From an uncultured Candidatus Saccharibacteria bacterium (GTDB lineage Bacteria > Patescibacteriota > Minisyncoccia > Minisyncoccales > UBA5738), in NCBI GenBank assembly GCA_964523275.1, contig CAZFZI010000001.1, positions 7,214 to 46,947 of the forward strand: a DNA stretch of 39,734 nt, given 5' to 3'. Below, one piece after another: positions 1 through 39,734 of the stretch. Position 1 is the first letter of the stretch, and the number at the start of each line of letters is the position of its first letter. The notes under the pieces were generated by a model. It made no database searches and was not told the DNA's origin. It worked only from the letters and a program-made list of their open reading frames with translations. The position numbers and the translations under genes are program-made.

Positions 1-130
1 AATAGGCAATGCGCCCCGTTATTGCCGCAGTCTTGCCCGTGCCCGCGCCCGCCACGATTAACAATGGCCCCTCTTTATGCGTTACCGCCTTTTTCTGTTC
101 CTTATTCAGTTTTTTCAAATCCAATGCCAT
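1..130 (-). CDS. UvrD/PcrA-family SF1 DNA helicase, N-terminal fragment (gene continues past window start)
   Basis: Reverse translation from ATG at 128-130 reads [43 protein letters not shown]. LNxEQxxAV followed by GAGTGKT is the classic UvrD/PcrA/Rep Q-motif plus Walker A opening. Absent from the ORF track because it is truncated. Confidence 0.75.
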
Positions 131-188
131 TTCAATACAAATGTTTTTAATCGCCAATTTTGCATTTTAGCGCAAAATCAAAATAATT

Positions 189-221
189 AAAAACGTCCCT
201 TGATATTCTTGGGGCGTTTTT
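189..221 (-). terminator. Hairpin downstream of iscU (AAAAACGTCCC / GGGGCGTTTTT), possible bidirectional terminator
   Basis: 10-11 bp stem with one mismatch/wobble, 11-nt loop, A/T runs on both sides. Lies about 75 nt after the iscU stop at 297-299. Confidence 0.4.
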
Positions 222-296
222 ACATTTGCATTTTGATTTTTTAATTTTTAAATTTGGAATTTTGACATTTATTTGTCATTGGAAATTGGAAATTGG

Positions 297-884
297 TCAT
301 TTCCCGTGGATTTCCTCTTCCCTTGCCACCCAATCTTTGTATTTTTCCTCAACAATATCTTTTTCTTTTTTGATGCGCCGATGTTTCTCCTCCAGCTCTT
401 TGGGAATCGCGCGGCTTTGTTTGGCATAATAATCATAAACCGCCTCCACCAACGCATCCGCCGCCAGCACCGAGCAATGCAACTTTATCGGCGGCAAGCC
501 GCCCAAACTTTGCACAATTTCTTGTTTATCAATGGCAATCGCGTCTTCCAACGTCTTTCCCTTGGCCAAATCCGTGATCGCGCTGGAAGTGGCGATCGCC
601 GCCACGCATCCAAATGTTTCAAACTTGATATCTTTGATTATTTCTTTTCCTGCTTTGTTTTTAGCAACTTTTACATACAGCCACATTACATCGCCACAAA
701 CAAGGTTACCCACCTTACCGACACCATCGGGGTTTTTCATTTTGCCATAGTTGTGGGGTTTGGAAAAATGTTCCATCACTGTTGATGTGTATGGACCGCT
801 GGCCGCGGTTCTGCCCTTTGGGCAAACTCCGCACTTGGGCCGGCAAACCGGCGATTTTTTTGTTTTCGATAGAGTTTTTTTCAT
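297..884 (-). CDS. iscU: Fe-S cluster assembly scaffold IscU/NifU-like, with N- and C-terminal extensions
   Basis: VMEHFSKPHNYGKM...GNLVCGDVMWLYV...GCVAAIATSSAITDL...LPPIKLHCSVLAADAL are the three conserved Cys motifs of IscU. ATG at 882-884. Directly downstream of the cysteine desulfurase. Confidence 0.9.
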   Translation of the reverse strand: MKKTLSKTKKSPVCRPKCGVCPKGRTAASGPYTSTVMEHFSKPHNYGKMKNPDGVGKVGNLVCGDVMWLYVKVAKNKAGKEIIKDIKFETFGCVAAIATSSAITDLAKGKTLEDAIAIDKQEIVQSLGGLPPIKLHCSVLAADALVEAVYDYYAKQSRAIPKELEEKHRRIKKEKDIVEEKYKDWVAREEEIHGK

Positions 885-902
885 TGTCTAAAATTCAAAT
901 TT

Positions 903-953
903 GCCAAGGTCGCACCTCTGCTTCGCTCCGCTACGCCGAGGAACGACCTTTGG
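903..953 (-). repeat. Imperfect palindromic element, copy A (GCCAAGGTCGCACCTC...GAGGAACGACCTTTGG)
   Basis: Arms AAGGTCG/CGACCTT and CCTC/GAGG. Begins 4 nt after the iscS stop (957-959). A near-identical copy lies at 20001-20044. Confidence 0.7.
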
Positions 954-956
954 AGT

Positions 957-2177
957 TCAATTGATTTTAAAGGGGGAAATTTCGCGCAATCGCTGAATAA
1001 TTTTGGGCAGAATTTTCAGCACATAATCAACATCGCTTGCCTTGGTCCAGCGGCCGATGGAAAGGCGCAAAGATCCGTGCGCTTCTTGGGGTTTCAACCC
1101 GATGGCGGTTAACACATGGCTGGCAGTGAGTTTTGCCGAAGAGCAAGCCGAACCGGTGGACGCGGCAATCCCGTTAATGTCCAATTGAATAATCATTGAC
1201 TCGCCCTCAACATAATCAAAACGCGCATTAACATTATTGGGCAATCTTTTTTGCGGATGACCGTTTAAATAAGAATGGCTGATGTTTTTCAAAATACCGG
1301 AAATTAATTTATCGCGCAGTTTTATCTGGCGCGCGAATTCCTTTGCCATCTCTTTTTTGGCAATCAACGCGGCCTGGGCAAATCCATAAATCGCCGGCAC
1401 ATTGACCGTGGAAGAACGCAATCCCGATTCCTGGCCACCGCCGTGCAATATCGGCTCAATTTTCGTTCCTTCTTTTATATACAGACATGCCGCGCCTTTG
1501 GGGCCATAAATTTTTTGCGAACTGACAGTGAGCAAATCAACATTCATTTTGACAACATCAATGGGAATTTTGCCGAAACTTTGCGCCGCGTCAGTGTGAA
1601 AATACACGCCTTTTTGCCGGCAAATCTTGCCGATTTCTTCAATCGGCTCAATTGTGCCGATTTCGTTGTTGGCATGCATCACCGACACCAAAACCGTGTC
1701 CGGTCGAATTGCCGCGGCAACATCCGCGGGATTGACCATGCCATATCCATCAACTTTCAAGCGTGTTACCTCAAAACCTTGACGTTCCAGCCACACCGCG
1801 CTTTCCATCACGCAGGCATGCTCAATGGGCGAAATGATCAAATGCTTGCCCCTATCTTTGTTACCGAACATAACGCCCTTTATCGCCAAGTTGTTGCTCT
1901 CGGTTGCCGAACCCGTAAAAACAATTTCTTTTGGATTCGCATTAATAATGCCGGCAATATCCGCGCGGCTTTGCTCCAAAATGCCGCGCGCGTCCTGGCC
2001 AAAAGAATGAAATGACATTGAATTGGCAAAAAATTCCGGCAAATTATCGGCTGTCTTTTTTGCCACCCGCGGATCCACCGGCGTGGCGGCGGCATAGTCC
2101 ATATATATCCGCTTTGGCTGTGCCGGTTTTACGTATTTTCTTTTTTTGGAAATAATTTTTTTAGCCATAATTTTCAT
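957..2177 (-). CDS. iscS: Cysteine desulfurase (IscS/NifS class V aminotransferase)
   Basis: DYAAATPVDPRV, SVMHANNEIGT, SSQKIYGPKG (PLP lysine) and STGSACSS (catalytic Cys loop). The ORF-track start at 2207 is TTG; first ATGs are at 2177 and 2168, so the start is uncertain by about 30 nt. Confidence 0.92.
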   Translation of the reverse strand: MKIMAKKIISKKRKYVKPAQPKRIYMDYAAATPVDPRVAKKTADNLPEFFANSMSFHSFGQDARGILEQSRADIAGIINANPKEIVFTGSATESNNLAIKGVMFGNKDRGKHLIISPIEHACVMESAVWLERQGFEVTRLKVDGYGMVNPADVAAAIRPDTVLVSVMHANNEIGTIEPIEEIGKICRQKGVYFHTDAAQSFGKIPIDVVKMNVDLLTVSSQKIYGPKGAACLYIKEGTKIEPILHGGGQESGLRSSTVNVPAIYGFAQAALIAKKEMAKEFARQIKLRDKLISGILKNISHSYLNGHPQKRLPNNVNARFDYVEGESMIIQLDINGIAASTGSACSSAKLTASHVLTAIGLKPQEAHGSLRLSIGRWTKASDVDYVLKILPKIIQRLREISPFKIN

Positions 2178-2308
2178 AAATCCAAAACTCCAATTTCTAA
2201 ATCCCAAACAAATCCAAATATCAAAATTATAAATTCAAAACAAAATGCTATCCATTTTAATTTTTAATATTTAAATTTTGAATTTATTTAGAGTTTAGGA
2301 TTTAGTGC

Positions 2309-2713
2309 TTAGAATTTTTTATTGATGAGGTCTTCCAAAGTAACCGATGCCAAAAAGTCGTCTATCGCGGCCTGCATTTTCACCCACAAACATCTGGTCA
2401 AACAGCCGTGCTCGCGAGCGCATTCGGCATCAATGCATTTAACCTTGGTTAAGGAGTTTTCCAACGTGGAAAAAATTTCGGAAATTTTTATTTCATTGGC
2501 CGGACGAATCATAATATAACCGCCGCGCACTCCTTTTTTTGCCGCAAGCATTTTGGCTTTCAAGAGTTTGGCAAATATTTTTTCCAAATAATCGCCGGGA
2601 ATTTTTTCGCGAATGGCAATTTCGCGCACCGATATGGCGCGATTATCTTTTGAGTTTTGCGCCAAATAGGCCATTGCCCGCAACCCATACTGCACTTTGG
2701 TGGAAATCTTCAT
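2309..2713 (-). CDS. iscR: Rrf2-family transcriptional regulator (IscR-like)
   Basis: MKISTKVQYGLRAMAYLA...ISVREIA winged-helix N-terminus typical of Rrf2, and a C-terminal Cys cluster CIDAECAREHGCLTRC. ATG at 2711-2713 (track start 2725 is TTG). Heads the iscS-iscU genes. Confidence 0.85.
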   Translation of the reverse strand: MKISTKVQYGLRAMAYLAQNSKDNRAISVREIAIREKIPGDYLEKIFAKLLKAKMLAAKKGVRGGYIMIRPANEIKISEIFSTLENSLTKVKCIDAECAREHGCLTRCLWVKMQAAIDDFLASVTLEDLINKKF

Positions 2714-2752
2714 AATTAAAATCAACTTTCAAAGCATCTTTGCAAAACATCC

Positions 2753-2780
2753 AAAAAAGCCGACCTTATTGGTCGGCTTT
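2753..2780 (-). terminator. Rho-independent terminator after the 2828-3970 gene
   Basis: GCCGACC-TTATT-GGTCGGC stem-loop. On the minus strand it is followed by a T6 run. Confidence 0.7.
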
Positions 2781-2827
2781 AATATACCAAATCCTTTCCC
2801 CTTTTGTCAAATACCGCCGCAATCCAT

Positions 2828-3970
2828 TCAAACAGCCGGAGTTTTTTTGAACAAATAGCGCAACCCGCCCAATCCCCAAACAAGAGCCGCGCCCGAGAAC
2901 AGCCATCCAATCACCGGTAAGGCAAAGATTGTCCAGCACAGAATAATTCCAATCGTTGCTTGCCAATAAAATGAAATTTGCCGGTTTTTGAAAAATCTGT
3001 CACCGATCATTTCGCCGATGGCAATTGCCGCCAATATGCGCGCGCTAAAAAGCGCGGCGATATACAGCAAAAGCGCGATTATCGCCAGCGGAATACCAAT
3101 GATGGTTAAAAATGTCGCGATAATGGCAACCGGACCGGCAATCAATATCAGCAAACCCCAACCAAGGGTTCTTCCGGATCTGGCTCTCATCGCCATAATT
3201 AATTTTTGAATAAATCGTTTAAAGAAAAAAATCAGAATCAAGGCAACCGCCAAATTCAATGCCAACCCTTTCAATTTGCCTGCAATTTTATCTTGCGGCG
3301 TTTCTTCTTCGGCAAGAATTTTTGCGGCAATATCCCGCCGCGGCGGTTCTTGGCGCGCAATGCCCGCGCCAACACCAAATCCTTCCTCACGCACCGCCTC
3401 CTTATCGCTGGCATAAACCAACGTTCCATTGACCGCCGCGCCGTTTTTGAGTGTTAAATTATTGTTCTGAAATTGAGCATCACCACCGATGACCCCGGCG
3501 ATTGTGATTGATTGGCCCGCGCCAACAACGCTCTTTTCAATTTTACCGCCGATTATCGCCTTCTGCGCACCGAAAAGCATTTCTCCGGCGATTACCGAAT
3601 CGGTTGACACCGTTTGGCCCGCCACAGTGATATTTCTGCCCACCGATCCGTTTATTTTCACAGTCTGCCCGACAACGCGCACGCTTCCGGTTACGGATCC
3701 GGCAATCATTATATTCTGACCGGCGCATAAAACATCGCCGTCAACATTTCCATTGATATCAATATTCTGCCCGGCGCAAATTATATCGCCTTTCACATCG
3801 CCATCAATCATAATTGATTGACCCGTGGCCAGCAAAGTTTCATTGATCGTTTCGCCCTTCGGGATGTTTATTTCATCGCCGCTTTTTATCATAAACGCCT
3901 GCGCGCTTTGACAAAAACCAAACATCATAACCACGATTGTCGCGTATGAAAACAATTTTTTAAAATTCAT
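2828..3970 (-). CDS. Membrane protein: signal peptide, bactofilin-like beta-helical repeat region, multi-TM C-terminus
   Basis: N-terminal MNFKKLFSYATIVVMMFGFCQSAQA. Repeats GDVKGDIICAGQNIDINGNVDGDVLCAGQNIMIAGSVTGSVRVVGQTVKINGSV resemble polymer-forming cytoskeletal (bactofilin/CcmA-type) repeats. The last about 150 aa are hydrophobic helices. ATG at 3968-3970. Confidence 0.7.
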   Translation of the reverse strand: MNFKKLFSYATIVVMMFGFCQSAQAFMIKSGDEINIPKGETINETLLATGQSIMIDGDVKGDIICAGQNIDINGNVDGDVLCAGQNIMIAGSVTGSVRVVGQTVKINGSVGRNITVAGQTVSTDSVIAGEMLFGAQKAIIGGKIEKSVVGAGQSITIAGVIGGDAQFQNNNLTLKNGAAVNGTLVYASDKEAVREEGFGVGAGIARQEPPRRDIAAKILAEEETPQDKIAGKLKGLALNLAVALILIFFFKRFIQKLIMAMRARSGRTLGWGLLILIAGPVAIIATFLTIIGIPLAIIALLLYIAALFSARILAAIAIGEMIGDRFFKNRQISFYWQATIGIILCWTIFALPVIGWLFSGAALVWGLGGLRYLFKKTPAV

Positions 3971-4121
3971 ATTGTTTGCGTTATTTTTTTAATTTTGAAA
4001 AATGCGCCTTAATTATCTTTTTTCTCCGAATTTATTTAAAAAAACCATTCCCTTTCGCCACCATAGCACTCACGCACCACCATAACTTCCAGGAATGGGA
4101 ACAACTATTTATTCAAGCAAG

Positions 4122-4592
4122 TCAGGAGGGAAAAAATACTGCCAGATGTCTTAAGGCCATATTCAGGGACGACCAACCAGGAGCAATTATATCTGCGTAG
4201 ACACCATTGATATAGATATAATAATCGTCTTCTTTTTTTCTAATATCAATATCAATAGTTTCTCCGTTGGCAAGGAGCATTTTTGCTTCCCAGCGATTAT
4301 TTTCCACAATCATATCCAAAGATCCTAAAATTTCTTCCAATGTGGAAATGTGGAAATTGAGAACACAGAAACTAGGATTAATATCGTACCCCCGATGGAA
4401 TAAAATCTCTGCATAAAAAACCTTCTCAATAATCTTTCTTCCATCCTTTTCAATAGGAATTTCGACAGCAACCACCGCTTTTGCGCCTTCTTGGTGCTGA
4501 CCAATAAGCGTAATATCCACAACTCGTTGCCATCCTCGTCCATACAATACCATACGAGATAGATTTTCATCATCTCTATTGCTACCTCGCAT
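4122..4592 (-). CDS. Hypothetical protein (156 aa), orphan
   Basis: ATG at 4590-4592 preceded by AGGAGGC 8 nt upstream and a consensus-like promoter. No family recognised from the sequence. Confidence 0.6.
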   Translation of the reverse strand: MRGSNRDDENLSRMVLYGRGWQRVVDITLIGQHQEGAKAVVAVEIPIEKDGRKIIEKVFYAEILFHRGYDINPSFCVLNFHISTLEEILGSLDMIVENNRWEAKMLLANGETIDIDIRKKEDDYYIYINGVYADIIAPGWSSLNMALRHLAVFFPS

Positions 4593-4629
4593 TTCTTTAA
4601 GCCTCCTGTAAATAGTTACTCATACTTGA

Positions 4630-4658
4630 ATAATAAAATAAACAAAAAAAATTGTCAA
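4630..4658 (-). promoter_or_regulatory. Sigma70-like promoter for the 4122-4592 gene
   Basis: Minus strand reads TTGACA (4653-4658), a 17-nt spacer, then TATTAT (4630-4635). Confidence 0.5.
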
Positions 4659-4680
4659 GAAAATTTAGGTTAATCAAGCG

Positions 4681-5385
4681 TTATTTTAGCTCCAAATAGT
4701 ATTTTCTTTTTTGTTCGTCAAAATGTTCAATGGCATAGCGCAGTGTCACTCGCGGCATTATTTTGTAATGTTTTTTCAAAAACTCCTCTTCAACTTCCCG
4801 GCCGCAGTTCTTACCGATTTCGCGCAACATCCAGCCAACCGCTTTGTGGATCAAATCCTCCTTGTCGCCAAGCAACACCTCCGCGATTTCCAACGCAATA
4901 CGGCAATCGCCATTCCTAATGAAGCAAAAAGTTGACAGCATCGCGATACGCCGCTCCCACAAGCTTTTTGACTTTGCCAGTTTGAAAAGAATTGCTTTAT
5001 CCTTGCCTTCCAAATACGTGCCGACAATATGCGGCGCGGAAATGTCAACCAAATCCCAATTGTTAATGAATTTGGTATTGGCTAAATATAAATCAAAAAT
5101 CTCATTTTTTTCTTTGCCATTGGCTTTTTGAAATTTGGCAATCAAAATCAGCAAAGCACTCATGCGTTCTTCGTGATACATGCTTTTCAGCAAAACTGCC
5201 GCCGCGCGGGTTGAAAAATCTTTCCAGTATTTTTTTACTAAGCGGCGCTGGTCCGGCATAGTTATACCCAAAAACTTGTCGCCCTCGGCATATTCGCCTT
5301 TGCCGGTTTTGAAATATCTTTGCAAAACTTCGGCCTTTTGGGGATCAGCCAATTGCCGCAATTCTTTTCTTAGTTTTTCAATCAT
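4681..5385 (-). CDS. DNA alkylation repair protein (AlkD/AlkC-like HEAT-repeat family)
   Basis: LRKELRQLADPQKAEVLQRYFKTGKGEYAEGDKFLGITMPDQRRLVKKY and WMLREIGK are characteristic of the DNA_alkylation family. ATG at 5383-5385. Confidence 0.75.
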   Translation of the reverse strand: MIEKLRKELRQLADPQKAEVLQRYFKTGKGEYAEGDKFLGITMPDQRRLVKKYWKDFSTRAAAVLLKSMYHEERMSALLILIAKFQKANGKEKNEIFDLYLANTKFINNWDLVDISAPHIVGTYLEGKDKAILFKLAKSKSLWERRIAMLSTFCFIRNGDCRIALEIAEVLLGDKEDLIHKAVGWMLREIGKNCGREVEEEFLKKHYKIMPRVTLRYAIEHFDEQKRKYYLELK

Positions 5386-6169
5386 TGTTTATCAGCATTA
5401 GAAGATCTTTTATCTGTTTTGAGGCGTTTTTCCGTCCGGCATCGGCAATTTCATCCATTTTCAAAAAATCAAACCAATGAAACCTTCCGCCGCGGGGCTT
5501 AAAGCAAAAATCGCACTGCCTTTCTTCAAACGCCGCCAGATCTCTTTCAAAGATATTCAGCGCGCGCGCCGCGACTTCAAAACGGTTCATCTTTCCCGCG
5601 ACCGCGCCATCAATTTTGTCAATTGAATAAATTGACGACCCGATAACAAAATCCGCGCCCATCGCGCGGGTTTCTTCGGCGGGCAAATTTCGGGTTACGC
5701 CTCCGTCAATATAGAATTTTCCGCCGAAATTTTGAGCCAAAAACACGCCCGGATAGGCCGATGACGCCATCACCGCCGCCAAAGGATCGCCGGAACTGAA
5801 AACTTCTTTTTGGCCGGTTGCCAAATTGGTGGCACAACATGAAAACGGAATCTCCATATCGCTAAATCTTTTTTGGCCAATCAATTTGCCCAAAACTTTT
5901 TCCATATATTTGATCACCCCGCCAACGCCGCCGGAAACGAGATATTTGTTTTTTTTGAAAAATTTCAGATTTATTTCGTCATAAAAGCACCGCACCGCGG
6001 CCAATCCGCCGGATGCATACACCAAGCCGATAATCGCTCCCGCGGAAACCCCGCAAACGCAATCAATTTTGATTTTTGATTTTTCCAACTCCTCAATCAC
6101 GCCGATATGCGCCGCGCCCATCGCGCCCCCGCCCGAAAGCGCCAACCCGATTTTTTTGTTTTTAGCCAT
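5378..6169 (-). CDS. Patatin-like phospholipase
   Basis: GLALSGGGAMGAAHIGVIEEL (oxyanion GGG), GVSAGAIIG (GxSxG nucleophile) and YIDGGV (catalytic Asp). Overlaps the downstream gene by 8 nt. Confidence 0.85.
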   Translation of the reverse strand: MAKNKKIGLALSGGGAMGAAHIGVIEELEKSKIKIDCVCGVSAGAIIGLVYASGGLAAVRCFYDEINLKFFKKNKYLVSGGVGGVIKYMEKVLGKLIGQKRFSDMEIPFSCCATNLATGQKEVFSSGDPLAAVMASSAYPGVFLAQNFGGKFYIDGGVTRNLPAEETRAMGADFVIGSSIYSIDKIDGAVAGKMNRFEVAARALNIFERDLAAFEERQCDFCFKPRGGRFHWFDFLKMDEIADAGRKNASKQIKDLLMLINND

Positions 6170-6454
6170 AAATTATTTTAAAAACCAGAGTTGACATCAT
6201 TTTTCGTAATTCAATGTCCGCCACTTTCCATGGATAGATTAAATTAAGCAATTGTTCATAATATGAAAGCGAGGTTTGTTGATTTTTCATATGCTTTCCA
6301 GCATATCCCAACCCGCCCCTTATGCCAACCTACCCACAGAATTGTCCGAAGAACCATATTGAAAATTACCAAACAAATGGCAACAATCAGCGATGTTTTG
6401 CCGCTCCGTGCCAATTTGCGAATGTTTTTGTCCTCAATTTTTCTGTTCATATTC

Positions 6455-6490
6455 AAATACGTATTTAAATACGTATTTAAATATATACTT
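6455..6490. repeat. Three tandem 12-bp units: AAATACGTATTT x2 (each a perfect palindrome) plus AAATATATACTT
   Basis: Read directly at 6455-6466, 6467-6478 and 6479-6490. Ends 5 nt upstream of a minus-strand ATG at 6448-6450 and overlaps the 3' end of the 6495-6677 ORF region. Confidence 0.8.
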
Positions 6491-6494
6491 AAAT

Positions 6495-6677
6495 CTACAA
6501 TTTTATTTTCCCCAAATCCCAAGCGGTGATCAACCCCAAAATCCCTTCCCCCTCTTTTCCGTTTTGGATAACAAACAAAACCCCCAACCGCTTCCCATCT
6601 TTAATAAAATCACCAAATTTTTCTTTTATTTCCAACGCATCCATATCCCTTGGGGCAAGCCAGTAAAAATTGTCCAT
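6495..6677 (-). CDS. Small protein resembling a single CBS domain (60 aa)
   Basis: LAPRDMDALEIKEKFGDFIKDGKRLGVLFVIQNGKEGEGILGLITAWDL has the beta-alpha-beta-beta layout and the GxIT..DL ending of CBS domains. First ATG is at 6675-6677. The call is weak. Confidence 0.3.
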   Translation of the reverse strand: MDNFYWLAPRDMDALEIKEKFGDFIKDGKRLGVLFVIQNGKEGEGILGLITAWDLGKIKL

Positions 6678-6900
6678 CCGCAAGAATTCTGACCCATTAC
6701 GATCAAATTCGTCACCTGTTTTAAAATTATTTATGTTTTTTATTCTTGCGAATATTGTTTACCCACCTGACATTATGCGTTGGCGGATTTGCGCCAATTT
6801 TCCTTTCCGAAATCACCGTATTGGGCGATTTTTTATCAGTTCCCCAATATTCTTTGTGCGGTTGATTAACTTTTGCCATAATTTTTTCAAAATTCGGCGC

Positions 6901-6932
6901 GTATATACTTATGTATATACAAGAGTATATAC
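6901..6932. repeat. Three copies of the palindrome GTATATAC at 12-bp spacing
   Basis: GTATATAC at 6901-6908, 6913-6920 and 6925-6932, separated by 4-nt spacers. About 22 nt upstream of a possible minus-strand small ORF (ATG at 6877-6879). Confidence 0.8.
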
Positions 6933-7008
6933 ACCTCGGAAATTTTTTTCTTTAAAAAACCAAAACTGACACCATTTTGCACCATTTTGCATTTCGACGA
7001 TTAGCGAT

Positions 7009-7671
7009 TTATTTAATTTGAACTGCTCGAGGATCAAAGACAACGCTATAAAATAATAACTTTCCAAAAAATTCTAATCCCCAAATTGATTGAAAAGTTT
7101 TTGGTTCCCAATTATACCCAAAAATAAAAATATTTTTCTGAATAACTTTCCACTTTAATTGTTTCAAAAAAGGCATAAATGTTGCTATTGATTTATTGGT
7201 AATTAAAACATGTTTAATAAACCAATTTCGTGGCAAAATCATTTTAAATTCATTAAAAAATAATCCTTTTATATATTTATCCAAAATTTTATCAATTCTT
7301 TTGTAGTCTAATTCAACGGCAGTTTTTTTGCCTAAAAAAATTCCACCATTAGAATACGAATTAACCAACGACATTTGACTAAACATTTTTTGTGCCAATG
7401 AAGGGCTTCGTCTTAGAGATCGTGATACTGTTGTGTTAAAAAGACAATTCGCTGTTAAAGAGTCAGTCAATAATAATCCACTAACCAAATTTCTGAAATA
7501 ATCTTCATCCCTTGAGAAACCCTCATTGCATTCTAAACAACTCTGTACCTTAATCGGATTTAAATTAATACTTACTCCTTTATACAAATTCTTTGATGGA
7601 ATATGATCCATGTTTTCTGCGACTCCGCCACAATAGACACATTTATTAAATTGTTGATTTCTATTTTCCAT
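7009..7671 (-). CDS. HNH-motif nuclease-like protein (220 aa) with an uncharacterised C-terminal domain
   Basis: N-terminus CVYCGGVAENMDHIPSKNLY...NLNPIKVQSCLECNEGF matches CxxC...DH...N...CxxCN, the zinc-ribbon HNH signature. ATG at 7669-7671. AT-rich. Confidence 0.75.
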   Translation of the reverse strand: MENRNQQFNKCVYCGGVAENMDHIPSKNLYKGVSINLNPIKVQSCLECNEGFSRDEDYFRNLVSGLLLTDSLTANCLFNTTVSRSLRRSPSLAQKMFSQMSLVNSYSNGGIFLGKKTAVELDYKRIDKILDKYIKGLFFNEFKMILPRNWFIKHVLITNKSIATFMPFLKQLKWKVIQKNIFIFGYNWEPKTFQSIWGLEFFGKLLFYSVVFDPRAVQIK

Positions 7672-7719
7672 TTTTTAATTTGGTTTTGCTATAAACAACC
7701 TCGCAAAATATTAGATTTT

Positions 7720-7886
7720 TTATTTCTCCACGATTTCTATCTCCCCGGGCGTTAATCCGTAAAGCTGATAAACCATTTGATCAATTTGCTTTTCGTATTC
7801 TTTGACTTTGGCCTGCTTGGCAGGATTTTCCAAATAATCGTCGGATCCGGTAATCGCCAAAATTTTATCAACAATTTCAATAAATA
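7720..7886 (-). pseudogene. Start-less C-terminal remnant of a TaqI_C/Eco57I-type restriction-modification enzyme (copy A)
   Basis: Frame reads FIEIVDKILAITGSDDYLENPAKQAKVKEYEKQIDQMVYQLYGLTPGEIEIVEK-stop. The frame is closed by a stop at 7924-7926 and has no usable start. The remnant begins 1 nt after the helicase stop codon. Confidence 0.7.
7757..7885. repeat. 129-nt direct repeat, left copy (partner 9644-9772)
   Basis: Hand alignment gives 123/129 identical with no indels. The last 43 nt are identical. Confidence 0.9.
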
Positions 7887-9539
7887 TTACGGGGTTTGAT
7901 CTTGTTTTTCCAAAAAATAATTTTTATCAATTCGAATTTTATCTATACTGCCCTTGTTTATCCACCTAATAAATTCAGATGGTTTCATTGGTTTTCCTGC
8001 GAAGCGATAAGTCCAAAGAATATAACATTGTTTTCGCGTGCGTGTTAATGCTACCAAGAATCTGAAAATTTCCAATTCCTTTATGTGATCCGGGTCATTG
8101 GGAATGTCGCCATTGTGCAATCCAACAATAAATACAAATTGAGCCGAAAGACCTTTGGCGCCCTCATAAGAAGTTAGTTTTATAGTCGGCTGCCCTTGTG
8201 GAACTTGGTTTGTAGCAATTTCTTCTGGTTTTACCCAATTATTAGCTTCCAAAAGCAAAGCATCTCTGTAGCTTTCTTCTATTTCTCCAAATAAAGGCTT
8301 TTGATATTTCGCTGCTTTTTCCAGCGCACCTTGAGAGAAGTCTGGATTATCGGCTTCTATGGCAATACGCCACCCCACATTGGACTTCGAGTCTTCTTTA
8401 AGGTAGGGCAACGCCATTGAGTGCGTTATTGTGGAAGATTCTTTCCCGCCTTCATGGTAATCAATTATAAATCCTGCATCTCGTAGGTATTTAGCAATTT
8501 GTGATAAATACTGCTTTGGTCCAACTATTAATGCCGTAGGAAAATTTTCTTGAATTGACTCGATTATGTATTTCCGCGGAATTTTTTTAATTATATCGGC
8601 TATAATTTTCCCAAAATAATTTGTTTTTAGCTGTTGAGCTGAAATTTCCAGCACCTTAATTCTTGGATGCACTAAGCTGTCTTGTTCCCTATAAGGTTCA
8701 AAATATTTGTACGGCTTATCTATACGGCCTGGTAAAAGTTTTTTATATTGCGCGACCATTACTATGTCAGCAAAGGAGTCCACGATAACTTTGGGACATC
8801 GAAGGCAAAATGGCAATTCACAATTCTCATATTCATCGCCTCGATACAAACGGCGAATAAATTCATAACTGGAACCACGAAGTTGACTATAAAGAGCCTG
8901 GTCATCGTCTCCAGCAACAGCGATAGAATTATTTTCGCTTAAAAGATTCAGCAAACTCACTTCAAGCCGGTTGAAATCTTGATATTCATCAACCAAGATG
9001 AGCATATATTTTGGAATTTTAACGCGCCCGCAAAAATAAGCAGAATAAACTCTGAAAATTGAATCATCAAATCCAACAGTATCATAATAATTAGAACGCG
9101 ATAGATAAAATTCAGATTGTGCATCTTCTATGGTACTGCGCATATTTCCCACAAATTGAGGAGCATTCTTCCCATATAAAATTTCCCAATCCTTTTTTAT
9201 CAAAGTTGGTAAATAGGGAAATATCTTAAATGTTTCTGACAACCCCGTCCGCAGATGAGGATTTTCATGTAATAATTTTACGCAATAACCATGAAATGTA
9301 AAAACTTGGGCAAGGCGAGAAAGTTTTTCACATAGTTCGTCCTTTAAATTATTTATAAAAGTCAAAACCAGCTGATTCCTTTCTCCATTGTCATTTTTTT
9401 CGAGTAATTTTTTGAATAGCGTTGTTTTTCCAGCTCCGGGACCCGCCAATATTACTTTTTTGGGACGATCCGAATTAACAATTTTTTCAATTGCAGATGC
9501 AAGCTCCTTCTTTAATTTATTCGAGTTAGTTTCGGGCAT
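7887..9539 (-). CDS. Compact UvrD-like SF1 helicase/ATPase (550 aa)
   Basis: Motif I ILAGPGAGKTT, motif II LILVDEYQDFN, motif III VAGDDDQALY, motif V-like TSYEGAKGLSAQFVFIVG, motif VI VALTRTRKQCYIL. ATG at 9537-9539. AT-rich. Confidence 0.88.
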   Translation of the reverse strand: MPETNSNKLKKELASAIEKIVNSDRPKKVILAGPGAGKTTLFKKLLEKNDNGERNQLVLTFINNLKDELCEKLSRLAQVFTFHGYCVKLLHENPHLRTGLSETFKIFPYLPTLIKKDWEILYGKNAPQFVGNMRSTIEDAQSEFYLSRSNYYDTVGFDDSIFRVYSAYFCGRVKIPKYMLILVDEYQDFNRLEVSLLNLLSENNSIAVAGDDDQALYSQLRGSSYEFIRRLYRGDEYENCELPFCLRCPKVIVDSFADIVMVAQYKKLLPGRIDKPYKYFEPYREQDSLVHPRIKVLEISAQQLKTNYFGKIIADIIKKIPRKYIIESIQENFPTALIVGPKQYLSQIAKYLRDAGFIIDYHEGGKESSTITHSMALPYLKEDSKSNVGWRIAIEADNPDFSQGALEKAAKYQKPLFGEIEESYRDALLLEANNWVKPEEIATNQVPQGQPTIKLTSYEGAKGLSAQFVFIVGLHNGDIPNDPDHIKELEIFRFLVALTRTRKQCYILWTYRFAGKPMKPSEFIRWINKGSIDKIRIDKNYFLEKQDQTP

Positions 9540-9600
9540 AATCGTTCGTTATTCCGAGTTTCAGTGATTTTGAATTTTATTTTTTCCTGAAATATTTCAA

Positions 9601-9954
9601 CTATTTTTGTTTCTCAACAATTTTTGTCTCCTCTGGTGTAAGGCCGTAAAGCTGATAAACCATTTGGTCAATTTGGTTTTCGTATTCTTTTACTTTGGCC
9701 TGTTTGGCGGGATTTTCCAAATAATCGCCGGATCCGGTAATCGCCAAAATTTTATCAACAATTTCAATAAATGGTTTTTGTTGCTTTACGGTCGCAATTT
9801 TGATAGACATTTGCTTTGCATTGTCAGGATAAAAATGAATTTTTCCCGATAAAAAATAATTAAAATACCAACTTATTATTTTTAAATTTAATATCGTCAA
9901 CAAAAAATTATAATCATAGTTTTTTTCCGTTTCCAATTTCTTTGTTTTCTTCAA
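9601..9954 (-). pseudogene. Truncated C-terminal fragment of a TaqI_C/Eco57I-type (type IIG / PglX-like) restriction-modification enzyme (copy B)
   Basis: NFLLTILNLKIISWYFNYF and ILAITGSGDYLENPAKQAKVKEYENQIDQMVYQLYGLTPEETKIVE are typical of the specificity-domain tail of these roughly 1000-aa enzymes. Only 117 codons are open, the track start is TTG, and a stop lies at 9964-9966. Confidence 0.65.
9644..9772. repeat. 129-nt direct repeat, right copy (partner 7757-7885)
   Basis: See the left copy. The offset between copies is 1887 bp. Confidence 0.9.
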
Positions 9955-10088
9955 TTTCCTCCATCAGATCGTTATTCATAATCAATTAGTATTTTACATA
10001 GAAACGCGCTCGCAATGCCATACTTCACTATAATGTACCTTTTTTGAACCGCTTTTTCAATCACCAAGCTATAACCCAGCATAACATA

Positions 10089-10117
10089 TTGACTTAATCG
10101 GGTGAAAGGTGTATCTA
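10089..10117 (+). promoter_or_regulatory. Candidate promoter of the tetR-efflux operon
   Basis: TTGACT (10089-10094), a 17-nt spacer, then TATCTA (10112-10117). Confidence 0.4.
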
Positions 10118-10125
10118 TTTGATTG

Positions 10126-10147
10126 TTGCCTACCGAACGGTAGGTAA
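10126..10147 (+). promoter_or_regulatory. Palindromic operator candidate TTGCCTACCGAACGGTAGGTAA
   Basis: Perfect core CCTACCG-AA-CGGTAGG (10129-10144). Lies between the candidate -10 and the tetR ATG at 10184. Confidence 0.55.
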
Positions 10148-10183
10148 GCAATTGCCAATGATCATTTATTAATTATTAAAATA

Positions 10184-10744
10184 ATGGAAACTCAAAACCG
10201 CAGGGTTGAAATTATTCGGGCGGCCAAGAAGTTATTCGCGAAAAACGGTTATTCGCCCACTTCCATGGATGACATCGCGAAAAACGTGGGCATTGCCAAA
10301 CCTTCGCTTTATTATTTTTTCAAAAGCAAGGAAGAAATTTTCGCGGCAATCGTGGAAGAAGTAATCATTGAATTAAGAAATTATTTGTCTGCGGAATTGA
10401 AAATTTGCAAATCGGGAAAAAACGAGCTGGCCGAAATGATCAACCGCACCATTTCCATCTGTCTGAAAAACGGAATCGTTTTGCGGCCGGTGGATATCAA
10501 AATGGCCAATATTCACCCGATAATTTTTGGCAAAATACTGCCGATGCTGGCTGAAATAAAAAATAATTTGCGGCAGACGCTGGCCTGTTACGGCGTGAAC
10601 GAAAGCGGGCTGGCCGCCGAAGTGCTGGTCAATTCCGTGCACGCATACGTTCTCCAGCACAAACACGGCATCAAGATCGCGCCCCAAAAACAATACGGCG
10701 AATATCTGGCATCATTATTCATCAAAAATCAAAAACAACTATGA
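10184..10744 (+). CDS. TetR/AcrR-family transcriptional regulator
   Basis: RRVEIIRAAKKLFAKNGYSPTSMDDIAKNVGIAKPSLYYFFKSKEEIF is the canonical TetR HTH. The stop overlaps the next start (ATGA). Confidence 0.9.
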   Translation: METQNRRVEIIRAAKKLFAKNGYSPTSMDDIAKNVGIAKPSLYYFFKSKEEIFAAIVEEVIIELRNYLSAELKICKSGKNELAEMINRTISICLKNGIVLRPVDIKMANIHPIIFGKILPMLAEIKNNLRQTLACYGVNESGLAAEVLVNSVHAYVLQHKHGIKIAPQKQYGEYLASLFIKNQKQL

Positions 10745-12303
10745 ACCTCATCCACTTTCTCAAACATCATAAATTGGGCGCGATATTCATAATTGCCGCC
10801 ATCGCAATAATTTTCGGCGCCGGCGCGGCGCGGATAAACAATCAAAATCAAGCGCAAACAACAGAACAAACGCCATCGGTATCGCTGATTTTGGCAAGCG
10901 ACTATTTGGCGCAAAACACCGTCAGTCTTGACAGCGGCACGGTGCAATCAGCAAAACAAACCAGTCTGAAAGCGCAAATTAGCGCGCAGATTGTTTCAAT
11001 TAACGCCAATCTGGGAGACAATGTGAGCGCCGGCCAAACAATCGCCAAATTGCAAGACCGCGATATTGCCGCGCAATCGGACCAAGCGCGGGCGCGCTTG
11101 GAAGAATTGGAAAAAGGCGCGCGGCCGCAAGATATTCAACTTTCCCAAACTTCAAGTGAAGAAGCAAAATCCGCGCTGATTAACTCCATCAAAGACGCTT
11201 ATGCAAAAGCTGATGACGCGATACACAATCATATTGATAAATTTTTTGCCAATCCTCGGCAAAGTTCGGCTGAATTTTTAATTTCAATCAATGTAAGCGG
11301 CACACGAGTTGATATTTATCCGGTCAATGGCGAGCTGGCGCGCCGGGCCGCCAGCCAAAAATACGCGCTGGAATCAATGTTTTCCGAATGGCAAAAAACA
11401 ATAAGCACAGTTGTCAGCAACACCGGCCAAAACGAAATTGAAACCGCGGGAAATCTATCCAAAAAAAACTTGCAAACTGTTATTGATTTTGCAAACACAA
11501 TGGCGCCACTGGTCAATGATCTTTCCAGCGACAACGCCGCCTACAAACAGATTATTGACGGATACAAATCCGAATTTTCGGCGGCCCGATCAACCGCGAG
11601 CGGCGCCCTAAATTCCTTGCAAGGCGCGCAAACCGCATGGCTTGCGGCCAGAAACGCCCTGGAGTTCAAACTTGCCGGCGCCAGCGATGAGCAAATCCGG
11701 CAAGCTCGGGCCGCGGTTGAAGCACTTCAAGCGGCATTGGCAAAAACCGCGATCATCGCGCCGATTTCCGGTAAAATTTCTTATATTGCCGGCAATATCG
11801 GCGAACTGGCAATGCCCGGCCAACTCATCGCCAGCATCGTCAATCCAACAGCGTTGCAAGTGAAAACCTATGCTTCGGAAATTGACCTGCCGCGAATCAC
11901 AATCGGCGATTATGCCGAAATTGACGGCGGCGCTCAAGGCACCGTGAGCAATATATCTCCGGCAATTGACCCGCAAACCAAGAAAATAGAAGTGATTATC
12001 GCAATCACAAAAAACGCTCCCAATCCGATTGTTATCGGACAAAACGTAAGCGTTAAAATCAACGCCAAAAACACAGGTTCAGCCGGCGCCAAATATTTGC
12101 TCCCGATACAAGCGATTCAATTTACCGACAACGGCAATTACGCGCTTTTCGTTGAGAAAAACCTCATAACGCGGATTTCGGTGCAAACCGGCGAGCTCAT
12201 CGGCGAAAATATTCAAATTACCGGCGGCTTAGACGCGGAAACAAAAATCGTTTCTTCGGTGCGAGGGCTAAAAGAAGGAGATTCCGTCACAATACAAGAA
12301 TAA
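10741..12303 (+). CDS. Efflux periplasmic adaptor (HlyD/MFP family)
   Basis: N-terminal TM, lipoyl-like ISAQIVSINANLGDNVSAGQTIAKL, long coiled-coil, and APISGKISYIAGNIGE beta-barrel segment. Located between tetR and the RND pump. Confidence 0.85.
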   Translation: MNLIHFLKHHKLGAIFIIAAIAIIFGAGAARINNQNQAQTTEQTPSVSLILASDYLAQNTVSLDSGTVQSAKQTSLKAQISAQIVSINANLGDNVSAGQTIAKLQDRDIAAQSDQARARLEELEKGARPQDIQLSQTSSEEAKSALINSIKDAYAKADDAIHNHIDKFFANPRQSSAEFLISINVSGTRVDIYPVNGELARRAASQKYALESMFSEWQKTISTVVSNTGQNEIETAGNLSKKNLQTVIDFANTMAPLVNDLSSDNAAYKQIIDGYKSEFSAARSTASGALNSLQGAQTAWLAARNALEFKLAGASDEQIRQARAAVEALQAALAKTAIIAPISGKISYIAGNIGELAMPGQLIASIVNPTALQVKTYASEIDLPRITIGDYAEIDGGAQGTVSNISPAIDPQTKKIEVIIAITKNAPNPIVIGQNVSVKINAKNTGSAGAKYLLPIQAIQFTDNGNYALFVEKNLITRISVQTGELIGENIQITGGLDAETKIVSSVRGLKEGDSVTIQE

Positions 12304-12321
12304 AAAAATCCACATTTAACA

Positions 12322-15300
12322 ATGGAAAATAAACCTTCGTTTGACCAGTTATATCTTGATAAATTGAAATTCAATCCCCGTTTGAAAAAAATGTGGCTGA
12401 GTTTTTTCGTATATAAATTCCGGGTAATCGCTTTGATGATTGCCTTGATTTCGGTTTGGGGAGTTTATTCTTTCCTCAAACTGCCGCGAGAATCAAACCC
12501 GGAAGTGAAAATTCCAATCGCGGTCGTGAGCACAATTTTTCCGGGAGCATCGCCCACCGATGTGGAAGAGCTGGTAACCAAAAAAATTGAAACCAAAATT
12601 GCCGGCATTTCCGGAATTGACACCATCCAGTCGTCATCAGCAAATTCAATTTCCAGCATCGTGGTGCAATTTAACGCCGACCAGGATTTGGACGATTCTG
12701 TCCGCAAAGTGCGCGACGCAGTGGAAAATATTAAAAACCAGCTTCCCGGAGATACCAACGATCCGGCCGTGAATGAAATATCTTTTGATGACACGCCGAT
12801 ATACACAATCGCGATAAGCGGACCCTATGACGGATTCACTCTTTATGACTATGCCCAAGACATTAAAAGCGAACTGGAAAAAATCCCCGGCGTGCGCCAA
12901 GCTGACATCGCCGGTGGCGATCGGCGAGAGATTGAAATTAATTATTCGCCGGAAAAGCTTAATTTTTACGGTGTTTCGCTGGCACAAGCCAATGCCGCGA
13001 TAAGCGCGGCCAACATCAATATTCCATCAGGTAATTTTGAAAGCCGGGTATATGTCTACCCGATCAGCGTTGACGGAAGAATCTACGACACGCAAAAACT
13101 GCAAGAATTACCAATCGGCGGCACGGCGCAAAATCTGATATTTTTAGACGATGTGGCCGCGATAAGAGAAATATCAATTAAAAAAACCAAAATTTCAAGA
13201 ATTGCATCGCTTGACAATTTGCCAACATCAGCGGTAACCATCAGCGTTGTCAAGCGATCCGGCGGCAACATCATCACCGCCGTGGACGAAGTAAAGGCCG
13301 CGCTGGAAACATTCGCCGCCGGTATTCCGGGGCTGGAATACCGCGCCACATACGACCAATCAAAATATATCCGTGATGATTTTGAACAATTAACCCATGA
13401 TTTCATTTTAACGCTATGCCTTGTGATGGGAGTTTTGTTTTTGCTCATCGGCGCGAAGGAGGCGCTGGTTGCGGGGCTGGCTATTCCTTTGGTGTTCTTC
13501 ATCACTTTTGGAATAATGGATTCAATCGGTATCACATTAAATTTCCTGTCAATGTTTTCCCTGCTTCTATCGCTGGGGCTGATCGTGGATGATGCGATCG
13601 TGGTGGTTTCGGCCACCAAGCAATATATGCGGTCTGGAAAATTCACGCCCGAAGAAGCGGTGCTCTTGGTGCTAAACGATTTCAAAATCGTTTTAACCAC
13701 CACCACGCTCACCACGGTTTGGGCATTTTTGCCGCTGCTGTTCTCCGGCGGGATCATGGGGCAATTTCTGAAATCCGTGCCAATTGTTGTTTCCACCACA
13801 TTGCTGGCATCGCTGGCAATCGCGCTGATGGTCAATCACCCGCTTGCCGCGATTCTGGAACGGGTGCGCCTCACAAAAAAACTGTTCTTCGTCTACATAG
13901 GCGCGCTCCTTGCCGCCGCCGCACTCTTGCTCCTGCAAAAGAATATTTTTGCCGTTGCCGGAGGCGCGATCATTCTGGCCGCCGCCGGATTGATGGCCTG
14001 GTGGTATGAAACGCGCAGCAAACCCGCACTGGAAGAAAACCGGCGGCTGATGGCATCCGAATCAAAAAACGACGAATTGATCAAGCAAAAGTTGCGCGGC
14101 CAAAACCAGCCGCAAAAAAACATTTGGTTTTCGCGGATCAGCCACGGAATCATAAATTTTAGCCAAGCCCTGCCCCTTTATGAAAAATATCTTGCAAAAT
14201 TGGTGGATAACGCAAAAATCCGCAAAATGTTTTTTGCGGCAATTTTGGCGCTGTTTGCCGGCACGGCAATTTTGCCGATATGCGGCATTGTCGGGTCCGA
14301 ATTCTTTCCGGCGGACGACTTGGGCTATATGTATGTCAATATTGAAGCGCCATCCGGCTATAAATTGGAGCAAACGGATTTAATCGCCCAAATCGTGGAA
14401 AAAGAATTATCGCAATACAAAGAAATTGATAATTTTTCCACCACTGTGGGCGGCGCGATTTCCACTTCCACGTCAAATTATCAGAGTGGATCGTCATCAG
14501 CCAATAAAGCATCAATCACAATCAATCTGGTTGACAAAAACCAACGTATGTTAAAATCATACGAAATGGAAGAAATCTTGCGGCGCGATTTGGCGCAAAT
14601 CCCAAACGCCAAAATAACCGTGGTTTCTTTGCGCGGCGGACCGCCCAGCGGCTCGGCCTTTCAGGCGCAAATTTCCGGCGACGAAATTATGCCACTTCAA
14701 GAAATCGCCAACGATCTAAAACCAATCCTGCAATCCATCCCGGGCGTCGTTAACACCGAAATCTCGCTCAAAGAAACTTCTCCGCAATACGTTTTCAAGG
14801 TTGATCATACCAAGCTCGCCCAAAACGGCCTGAATGCCGCCGCGGTGGGATCCATGCTGCGCACCGCAATTTCCGGCACGGAAGCCGCTTCTATCCTGCG
14901 GGACAACCAAGACATAAAAGTTATCGCCAAGTTTGACGAAACAGCGATTGACGATCTGGAAGCAGTGCAAAATCTACAAATCACAAACTCGCAAGGCCGG
15001 CCGGTTTTCATAAAAGACGTCGCCGAAATTTCACTGGATCCTTCAGTGGAAAGCATTTTGCGCATCAACCAAAAACGCACCGTGCTGTTAACCGGCGATA
15101 TCACCGCCCAAACCACTTCCGACACAGTGCTGTCCGAATTTCAAAAAAGGGCGAACGGATATAAATTACCTGAAAATTACGAAATCACCTTTGGCGGCGC
15201 AAATGAAACATCAGCCGAATCCGTGCAATCAATTATCGCGGCCATGGGGCTGGCGTTCATTCTTATCGTGGCCACAATGGTGATCCAATTCAACTCTTTC

Positions 15301-15741
15301 ACCAAAGCCGCGATTGTTTTGATATCAGTGCCGCTGGCCTTGATCGGAGTTTTCTTGGGCTTGGCGATTTTTGGCGTTCCGTTGAGTTTCCCGGGCCTCA
15401 TCGGAATTTTGGCGCTGTTTGGAATTGTGGTGAAAAACGCGATCATACTGGTTGACAAGATCAATCTCAACCTTGCCAGCGCCATTCCCTTTCGCGACGC
15501 AATCGTTGACGCGGGCAAATCGCGGTTTGAAGCGATTTTCATCACCTCATTTTGCACCATTATTGGCATCATTCCCATAACACTGTCTTCGGCAACATGG
15601 CAGGCACTGGGATTGTCAATCATCTGCGGCTTGTCGGTGTCATCATTTTTCACCCTGTTTATGGTTCCCGCGCTTTTTGCCGCCCTCATCAAACATGACA
15701 GCTTACCGCATCATTCCAACACCGCGACACAAGCATTATAG
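12322..15741 (+). CDS. RND-family efflux transporter (AcrB/AcrD/AcrF family, 1139 aa)
   Basis: Two pseudo-repeats, each with a large extracytoplasmic loop plus TM bundles. LGLIVDDAIVVV and FGIVVKNAIILVD are conserved TM4/TM10 proton-relay motifs. Confidence 0.92.
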   Translation: MENKPSFDQLYLDKLKFNPRLKKMWLSFFVYKFRVIALMIALISVWGVYSFLKLPRESNPEVKIPIAVVSTIFPGASPTDVEELVTKKIETKIAGISGIDTIQSSSANSISSIVVQFNADQDLDDSVRKVRDAVENIKNQLPGDTNDPAVNEISFDDTPIYTIAISGPYDGFTLYDYAQDIKSELEKIPGVRQADIAGGDRREIEINYSPEKLNFYGVSLAQANAAISAANINIPSGNFESRVYVYPISVDGRIYDTQKLQELPIGGTAQNLIFLDDVAAIREISIKKTKISRIASLDNLPTSAVTISVVKRSGGNIITAVDEVKAALETFAAGIPGLEYRATYDQSKYIRDDFEQLTHDFILTLCLVMGVLFLLIGAKEALVAGLAIPLVFFITFGIMDSIGITLNFLSMFSLLLSLGLIVDDAIVVVSATKQYMRSGKFTPEEAVLLVLNDFKIVLTTTTLTTVWAFLPLLFSGGIMGQFLKSVPIVVSTTLLASLAIALMVNHPLAAILERVRLTKKLFFVYIGALLAAAALLLLQKNIFAVAGGAIILAAAGLMAWWYETRSKPALEENRRLMASESKNDELIKQKLRGQNQPQKNIWFSRISHGIINFSQALPLYEKYLAKLVDNAKIRKMFFAAILALFAGTAILPICGIVGSEFFPADDLGYMYVNIEAPSGYKLEQTDLIAQIVEKELSQYKEIDNFSTTVGGAISTSTSNYQSGSSSANKASITINLVDKNQRMLKSYEMEEILRRDLAQIPNAKITVVSLRGGPPSGSAFQAQISGDEIMPLQEIANDLKPILQSIPGVVNTEISLKETSPQYVFKVDHTKLAQNGLNAAAVGSMLRTAISGTEAASILRDNQDIKVIAKFDETAIDDLEAVQNLQITNSQGRPVFIKDVAEISLDPSVESILRINQKRTVLLTGDITAQTTSDTVLSEFQKRANGYKLPENYEITFGGANETSAESVQSIIAAMGLAFILIVATMVIQFNSFTKAAIVLISVPLALIGVFLGLAIFGVPLSFPGLIGILALFGIVVKNAIILVDKINLNLASAIPFRDAIVDAGKSRFEAIFITSFCTIIGIIPITLSSATWQALGLSIICGLSVSSFFTLFMVPALFAALIKHDSLPHHSNTATQAL

Positions 15742-16787
15742 ACTTTCACTTGCGCGTTATATTTTTCAATATCGGATTTGTGCCGCTCGTAAACCGCGCG
15801 GGCTTCCCCCATATCGGCATTATATTCATTGACATTGGCATTTATCATCGCAACAGCGTCATTCAGTTCGTCCAATTTCGCGTTTATTGTTTTGCGATCC
15901 GCGCGAACAACAACCAGCGCGTCATATTCGGATTTCAAAGCCTGCGCCACCGCTTTTTGCCGTTCAATTTGCGGCAAGAGCGCGTCTTGTCGCGCGGCAT
16001 AATCATTCAAAATCGTTTTTTGGCGATCAATTTCCAAAGCCAGATTGGCATCAATTTGAGGATACGCGCTTTCGGGCGTGGCAAATATCTGCACTGCCAG
16101 CCAAGTGTTTCCGCCTTCAAACATTCCATACGCCACCGCAACGCCGATATCCTGATAGGCGGCTTTTAATATATTTTCCCGGTGCCCGGGGCTGTCCATC
16201 CATGCTTGCGCCAAGACCGCGTCATTGGCATAATTGCCCTTAGCCAAATTTTCACCGATGACAATGAATTGATAATTTGCATTGCCCGCAAAATAATCCG
16301 CGCCATATCCTGCCGGAGAAATATGCTCAAAATACTGCCCGTCAAACATATCTTTAACTTTGGCGGCCGCGGCAATATCCAGCAAAGAATTTTCTTTTAA
16401 ATCAAACCCTTGACCCAAATGAATTTGCCGCCAAATATTTGTTTGCGCGATGATTCCGGCGCGAGTTAGCGCGCCATTGCCGATTGTCTGTTTTTCGGAA
16501 AGGTCCGGCAGTTGAATCGCCGGCGCCAAAACATTTTGCTTTTCCGGCGCCAGAATATCGGGCGCGTTGGCGTTGGGCGCGTCTTCAATCGCGGCAGTTT
16601 GACGCAAAGTAAAAGCGGCGCCGGTGTCGCTTTCCTGCTCAACAATCGTTATTGCCGGAGGCATAAAAATCTGATTTTCAACAAATTCCCGGGCGTGGCG
16701 CAATTGGCCAAAATCAATCCAAAAAAACGCAGCCAAAACGGCCAGCGATATTGCCAGAAGCGAAAATAGAAATTTCAATATCCGCAT
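15711..16787 (-). CDS. Secreted/anchored CAP (SCP/PR-1, YkwD-like) domain protein with a C-terminal coiled coil
   Basis: N-terminal TM, and GENLAKGNYANDAVLAQAWMDSPGHRENIL typical of the CAP domain. Convergent 31-nt overlap with the end of the RND gene. Confidence 0.75.
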   Translation of the reverse strand: MRILKFLFSLLAISLAVLAAFFWIDFGQLRHAREFVENQIFMPPAITIVEQESDTGAAFTLRQTAAIEDAPNANAPDILAPEKQNVLAPAIQLPDLSEKQTIGNGALTRAGIIAQTNIWRQIHLGQGFDLKENSLLDIAAAAKVKDMFDGQYFEHISPAGYGADYFAGNANYQFIVIGENLAKGNYANDAVLAQAWMDSPGHRENILKAAYQDIGVAVAYGMFEGGNTWLAVQIFATPESAYPQIDANLALEIDRQKTILNDYAARQDALLPQIERQKAVAQALKSEYDALVVVRADRKTINAKLDELNDAVAMINANVNEYNADMGEARAVYERHKSDIEKYNAQVKVYNACVAVLE

Positions 16788-16881
16788 AATATTTTAATTA
16801 TAGCACAAACAAAAAAACGCCTCCCGGCATTTAATTTTTAAACAAAAAAATAAGGCCAAGCTTCAGCAATCATGCTCAAGC

Positions 16882-17007
16882 TTAACCTTCTAATGGAATG
16901 TTTTCTCCGCCGACAATGAGCCGATGCTCTTGCATTGCCTGTCGCCTTAAATCAGCGGCTAAATCATCTTCGGGCTTTTCGATAACTGCAATCCCTAGAA
17001 GATCCAT
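16882..17007 (-). CDS. Small acidic protein (41 aa), hypothetical
   Basis: ATG at 17005-17007 preceded by AGGAGGTGA 7 nt upstream and by candidate promoters. Translation MDLLGIAVIEKPEDDLAADLRRQAMQEHRLIVGGENIPLEG. Below the ORF-track size cut-off. Confidence 0.45.
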   Translation of the reverse strand: MDLLGIAVIEKPEDDLAADLRRQAMQEHRLIVGGENIPLEG

Positions 17008-17051
17008 TGCGTCTCACCTCCTGTTCAGTCTCCCGCCTAAGGGATAATACT

Positions 17052-17091
17052 AGTATACAAAAATTTTAATAAAAATCAACAACCTTGACAA
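17052..17091 (-). promoter_or_regulatory. Candidate promoter(s) for the 41-aa gene
   Basis: Minus strand has two overlapping candidates. One is TTGATT, 16 nt, TATACT (17074-17079 / 17052-17057). The other is TTGTCA, 17 nt, TAAAAT (17086-17091 / 17063-17068). Confidence 0.4.
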
Positions 17092-17261
17092 TTATGAAAA
17101 TTAGCATATTCTCGAGTTGAGGAAGCATCCACCTCCTCGATTTCTTTTGAGATGTAGAACGGATTATCTTGAATCTGTTTTGCCTTTTTAATAAGCGATG
17201 TATAATGTTTGCTAAGATCTTTTTTTACTTCCCCCTTTCTCCCGCCTATAGTATTATACAT
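17076..17261 (-). CDS. Small hypothetical protein (61 aa from the internal ATG)
   Basis: The track start at 17357 is TTG. ATG at 17259-17261 is preceded by AAGAGGGAG. Translation MYNTIGGRKGEVKKDLSKHYTSLIKKAKQIQDNPFYISKEIEEVDASSTREYANFHNCQGC. Confidence 0.4.
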   Translation of the reverse strand: MYNTIGGRKGEVKKDLSKHYTSLIKKAKQIQDNPFYISKEIEEVDASSTREYANFHNCQGC

Positions 17262-17369
17262 CGCTCCCTCTTTATAAAATTTCAAAAGCGCTACGCGCTT
17301 TTTTTGGTTTATAACGCGCGATGGTGTAAAATAAAGCCTGTTGAGGCCAAACTTCAACGCCCAACTTTA

Positions 17370-17398
17370 ATCTTGCAATGCTTAGAGCATTGCAAGAT
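17370..17398. promoter_or_regulatory. Perfect 13-bp inverted repeat ATCTTGCAATGCT-TAG-AGCATTGCAAGAT in a divergent intergenic region
   Basis: Read directly. Lies between the minus-strand small ORF and the plus-strand acetyl-CoA synthetase start at 17416. Confidence 0.6.
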
Positions 17399-17415
17399 AT
17401 TCAAACAAAAATTTT

Positions 17416-19527
17416 ATGGAAAGCAAAAATTTGGATATATTTTTCAATCCCAAGACAATCGCGATAATCGGCGCCAGCGACAGAGAGCATTCCGTGGGCG
17501 GCGCGATTTTTTCCAACATCAAAAACAGCGCCTATGCCGGCAAGGGAATTCCGGTCAACAACCGCGCCGATACGGTGCAAGGCATTAAAGCATTCGCGGC
17601 AATCGGCGATATCAACGAAAAAATAGATTTGGCAATTATTGCCACGCCCGCGCCCGTTGTTTTGGATGTTTTGTCGGACTGCGGCAAAGCCGGCATTGGC
17701 GCGGCGGTGATTGTTTCTTCGGGCTTCAAAGAAGCCGGCGCCACCGGGCAAAAGAATTTTGCCAAAATCCAAGAAACGGCAAAGCAATACGGCATTCGCG
17801 TTCTGGGGCCCAATTGTTTGGGATTTGCCAGCCCGCGAATATCGCTCAACGCGAGCTTCGCGCCCCAATTGCCCCTGCCGGGAAGCATTGCTTTTATTTC
17901 CCAAAGCGGCGCGCTGTGCGACACGCTTTTGGACTGGTCTCTGCGCGACAACATCGGCTTTTCCCACTTTGTTTCCATCGGTTCGGCCGCCGACATCGGT
18001 TTTGCCGAACTGATCGGTTATTTTGACCGCGACAAAAACGTCAGCAGTATTCTGCTCTATATGGAATCATTGAATAACGCGCGCGAATTTATGGCCGCCG
18101 CGCAAAAATTTTGCCAAACAAAACCCATCGTCTGCCTGAAAGCCGGCACCAATCCCGCGGGCGCAAAAGCCGCGGCTTCGCACACGGGCGCAATTGCCGG
18201 CAACGACAAAGTTTTTCTGGCAGCATTTGAACGCGCCGGCATCATTCGCGCGAACACCATCAGTGAATTCTACAATTACGCCAGAACTCTCAACCACTGC
18301 AAAAAACCCGAGGGCAACCGGCTGGCAATTATCACCAACGCCGGCGGTCCGGGCGTTATTTCAACCGACTTTTTAACGCAAAACGGCGGCAACTTGGCAA
18401 AACTTTCCAAACTATCCATTAAAAATTTAGACGCGGATCTGCCCGCCGCGTGGAGCCGTTCCAATCCGATTGATGTTTTAGGCGACGGAACTCCCGAACA
18501 CTACCGCGCCGCCGCGCAAATATGCCTGCAAGACAAAAATGTTGACGGCATTATGGCAATTATTGCTCCGCAAGCCGTCACTCAAAGCAAAGAAATTGCC
18601 GCGAAAATCGCTTCCCTGCCCGATATTGATAAAAAGCCGGTTTTCATTTCTTTCATGGGCGCCGGCCGCGTTGCTCAAGGAGTGGAAGTTTTCCGCCAAG
18701 CCGGCATTCCCACTTATCGCACGCCGGAAAAAGCGGTTGCCTGTTTTCTGGGATTGGCACTTTGGCAAAAAAACATAAAAGAGGCAAAAACAACCGCGCA
18801 AAAAAATTCCGGCAAATTTCGCGGCGATATGAAAACCGCGTCCGCGATAATTGAAAATACCGAAGCAATTGAAGAAAGTGTTATCACCGGCAGTGCCGCG
18901 CGCAAAATTTTGCAATCCTACGATCTGCCTTGTAATCCGGTCTATTTGGCAAAAACCGCGAAACAAGCCATGGTAACCGCAAAAAAAATCGGCTTTCCCG
19001 TTGCCATGAAATTGCAGGCAAAAAATCTTTTGCACAAAACCGAGCTTGGCGGCGTGCGATTGAATATAAACAATGCCGCCAACACCAAAAAAGCGTTTGA
19101 CGAGATTATGGAAAAAGCGAAAAAATCTTTAAAGGATGAACATATTGAAGGCATTGCCGTGGAAAAAATGGTTTCAAAAAAATATGAACTGATTGTGGGG
19201 GCAAAAAAAGATCCACTTTTCGGGCCGGTAATCATCTTCGGCATGGGCGGCACCGCCGTGGAAATTTTTGACGACACCGCCATCGGCTTGCCGCCGCTGA
19301 ATGCGGCGATGGCAAAAAACTTGATGGCAAAAACCAAGATATTTAAATTGCTGAAAGGCTACCGCAACACAAAAGGCGCCGACATTGAAAAACTCGCATC
19401 ACTTTTGGCAAAATTTTCCCGCCTGCCGCTTGACTTTGAACAAATAAAAGAAATTGATATCAACCCCCTGGCTGTTGATGAAAACGGCGCCCTGATTCTG
19501 GACGCCAAAATCATTCTGGACATTTAA
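17416..19527 (+). CDS. ADP-forming acetyl-CoA synthetase / acetate--CoA ligase (fused alpha-beta, NDP-forming acyl-CoA synthetase)
   Basis: FFNPKTIAIIGASDREHSVGG (CoA-binding Rossmann), LGPNCLG, SQSGAL, HTGAIAG (phosphohistidine loop), and a C-terminal ATP-grasp ending EIDINPL. Confidence 0.88.
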   Translation: MESKNLDIFFNPKTIAIIGASDREHSVGGAIFSNIKNSAYAGKGIPVNNRADTVQGIKAFAAIGDINEKIDLAIIATPAPVVLDVLSDCGKAGIGAAVIVSSGFKEAGATGQKNFAKIQETAKQYGIRVLGPNCLGFASPRISLNASFAPQLPLPGSIAFISQSGALCDTLLDWSLRDNIGFSHFVSIGSAADIGFAELIGYFDRDKNVSSILLYMESLNNAREFMAAAQKFCQTKPIVCLKAGTNPAGAKAAASHTGAIAGNDKVFLAAFERAGIIRANTISEFYNYARTLNHCKKPEGNRLAIITNAGGPGVISTDFLTQNGGNLAKLSKLSIKNLDADLPAAWSRSNPIDVLGDGTPEHYRAAAQICLQDKNVDGIMAIIAPQAVTQSKEIAAKIASLPDIDKKPVFISFMGAGRVAQGVEVFRQAGIPTYRTPEKAVACFLGLALWQKNIKEAKTTAQKNSGKFRGDMKTASAIIENTEAIEESVITGSAARKILQSYDLPCNPVYLAKTAKQAMVTAKKIGFPVAMKLQAKNLLHKTELGGVRLNINNAANTKKAFDEIMEKAKKSLKDEHIEGIAVEKMVSKKYELIVGAKKDPLFGPVIIFGMGGTAVEIFDDTAIGLPPLNAAMAKNLMAKTKIFKLLKGYRNTKGADIEKLASLLAKFSRLPLDFEQIKEIDINPLAVDENGALILDAKIILDI

Positions 19528-19982
19528 AACTCCATAGCCGCGATATCACCGGCTTGCGCGCCGGTTTTTTGTATTTGGCCAGCGGCAACTTCAAGCACGT
19601 ATTTTGCCGGCGCGTCCGGCGCGTAGCTGGGGCAAGGATCGGCAACACACGGCGGCGTGTTTTGCGAAATATAAACTATTTTGCCGTCCGAATCTATCCA
19701 AATAATATCCAGCGAAATCAAGGTGTTTTTCATCCAAAAAGAATGCCGGATTTCGCTTTCAAAAACAAACAACATCCCTTTGCCATCGGCCAAACTTTCG
19801 CGAAACATCAGTCCCCGCGCCTGCTCTTGCGGCGTTTTGGCAATCTCAACATCATAGCAAGAATCTTTCACACAAACCCGCCCCAATCCATTTTTCGGCG
19901 CGTTTTTTTGATTGCTAAAAACCAAAAAACCGGCAACCAAAATCACCGCTGTAAAAATTAAAAAAATAAAATTATTTTTCAC
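19524..19982 (-). CDS. DUF192-family protein
   Basis: GLMFRESLADGKGMLFVFESEIRHSFWMKNTLISLDIIWIDSDGKIV matches the DUF192 (COG1430) core. N-terminal TM/signal. GTG start. Confidence 0.7.
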   Translation of the reverse strand: MKNNFIFLIFTAVILVAGFLVFSNQKNAPKNGLGRVCVKDSCYDVEIAKTPQEQARGLMFRESLADGKGMLFVFESEIRHSFWMKNTLISLDIIWIDSDGKIVYISQNTPPCVADPCPSYAPDAPAKYVLEVAAGQIQKTGAQAGDIAAMEF

Positions 19983-20000
19983 AAATTCAATACTTAGTTC

Positions 20001-20044
20001 GCCAAGGTCGCACCTCAGCGATTACGCCGAGGAACGACCTTTGA
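20001..20044 (-). repeat. Imperfect palindromic element, copy B (GCCAAGGTCGCACCTC...GAGGAACGACCTTTG)
   Basis: Same arms as 903-953 with a shorter apical loop. Again begins 4 nt after a minus-strand stop codon (20048-20050). Confidence 0.7.
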
Positions 20045-20047
20045 AAA

Positions 20048-20932
20048 TTACCAGAATTTGCCGAATTGCCACCCTTGTTTTTTGGCATTCTCAAAATAAT
20101 TGCGCAAAATGTTTTGCGAATCGGCATCGGTTTGGTTTTTGCCGATGACACAATGGATGCTCAACAACGCCTCCAGATAGGAATCCGCATTCATTTGCCA
20201 AACATCGCCATGTCCGTCATATTCGCAATTTATGCAAACCACCAAACGGTCGGCATTGGGTTGAAGCAACATTCCGTGTGCCGCGTTGGAACACCCGCCG
20301 CCATCCGCACCCAGCCCCGCCAAAGTTTCGGCAACTTTCCTTTTTGCCATGCGGCCGATAATTTCATATTTATCTTCGCATAAAAAGAAAATGAATTTAT
20401 ATTTTCGCAAATCAGGAACTTGCAATTTTTTAATCCTGACGGCAACATCCGAAATGTCTTCCTTTAAAATACCATAGAGCATTGCCGCGTAGGTGCTCAC
20501 GTTATATGTGGGCGGCTCTTTTATCGCCGGAAAAGCGAAAACATTTTCCAGGCGCAAAAATTTTCCCGCCGGCGGCTCGGGATTGGAAGTGATCAATTTT
20601 GGTTGCCATCCGTTTTGGGTGAGCCACTGCGCCATTTTCACGCCATCCTTGCCTCCGGAAGCGTTGACAATGTAAACATTCAAATCTTTTTCCGGGCAGT
20701 TTTTGAAAAATCTTTGGTAGTCAACGATTGAAAAAGCGCAACCGCCGAAATTTCGCGCCAATATCCGGCCGGTGTTGTCGGCATTACCCGAACCCACGAA
20801 AACATTGCGGCTGGTTTTTTTGATATTTATTTGCGGATATTCCCACTTGGGCAAATTCTCCAAAGTTTGGAGCGCGTAATAATCCAAGGTTTCCAATTTT
20901 TGGTTTTCCAAATTTTCCATAATTTTTGCCAT
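20048..20932 (-). CDS. Hypothetical protein, possibly SIS (sugar isomerase)-like fold
   Basis: FVGSGNADNTGRILARNFGG...DLNVYIVNASGGKDGVKMAQWLTQNGWQPKLITSNP follows the GxGxS...SxSG...iT pattern of SIS domains. ATG at 20930-20932. The function is uncertain. Confidence 0.6.
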   Translation of the reverse strand: MAKIMENLENQKLETLDYYALQTLENLPKWEYPQINIKKTSRNVFVGSGNADNTGRILARNFGGCAFSIVDYQRFFKNCPEKDLNVYIVNASGGKDGVKMAQWLTQNGWQPKLITSNPEPPAGKFLRLENVFAFPAIKEPPTYNVSTYAAMLYGILKEDISDVAVRIKKLQVPDLRKYKFIFFLCEDKYEIIGRMAKRKVAETLAGLGADGGGCSNAAHGMLLQPNADRLVVCINCEYDGHGDVWQMNADSYLEALLSIHCVIGKNQTDADSQNILRNYFENAKKQGWQFGKFW

Positions 20933-20947
20933 TTTATTAATGTATAT

Positions 20948-21040
20948 ACTTTGAATTATGAAATTAGAATTTGTTGAAATCGAATTTCAACAAGCGCGTT
21001 GAAATTTGATTTCAACAGTTAGTATTTCATAGTTCAAAGT
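20948..21040. promoter_or_regulatory. Nested palindromic structure: 17-bp outer arms enclosing two GTTGAAAT-NNN-ATTTCAAC hairpins
   Basis: Outer arms ACTTTGAATTATGAAAT (20948-20964) and ATTTCATAGTTCAAAGT (21024-21040) match 16/17. Inner palindromes lie at 20973-20991 and 20998-21016. Confidence 0.65.
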
Positions 21041-21049
21041 TATTTGATT

Positions 21050-21397
21050 TTATTTTTTGAAAAATCTGTCCAGCGGACTTTTGTCTTTGGCGTTTACTGC
21101 CACCGCGTTGACAAATCCAAGCAAAACGCCAACGCCGGTGAGAATATAAAATGACGTGAAAATCTTGCTGGCATCGGTTGTCGGCGCCAGATCACCATAT
21201 CCCACGGTCGTGAGTGTGGAAACGCAAAAATAAAACGAATCCAATATGCTCCAATTTTCAGCATTACAATAAAAAACCGTGCCAACAAAAAGCAGGAAAA
21301 AAACAATAACCAGCATTTCAAGAAACTGCGGTTCAGTCACCACTTCCCAGATTGCTTTAAAAAAATCCAAAAATCCGCGCCATATTGCTCCAATCAT
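21050..21397 (-). CDS. Two-TM potassium channel (KcsA-like pore-only)
   Basis: TLTTVGYGD selectivity filter flanked by two TM helices. The track start at 21418 is TTG; the first ATG is at 21395-21397. Confidence 0.85.
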   Translation of the reverse strand: MIGAIWRGFLDFFKAIWEVVTEPQFLEMLVIVFFLLFVGTVFYCNAENWSILDSFYFCVSTLTTVGYGDLAPTTDASKIFTSFYILTGVGVLLGFVNAVAVNAKDKSPLDRFFKK

Positions 21398-21466
21398 AAG
21401 CTTATTATTTTGATTCAATTATTTATTATTCCATTCTAACACAAATAAATCAAAAAACGCCATCTT

Positions 21467-21505
21467 GGCAACGAAAAAACAGGATTGCTCCTGTTTTTCG
21501 TTGCC
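21467..21505 (-). terminator. Terminator hairpin after the DEAD-box helicase gene
   Basis: GGCAACGAAAAAACAGG-ATTGCT-CCTGTTTTTCGTTGCC, a 16-17 bp stem. Confidence 0.65.
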
Positions 21506-21519
21506 ACATTTTCTTGAAT

Positions 21520-22758
21520 TTAATCAATGAAGGTGAGCGCTTTGCCGAAATTTTGGCCGCGGCCGGTTCTGCCGATGCGATGAACATAATCGTCATATGT
21601 CTGCGGCAGATCATAGTTGATCACATGCGTCACATTGGCAATGTCCAAGCCACGCGCGGCGACATCGGTAGCCACCAAAACTTGAACGCGGTCTTCTTTA
21701 AACATTTCCAGCGCCCTCACGCGATGCGAATATCTTTTATCGCCATGGATTGACTGGGCTTTAATACCGCTTTTTTCAAGCGTCTGACAAAGCTTTTCCA
21801 CGCCATGCTTGGTGCGACCAAAAACCAAAACTTTTTTGAATTCAACTTCTGTCAACAATCCGCATAAAATTTCGGTCTTGTTGCGCCCGGCAATTTTTAT
21901 CACGTCTTGATCCACGTTCTTGGAAGTGTCGCGGGTTTTAATGGAAATTAAAACCGGATCGCGCAAAAATTCGCCTATCAATCTTTCAATTTCGCGCGAC
22001 AAAGTGGCGGAAAAAAACAATGTCTGCCGGCTTTTGGACATTCCCGCCATCAAAAACCTCATATCGGCGATGAATCCCATGTCCAACATCCGATCGGCTT
22101 CGTCTAACACAACCGCGGAAAATTCGGCCAAATGAATCCGCTTCCGTTCAATAAAATCTTTCAACCGTCCCGGCGTTCCAATAATAAAGTTATTGAAATA
22201 ACGCAATTGCGCCAGCTGGCGCGAAATGCTTGCGCCGCCCACACAACACGCGGAAAAAATTTTCAATCCTTTAACCAAACTTTTGAGCTCCTGATCAATC
22301 TGAACCGCCAATTCGCGCGTGGGAGCAACGATTAAAATTTTTGTTTGGCGGTTTTGCAAAACCTTGTCAATTAACGGCACCAAAAATGCCGCGGTTTTGC
22401 CGGTGCCGGTATCAGCGATACCCACCACGTCAACGCCTTTCAAAATTTGCGGAATGGTTTTTGCCTGAATCGGGGTGGCAATCTTGTAGCCTTTCGCCGC
22501 GATAACTTTTTTTAACGCCGCGGAAATTTCAAAATCACCAAACTGGACTTTTTCAAGCGTTTGCGGGCCGTCAGCTTCAGGCGCAATCGCCTTATTGACG
22601 AATCGAGCCGGATCAATCTTGGCACCGCCAAAATTCCTTCTTTTATTTTGGAAACCGCGAGGCGCGTTAAAACGCGGCCGGCGTGTTCCAACTGCAAACG
22701 ATCTTGACTTCATAAAATAACTGCCAAAACCGTTTTTATTCTGAGTTTTTGTCTGCAT
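21520..22758 (-). CDS. DEAD-box ATP-dependent RNA helicase with a basic N-terminal extension
   Basis: FGDFEISAAL...ATPIQ (Q motif), ADTGTGKT, PTRELA, VLDEADRMLDMGF, SAT, HRIGRTGRG. Confidence 0.93.
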   Translation of the reverse strand: MQTKTQNKNGFGSYFMKSRSFAVGTRRPRFNAPRGFQNKRRNFGGAKIDPARFVNKAIAPEADGPQTLEKVQFGDFEISAALKKVIAAKGYKIATPIQAKTIPQILKGVDVVGIADTGTGKTAAFLVPLIDKVLQNRQTKILIVAPTRELAVQIDQELKSLVKGLKIFSACCVGGASISRQLAQLRYFNNFIIGTPGRLKDFIERKRIHLAEFSAVVLDEADRMLDMGFIADMRFLMAGMSKSRQTLFFSATLSREIERLIGEFLRDPVLISIKTRDTSKNVDQDVIKIAGRNKTEILCGLLTEVEFKKVLVFGRTKHGVEKLCQTLEKSGIKAQSIHGDKRYSHRVRALEMFKEDRVQVLVATDVAARGLDIANVTHVINYDLPQTYDDYVHRIGRTGRGQNFGKALTFID

Positions 22759-23007
22759 TTTTCTTTCATAACTTCGGGTCTGTTAAGCTCTTTGATGGCT
22801 TGAACCAAAACAAAAAAAGCGACCTGTAATTTTAATCGCCAGTTTTTGAAGCTTTTCGCCCTTCGCCACACTCAGGACTTCGCGGATTATACCGCTCGCT
22901 TAACGAGGATAGGTTTTACCTAAACAAAACTAACGAGAATTTTAAGTTATATGTTAATTCAAGCATAAAACGATGATTATGTCAAGGCTTGCAACAAAAC
23001 GACCAAC

Positions 23008-23033
23008 AAAAAAAGCGGGATTACCCGCTTTTT
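23008..23033 (-). terminator. Rho-independent terminator after the 23053-24045 gene
   Basis: AGCGGG-ATTA-CCCGCT with a T-run on the minus strand. Confidence 0.7.
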
Positions 23034-23052
23034 AATACGCGATAACCGGTCA

Positions 23053-24045
23053 TTAATCCATTAAAACCGGAACGGTTTTACCGTTCAAAATGCCGTTTTT
23101 TTCAAAAAAATCGGGATCAATGGAGGTTTCAAAGCAAGCGCGCCCAACACCATGCGCCCACCCTTGGGGAACGGTTTTCAGACCCGGACGGGAATAATAT
23201 CTGCTTGCCTCATTGCCTGTTTCTTCGCTCAAAAGCGCGGCAAAATCCGCGCAAAGCTCAAATGACAATTCGCCGATAACCGAATATTCATACATTTTTC
23301 CGGTTTCCGGGTCTTTAGGCATAACATAGCCGATAACGCTCAATTCATCCAAATTTTGCGGCAAGATTTCTTTTTGCTGCCAATAATTGGCGGCGGCGTT
23401 CTGAATCTCCTGCAAGTTGCTCGCTCTTTGCTCGTCAAAACGGATGTCGCGCTGTTTTGCCGGCGTTCCCATGAGCAAAAATCCATAAACAATGCTTGCC
23501 AAAATTATGCCTCCGGCAATCCAAGCAATTTTTTTGGGCAGATTGCCGGTTTTGTTTTTCTCTTTCAAATCCCACAGATAATAACCGAAAACCGCCGCGG
23601 CAGCAACAAGAATCACCAGCGCCTTCAGAAAAAATTGCGCTGTTAAATCACCTCTTAAAAAATTATACAACAGCGTCACCGTGTCAATAATCATTGTGAT
23701 CGCGGCCACAAACAGCGTGATATACCACAGCCATTTGCGCACCCCGGCTTCGCGCTTTGCCGGATAAGCTTTAATATCCTTGCCAATAATCCAAGAAACC
23801 AGAATGTGCACCGGAAACGCCACCGCCAAAACCGATGTTCCCCAAATCAGCGTCATATATATTCCACTGCCAACTCCCTGGGGATTCAACTTGTCGGGCA
23901 CCAAAAAATTGATTATCTGCCACCACAAAGTGATGAACCCGATAACGCTTAAATAAATCGTTACCGCCGACAAAAGATGCAAAAACGCGTCCTTGGCGGT
24001 TTCCTTGGACGCCACGGATACTTGCGAAACATTTTCGTTTTCCAT
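23053..24045 (-). CDS. DUF5671-type multi-pass membrane protein with a C-terminal soluble domain
   Basis: AKDAFLHLLSAVTIYLSVIGFITLWWQIINFLVPDKLN and the following TM helices resemble DUF5671, which is common in CPR genomes. ATG at 24043-24045. Confidence 0.65.
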   Translation of the reverse strand: MENENVSQVSVASKETAKDAFLHLLSAVTIYLSVIGFITLWWQIINFLVPDKLNPQGVGSGIYMTLIWGTSVLAVAFPVHILVSWIIGKDIKAYPAKREAGVRKWLWYITLFVAAITMIIDTVTLLYNFLRGDLTAQFFLKALVILVAAAAVFGYYLWDLKEKNKTGNLPKKIAWIAGGIILASIVYGFLLMGTPAKQRDIRFDEQRASNLQEIQNAAANYWQQKEILPQNLDELSVIGYVMPKDPETGKMYEYSVIGELSFELCADFAALLSEETGNEASRYYSRPGLKTVPQGWAHGVGRACFETSIDPDFFEKNGILNGKTVPVLMD

Positions 24046-24094
24046 AAATTTTTATGTTATTTTATCTTTACGCCCATTATACCATTCCCGCAAA

Positions 24095-24149
24095 TCTTGC
24101 AAAGGTGCAAAGGTCTAACCCTTGCAACAAAGGTTAGACCTTTGCAAGA
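24095..24149 (-). repeat. Nested palindrome directly after the coaD stop
   Basis: Inner arms GCAAAGGTCTAACC (24107-24120) and GGTTAGACCTTTGC (24132-24145). Outer arms TCTTGCAAAGGT (24095-24106) and ACCTTTGCAAGA (24138-24149). Abuts the stop at 24150-24152. Confidence 0.7.
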
Positions 24150-24641
24150 TTATTTTTTGCCGTATTTGGCGATGGTTTTGGCCGCTACTTGCGGATTAAC
24201 CAATTTATTTAATTTTTGTAAATCGCTTGCTTTTGCGGCTTCCCGCGCCGCGGTTGAGGAAAATTTTTCAAATTCCTTGCCGCTGATAATATAATGATAG
24301 TGCGTGATGCCAAAATTGTCGCGGTTGTAGATCATCACCGCGTTTTCATAGATAATGTCATTGTTGTCGCGGATGCCCCGGATCATCACGACCATATCGT
24401 CCGGATTGCGCAACGCCAGAAATTCTTCCAGCGTCACCGCCTTGACATCCTTCCCCAAATCATAAGTCTGCCACATTTTTTTGCATTCTTCGGGAGCAAA
24501 AATATTTTTCTCTTCCTTTACCGGGTTCACCGAACAAATAACCAAAATTTCACCGAACGCCTCGGCAGCCTTCTTGGCAAGCGCGATATGCCCGTAATGC
24601 GGCGGGCAAAAAGTTCCCGGATAGATGTAAATTTTTTTCAT
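24150..24641 (-). CDS. coaD: Phosphopantetheine adenylyltransferase
   Basis: IYPGTFCPPHYGHIALAKKA (the T/HxGH nucleotidyltransferase motif) and ISSTAAR-like FSSTAAREA. 163 aa. Confidence 0.85.
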   Translation of the reverse strand: MKKIYIYPGTFCPPHYGHIALAKKAAEAFGEILVICSVNPVKEEKNIFAPEECKKMWQTYDLGKDVKAVTLEEFLALRNPDDMVVMIRGIRDNNDIIYENAVMIYNRDNFGITHYHYIISGKEFEKFSSTAAREAAKASDLQKLNKLVNPQVAAKTIAKYGKK

Positions 24642-24688
24642 AATTTGATGATAGCAAAAAAAACGAAAAAAGAAATTTCCGGCGCGAA

Positions 24689-24719
24689 CAAAAAACAGCG
24701 GAATGTTCCGCTGTTTTTT
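24689..24719 (-). terminator. Bidirectional-looking terminator hairpin
   Basis: CAGCGG-AATGTT-CCGCTG flanked by A6 and T6 runs. Confidence 0.6.
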
Positions 24720-24739
24720 GTTTGAAATTTTCGCGTCTT

Positions 24740-24798
24740 AGTCGGCTTTCATAAATAATAACCATAAGAGGTGTGATTATTATTTATGAAAGCCGACT
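24740..24798. repeat. Perfect 22-bp inverted repeat with a 15-nt spacer
   Basis: AGTCGGCTTTCATAAATAATAA (24740-24761) and TTATTATTTATGAAAGCCGACT (24777-24798). Starts 6 nt after the stop of the 24804-25097 gene. Confidence 0.85.
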
Positions 24799-24803
24799 TA
24801 TAA

Positions 24804-25097
24804 CTACGAAAATTTTGAATATTTCTGATTGTTCACCATCACCTCATCGCGATCCTCTTTGCGATATTCAGGCAAAGCAGTAAGCCAGATGATGAACGGA
24901 CGGCGCAATTTCTCCAGCGACCAGCCGTCATCCTTGAAAAGAGACTGCTTCTCTTGGCGAAAACGCGCCAACAAAGAGCCGCTAGCGCGCAGATTAGCCG
25001 GCGAAAGCTTATTGTGCTCGGCCAAAAACTGCTCTTGCGTTATCGGTTCCGAATCAACATTTTGCTCTCTGATGGTTCTTACGCTTGATACCTTCAT
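24804..25097 (-). CDS. Hypothetical protein (97 aa)
   Basis: ATG at 25095-25097. No recognisable family. Confidence 0.5.
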   Translation of the reverse strand: MKVSSVRTIREQNVDSEPITQEQFLAEHNKLSPANLRASGSLLARFRQEKQSLFKDDGWSLEKLRRPFIIWLTALPEYRKEDRDEVMVNNQKYSKFS

Positions 25098-25149
25098 ACT
25101 CCCATGTTACCCTATTAACGGCAAATAGCAATACCCGGACCAATAATCA

Positions 25150-25176
25150 AAAACGCTCCAAAAATTGGAGCGTTTT
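25150..25176 (-). terminator. Terminator after cspA
   Basis: AAAACGCTCCA-AAAAT-TGGAGCGTTTT. Confidence 0.7.
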
Positions 25177-25189
25177 CAATCTCGGATAG

Positions 25190-25387
25190 TTAAACGCGAG
25201 CGACGTTCACCGCCGCCGGGCCTTTTTCACCGTTGATTACTTCAAAAGTAACAGCATCGCCGACTTTCAATTCGTCATAAGCAACACCATTCAACTCTTT
25301 GGAGTGGAAAAAGAGATCCTTGTCTTCCCCTTCGCGGGAAATGAAGCCAAATCCTCTTTCCGTGAGTGTTTTGATAGTTCCTTCCAT
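25190..25387 (-). CDS. cspA: Cold-shock protein (CspA family)
   Basis: GTIKTLTERGFGFISREGEDKDLFFHSKEL contains the RNP1 (GFGFI) and RNP2-like (LFFH) motifs. 65 aa. Confidence 0.95.
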   Translation of the reverse strand: MEGTIKTLTERGFGFISREGEDKDLFFHSKELNGVAYDELKVGDAVTFEVINGEKGPAAVNVARV

Positions 25388-25506
25388 TTTTTTGATTTTA
25401 TTTTACAAACAAAAAGACAACCGACTGTTTTTTAAAAATTTTGCCTTGCTCACCCAGCATACACCATAAATTGATTTTTGCCAAGCCCCGCAACAGCAAA
25501 TCGGAA

Positions 25507-26481
25507 TCAGTCAAAAAACGAGATCAAAAATTCATCTATTTCGCGCTGGTCAAGGTCGTAAAAATTTTTGCCCTCATTGTGCAGTTTTTTGGCAAGATCC
25601 CTGCCCACAAACCGCCAATGCCACGGCTCAAACTGGTAATAATTGTTATTTTGCGGATAGGAAAGAATAAAACCATATTGATAGGCATTATCCAAAAGCC
25701 AGAGATAGGTATCGGTTTTTCCAAATCCATCAAATCCCGCGCCGGATTCTGTTGTAGTAAAATCCAATGTCGTGCCCAACTGATGTTCCGAATATCCCTG
25801 GTCGGCCGAAAATTGATTGGCGCCGGTGCCATAAATCATTTTATAGGAAGATTTTATGCCGGATTGCTCGTCAAAAGATCGGTAGGCCGAAACAATTTTA
25901 ATATCAATGCCATCGGCCTCGGCCGTGGACAGCATCACTTGCAAAAACGGCCAAACCTTGGAATGAATCAAATAACTTTCGTCGGGATTCAAGCCATACC
26001 GCGAATCAACTGTCGTTAATAATTCTGGGTTATAATTTTCGTTTAAAAAATAAATTTTGGAATATTTTTTCAACAATTCTTCGTCAATGGCTTTCAGTTT
26101 TTCCAAAGTGTCCACCGAACCCTTTATCTGGCCAATTTGGGAATTCAGATCGTCCATGCGGACTTTTTCCTGATAGTATTTTTCCATAGCATCATTATAT
26201 TGCAAGCCAAGATAGTCGCGCTGAGCGACAGTAATCGCCAAATCCCTTTTGGTTTGTTCAAGACCGGCATCCAAACCGTCAATTGTGAAATTGAGGCTTC
26301 TAACCAGCGCCGAAAAACCTCCCATGGTTTGAACCAATTCGCTCTCAAGAATCGTTTTGTTCTCCCTGAGCCAAAAAACCAGCGAAAACAAAATTATGAT
26401 TGTTGTGCCAACGGCCAGAGCCAGCGCCGCGGACGCGAAAGTTAAAAATAATTCTTTGAATTTGGTTTTTTCCATAATCAT
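25507..26481 (-). CDS. M15-family D-alanyl-D-alanine carboxypeptidase (VanY-like) with an N-terminal TM and coiled coil
   Basis: SAYRSFDEQ, SEHQLGTTLDF and EPWHWRFVG are the H-x6-D ... H zinc-site motifs of peptidase M15B. Confidence 0.85.
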   Translation of the reverse strand: MIMEKTKFKELFLTFASAALALAVGTTIIILFSLVFWLRENKTILESELVQTMGGFSALVRSLNFTIDGLDAGLEQTKRDLAITVAQRDYLGLQYNDAMEKYYQEKVRMDDLNSQIGQIKGSVDTLEKLKAIDEELLKKYSKIYFLNENYNPELLTTVDSRYGLNPDESYLIHSKVWPFLQVMLSTAEADGIDIKIVSAYRSFDEQSGIKSSYKMIYGTGANQFSADQGYSEHQLGTTLDFTTTESGAGFDGFGKTDTYLWLLDNAYQYGFILSYPQNNNYYQFEPWHWRFVGRDLAKKLHNEGKNFYDLDQREIDEFLISFFD

Positions 26482-26484
26482 ACA

Positions 26485-27033
26485 TTATGCCATCTTTTGC
26501 TCCACAAAATCCAGAATCTCGGCAGGTTCCGCCATGCGACCGGTTCCCACCGTGCCATCAGCCAGAGCACCCAAAACCGGCCCGGCGATAAAGCAATTTT
26601 TCCGCGCGACGACTTTCTTCATATTCTCTTGAACGAAAACATTGTTCCACATATTCACATTCATGGCCGGCGCGACAAACAGCGGCACGGATTCAGGCAA
26701 TGCCATTATTGTTGCGGTTAGAAGATTATCGGCAATGCCATTGGCAATCTTGCCAATCGTATTGGCCGTTGCCGGCGCGATTATCGCCGTGTCGGCCCAT
26801 TTGGCCAAATTGATATGACTGGCACCGCTTTCATCAGCTGTGCCGAAAGTGTCAATATAAACCGCTGATTTACTTAATGCGCGGAAAACCACCGGTGATA
26901 TCAGCTTTGCCGCGTTTTCGGTCATCACAACTTTCACCAAATTTTCTTTCTTCACCAGCATTCTCACCAGATCGCAAATTTTATAAATCGCGATGCCGCC
27001 AGCAACACCCACCAAAAAATTTTTGTTTTCCAT
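26485..27033 (-). CDS. coaC: Phosphopantothenoylcysteine decarboxylase (flavoprotein, stand-alone CoaC)
   Basis: FLVGVAGGIAIYKICDLVRMLVK, APATANTIGKIANGIADNLL and PAMNVNMW are typical of CoaC/Dfp N-terminal domains. Confidence 0.85.
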   Translation of the reverse strand: MENKNFLVGVAGGIAIYKICDLVRMLVKKENLVKVVMTENAAKLISPVVFRALSKSAVYIDTFGTADESGASHINLAKWADTAIIAPATANTIGKIANGIADNLLTATIMALPESVPLFVAPAMNVNMWNNVFVQENMKKVVARKNCFIAGPVLGALADGTVGTGRMAEPAEILDFVEQKMA

Positions 27034-27035
27034 AT

Positions 27036-27353
27036 TTATTTTTCGTTATTTTCAATTTCTTTGGCCGCGCGAGAGGCAATCCCCGTTTTCGGGCAATATC
27101 TTATTTGCCTTGCTTGCAAAGCCCCTTGCATGTTGTCTCCAATAGCGCCGGCGATAAAAACATCAACGCCAATATCTGCCAACATTTTGGCAACGGCAAA
27201 TCCGGCACCGCCGCCACCAACGCAAAATGGGTTGTCAATCATTTCAAGCAGATTCCCTCGCTCGTCAAAAATCAGATAGCAGGGAGCTTGCCCTCCCCGT
27301 TCGCTGATTTGGGCGTTTTCTTTTTTATCAACCGCGGCAATGGCAATTTTCAT
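27036..27353 (-). CDS. NifB/NifX-family (dinitrogenase FeMo-cofactor-binding fold) small protein
   Basis: MKIAIAA...ISERGGQAPCYLIFDE...VAKMLADIGVDVFIAGAIGDNMQGALQ matches the Nitro_FeMo-Co family layout. Confidence 0.7.
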   Translation of the reverse strand: MKIAIAAVDKKENAQISERGGQAPCYLIFDERGNLLEMIDNPFCVGGGGAGFAVAKMLADIGVDVFIAGAIGDNMQGALQARQIRYCPKTGIASRAAKEIENNEK

Positions 27354-27388
27354 ATTTTTCTTTGTTAAACTCGTTTAATTGTAAGGTA

Positions 27389-27901
27389 TTATGATTTAGT
27401 AATTTTTTCAACAAACAACCCGTTAATTGAAGAGAGTAAAATTATATAAAGATTGATAATCACCGCAAAAGGCAAGCCGAAATAATAAATCATCACCGGA
27501 AGCAAAGGAATTTTCACCGCACGGGCATATAAAAACGCGGCAATAAAACAATTCTTCATCCCCTTGCCTTTTAAATCCGCCAACATCGGATACCACATAT
27601 ATATGGGTCCCGACGATAAAACTCCGGCGGCAATTGACAGCCACCAGCCTTTGGCACCCGATTCTTTTCCCAAAAATCGCATAATCTTTTTTGCGTCCAA
27701 AAAAAAGTTGCAAACAAACATCAACGCAAACACCAAAACAAACACCGGCAAAATCTTGACGCAAAGCGCCACAAAGCGAAGAAGCGCGGCCTGAAGGAGA
27801 TTCGCGTTAAATATTGCCGCGATTAAATAAACCGCCCCCGCAATGGCAAGAAAAATCCACCTGTCGCCCAATTTTACCAATATTGCCTTTATCGCTGTCA
27901 T
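27389..27901 (-). CDS. Predicted permease, C-terminal half of a split two-subunit membrane permease
   Basis: Polytopic membrane protein, translationally coupled (ATGA overlap) to 27898-28332. Resembles split DUF318/ArsP-type permease pairs. Confidence 0.6.
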   Translation of the reverse strand: MTAIKAILVKLGDRWIFLAIAGAVYLIAAIFNANLLQAALLRFVALCVKILPVFVLVFALMFVCNFFLDAKKIMRFLGKESGAKGWWLSIAAGVLSSGPIYMWYPMLADLKGKGMKNCFIAAFLYARAVKIPLLPVMIYYFGLPFAVIINLYIILLSSINGLFVEKITKS

Positions 27902-28332
27902 AAAAATGAAAGAGTTACAACCGTTAATATCGCAATCATAATTGACATCAAAAAACTAATTCCGTTTCGCGCAAGCGCAAATTTTTTTCCCAGCATCAAC
28001 GACTCGGCGGGTAGCTGCACAACGCCCACTGTGACCCAAGCCAGAATAAATGCCGCCACCGCGACCAAACTAACTCCCTGCGCCAAAAATTCTCCGCCAA
28101 AAACATAGCTTGCCACCGGACTTCCCGCGAAAATACCTCCCAGCATTGCGCCAATAAGCGGATCAATCAATTTGTTGCCGGAAAAAACCCAGGCATAAAA
28201 GGTTTTTGGAACAACGGCATCAATCATCGCAAGCAGAAGCAAAACCCCAAAAACCACGGGCAAAAATTGCCCAAAAGCCCGCAAAGTTTTTTTAAACGAA
28301 TCTTTTATTTTTGGTCTGTATGTATTTTGCAT
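27898..28332 (-). CDS. Predicted permease, N-terminal half of a split two-subunit membrane permease
   Basis: Four predicted TM helices. 4-nt overlap with the downstream partner. Confidence 0.6.
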   Translation of the reverse strand: MQNTYRPKIKDSFKKTLRAFGQFLPVVFGVLLLLAMIDAVVPKTFYAWVFSGNKLIDPLIGAMLGGIFAGSPVASYVFGGEFLAQGVSLVAVAAFILAWVTVGVVQLPAESLMLGKKFALARNGISFLMSIMIAILTVVTLSFL

Positions 28333-28341
28333 TGCACAAAT

Positions 28342-28950
28342 TTAACTTGTGAAATTTTTTAAAATTTTAAAATCATTTATCAGCGTTTCCTTCATATTGG
28401 CATTATAGACTGCCACGGCCGGATGGTATAAAGGAACGATTATCCTGCCGCCAAAATCCGCTCGGGCTTCAAAAACCTGTCCATGTATTTTGCTGATGCC
28501 TTGTATTTTGTCTTTCAAGCCGTATTTTTCCATCAAAAACGCAGTGGAAAAATTTCCCAGCGTGCCAATCACCTTGGGATCAATTACTTCAATTTGTTTT
28601 TCCAAGTATGGCGTGCAGGCGATAATCTCTCCTGCTTGAGGATTGCGATTATCCGGCGGCCGGTCTTTTAGGATATTGCCAATATAAACATCATCCCTTT
28701 TAATGCCGGCCGATTCCAACAGTTCGTCCAGAATCTTTCCCGACGCGCCGCAAAACGGCCGGCCTGTTTTGGCTTCGTTTAATCCAGGCGCCTCGCCCAC
28801 AAACATTATTTTGGCATCGTGATTTCCCTGCCCGATAACCGGCAAAAAATTATTTTCCCGGCGATATTGCCCCAGCGGACATTTTTCACAGGCAACCACC
28901 TCATCCCTGATTTCTTTCATCCTCTCCATTTTGTGTGAATCTTCTGCCAT
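28342..28950 (-). CDS. Uracil-DNA glycosylase, family 4
   Basis: CEKCPLGQYR...MFVGEAPGLNEAKTGRPFCGASGKILDELL...LYHPA are family-4 UDG motifs, including the 4Fe-4S cysteines. Confidence 0.88.
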   Translation of the reverse strand: MAEDSHKMERMKEIRDEVVACEKCPLGQYRRENNFLPVIGQGNHDAKIMFVGEAPGLNEAKTGRPFCGASGKILDELLESAGIKRDDVYIGNILKDRPPDNRNPQAGEIIACTPYLEKQIEVIDPKVIGTLGNFSTAFLMEKYGLKDKIQGISKIHGQVFEARADFGGRIIVPLYHPAVAVYNANMKETLINDFKILKNFTS

Positions 28951-29030
28951 ATTTTTAATAATTTCTCAAATTTATTGCTTAATTTCAGTATATATCACAA
29001 TACCAACAAATAAAAAAAGAGCGCGTATGC

Positions 29031-29699
29031 CTAACGCGGCAAATAGCGCGATCTGATAAAATTGGTAATCGAGATCATTGGACTATCAATGGGGAGTAAC
29101 GTGTCAAAGCCCGCTTCGGTAAAAGCTTGCCTTTCCTCCTGCCAGCAAAGCCCAATAGCCGTAATCAACGGACTCCCTTGATTATTCAGCCCATCAATCA
29201 TTCGGATATCTTTGGGCGCATCACCTATAAGAATCACTTCCCGCTCCTTAACCCCTGGCAAATCTGGCAAAACTTTTTTGGTTTGTGGGGTAACAATGTT
29301 TTGGAATCTCGTCAAAACCCCGTCTTGCCAAACTGGAGTTGTCGCCACAATGCGACAATTGGGCATTGCTTCGGGGAAGAAACATTTTACCCAATCCTCG
29401 CCAAACGGATTGACAGTCAAAATCACTAGCAATCCGTTTACTTCACTGATTGCCCGGAAAAACTCCCGCATGCCTTGTCGAAGCGGAAATTTACACGCGA
29501 TTCTTTGCACAGAATCTTTCGTCGCTCCGCTTTTTTCAAGCGCGCTAATTATTGCAACAAAAGATTCTTCATCGATTCTTTCCGGCATTTCTTTGAGTTC
29601 TATGCCAGGATATTCACAAAGCAATTTTTTCCATAATATTTTCAATGGAAATCCGTTGCCTAATACCCGCGTTAAAGTGCCGTCAAGGTCCGTGGCCAC
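29031..29699 (-). CDS. HAD-superfamily hydrolase resembling pyrimidine 5'-nucleotidase (UMPH-1 / NT5C3-like)
   Basis: ATDLDGTLT (DxDxT), LRQGMREFF...LLVILT, QDGVLTRFQ and VILIGDAPKDIRMIDGL...AIGL parallel, in order, the NT5C3 segments LKEGYENFF, ETGVLKGFK and IILLGDSQGDLRMADGV...KIGYL. GTG start. Confidence 0.6.
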   Translation of the reverse strand: MATDLDGTLTRVLGNGFPLKILWKKLLCEYPGIELKEMPERIDEESFVAIISALEKSGATKDSVQRIACKFPLRQGMREFFRAISEVNGLLVILTVNPFGEDWVKCFFPEAMPNCRIVATTPVWQDGVLTRFQNIVTPQTKKVLPDLPGVKEREVILIGDAPKDIRMIDGLNNQGSPLITAIGLCWQEERQAFTEAGFDTLLPIDSPMISITNFIRSRYLPR

Positions 29700-29770
29700 A
29701 AGCGGCCCTCTGTTTCTATCTTTTATAAAGATCCCTCCAAAAATCGCAATTTAACGCTAACATTATTTTT

Positions 29771-30649
29771 CTATTTTGTCAATGTTGTGATCGGGCGGGT
29801 TTGGAGAATAAAAAACTTCCTCCGCGCAAACGCCCACTCAATATCTTGCGGCGCGCCGGCTTTCTTTTCAATCAAGCCGCATATATCGGCAATCTCTTCT
29901 ATCTGTTTATTATCAATAATTGATTTTTTACCGTTGATTTTTTTTGATATTGTTTTATTGGAAATTTTATCAATTACATAAGAATCGGGAATTGTTTTGC
30001 CGCCGACAACTTTGTCCGCAACCCCATGCGCAGCCTCTATGAATAATTCTTTTTGATTGCCGTTTGCAGGATTGGCGGTAAAACAAACTCCGGCGGTTTC
30101 CGGTTTTAACATTTCTTGCACAATAACCGCACACAATATATCATCAACGTCTATTTTATTTTGCAATCGATACATGTTCGCCCGCGGCGAAAAATACGAC
30201 GCCCAGCATTTTTTGATATTGCCAACGATTTTATTTTTCGGAACATCAACATAGCTCTCTAACATCCCCGCCCAGGAATGATTTTTTGAATCTTCGGAAA
30301 TTGCCGAACTTCTCACGGCAAATTTTTTATTTTTCCATCGGATCAAAGCGCCGTTAACCTCCTTGGCAATTTCATCCGGTATGGATAAATCCAAAATTAT
30401 TTTCTGAATTTTTTTTGATTTTTCAATCAAATCATAAATTTTTTTTGAATTGATTTCCTTCAAAAGTTTTTTGATCTTTTGGCCGGTATTATCTTGCTTT
30501 AAAAATAAATCAAAAGCCGGCGAGCCAACGACAAAACCCGATGGCACATTAAACCCGGTTTTTATCAGCCAGCCAAGATTTGCGGCTTTTCCACCGGAAA
30601 AAAGTATATTTTTTTTACTAATTTCGGCAAGATTTTTCAAATAGACCAT
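29771..30649 (-). CDS. PPDK_N-type ATP-grasp (PEP/pyruvate-binding family) domain protein, stand-alone
   Basis: FSGGKAANLGWLIKTGFNVPSGFVV, AVRSSAISEDS..SWAGM, AVIVQEM and DIEWAF....FILQTRPIT are the nucleotide-binding domain motifs of PEP synthase / PPDK / rifampin phosphotransferase. Confidence 0.85.
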   Translation of the reverse strand: MVYLKNLAEISKKNILFSGGKAANLGWLIKTGFNVPSGFVVGSPAFDLFLKQDNTGQKIKKLLKEINSKKIYDLIEKSKKIQKIILDLSIPDEIAKEVNGALIRWKNKKFAVRSSAISEDSKNHSWAGMLESYVDVPKNKIVGNIKKCWASYFSPRANMYRLQNKIDVDDILCAVIVQEMLKPETAGVCFTANPANGNQKELFIEAAHGVADKVVGGKTIPDSYVIDKISNKTISKKINGKKSIIDNKQIEEIADICGLIEKKAGAPQDIEWAFARRKFFILQTRPITTLTK

Positions 30650-30653
30650 AAAA

Positions 30654-31481
30654 TCATATTATTTTAACTATTCCACGTTTGCCGTCCAATTCCAAAATAT
30701 CGCCGCTACGGATAACTTTTGTGGCAATTTTCGTTCCGGTTACACAGGGAATTTTCATTTCACGCGCAACAATTGCCGCATGAGACATCACGCCCCCCTC
30801 GTTGGTGACAATCGCCGAAATTTTATTTGCCAATATAACAAAATCGGGAGAAAAATCCCCGCAAACGAGAATATCCCCTTGTTTAACTTTTGAAAAATCC
30901 GCCAAGGCGCGGACAACGCGAGCCGTTCCCTTGATATTGCCTTGAAAAATCGGCGTTCCCGAAATTTCTTTTCCACCGATTTCCTCTTTGGCAATTTTTC
31001 TTTCAAGAAAAATTTCCGCTTTGTCTTGATAAAAGATTTTTATTTTTTCGTCCTTCACCCAAATCGCGATTTTGTCCCTTTTTTGGATACTTTTTAATAA
31101 TTTTGGAGGAATTTGGAATAATTTTGTAGCCAAAATAATCTCTTCCGGCTTCATTTTATATATAAGCCGCCTATCAATTTGCCAACGCGCCGATAATTCC
31201 CGCACCGCTTGCGCAATTGATGAAACAACAAACATGGCATCGGTTATTTTTGCTTTTATTTCCGACGACAATTCAAGAGTTTTAATCAGTGCCTTTTCTT
31301 CTTTTTTGAATTGGTATTTTTTATTGATCTTTTGTTTTTGTTTTTTTGTCAACACAGGCGCGGCAATCAATTTATCATATTCTTTTTTAATTTCTTTTTT
31401 AGGTTTTACCAATAATGCTTTCAAAATATCTGCAAAATCCTCAACATCTAACGGTTCTGCGTTGACCCATGTGTCATGCAA
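30654..31481 (-). CDS. PEP-utilising enzyme mobile (swivel phosphohistidine) domain protein, probably the 3' part of a frameshifted gene
   Basis: The C-terminus GTARVV....GDILVCGDFSPDFVILANKISAIVTNEGGVMSHAAIVAREMKIPCVTG is the swivel His domain. The only start available at 31481 is TTG, and the ORF overlaps the upstream ORF by 34 nt. Confidence 0.75.
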   Translation of the reverse strand: MHDTWVNAEPLDVEDFADILKALLVKPKKEIKKEYDKLIAAPVLTKKQKQKINKKYQFKKEEKALIKTLELSSEIKAKITDAMFVVSSIAQAVRELSARWQIDRRLIYKMKPEEIILATKLFQIPPKLLKSIQKRDKIAIWVKDEKIKIFYQDKAEIFLERKIAKEEIGGKEISGTPIFQGNIKGTARVVRALADFSKVKQGDILVCGDFSPDFVILANKISAIVTNEGGVMSHAAIVAREMKIPCVTGTKIATKVIRSGDILELDGKRGIVKII

Positions 31482-32077
31482 GCACTATAAATTTTCGCAT
31501 GTTTTTGCAAGGCCGCGATACAACACAAATTTTTTTGATTTTTATAATAATCCAAAGCAATCTTCAAAAAAGCGATCCTTTCTTTTGTGATCGCCGTAGT
31601 GTAGTCTACCGGAGAAAAAAGAAAAAACATTTCTTTATCTTCCACGGTAACATTTCTCTTCGCAAGTAATGTTTTCAATCGTCGCATCGCTCCAACCTCA
31701 TAATAGCGTAAAGCGGCAATGTATGGCACTAAAAGCGACAACGCTAAAGCGCCGTTTTCTATTTTTTCGGAAATTGTTTTTTTTGAATCAATCGCTTTTT
31801 TCGCTTTCGCGTAATCACTTGAAAATTGCCGCTTCAACTTGCCATAATACTTCTTCGGTGCGGCAATTAAAGAGGCGTCTATGCGGGCAAAAAGCTCGCT
31901 TAGCCCTGAAACTGAAAACAAAGATGCATATTCTTCGCCAAATATCTTGATAATAACTTCCGGATGGCTGCACCCCAGAATATTTTTAAATCTTTTATAT
32001 CCTTTCGCAAAGGCGCAAGCAACCAAAAAGTTAACCTGCGCCCGCTCCTGCCCGATTTCAAATAATTCTTTTTTCAT
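31448..32077 (-). CDS. Hypothetical helical protein (209 aa), probably the 5' part of the same disrupted phosphotransferase gene
   Basis: ATG at 32075-32077, 9 nt downstream of the AbrB-like gene. Runs into the 30654-31481 ORF in another frame. Confidence 0.6.
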   Translation of the reverse strand: MKKELFEIGQERAQVNFLVACAFAKGYKRFKNILGCSHPEVIIKIFGEEYASLFSVSGLSELFARIDASLIAAPKKYYGKLKRQFSSDYAKAKKAIDSKKTISEKIENGALALSLLVPYIAALRYYEVGAMRRLKTLLAKRNVTVEDKEMFFLFSPVDYTTAITKERIAFLKIALDYYKNQKNLCCIAALQKHAKIYSACMTHGSTQNR

Positions 32078-32085
32078 TATAATAA

Positions 32086-32256
32086 TTATTTGCTGTGCCA
32101 GTCGCGAATGAGAATTCCGCCCGAAACGCGTTTGGCAACTACTTTTTGTTTTTCTTTCCAGCCCAGGTCGCGCACCATATCAATGGGCAGTGTGACTGCA
32201 AAACTTCTTTTCCCTACGCGCGTGATTTTCCGCGTGTTTTTTCCGTTTGTCGCCAT
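32086..32256 (-). CDS. AbrB/MazE/SpoVT-family DNA-binding protein (56 aa)
   Basis: MATNGKNTRKITRVGKRSFAVTLPIDMVRDLGWKEKQKVVAKRVSGGILIRDWHSK. The VGKRSFAVTLP..MVRDLGW..G..V pattern is the swapped-hairpin AbrB fold signature. Below the ORF-track cut-off. Confidence 0.65.
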   Translation of the reverse strand: MATNGKNTRKITRVGKRSFAVTLPIDMVRDLGWKEKQKVVAKRVSGGILIRDWHSK

Positions 32257-32315
32257 AATTTTTATTGTTGTTTATTATTGGTTATTGTTTTCATCATACA
32301 ACAAAACAAAAACTG

Positions 32316-32339
32316 ATGTAAGTAGCAATGTAAGTAGCT
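32316..32339. repeat. Tandem 12-mer ATGTAAGTAGC(A/T) x2 upstream of the AbrB-like gene
   Basis: Units at 32316-32327 and 32328-32339, 60-83 nt upstream of the ATG at 32256. Confidence 0.7.
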
Positions 32340-32403
32340 AAATTCCTCCATCCGTCAACTGCTATAAACAATAATGGTTTTGTAACTAATTCACCATCAA
32401 TTT

Positions 32404-32664
32404 TTAAGAATACCTCCACTGCAAACACCCCCTTATCTGGAAATTTATTTGTCCATTTTTCCTCAAATGGCTGAGATTCTTCGGCTGTTTCAATGGTAAA
32501 TTAAATATCCATTTTTCTGCAGGCCTATAAGTCGCTTTTTTCCATTTTTTAATCCCAAGCATTTTTCCAAATATATCAATATTCTTTTTGCCAAATATCT
32601 TTCCAAAAACCCATGAAATAATAACGGCGGGTGTTTTTTTAATTATATATTGTGTTATATCCAT
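32404..32664 (-). CDS. Hypothetical Lys-rich small protein (86 aa)
   Basis: ATG at 32662-32664, 58 nt downstream of the RelE-like gene. Hydrophobic N-terminus. No family recognised. Confidence 0.3.
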   Translation of the reverse strand: MDITQYIIKKTPAVIISWVFGKIFGKKNIDIFGKMLGIKKWKKATYRPAEKWIFNLPLKQPKNLSHLRKNGQINFQIRGCLQWRYS

Positions 32665-32722
32665 AAATATTTATTAATTGCAAATCTAAAATTTTGGAAA
32701 TATCAATTTCACAATTCATTAA

Positions 32723-33100
32723 TTACTTTCTTTGCGATAAATATTCTTTAATGCGAGCCTTGTTCTCGTTGATTTGATCGGCTTTGTAATAAATTTCGAT
32801 GAATTCTATTTTTGAATCATCCGGATAAAAGGCGTAGATTATTCTGATGCCGCTTTGATTGCCGCGGTTTTTCAACGACCTGCAGGTAAATTTTTTCAGT
32901 TTGCATATCTTTACCTGCTCAAAACAAAATCCGGGAATTGGGAAAACGGCACGACTGTCAATTGAATTGATATGATAAGCTTCCAACGCATAGATTTTTG
33001 CTTTTTCAATATCAGCGGCCAAGGAAACAAAGCGTTTCAACAAACGCTTTAAATCTTTCTCAAACGTACTAATTGAACTATAGCAAATCTTCCGCGTCAT
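32723..33100 (-). CDS. RelE/YafQ/ParE-superfamily toxin-like protein (125 aa)
   Basis: FEKDLKRLLKRF near the N-terminus and GIRIIYAFYPDDSKIEFIEIYYKADQ near the C-terminus match the RelE/YafQ pattern. ATG at 33098-33100 overlaps the upstream antitoxin gene by 23 nt. Confidence 0.65.
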   Translation of the reverse strand: MTRKICYSSISTFEKDLKRLLKRFVSLAADIEKAKIYALEAYHINSIDSRAVFPIPGFCFEQVKICKLKKFTCRSLKNRGNQSGIRIIYAFYPDDSKIEFIEIYYKADQINENKARIKEYLSQRK

Positions 33101-33866
33101 AACTCCTTACCGAAGTGGCATCGGTGCGGTAAAACACCGCTTCATATTGCATCGGCTTGCCCTGTTCGCCCATTATCCAAGGAACATCCGCATGAGATAA
33201 AGCCGAAATATCGGTTGCAGTCATATTGGACAAACGATCAAGTTCCCAATCGATATGTTCTTTTTCTTGTCCGCTAATCACGCTTAAATTTGGTTTGGTC
33301 GCAGGGTTAATGATATATTTTGTTTGCGGATACTGATAATATTTGCTTTTTATCGCTTCAACTTTATTTTCTTTAATCAAACCGCGCATTATTTTCTCAA
33401 ACATTATCGGTGTCGGTCCGTGATGATTTTTAATATATAGGACGCCCATTAATTGCTCTTCGTATTTTTCGTAATAATCAAAATCGATAAAATATAAAAT
33501 TTTATACAAAACAGTCATTCCCACATTCGGCTTGCCGCCAATTTTTTTGAGAATATACAATAATACTTCTCGAAATTTATCGGCATATTCCTGCGGTATG
33601 TCAATTCTGATATTATCCTCTTTTTGCGCGGCATTTTCTTTTTTGGGTATGATTTTAACCGAAACAGACGGCATATTTTGCGCCAAAAAATCGTCCAATG
33701 CCAGGCCAAAAATTTGCGCCAATTTTTGGGCTTCGGGCACGGTTAAGTCTCTCCGCCCTTGCTCAATTTGCGCGTAAGTCGGCCGCGAAACGCCAATCTC
33801 GCCCGCGAGATATTTTTGGGTCAAATTGTTTTTTTCTCTTAATTTTTTGATATAATTTGAATCCAT
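33078..33866 (-). CDS. HTH_XRE - DUF4065 (Panacea/SocA-like) fusion, PanA-type antitoxin candidate
   Basis: The N-terminus LREKNNLTQKYLAGEIGVSRPTYAQIEQGRRDLTVPEAQKLAQIFG is an XRE HTH. The central GGKPNVGMTVLYKILYFIDFDYYEKYEEQLMGVLYIKNHHGPTP matches the DUF4065 core. Confidence 0.75.
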   Translation of the reverse strand: MDSNYIKKLREKNNLTQKYLAGEIGVSRPTYAQIEQGRRDLTVPEAQKLAQIFGLALDDFLAQNMPSVSVKIIPKKENAAQKEDNIRIDIPQEYADKFREVLLYILKKIGGKPNVGMTVLYKILYFIDFDYYEKYEEQLMGVLYIKNHHGPTPIMFEKIMRGLIKENKVEAIKSKYYQYPQTKYIINPATKPNLSVISGQEKEHIDWELDRLSNMTATDISALSHADVPWIMGEQGKPMQYEAVFYRTDATSVRSYDAEDLL

Positions 33867-33892
33867 TTTTAAGTTTTGATTCTTATATCTTG

Positions 33893-33921
33893 ATTTTAAT
33901 CTGTGTAAAATATTTTGTCAA
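33893..33921 (-). promoter_or_regulatory. Consensus-like promoter of the PanA-toxin operon
   Basis: Minus strand reads TTGACA (33916-33921), a 17-nt spacer, then TAAAAT (33893-33898), about 27 nt upstream of the ATG. Confidence 0.55.
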
Positions 33922-34022
33922 TGGCAATGTAAAAGTTATTTACAAGCTATTATTCGCCCAGCCATCCGCAAAAACGAAAAAACCTCTTGCGAGGTTATTG
34001 GCAAAATTAATTTTGGAAATTT

Positions 34023-34373
34023 TTAATTTTTGAGTTTGCGGTTTTGTCGCCAAGCGACAAAATATAGCACCGCCACAACAACTGCAGGACCGGAAATGAA
34101 AGCATACCAGCTCCACGGACGACCAAGACCAGCAACATAAACATAAAAAATCGCGCCGGCCAAAAAAGCGATCGCGCCAAATAATTCATATCTCCAAGCA
34201 ATCGCCACAATCGCGGCCAAAACAAACGAGGGAATTAAATGCATAAAAAATGCCACAAAAAGCTCCGCGCCAAAATACTCGCCAAAAACATCTGTCGCAA
34301 AAAGCGATAAAAACAAAACAAACCCAATGCCTGAAATCCTGGGCAACCAAACAATGATTCTTGCTTTGTTCAT
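34023..34373 (-). CDS. Small four-TM membrane protein (116 aa from the ATG)
   Basis: The track start at 34430 is TTG; ATG at 34371-34373 gives MNKARIIVWLPRISGIGFVLF... with four hydrophobic helices. Confidence 0.6.
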   Translation of the reverse strand: MNKARIIVWLPRISGIGFVLFLSLFATDVFGEYFGAELFVAFFMHLIPSFVLAAIVAIAWRYELFGAIAFLAGAIFYVYVAGLGRPWSWYAFISGPAVVVAVLYFVAWRQNRKLKN

Positions 34374-34452
34374 AGTTTTTGATTTTTTATACCTTTGATT
34401 TAAAATAACTTGGTTTATTTCCAAAATCAACCATTACCTTTAAATTTATTCT

Positions 34453-34470
34453 ACCTTTCGGGCGAAACAT
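34453..34470 (-). promoter_or_regulatory. Conserved 18-mer ACCTTTCGGGCGAAACAT, copy 1
   Basis: Identical 18-mer at 37997-38014. Both lie upstream of minus-strand membrane-protein genes. Confidence 0.5.
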
Positions 34471-34482
34471 CCTATCGGTATA

Positions 34483-34539
34483 ATTGTTGCATAATTTTTC
34501 TCTAATTGTTGCATTTTGCAACAATCCCCCGCAACAATT
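34483..34539. promoter_or_regulatory. Array of four copies of the 9-mer ATTGTTGCA (two direct, two inverted)
   Basis: Direct copies at 34483-34491 and 34505-34513, inverted copies at 34517-34525 and 34530-34538. The middle pair forms a perfect 9-3-9 palindrome. Confidence 0.65.
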
Positions 34540-34592
34540 TGTAAAAAAAATACCGCGTTGCCCATAAAGAACAAGCGGAAATTTGCACCCGA

Positions 34593-35822
34593 TCAATCCT
34601 GTTGCGCTTTCAATTGTTCGATTTCACGAATGCATCTTATACTAAGCGGAGATTGCCGATTTACGTGTGAATATACTTTGACGCGCGCTTCCAGCCCGTC
34701 GGTAAGATCTAAATACCTTCCCAATACCTTGGAAGCATATACGCTCTTACCGCATATAGCCCAGCGCTCCTCCGGTGTATCAGCCGCTTCAAGTTCCTCC
34801 ACGTAAAATTCGTTGATTCTTGCTTTTACCCTTTCTCCTTCTTTGCTTATCGGATGAATCAACATCCCATTGAAGAGCCCTCTCAAATCTTTCAAACCGG
34901 CAATACTCATAATCTTCTCAAAGACAATTTTTCTCAGTTTGCCGGTAGTCGGCTTGCAATAGACATCTTTAAGCACTCCAACACTGTCCGCCAAGTCCGT
35001 AATTTTCCACAGCGTTTTTTGTTTGAAAGGTTCGGTCGCAAGGGGATCATTGTAAAGCTGCCAACACTTCCCGATCTCCGTAGTTTCTTTAAGCTTAACC
35101 TCCAACAAAGGCTCAACCTTATTTTCTATCGCCCATCGCACTTCACTTACATGACATGATTTATAAAGATTGCGAAGCTTTCTCTCTGATTCGGTTATCT
35201 CCACAAGCCTGAGCCAAGCCATTTTGGCATACTCTTTGTTGTAAGAAACTTTTTTCACAACCCCCCTAACCCCTCTCGGACTATCTGTATGCGCCAAAAT
35301 TTGGCTCAAAGCCTTTTTTCGCATTTTCAAACCCGAAGCCGCCCAGTAGACTGCCCATCTATCCCTCTGTTTTTTTGCTTCCCTAAATCTAATATCCAAA
35401 ATGAGATTTAGTTTCTCTGACGCTTTCTTGCCAACGTCACTAATATGTGGATTCGCTTGAGAAATCCTGTGGCAAGCTCCTGGGGTTCTGGCTTTCTTCA
35501 AAGCAACCCACAATATCGCATCTATCTTCTTCCTTGCTTGTTGCTCAACATCCTCACAATGGCAAGCTTGAGCACGATCTACTATTGCCCAATATTCCCC
35601 TACCTTTTCAGCTAAATTAAGAGCCGCGGTTAACACTTCTTCTTCCATACCCGAAGGAGCTCGCAACAAAACCGACAAACATTTTGCCGTGTTTTCTGCA
35701 TTTCTCACTTCTTCCCGCAGTTCTTCCACATAGGCATGAGGATTTATTGCCATTTTAATATAAGGAAGTTCTCCTGGTCCCAAAACTTCTGCCACTGCCG
35801 ATACAACATCGCCTACGCTCAT
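34593..35822 (-). CDS. Hypothetical soluble alpha-helical protein (409 aa), orphan
   Basis: ATG at 35820-35822 with GGATGGTGA upstream. Has its own promoter and follows a terminator. Recurrent RWA/W..L-type helical segments. No family recognised. Confidence 0.65.
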   Translation of the reverse strand: MSVGDVVSAVAEVLGPGELPYIKMAINPHAYVEELREEVRNAENTAKCLSVLLRAPSGMEEEVLTAALNLAEKVGEYWAIVDRAQACHCEDVEQQARKKIDAILWVALKKARTPGACHRISQANPHISDVGKKASEKLNLILDIRFREAKKQRDRWAVYWAASGLKMRKKALSQILAHTDSPRGVRGVVKKVSYNKEYAKMAWLRLVEITESERKLRNLYKSCHVSEVRWAIENKVEPLLEVKLKETTEIGKCWQLYNDPLATEPFKQKTLWKITDLADSVGVLKDVYCKPTTGKLRKIVFEKIMSIAGLKDLRGLFNGMLIHPISKEGERVKARINEFYVEELEAADTPEERWAICGKSVYASKVLGRYLDLTDGLEARVKVYSHVNRQSPLSIRCIREIEQLKAQQD

Positions 35823-35867
35823 ATCCAATCACCATCCTTGTTGCCATCATGACAACGAACTACGGCC

Positions 35868-35896
35868 ACTATATAATCGCAACCTAATTATGTCAA
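35868..35896 (-). promoter_or_regulatory. Consensus-like promoter of the 409-aa gene
   Basis: Minus strand reads TTGACA (35891-35896), a 17-nt spacer, then TATAGT (35868-35873). Confidence 0.55.
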
Positions 35897-35916
35897 CAGA
35901 ACAACACTCCACAATC

Positions 35917-35940
35917 AAAAAGCGCCGCGTTTGCGGCGTT
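35917..35940 (-). terminator. Rho-independent terminator after the MliC-like gene
   Basis: CGCCGC-GTTT-GCGGCG followed by T5 on the minus strand. Confidence 0.7.
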
Positions 35941-35963
35941 TGAATCCAATCCAAATGTTTTTT

Positions 35964-36737
35964 TTATTCAATGGCGAACGGCGCGTCGCCGGCATCGTAT
36001 ATGCTGTTGTTTTGAGCATCTTCCACAACAAGCGTATATTTGTCCGACGCGGGCAAATCGTTTATGCCCAAAACTTCGGCATACAGCTCCCGCACCGTCC
36101 ATTCATAGGTTCCGGTATTGTCAACGCCCGTTGCGATCGCGGCGTTAAAGCTTTGCCCCTCACCGTCATCGGCAACCATCAATCTTATGTTCACGGATTT
36201 TGTTATTTCGGACGCTTGCCACAATATTTCAACTTTTTGCCCCTTGGACCATTCCTCTCCCCCGTTGGGCGAAATAACTTTGATGTTTTGGCCTTCACCA
36301 TCTGCCGGCGCCACGGCACATCCGGTGAAATCTTTTTGTTCCCCGTTTTCCAGCACCATCGCATTGCCGCCCTTGTCCCAAAAAACGAACGACTCGTCAT
36401 CATTGGCATAGCGCGCGCCGGATGCCGAAATCGCTTGCGGCAGATCGTAATTCCGTCCATCGCTTAAAATAATTCTCACGCTTCCCGATGGCACTGGCAT
36501 CTCACCCGGCGCCGCCGCGATTTGCTCCCCTTCATAGAAAGCCGCGGCAATGGTTTTGCCACCGTCGCAAACATATGCCGCTTGCGCGATTAAATTTTCA
36601 TCCTGTATCCAAGTCTGCGTTTGATCCTGCGGCTGAATTTCGGGCGGCATAGTTTCTCTTTGTTGCTCATTGGCATACCATATTATAGCTCCCACAAAAA
36701 TCATTATCGCCGCAAGAACCCATAAAAAAAATTTCAT
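35964..36737 (-). CDS. Secreted MliC-like (lysozyme-inhibitor fold) protein with a C-terminal Kre9/KNH-like beta domain
   Basis: Signal/TM MKFFLWVLAAIMIFVGAII. YVCDGGKTIAAAFYEGE...LSDGRNYDLPQAISASGARYANDDESFVFWDKGGNAMVLENG...FTGC matches the MliC pattern. Confidence 0.7.
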   Translation of the reverse strand: MKFFLWVLAAIMIFVGAIIWYANEQQRETMPPEIQPQDQTQTWIQDENLIAQAAYVCDGGKTIAAAFYEGEQIAAAPGEMPVPSGSVRIILSDGRNYDLPQAISASGARYANDDESFVFWDKGGNAMVLENGEQKDFTGCAVAPADGEGQNIKVISPNGGEEWSKGQKVEILWQASEITKSVNIRLMVADDGEGQSFNAAIATGVDNTGTYEWTVRELYAEVLGINDLPASDKYTLVVEDAQNNSIYDAGDAPFAIE

Positions 36738-36757
36738 ATTTTTAATTTTTTAATGAA

Positions 36758-37846
36758 TTATTTTTGCCAGATGTTCTTGCCAATTTTCCAAACAAATTTG
36801 GCGGCCAACAATAAGATTAAGCCGTAAATAATGTATTGGAACAAAACAGCGATCAGCAACAACAGGTTAACACTAATGTTTTGAACGGTTGCATTGATTT
36901 CCCGCACAAAATTTCTGGCAGCCGAACTCCAAGAATCTTTCAACCCCTGCAAATCAACCATCGCGTTATCACTCACCTTTACGGAAAAATAGGTGTAATC
37001 AAGGCGGTCAAGCTGTTGCGATTTTGAACGCTGGATTTCTTCAAGCTGGGAATTAATACTGATTCTTTTTTGCGTAAGCTGTTCAATTGTATTTATTTTG
37101 CTGTTGATTACCTTTGCCAAAGTTTCGGCATTTTCCGTTTGAGTGGCAACCACCGCCACTTCGTCATAAGCGGCAACCGCTTTCTCCAGCGTTTCGTCAA
37201 TTGATGCCAGCTTTTGCCTTAAAATATCAATCCTGCCGGTGAAATCTTCCACCTGCGCCTGAACCGTGTAGGTGTGCCCGGACAATTCTTTGGGATTGAA
37301 CGCTTGCAAAAACGCCAACATTTGGTCGGCGGCATCACGTTCAACCTTGAAAGAATAATCGCATCCTTTGCGCCAATTGCGCGCATTTTCAAAAATAACA
37401 TCTTTTCTGGTCTTAAGGCCGCCGATCGCGGCGCAAGTTTGATCAACTTGCCGGGTTTCAATCGCGGCATTGTATTGCGTCATCTCAAATTCCTCGGCAT
37501 CGTCCCCGGTTGAAGATATATTTTGGCGGTATGGATCGCTTGCCGGCGTTGCCGCGTTTCTTGTTGATAGCTTACTTGAGATGTCCATGGCCTCTTCAAA
37601 CACCATGCCCGGCTCGCTTTCATAATCATAGGAATCGTAATCGGAATAATATGAAGACGGGGCGGGCGAAGACATCGGCACATTTGAATAGCCGCCGCTT
37701 TGATATTTTTCTCCGCGAGACATTGAATTGAAAAATTCGCCAATAAAGCTAAACGCAACCACAACAACGGCTATCGCCAGCAATCCCAATCCTATAATTT
37801 TTAAAACCGGTTTCACCTTGGGACCCAAACTTTTGATTGATATCAT
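36758..37846 (-). CDS. DUF4349-like membrane-anchored protein
   Basis: N-terminal TM, central FKVERDAADQMLAFLQAFNPKELSGHTYTVQAQVEDFTGRIDILRQKLASIDETL (DUF4349-like, with a coiled coil), and C-terminal TM helices. Confidence 0.6.
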   Translation of the reverse strand: MISIKSLGPKVKPVLKIIGLGLLAIAVVVVAFSFIGEFFNSMSRGEKYQSGGYSNVPMSSPAPSSYYSDYDSYDYESEPGMVFEEAMDISSKLSTRNAATPASDPYRQNISSTGDDAEEFEMTQYNAAIETRQVDQTCAAIGGLKTRKDVIFENARNWRKGCDYSFKVERDAADQMLAFLQAFNPKELSGHTYTVQAQVEDFTGRIDILRQKLASIDETLEKAVAAYDEVAVVATQTENAETLAKVINSKINTIEQLTQKRISINSQLEEIQRSKSQQLDRLDYTYFSVKVSDNAMVDLQGLKDSWSSAARNFVREINATVQNISVNLLLLIAVLFQYIIYGLILLLAAKFVWKIGKNIWQK

Positions 37847-37996
37847 ACTTATTTTATTTTTTTATTTTTACGGCTTTCCATTATTCTATCATCTTATCAT
37901 TTATTTTAACAAGCAAAATCTTGACGCACCGACAAAAACCATCCCTGCCGGCATAAGCATTAATGTGAATGTCCGATTACACATTCGCTCTATTCC

Positions 37997-38014
37997 ACCT
38001 TTCGGGCGAAACAT
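37997..38014 (-). promoter_or_regulatory. Conserved 18-mer ACCTTTCGGGCGAAACAT, copy 2
   Basis: Identical to 34453-34470, and the flanks are also similar (GGAATGTTTCGCCCGAAAGGTGGAATA versus GGATGTTTCGCCCGAAAGGTAGAATA on the minus strand). Confidence 0.5.
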
Positions 38015-38023
38015 TCCATAAAC

Positions 38024-38044
38024 AAAAACGCGGGATTGCCGCGC
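38024..38044 (-). terminator. Rho-independent terminator of the rib cluster
   Basis: CGCGG-CAATC-CCGCG followed by T5 on the minus strand, about 35 nt after the stop at 38078. Confidence 0.65.
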
Positions 38045-38077
38045 TGTTATAAGAGTTATTTTTACCGCCGTCATTCT

Positions 38078-38419
38078 TCAAATCAATTCCAAGTCTTTGG
38101 CAATCTGTTTTTTCAAATCTTCAACGCTGTTGAATTTTTTTATTTCCCTGATTTTGCCGATTATTTTTACCTCTATTTTCCGACCGTAAATATCAGAATC
38201 AAAATCCTTGATATGCAATTCGGAAGTGATCTTTCCGCCAAAAGTTTTTTGCGGACCAAAATGCAACAGAGCGGAATATTTTTCCCCATCCACATAAGCG
38301 CGGGCCGAATAAACGCCGAAATCAATATCCAAATCAGTTCTATCCAAATTGGCAGTGGGAAATCCTATTTTCTTTCCTCTGCCATTTCCCGCAATAACTT
38401 TTGCCTCAAAAGGGTTCAT
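38078..38419 (-). CDS. Monofunctional riboflavin kinase (RibF C-terminal-domain type)
   Basis: GNGRGKKIGFPTANL...YSARAYVDGEKYSALLHFGP...ELHIKDFDSDIYGRKIEVKIIGKIREIKKFNSVEDLKKQIAKD matches the flavokinase domain. Confidence 0.85.
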   Translation of the reverse strand: MNPFEAKVIAGNGRGKKIGFPTANLDRTDLDIDFGVYSARAYVDGEKYSALLHFGPQKTFGGKITSELHIKDFDSDIYGRKIEVKIIGKIREIKKFNSVEDLKKQIAKDLELI

Positions 38420-38876
38420 CTATTTTTTTCAAAATTGCCAATTCTTCCACTAAGGCCATCGCCGCTTCATATCCTTTGTTGCTCGCATCGTCTTTTGCTC
38501 TGTCTTGCGCTTGCCCAAAATCATAAGCGGCAAGAACGCCAAAAGCAATTGGCACGCCCTGTTCAAGCGTCACTTTCACCAATCCGTCGCAAACCGCCTT
38601 GGCCACATAATCAAAATGCGCGGTTTTGCCTTTGATTACCGCACCAATAGCAACAATGCCGTCAAATCTATTGGTTTTGGCCAGCCTTTGGCAAACCAAA
38701 GGAATCTCAAACGCGCCAGGCACCAAAAAAGTTTCGTGATTGGCAATTTTCGCCTCCGTTAATGCTTTAACAGCCCCGGCCGCCAGACCGTCGGTAATTT
38801 CCCGATTGAACCTTGCTTGGACAATGGCAATTTTCAATCTCCTTCCGTCTAATTTGCAAAAAGTATTGACTTCCAT
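38406..38876 (-). CDS. ribH: 6,7-dimethyl-8-ribityllumazine synthase
   Basis: IAIVQARFNREITDGL..GA...LVPGAFEIPLV.........DGIVAIGAVIKGKTAHFDYV is the canonical lumazine synthase sequence. Confidence 0.92.
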   Translation of the reverse strand: MEVNTFCKLDGRRLKIAIVQARFNREITDGLAAGAVKALTEAKIANHETFLVPGAFEIPLVCQRLAKTNRFDGIVAIGAVIKGKTAHFDYVAKAVCDGLVKVTLEQGVPIAFGVLAAYDFGQAQDRAKDDASNKGYEAAMALVEELAILKKIDEPF

Positions 38877-38886
38877 AATGTTAAAA

Positions 38887-39474
38887 TTAATTTTTTAATA
38901 ATTTTTCCAAATACCTGGCGATCACATCCGCTTCAAGATTTACTTTGCTACCGATTTTCAATTCCGACAAATTGGTTGTTTCCAGAGTGTGCGTGATCAA
39001 ACACACCTTGAACCAATCATCGCCAACCCCGGCAACGGTTAAACTCACCCCGTTAACCGCCACCGAGCCTTTGTGCGCCAAATATTTCATCATCTTTTCA
39101 GGCGCAATTATTTCCAAGCTCACATATTCGCCGTCATGAATAATGTTCTTAATTTCACCAACGCCATCAATATGGCCCATAACAAAATGCCCGTCCAAGC
39201 GCTGGCCGATTTTTATGGACAATTCCAAATTGATCAAATCGCCGGTAGCGAAATCTTTGAATTTCGTCAAATCCAAAGTTTCGGGCATCAACTCAACTTC
39301 AAAACTATCTTTGGTTTTCTCAATCACAGTCAAACAAGTGCCGTCGCAAGAGATGCTGTCGCCGATTTTGCAATCTTGCAAAAAATCATCAACGGCAATG
39401 GTGAAATAGACCTTGCCCGATTTTTCTTCTATTTTTTCAATTTTGCCGGTTTTGGCAACAATTCCGGTGAACAT
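38887..39474 (-). CDS. ribE: Riboflavin synthase alpha chain
   Basis: MFTGIV...G..I.....GDSISCDGTCLTV and the second repeat GSVAVNGVSLTV show the duplicated lumazine-binding barrel. ATG at 39472-39474 (track TTG at 39480). Confidence 0.92.
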   Translation of the reverse strand: MFTGIVAKTGKIEKIEEKSGKVYFTIAVDDFLQDCKIGDSISCDGTCLTVIEKTKDSFEVELMPETLDLTKFKDFATGDLINLELSIKIGQRLDGHFVMGHIDGVGEIKNIIHDGEYVSLEIIAPEKMMKYLAHKGSVAVNGVSLTVAGVGDDWFKVCLITHTLETTNLSELKIGSKVNLEADVIARYLEKLLKN

Positions 39475-39636
39475 AATCAAAACTTTATAAATATAAACAA
39501 TGAATAACTCTAACCCATAACCCGCCCAAATTCAATGCCGCGTTAAAATCACGGGAATACAACCGCCGCAAAATTCTTTGGCGCTATCTTGTTCCAACTC
39601 AGTGCAAGTAGCATACTACGCAACAAAGCGCGCGGA

Positions 39637-39656
39637 AATATTCCATATGGAATATT
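39637..39656. promoter_or_regulatory. Perfect 20-bp palindrome AATATTCCATATGGAATATT
   Basis: Read directly. Lies between the tRNA terminator and the rib cluster, about 160 nt upstream of the ribE ATG. Confidence 0.6.
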
Positions 39657-39666
39657 GGAATTTAAC

Positions 39667-39689
39667 AAAAAACACCAGCTTCACTGATG
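39667..39689 (-). terminator. Terminator after the tRNA
   Basis: Minus strand CAUCAG-UGAAG-CUGGUG (one G-U pair) followed by U6. Confidence 0.5.
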
Positions 39690-39703
39690 CTTTGACTACT
39701 ATG

Positions 39704-39734
39704 CTCCGCGGGTAGGATTCGAACCTACAACCTA
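39704..39734 (-). tRNA. tRNA 3' portion (T-arm plus acceptor 3' strand, gene continues past window end), possibly tRNA-Asn
   Basis: Minus strand reads GTAGG-TTCGAAT-CCTAC-CCGCGGA-G: a canonical T stem-loop, 7-nt acceptor strand and discriminator G, with no encoded CCA. U1 and G73 with this T-arm resemble bacterial tRNA-Asn. The anticodon is outside the window, so identity is tentative. Confidence 0.75.

Follow-up and report, generated by a model that had tools for sequence, protein, structure and literature searches.

The window, a stretch of 39,734 nucleotides from one contig of an uncultured Candidatus Saccharibacteria bacterium, contains a low-GC island of 3.9 kb located between a patatin gene and a tetR gene. 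The island carries a helicase gene, a second cargo gene with an HNH-like N-terminus, and two fragments of restriction-modification (RM) gene ends lying on either side of the helicase, called R (right) and L (left). These features are listed below by window position.

6170 to 10077, no strand assigned: whole inserted island, 34% GC (genome 43.6%); the R gene fragment is truncated at the right edge of the island
6727 to 6988, minus strand: block D, right-hand border of the cargo slot, with three GTATATAC palindromes; a 50-aa basic ORF begins in it
7009 to 7671, minus strand: second cargo gene, a 220-aa protein with an HNH-like N-terminus; weak PADLOC PDC-M01B and PtuB matches over residues 8-51
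7720 to 7885, minus strand: left tail stub L, 55 codons and a stop, without upstream gene body; repeat copy 7717-7885
7881 to 7889, minus strand: junction, apparently illegitimate; helicase stop TAA at 7889-7887, end of homology to locus L014 at 7881, start of the repeat at 7885
7887 to 9539, minus strand: intact UvrD/GajB-like superfamily-1 helicase of 550 aa (Pfam UvrD-helicase and AAA_19; GajB models, E 1e-23)
9540 to 9600, minus strand: 61-nt spacer from the R stop to the helicase start, nearly identical to the L014 spacer by alignment
9601 to 9954, minus strand: right tail fragment R, a 117-codon open frame with the end of the specificity domain and the conserved tail; repeat copy 9604-9772
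9643 to 9646, minus strand: predicted recombination breakpoint inside R, at tail position 127-130, from informative-site analysis
9907 to 9936, minus strand: sigma-70-like promoter match (TTGGAA-18-TATAAT) upstream of R, helicase, L and the HNH gene; consensus match only

In five genomes of the same genus (G002, G004, G005, G009 and G011) the site is empty, the patatin-tetR interval measuring 56 to 335 nt, and the G011 homology extends to window position 10078. A sixth (G012) carries a different RM island at this site. From these five empty sites and the different island of G012 we deduced that the island was inserted at a hotspot. Among the island genes scanned, none has an integrase or transposase domain, and the island contains no tRNA and no Rfam match above noise. 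A recA gene was not found in this assembly; 13 of 14 relatives carry one. Promoter-like sites are no more numerous in the region than in shuffled sequences.

The helicase was compared with the Gabija system. Its matches to GajB are partial, its neighbours are the stubs and the 220-aa HNH-like protein, and no GajA-like gene is found in the island, so that it was not assigned to Gabija. Matches in a plasmid collection are only remote (25-30%). The HNH gene has only 4 homologues, all distant, none of which adjoins an RM tail or the window helicase. Apart from L014, L207 and the window, neither cargo gene is as a rule associated with a stub. The helicase and the HNH gene would thus be neighbours by accident of stacking, with no conserved two-gene system.

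Two RM gene tails around the helicase

A repeat scan yielded a single direct-repeat family, made of positions 7717-7885 and 9604-9772 (169 nt, 90% identity, gapless), with a start-to-start distance of 1887 nt. These are the only two copies in the 0.83 Mb of the genome. Alignment confirmed the 129-nt core reported in the preliminary description (7757-7885 and 9644-9772), with 6 mismatches, no indels and 95.3% identity; in the 36 nt beyond it, identity between R and L drops to 69%. The left copy does begin 1 nt past the helicase stop. The distance of 61 nt given between the right copy and the helicase start holds for the R-frame stop codon (9601-9603, with the helicase ATG at 9539) but not for the 129-nt core, which lies 104 nt off.

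The copies have no exact block in common longer than 44 nt. In other samples, MEGAHIT k141 contigs traverse both copies with zero differences within the island, and Logan k=31 contigs stop exactly where the 44-nt block predicts (window position 7871). The same arrangement is found on contigs of JGI 3300028169, JGI 3300005645 and several ERZ272488xx/489xx assemblies. The samples with matching contigs include ERZ27248885, ERZ27248922, ERZ27248936 and ERZ27248965 as well as SRR8437278 and SRR8437245. Since spanning contigs from at least 8 samples have an identical repeat structure, the repeat pair is not an assembly artefact.

The minus-strand translation of both copies reads ...FIEIVDKILAITGS(G/D)DYLENPAKQAKVKEYE(N/K)QIDQMVYQLYGLTP.... 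Against the PADLOC type IIG model REase_MTase_IIG, R aligns to positions 1137-1246 of 1247 (E 4.6e-12) and L to positions 1200-1244 of 1247 (E 2.1e-7), in agreement with the previous proposal that both are RM gene tails. The matches of both fragments fall at the very end of models PDLC03612 and PDLC03596, and both also align at the ends of the type IIG genes of L014 (1181 aa) and L137 (1179 aa). Neither R nor L contains any Pfam domain, including the methyltransferase domain (Eco57I / N6_Mtase) that related full-length genes have. Because the alignment is restricted to the tail and lacks the methyltransferase domain, R and L are, as judged from these profiles, C-terminal remnants of type IIG genes whose bodies are gone, and not members of the family. 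The repeat corresponds to about the last 55 codons, a conserved part of such a gene. The upstream part of R is 78% identical (aa) to L042; the nucleotide identity of L is 90% with the stub of L044 and 87% with that of G003. A search for an intact RM gene ending in this tail found none in the assembly of the same genome, where an Eco57I-type gene on contig C70 is cut by the contig end about 150-200 codons ahead of any tail. No contig end of this genome matches the island.

Probable different origins of the two copies

By its sequence neighbourhood, R belongs with the helicase, because an L014-type contig carries a type IIG gene, the spacer and the helicase at 94% nucleotide identity. The window helicase is 94% identical (aa) to protein P0004, which sits 67 nt behind an 1181-aa type IIG gene, and nucleotide homology between the window and L014 runs from 9804 to 7881 (93.8%). 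In loci L014 to L020, the type IIG gene, tail, spacer and helicase are found together (93.8% nt), on contigs bearing the relaxase and TraG-like genes of a conjugative element. L207 shows a tail end followed by the same helicase as the window, and no RM tail was detected upstream of the other helicase homologues (L021, L200 to L204).

The junction at the helicase stop is of another nature, and its sequence indicates that it is illegitimate and not homologous. The L014 homology ends there, running 6 nt past the stop. The suggested recombination between paralogous RM genes does not account for this junction. The 5 bases ATTTA overlap the start of the repeat; since L014 is only a 94%-identical stand-in and not the true donor, this microhomology is weak evidence.

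Within R, informative sites point to a change of family at tail position 127-130. On the 5' side, R shares 94-95% identity with the stub family to which the left copy, L044 and L046 belong, and on the 3' side its identity to the helicase-linked L014 tail is 92%. Informative sites are distributed 18:5 before the breakpoint and 1:9 after it (Fisher p 4e-4, for the best of about 32 cut points). This indicates at least one homologous exchange within the tail, in line with the recombination between RM tails proposed earlier.

R and L are probably different alleles rather than the products of an in-situ duplication, a reading drawn, like the breakpoint, from 129 + 36 nt. Each is about as close to stubs of other metagenomes as to the other copy, R being 94.6% identical to both L044 and L046, and 2 of the 6 core differences are polymorphisms common to other stubs. 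The codons that differ between R and L are mostly synonymous (10 of 16, for a neutral expectation of 20-27%, P 0.0006-0.015). The preliminary description had seen the duplication of one tail; these shared polymorphisms and synonymous differences speak for two alleles.

We compared the slot in relatives and found the same tail followed by different cargo and closed by the same downstream block. In G003 the tail is followed by a 433-aa gene and then D; in L207 by the helicase, a DUF559-like gene and then D; in L046 by a 370-aa gene, an Abi_alpha gene and then a small-ORF element. Block D is 88.6% identical to that of G003 (contig C56) and 80% to that of L207, the homology beginning at the same point in both. 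The 1887-bp unit had been expected to be present or absent within the population, or to form a circle. None of the 11 contigs with the HNH gene shows this, all agreeing with the window, and the cluster of R-frame proteins contains only start-site variants of the same sequence, with no deletion or precursor allele. A single-tail allele is absent from these contigs and this cluster, and the same-genus empty sites lack the whole island, tails included. No precursor (R upstream part, single tail, HNH gene) and no cassette circle was found in any relative, so that we infer the direction and order of the events discussed below.

Tail stubs behind other type IIG genes and explanations of the locus

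The stub pattern recurs behind about a fifth of related type IIG genes in the other bacteria sampled. At least 2 tails were found in 30 of 143 non-redundant loci, the extra copies lying on the same strand in 43 of 43 cases and usually downstream of a full-length type IIG gene; as the loci were fetched by tail motifs, multi-copy counts could be inflated, but not the orientation bias. Among 40 tail hits in 400 Patescibacteria genomes sampled without selection, 8-9 are stubs. Stub frames vary in length between 23 and 90 codons. In L094 the stubs begin 0-8 nt past the cargo stops, and a unit common to L094 and L123 consists of a stub, a 188-aa cargo gene and another stub, with 74% nt identity over 767 nt. 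In L106 two stubs flank a UvrD helicase only 29% identical to that of the window. An intact anchor gene with same-strand fragments, the pattern of displacement, is seen in L094, L123, L125, L108, L155, G245 and G448; the window anchor is reduced to 117 codons.

Frameshifted full genes were considered as a source of stubs. RM-body homology is present within 4.5 kb upstream of about 12 orphan tails; about 10 others with enough upstream sequence, including L044, L046 and G003, have no RM body, and this source was rejected. Since stub-bracketed cargo is common behind full-length genes, the conserved tail acts as a recurrent homology arm, as had been suggested from the window alone. We found no description of this stub pattern at type IIG genes in the literature searched.

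With moderate confidence, we explain the locus by tail-anchored stacking of cassettes, in which foreign defence genes have been repeatedly inserted at the end of a type IIG gene by ordinary recombination. The repeats would bracket the helicase because such genes recombine in at the RM gene end again and again, and two non-sister tails would have come to lie in tandem through the stacking of two cargo units in one slot of a horizontally acquired defence island. R would be the remainder of the RM gene normally located just upstream of the helicase, its body having been lost at the island edge, and L a 55-codon stub joined 1 nt past the helicase stop, ahead of the HNH-like cargo and block D. One homologous crossover within the tail, at position 127-130, and one illegitimate join at the helicase stop, where ATTTA is common to both partners, would suffice, and no recombinase would be involved or needed. 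By a first route, a circular [helicase + tail] unit would integrate Campbell-fashion into a resident tail; by a second, that of homology-facilitated illegitimate recombination, homology with the tail or with block D would hold one end of a linear fragment, and the other end would be joined illegitimately. Both routes give the same anatomy and are not separated by our data. The stubs themselves seem on balance to be footprints and recombination substrates rather than working genes.

A broader proposal is that the conserved type IIG 3' tail offers, in many phyla, a docking site that needs no recombinase. Defence cassettes of one gene with their own stub directly past the stop codon, the 1887-bp helicase unit being one of them, would excise as circles by stub-to-stub recombination and enter compatible tails by one homologous crossover, the arrays growing beside the RM gene as integron arrays do at attI. 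We put this forward only tentatively, as less likely than not.

Decay of a tandem array is an unlikely alternative, although several observations fit it. Here a [type IIG-1, helicase] and a [type IIG-2, HNH] pair would have suffered two deletions, one from the helicase to the second tail and one of the first gene body, the tails remaining passive. The copies do resemble separate alleles diverged under selection, both RM bodies are gone from a small genome (0.83 Mb), and the junction is illegitimate, like a deletion end. An RM gene downstream of the helicase is also plausible, since in L021 a helicase of the same family is followed by SNF2 and by a large methyltransferase. Decay nevertheless leaves the crossover inside R unexplained, and the HNH homologues are never RM-linked elsewhere. 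The stub-after-stop anatomy is moreover found in many unrelated loci behind intact genes, with strictly co-oriented stubs of 23-60 codons, which would require many near-total deletions, each sparing the adjacent genes.

[quoted passage not shown] Long direct repeats do surround the unit and span a stop codon in an island without mobility gene (cf. PMC2853133), and the GGATCC at tail position 38-43 is unique to R and L. Against this, the two copies differ by 4.7%, as much as from stubs of other metagenomes, and the shared polymorphisms (2 of 6) and the predominance of synonymous changes are not what is expected of stubs drifting after duplication. Their last 36 nt differ by 31% and come from different tail families, and no empty-site allele was found.

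Retention of the stubs for a function, either as small proteins docking to a methyltransferase or as expression signals for the next gene, is very improbable. The synonymous bias would suit it, as would the position of stubs directly upstream of cargo genes and the existence of complete small proteins ending in the same tail (e.g. a 208-aa PD-(D/E)xK-like ORF in L144), but L lacks a credible start codon, in-frame stops interrupt the G003 copy, several stubs of other loci have internal stops, stub length varies from 23 to 90 codons, and neither window copy contains a promoter-like site. Separately, a function of the tail at the DNA or RNA level was rejected, codon identity at identical residues of distant full-length genes being 0.43 in the tail versus 0.42 in the body. 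Finally, a duplicated or chimeric contig join can practically be dismissed: apart from the fragmentation of this MAG (108 contigs) nothing favours it, the JGI and ERZ contigs share the arrangement, and the exact identity of the copies, at most 44 bases, is far below k=141.

We retain tail-anchored stacking. Defence islands are known mosaics, and to our knowledge the entry and exit of single genes without the help of integrases is mostly unexplained. The seams would be visible at the present locus: one is the crossover mapped within the conserved tail, the other the illegitimate join at the helicase stop. If the mechanism is general, one could predict where to look for new defence genes, namely at type IIG gene tails, and the stubs would record the order of their acquisition.

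Comparison with known systems

C-terminal displacement in Rhs, CdiA and T6SS effectors has been proposed to proceed by a Campbell circle or by homology-facilitated illegitimate recombination (PMC2935791; Kirchberger et al. 2017, PMC5361080), the model of circle and Campbell integration having been put forward for Rhs tips by Jackson et al. 2009 (PMC2935791). As in Rhs displacement, a conserved piece of a large gene would be the homology anchor and the incoming DNA would bring a new downstream module; the old module would be pushed downstream, retaining a conserved fragment of variable length, so that same-strand repeats bracket the newcomers with no dedicated recombinase. The variable length of the fragments (23-90 codons) and the unit common to L094 and L123 are also reminiscent of Rhs arrays. 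The anchor is, however, the extreme 3' tail of an RM gene and not a toxin core, and the cargo consists of separate whole genes (helicase, HNH, Abi, AAA_13, unknowns), whereas Rhs exchanges alternative C-terminal tips and immunity genes. In the window, unlike in Rhs, the intact anchor gene has been lost.

Long target duplications have been described at RM loci of Helicobacter and others (Nobusato et al. 2000, as cited in Furuta, Abe and Kobayashi 2010, PMC2853133). There also, the repeats around a defence unit measure tens to hundreds of bases, well above the length of transposon footprints, and often span a stop codon. Three marks are used there: repeats longer than 30 bp without a mobile-element gene, alignment of the repeat to a single copy at the empty site of a relative, and R and M homologues in the insert. 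The window has the first (169 nt; no integrase or transposase, no tRNA). The other two differ: there, the empty site shows the copies to come from one target, and an R+M pair was inserted; in the window, the repeats are themselves RM tails that resemble two alleles, a single UvrD-like helicase gene forms the insert, and the relatives yielded no matching empty site. That the repeats are RM gene tails without a transposition footprint agrees with the non-transposition origin first suggested for them.

Homology-facilitated illegitimate recombination (de Vries and Wackernagel 2002; Prudhomme et al. 2002, both as cited in PMC5361080) combines one homologous junction with an illegitimate one at a few shared bases, as the window would do, with L014 as stand-in donor. 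It has been demonstrated by experiment in naturally competent species and in E. coli conjugation (PMC3240628). In its classical form it results in the loss of recipient DNA and not in stacked units.

In integron arrays (attI/attC, IntI), single-gene units with a short recombination element after the stop codon lie in one orientation behind a fixed site. The stub arrays are similar in that single-gene units are stacked co-oriented behind a fixed site with the repeat element directly past the stop codon. They differ in that the repeat, instead of being a folded attC, is part of the anchor gene's coding sequence, and that in this island, which has no integrase, general homologous recombination would act in its place.

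Repeated tails and the genes between them

Only one direct-repeat family was found by the repeat search within window positions 6000-12000. It is composed of 7717-7885 and 9604-9772 (169 nt, 90% identical, ungapped, with a spacing of 1887). The first 129 nt exhibit 6 mismatches (95.3% identity) and the next 36 nt are 69% identical. The preliminary description had reported 129-nt direct repeats of about 95% identity, with 6 mismatches and no indels, flanking the helicase, and both the repeat search and the alignment confirm it. No other copy exists in the 0.83-Mb genome. The two copies belong to a right tail fragment (R) and a left tail stub (L), C-terminal remnants of type IIG restriction-modification (RM) genes. 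Both match the extreme C-terminus of the PADLOC type IIG models, and a Pfam scan of the two fragments detected no domain in either. In minus-strand order, the features are the following:

9954-9601, minus strand: frame R, 117 codons, the first in this order
between R and the helicase, minus strand: spacer, 61 nt
9539-7887, minus strand: UvrD-like helicase, 550 aa
between the helicase and stub L, minus strand: gap, 1 nt
7885-7720, minus strand: stub L, 55 codons
between L and the HNH protein, minus strand: spacer, 48 nt
7671-7009, minus strand: protein with an HNH-like N-terminus, 220 aa

It had been envisaged that the repeat could be an assembly artefact. This was ruled out, the same arrangement being present on contigs from other samples (JGI 3300028169, JGI 3300005645 and several ENA MEGAHIT k141 assemblies), which are 99.9-100% identical to the window without a single difference inside the island at 6170-10077. 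The longest exact block common to both copies is 44 bases, and Logan k=31 contigs start at window position 7871, the point where this block ceases to be ambiguous.

The window's own genome assembly, G000, is 96.5% complete and counts 108 contigs. No RecA match was found in it, probably owing to an assembly gap, since 13 of the 14 family relatives examined do have one. Contig C98 opens (1-70) with an Illumina-adapter-like sequence (GATTGGAAGAGCGTC...AGATCTCGGTGGTCGCCG) fused to an HsdM-like gene and is likely a chimeric contig end. On the minus strand of C70 (1-1020), an Eco57I-type methyltransferase gene exits the contig start at the onset of its TaqI_C-like region (...IADIHYGIAT). An intact relative with an unassembled 3' end may thus be present in the genome.

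A cargo slot inside an inserted island

The nearest helicases (94% aa identity) are located on conjugative-element contigs (L014-L020), where a 1181-aa type IIG gene lies 67 nt upstream of them. This RM gene is preceded by an HKD-SNF2 gene and followed by relaxase and TraG-like genes. Nucleotide homology between L014 and the window extends from the end of the RM gene through the helicase and ends 6 nt past the stop codon. Less closely related helicases of this family (74-76% aa) occur in L021 and L200. Both elements contain methyltransferases and a large serine recombinase, to which L021 adds an SNF2 helicase and L200 a DEAD-box helicase; no tail stub was found near either helicase.

The preliminary description had proposed comparing what lies behind the same RM tail in relatives, and the cargo indeed differs. 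In L207, a biogas-fermenter contig whose helicase is 92% identical (aa), the tail end and the helicase are 31 nt apart; behind them come a DUF559-like gene and then a block sharing 80% identity with window 6988-6839. G003, a genome of the same genus, carries a tail stub, an unrelated 433-aa gene and then block D (window 6727-6988), the homology starting at the identical point. On L046, a contig akin to G003, the tail stub precedes a 370-aa gene and an Abi_alpha gene, after which comes a small-ORF element. The tail and block D thus bound a slot whose content varies among genomes, and two cargo units occupy that of the window. Only four homologues of the HNH protein were found, all distant, and none is near an RM tail or near the window's helicase.

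Block D contains three GTATATAC palindromes, set in a 12-nt register, as well as the beginning of a basic 50-aa ORF. G003 and L207 share it at 80-89% identity with the same left boundary, and it looks like a promoter-operator plus small gene closing the slot. A multi-copy element of about 180-260 nt lies at window 6388-6649 (minus strand) and recurs in most genomes of the genus; further copies are at G000:C29:6138-6247, on contigs L044 (3) and L046 (3), and on G003:C56 (2). It combines the terminal part of a small CBS-like ORF (...DGKRLGVLFV.QNGK.GEGILG.ITAWDLGKIK*), a block of ATTTAAATACGTATTTAAATA palindromes and the first part of an AbrB-like ORF (MNRK.EDKNIRKLAKSGKTSL). In L044 and L046 it sits between single genes, like a second kind of cassette spacer.

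The island (34% GC versus 43.6% genome-wide) is flanked by a patatin gene on one side and a tetR-HlyD-RND operon on the other, and its right edge truncates the R gene fragment. In five same-genus genomes the site is empty, with a patatin-tetR distance of 56-335 nt. The same site (window 6170/10078) holds a different island of about 5 kb in G012 (L040, G012:C46:1545-7030), with a C5-methyltransferase, a putative restriction enzyme and a Vsr-like gene, all three named by eye; its ORFs include one of 345 aa and one of 476 aa. Because the site is empty in the former and differently occupied in the latter, the island is an insertion, and the site is locally a hotspot for RM genes. G010 carries about 1 kb there.

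Tail stubs behind other restriction-modification genes

Two scans with the R fragment yielded 143 non-redundant loci, 30 of which contain two or more tails, with all the extra copies (43/43) on the same strand. Usually, a gene of at least 1000 aa comes first and stubs of 23-90 codons follow. In L094, a 1066-aa gene precedes three units, each made of a small ORF and a stub that begins 0-8 nt past the ORF stop, and a [stub, 188-aa ORF, stub] unit is common to L094 and L123. L106 reproduces the window's architecture (stub, UvrD helicase, stub) with a helicase only 29% identical to the window's. For about 10 orphans with enough upstream sequence, no RM-body homology was found nearby upstream. Among 400 Patescibacteria genomes sampled without selection, stubs represent 8-9 of 40 tail matches; those of G245 and G448 share the strand of a full-length gene lying about 700 nt upstream of them. 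The tail is under no DNA-level constraint, synonymous codon identity between distant genes being 0.43 in the tail versus 0.42 in the body.

In a Planctomycetota MAG contig (L144, 2.9 Mb; locus 1-8700), an AAA_13 ATPase gene (794 aa) is placed between an Eco57I-type body of 817 aa without tail and a 50-codon stub, followed by a 218-aa ORF and a 208-aa PD-(D/E)xK-like ORF ending in the same tail, with five tail copies in 6 kb. On two Bacteroidota-type contigs (L111, 1094-1770; L113, 4669-5147), a tail stub directly follows a putative REP-associated (IS200/Y1-type) transposase, recognised by eye from MKYNPDIHHRRSIRLQGYDY....

Mosaic tails and the origin of the locus

Over tail positions 1-127, R shares 95.3% identity with L, 94.6% with the L044 and L046 stubs and only 85% with the L014 tail; over positions 130-165, the figures are 92% for L014 and 69% for L. 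The best-supported breakpoint in R maps between positions 127 and 130 (Fisher p 4e-4, about 32 cut points tried), the allele and breakpoint signal being carried by about 165 nt. Of the six core differences between R and L, 4 are private to L and 2 are polymorphisms common to other stubs. Among the differing codons, 10/16 are synonymous (5/7 in the core), for a neutral expectation of 20-27% (P 0.0006-0.015). Because of this allele pattern and synonymous excess, R and L seem to have diverged under protein-level selection, as ends of working genes.

The sequence past the helicase stop is TATTTATTGAA... in the window and AATTTACGGAG... in L014, and that of the tail start is ...CATTTATTGAA. ATTTA is common to both partners at the junction; the evidence from this overlap is weak, given that L014 is standing in for the donor. 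The junction at the stop codon is illegitimate. Taken together, the alignments show that the tail underwent one homologous exchange and that the stop codon was joined non-homologously, two events for whose origin we infer two possible routes. In the first, a circle of helicase plus one tail would enter a resident tail via a single crossover near position 128 (Campbell integration), as in the circle model for Rhs tips (Jackson et al. 2009, PMC2935791). The resident would then have provided R 1-128 and L 129-169, and the incoming circle R 129-169, the spacer, the helicase and L 1-128. In the second, homology would anchor one side only and the opposite end would be joined illegitimately, as proposed for T6SS effector arrays (PMC5361080); for instance, D could anchor a fragment [stub, HNH, D] whose other end would be linked to the helicase 3' end. 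Both routes would give the same anatomy in two events each.

That two full systems were shrunk by deletions would fit the allele signal of R and L, but leaves the crossover in R and the general stub pattern unexplained. In-place duplication of one tail is disfavoured by the shared polymorphisms, the synonymous excess and a divergence equal to that from other stubs. The earlier interpretation is supported in part, namely for homologous exchange inside the RM tail and variable cargo behind it; the pair is probably not a duplication of one target. No precursor, deletion or circular form was seen among the contigs bearing the locus and the relatives. The locus is a decayed and apparently fixed example of a recurrent process.

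We found no description in the literature of type IIG gene tails as an anchor. The anatomy of the locus resembles that of C-terminal displacement arrays (rhs, cdi and T6SS loci), of insertion with long target duplication at RM loci, and of homology-facilitated illegitimate recombination.
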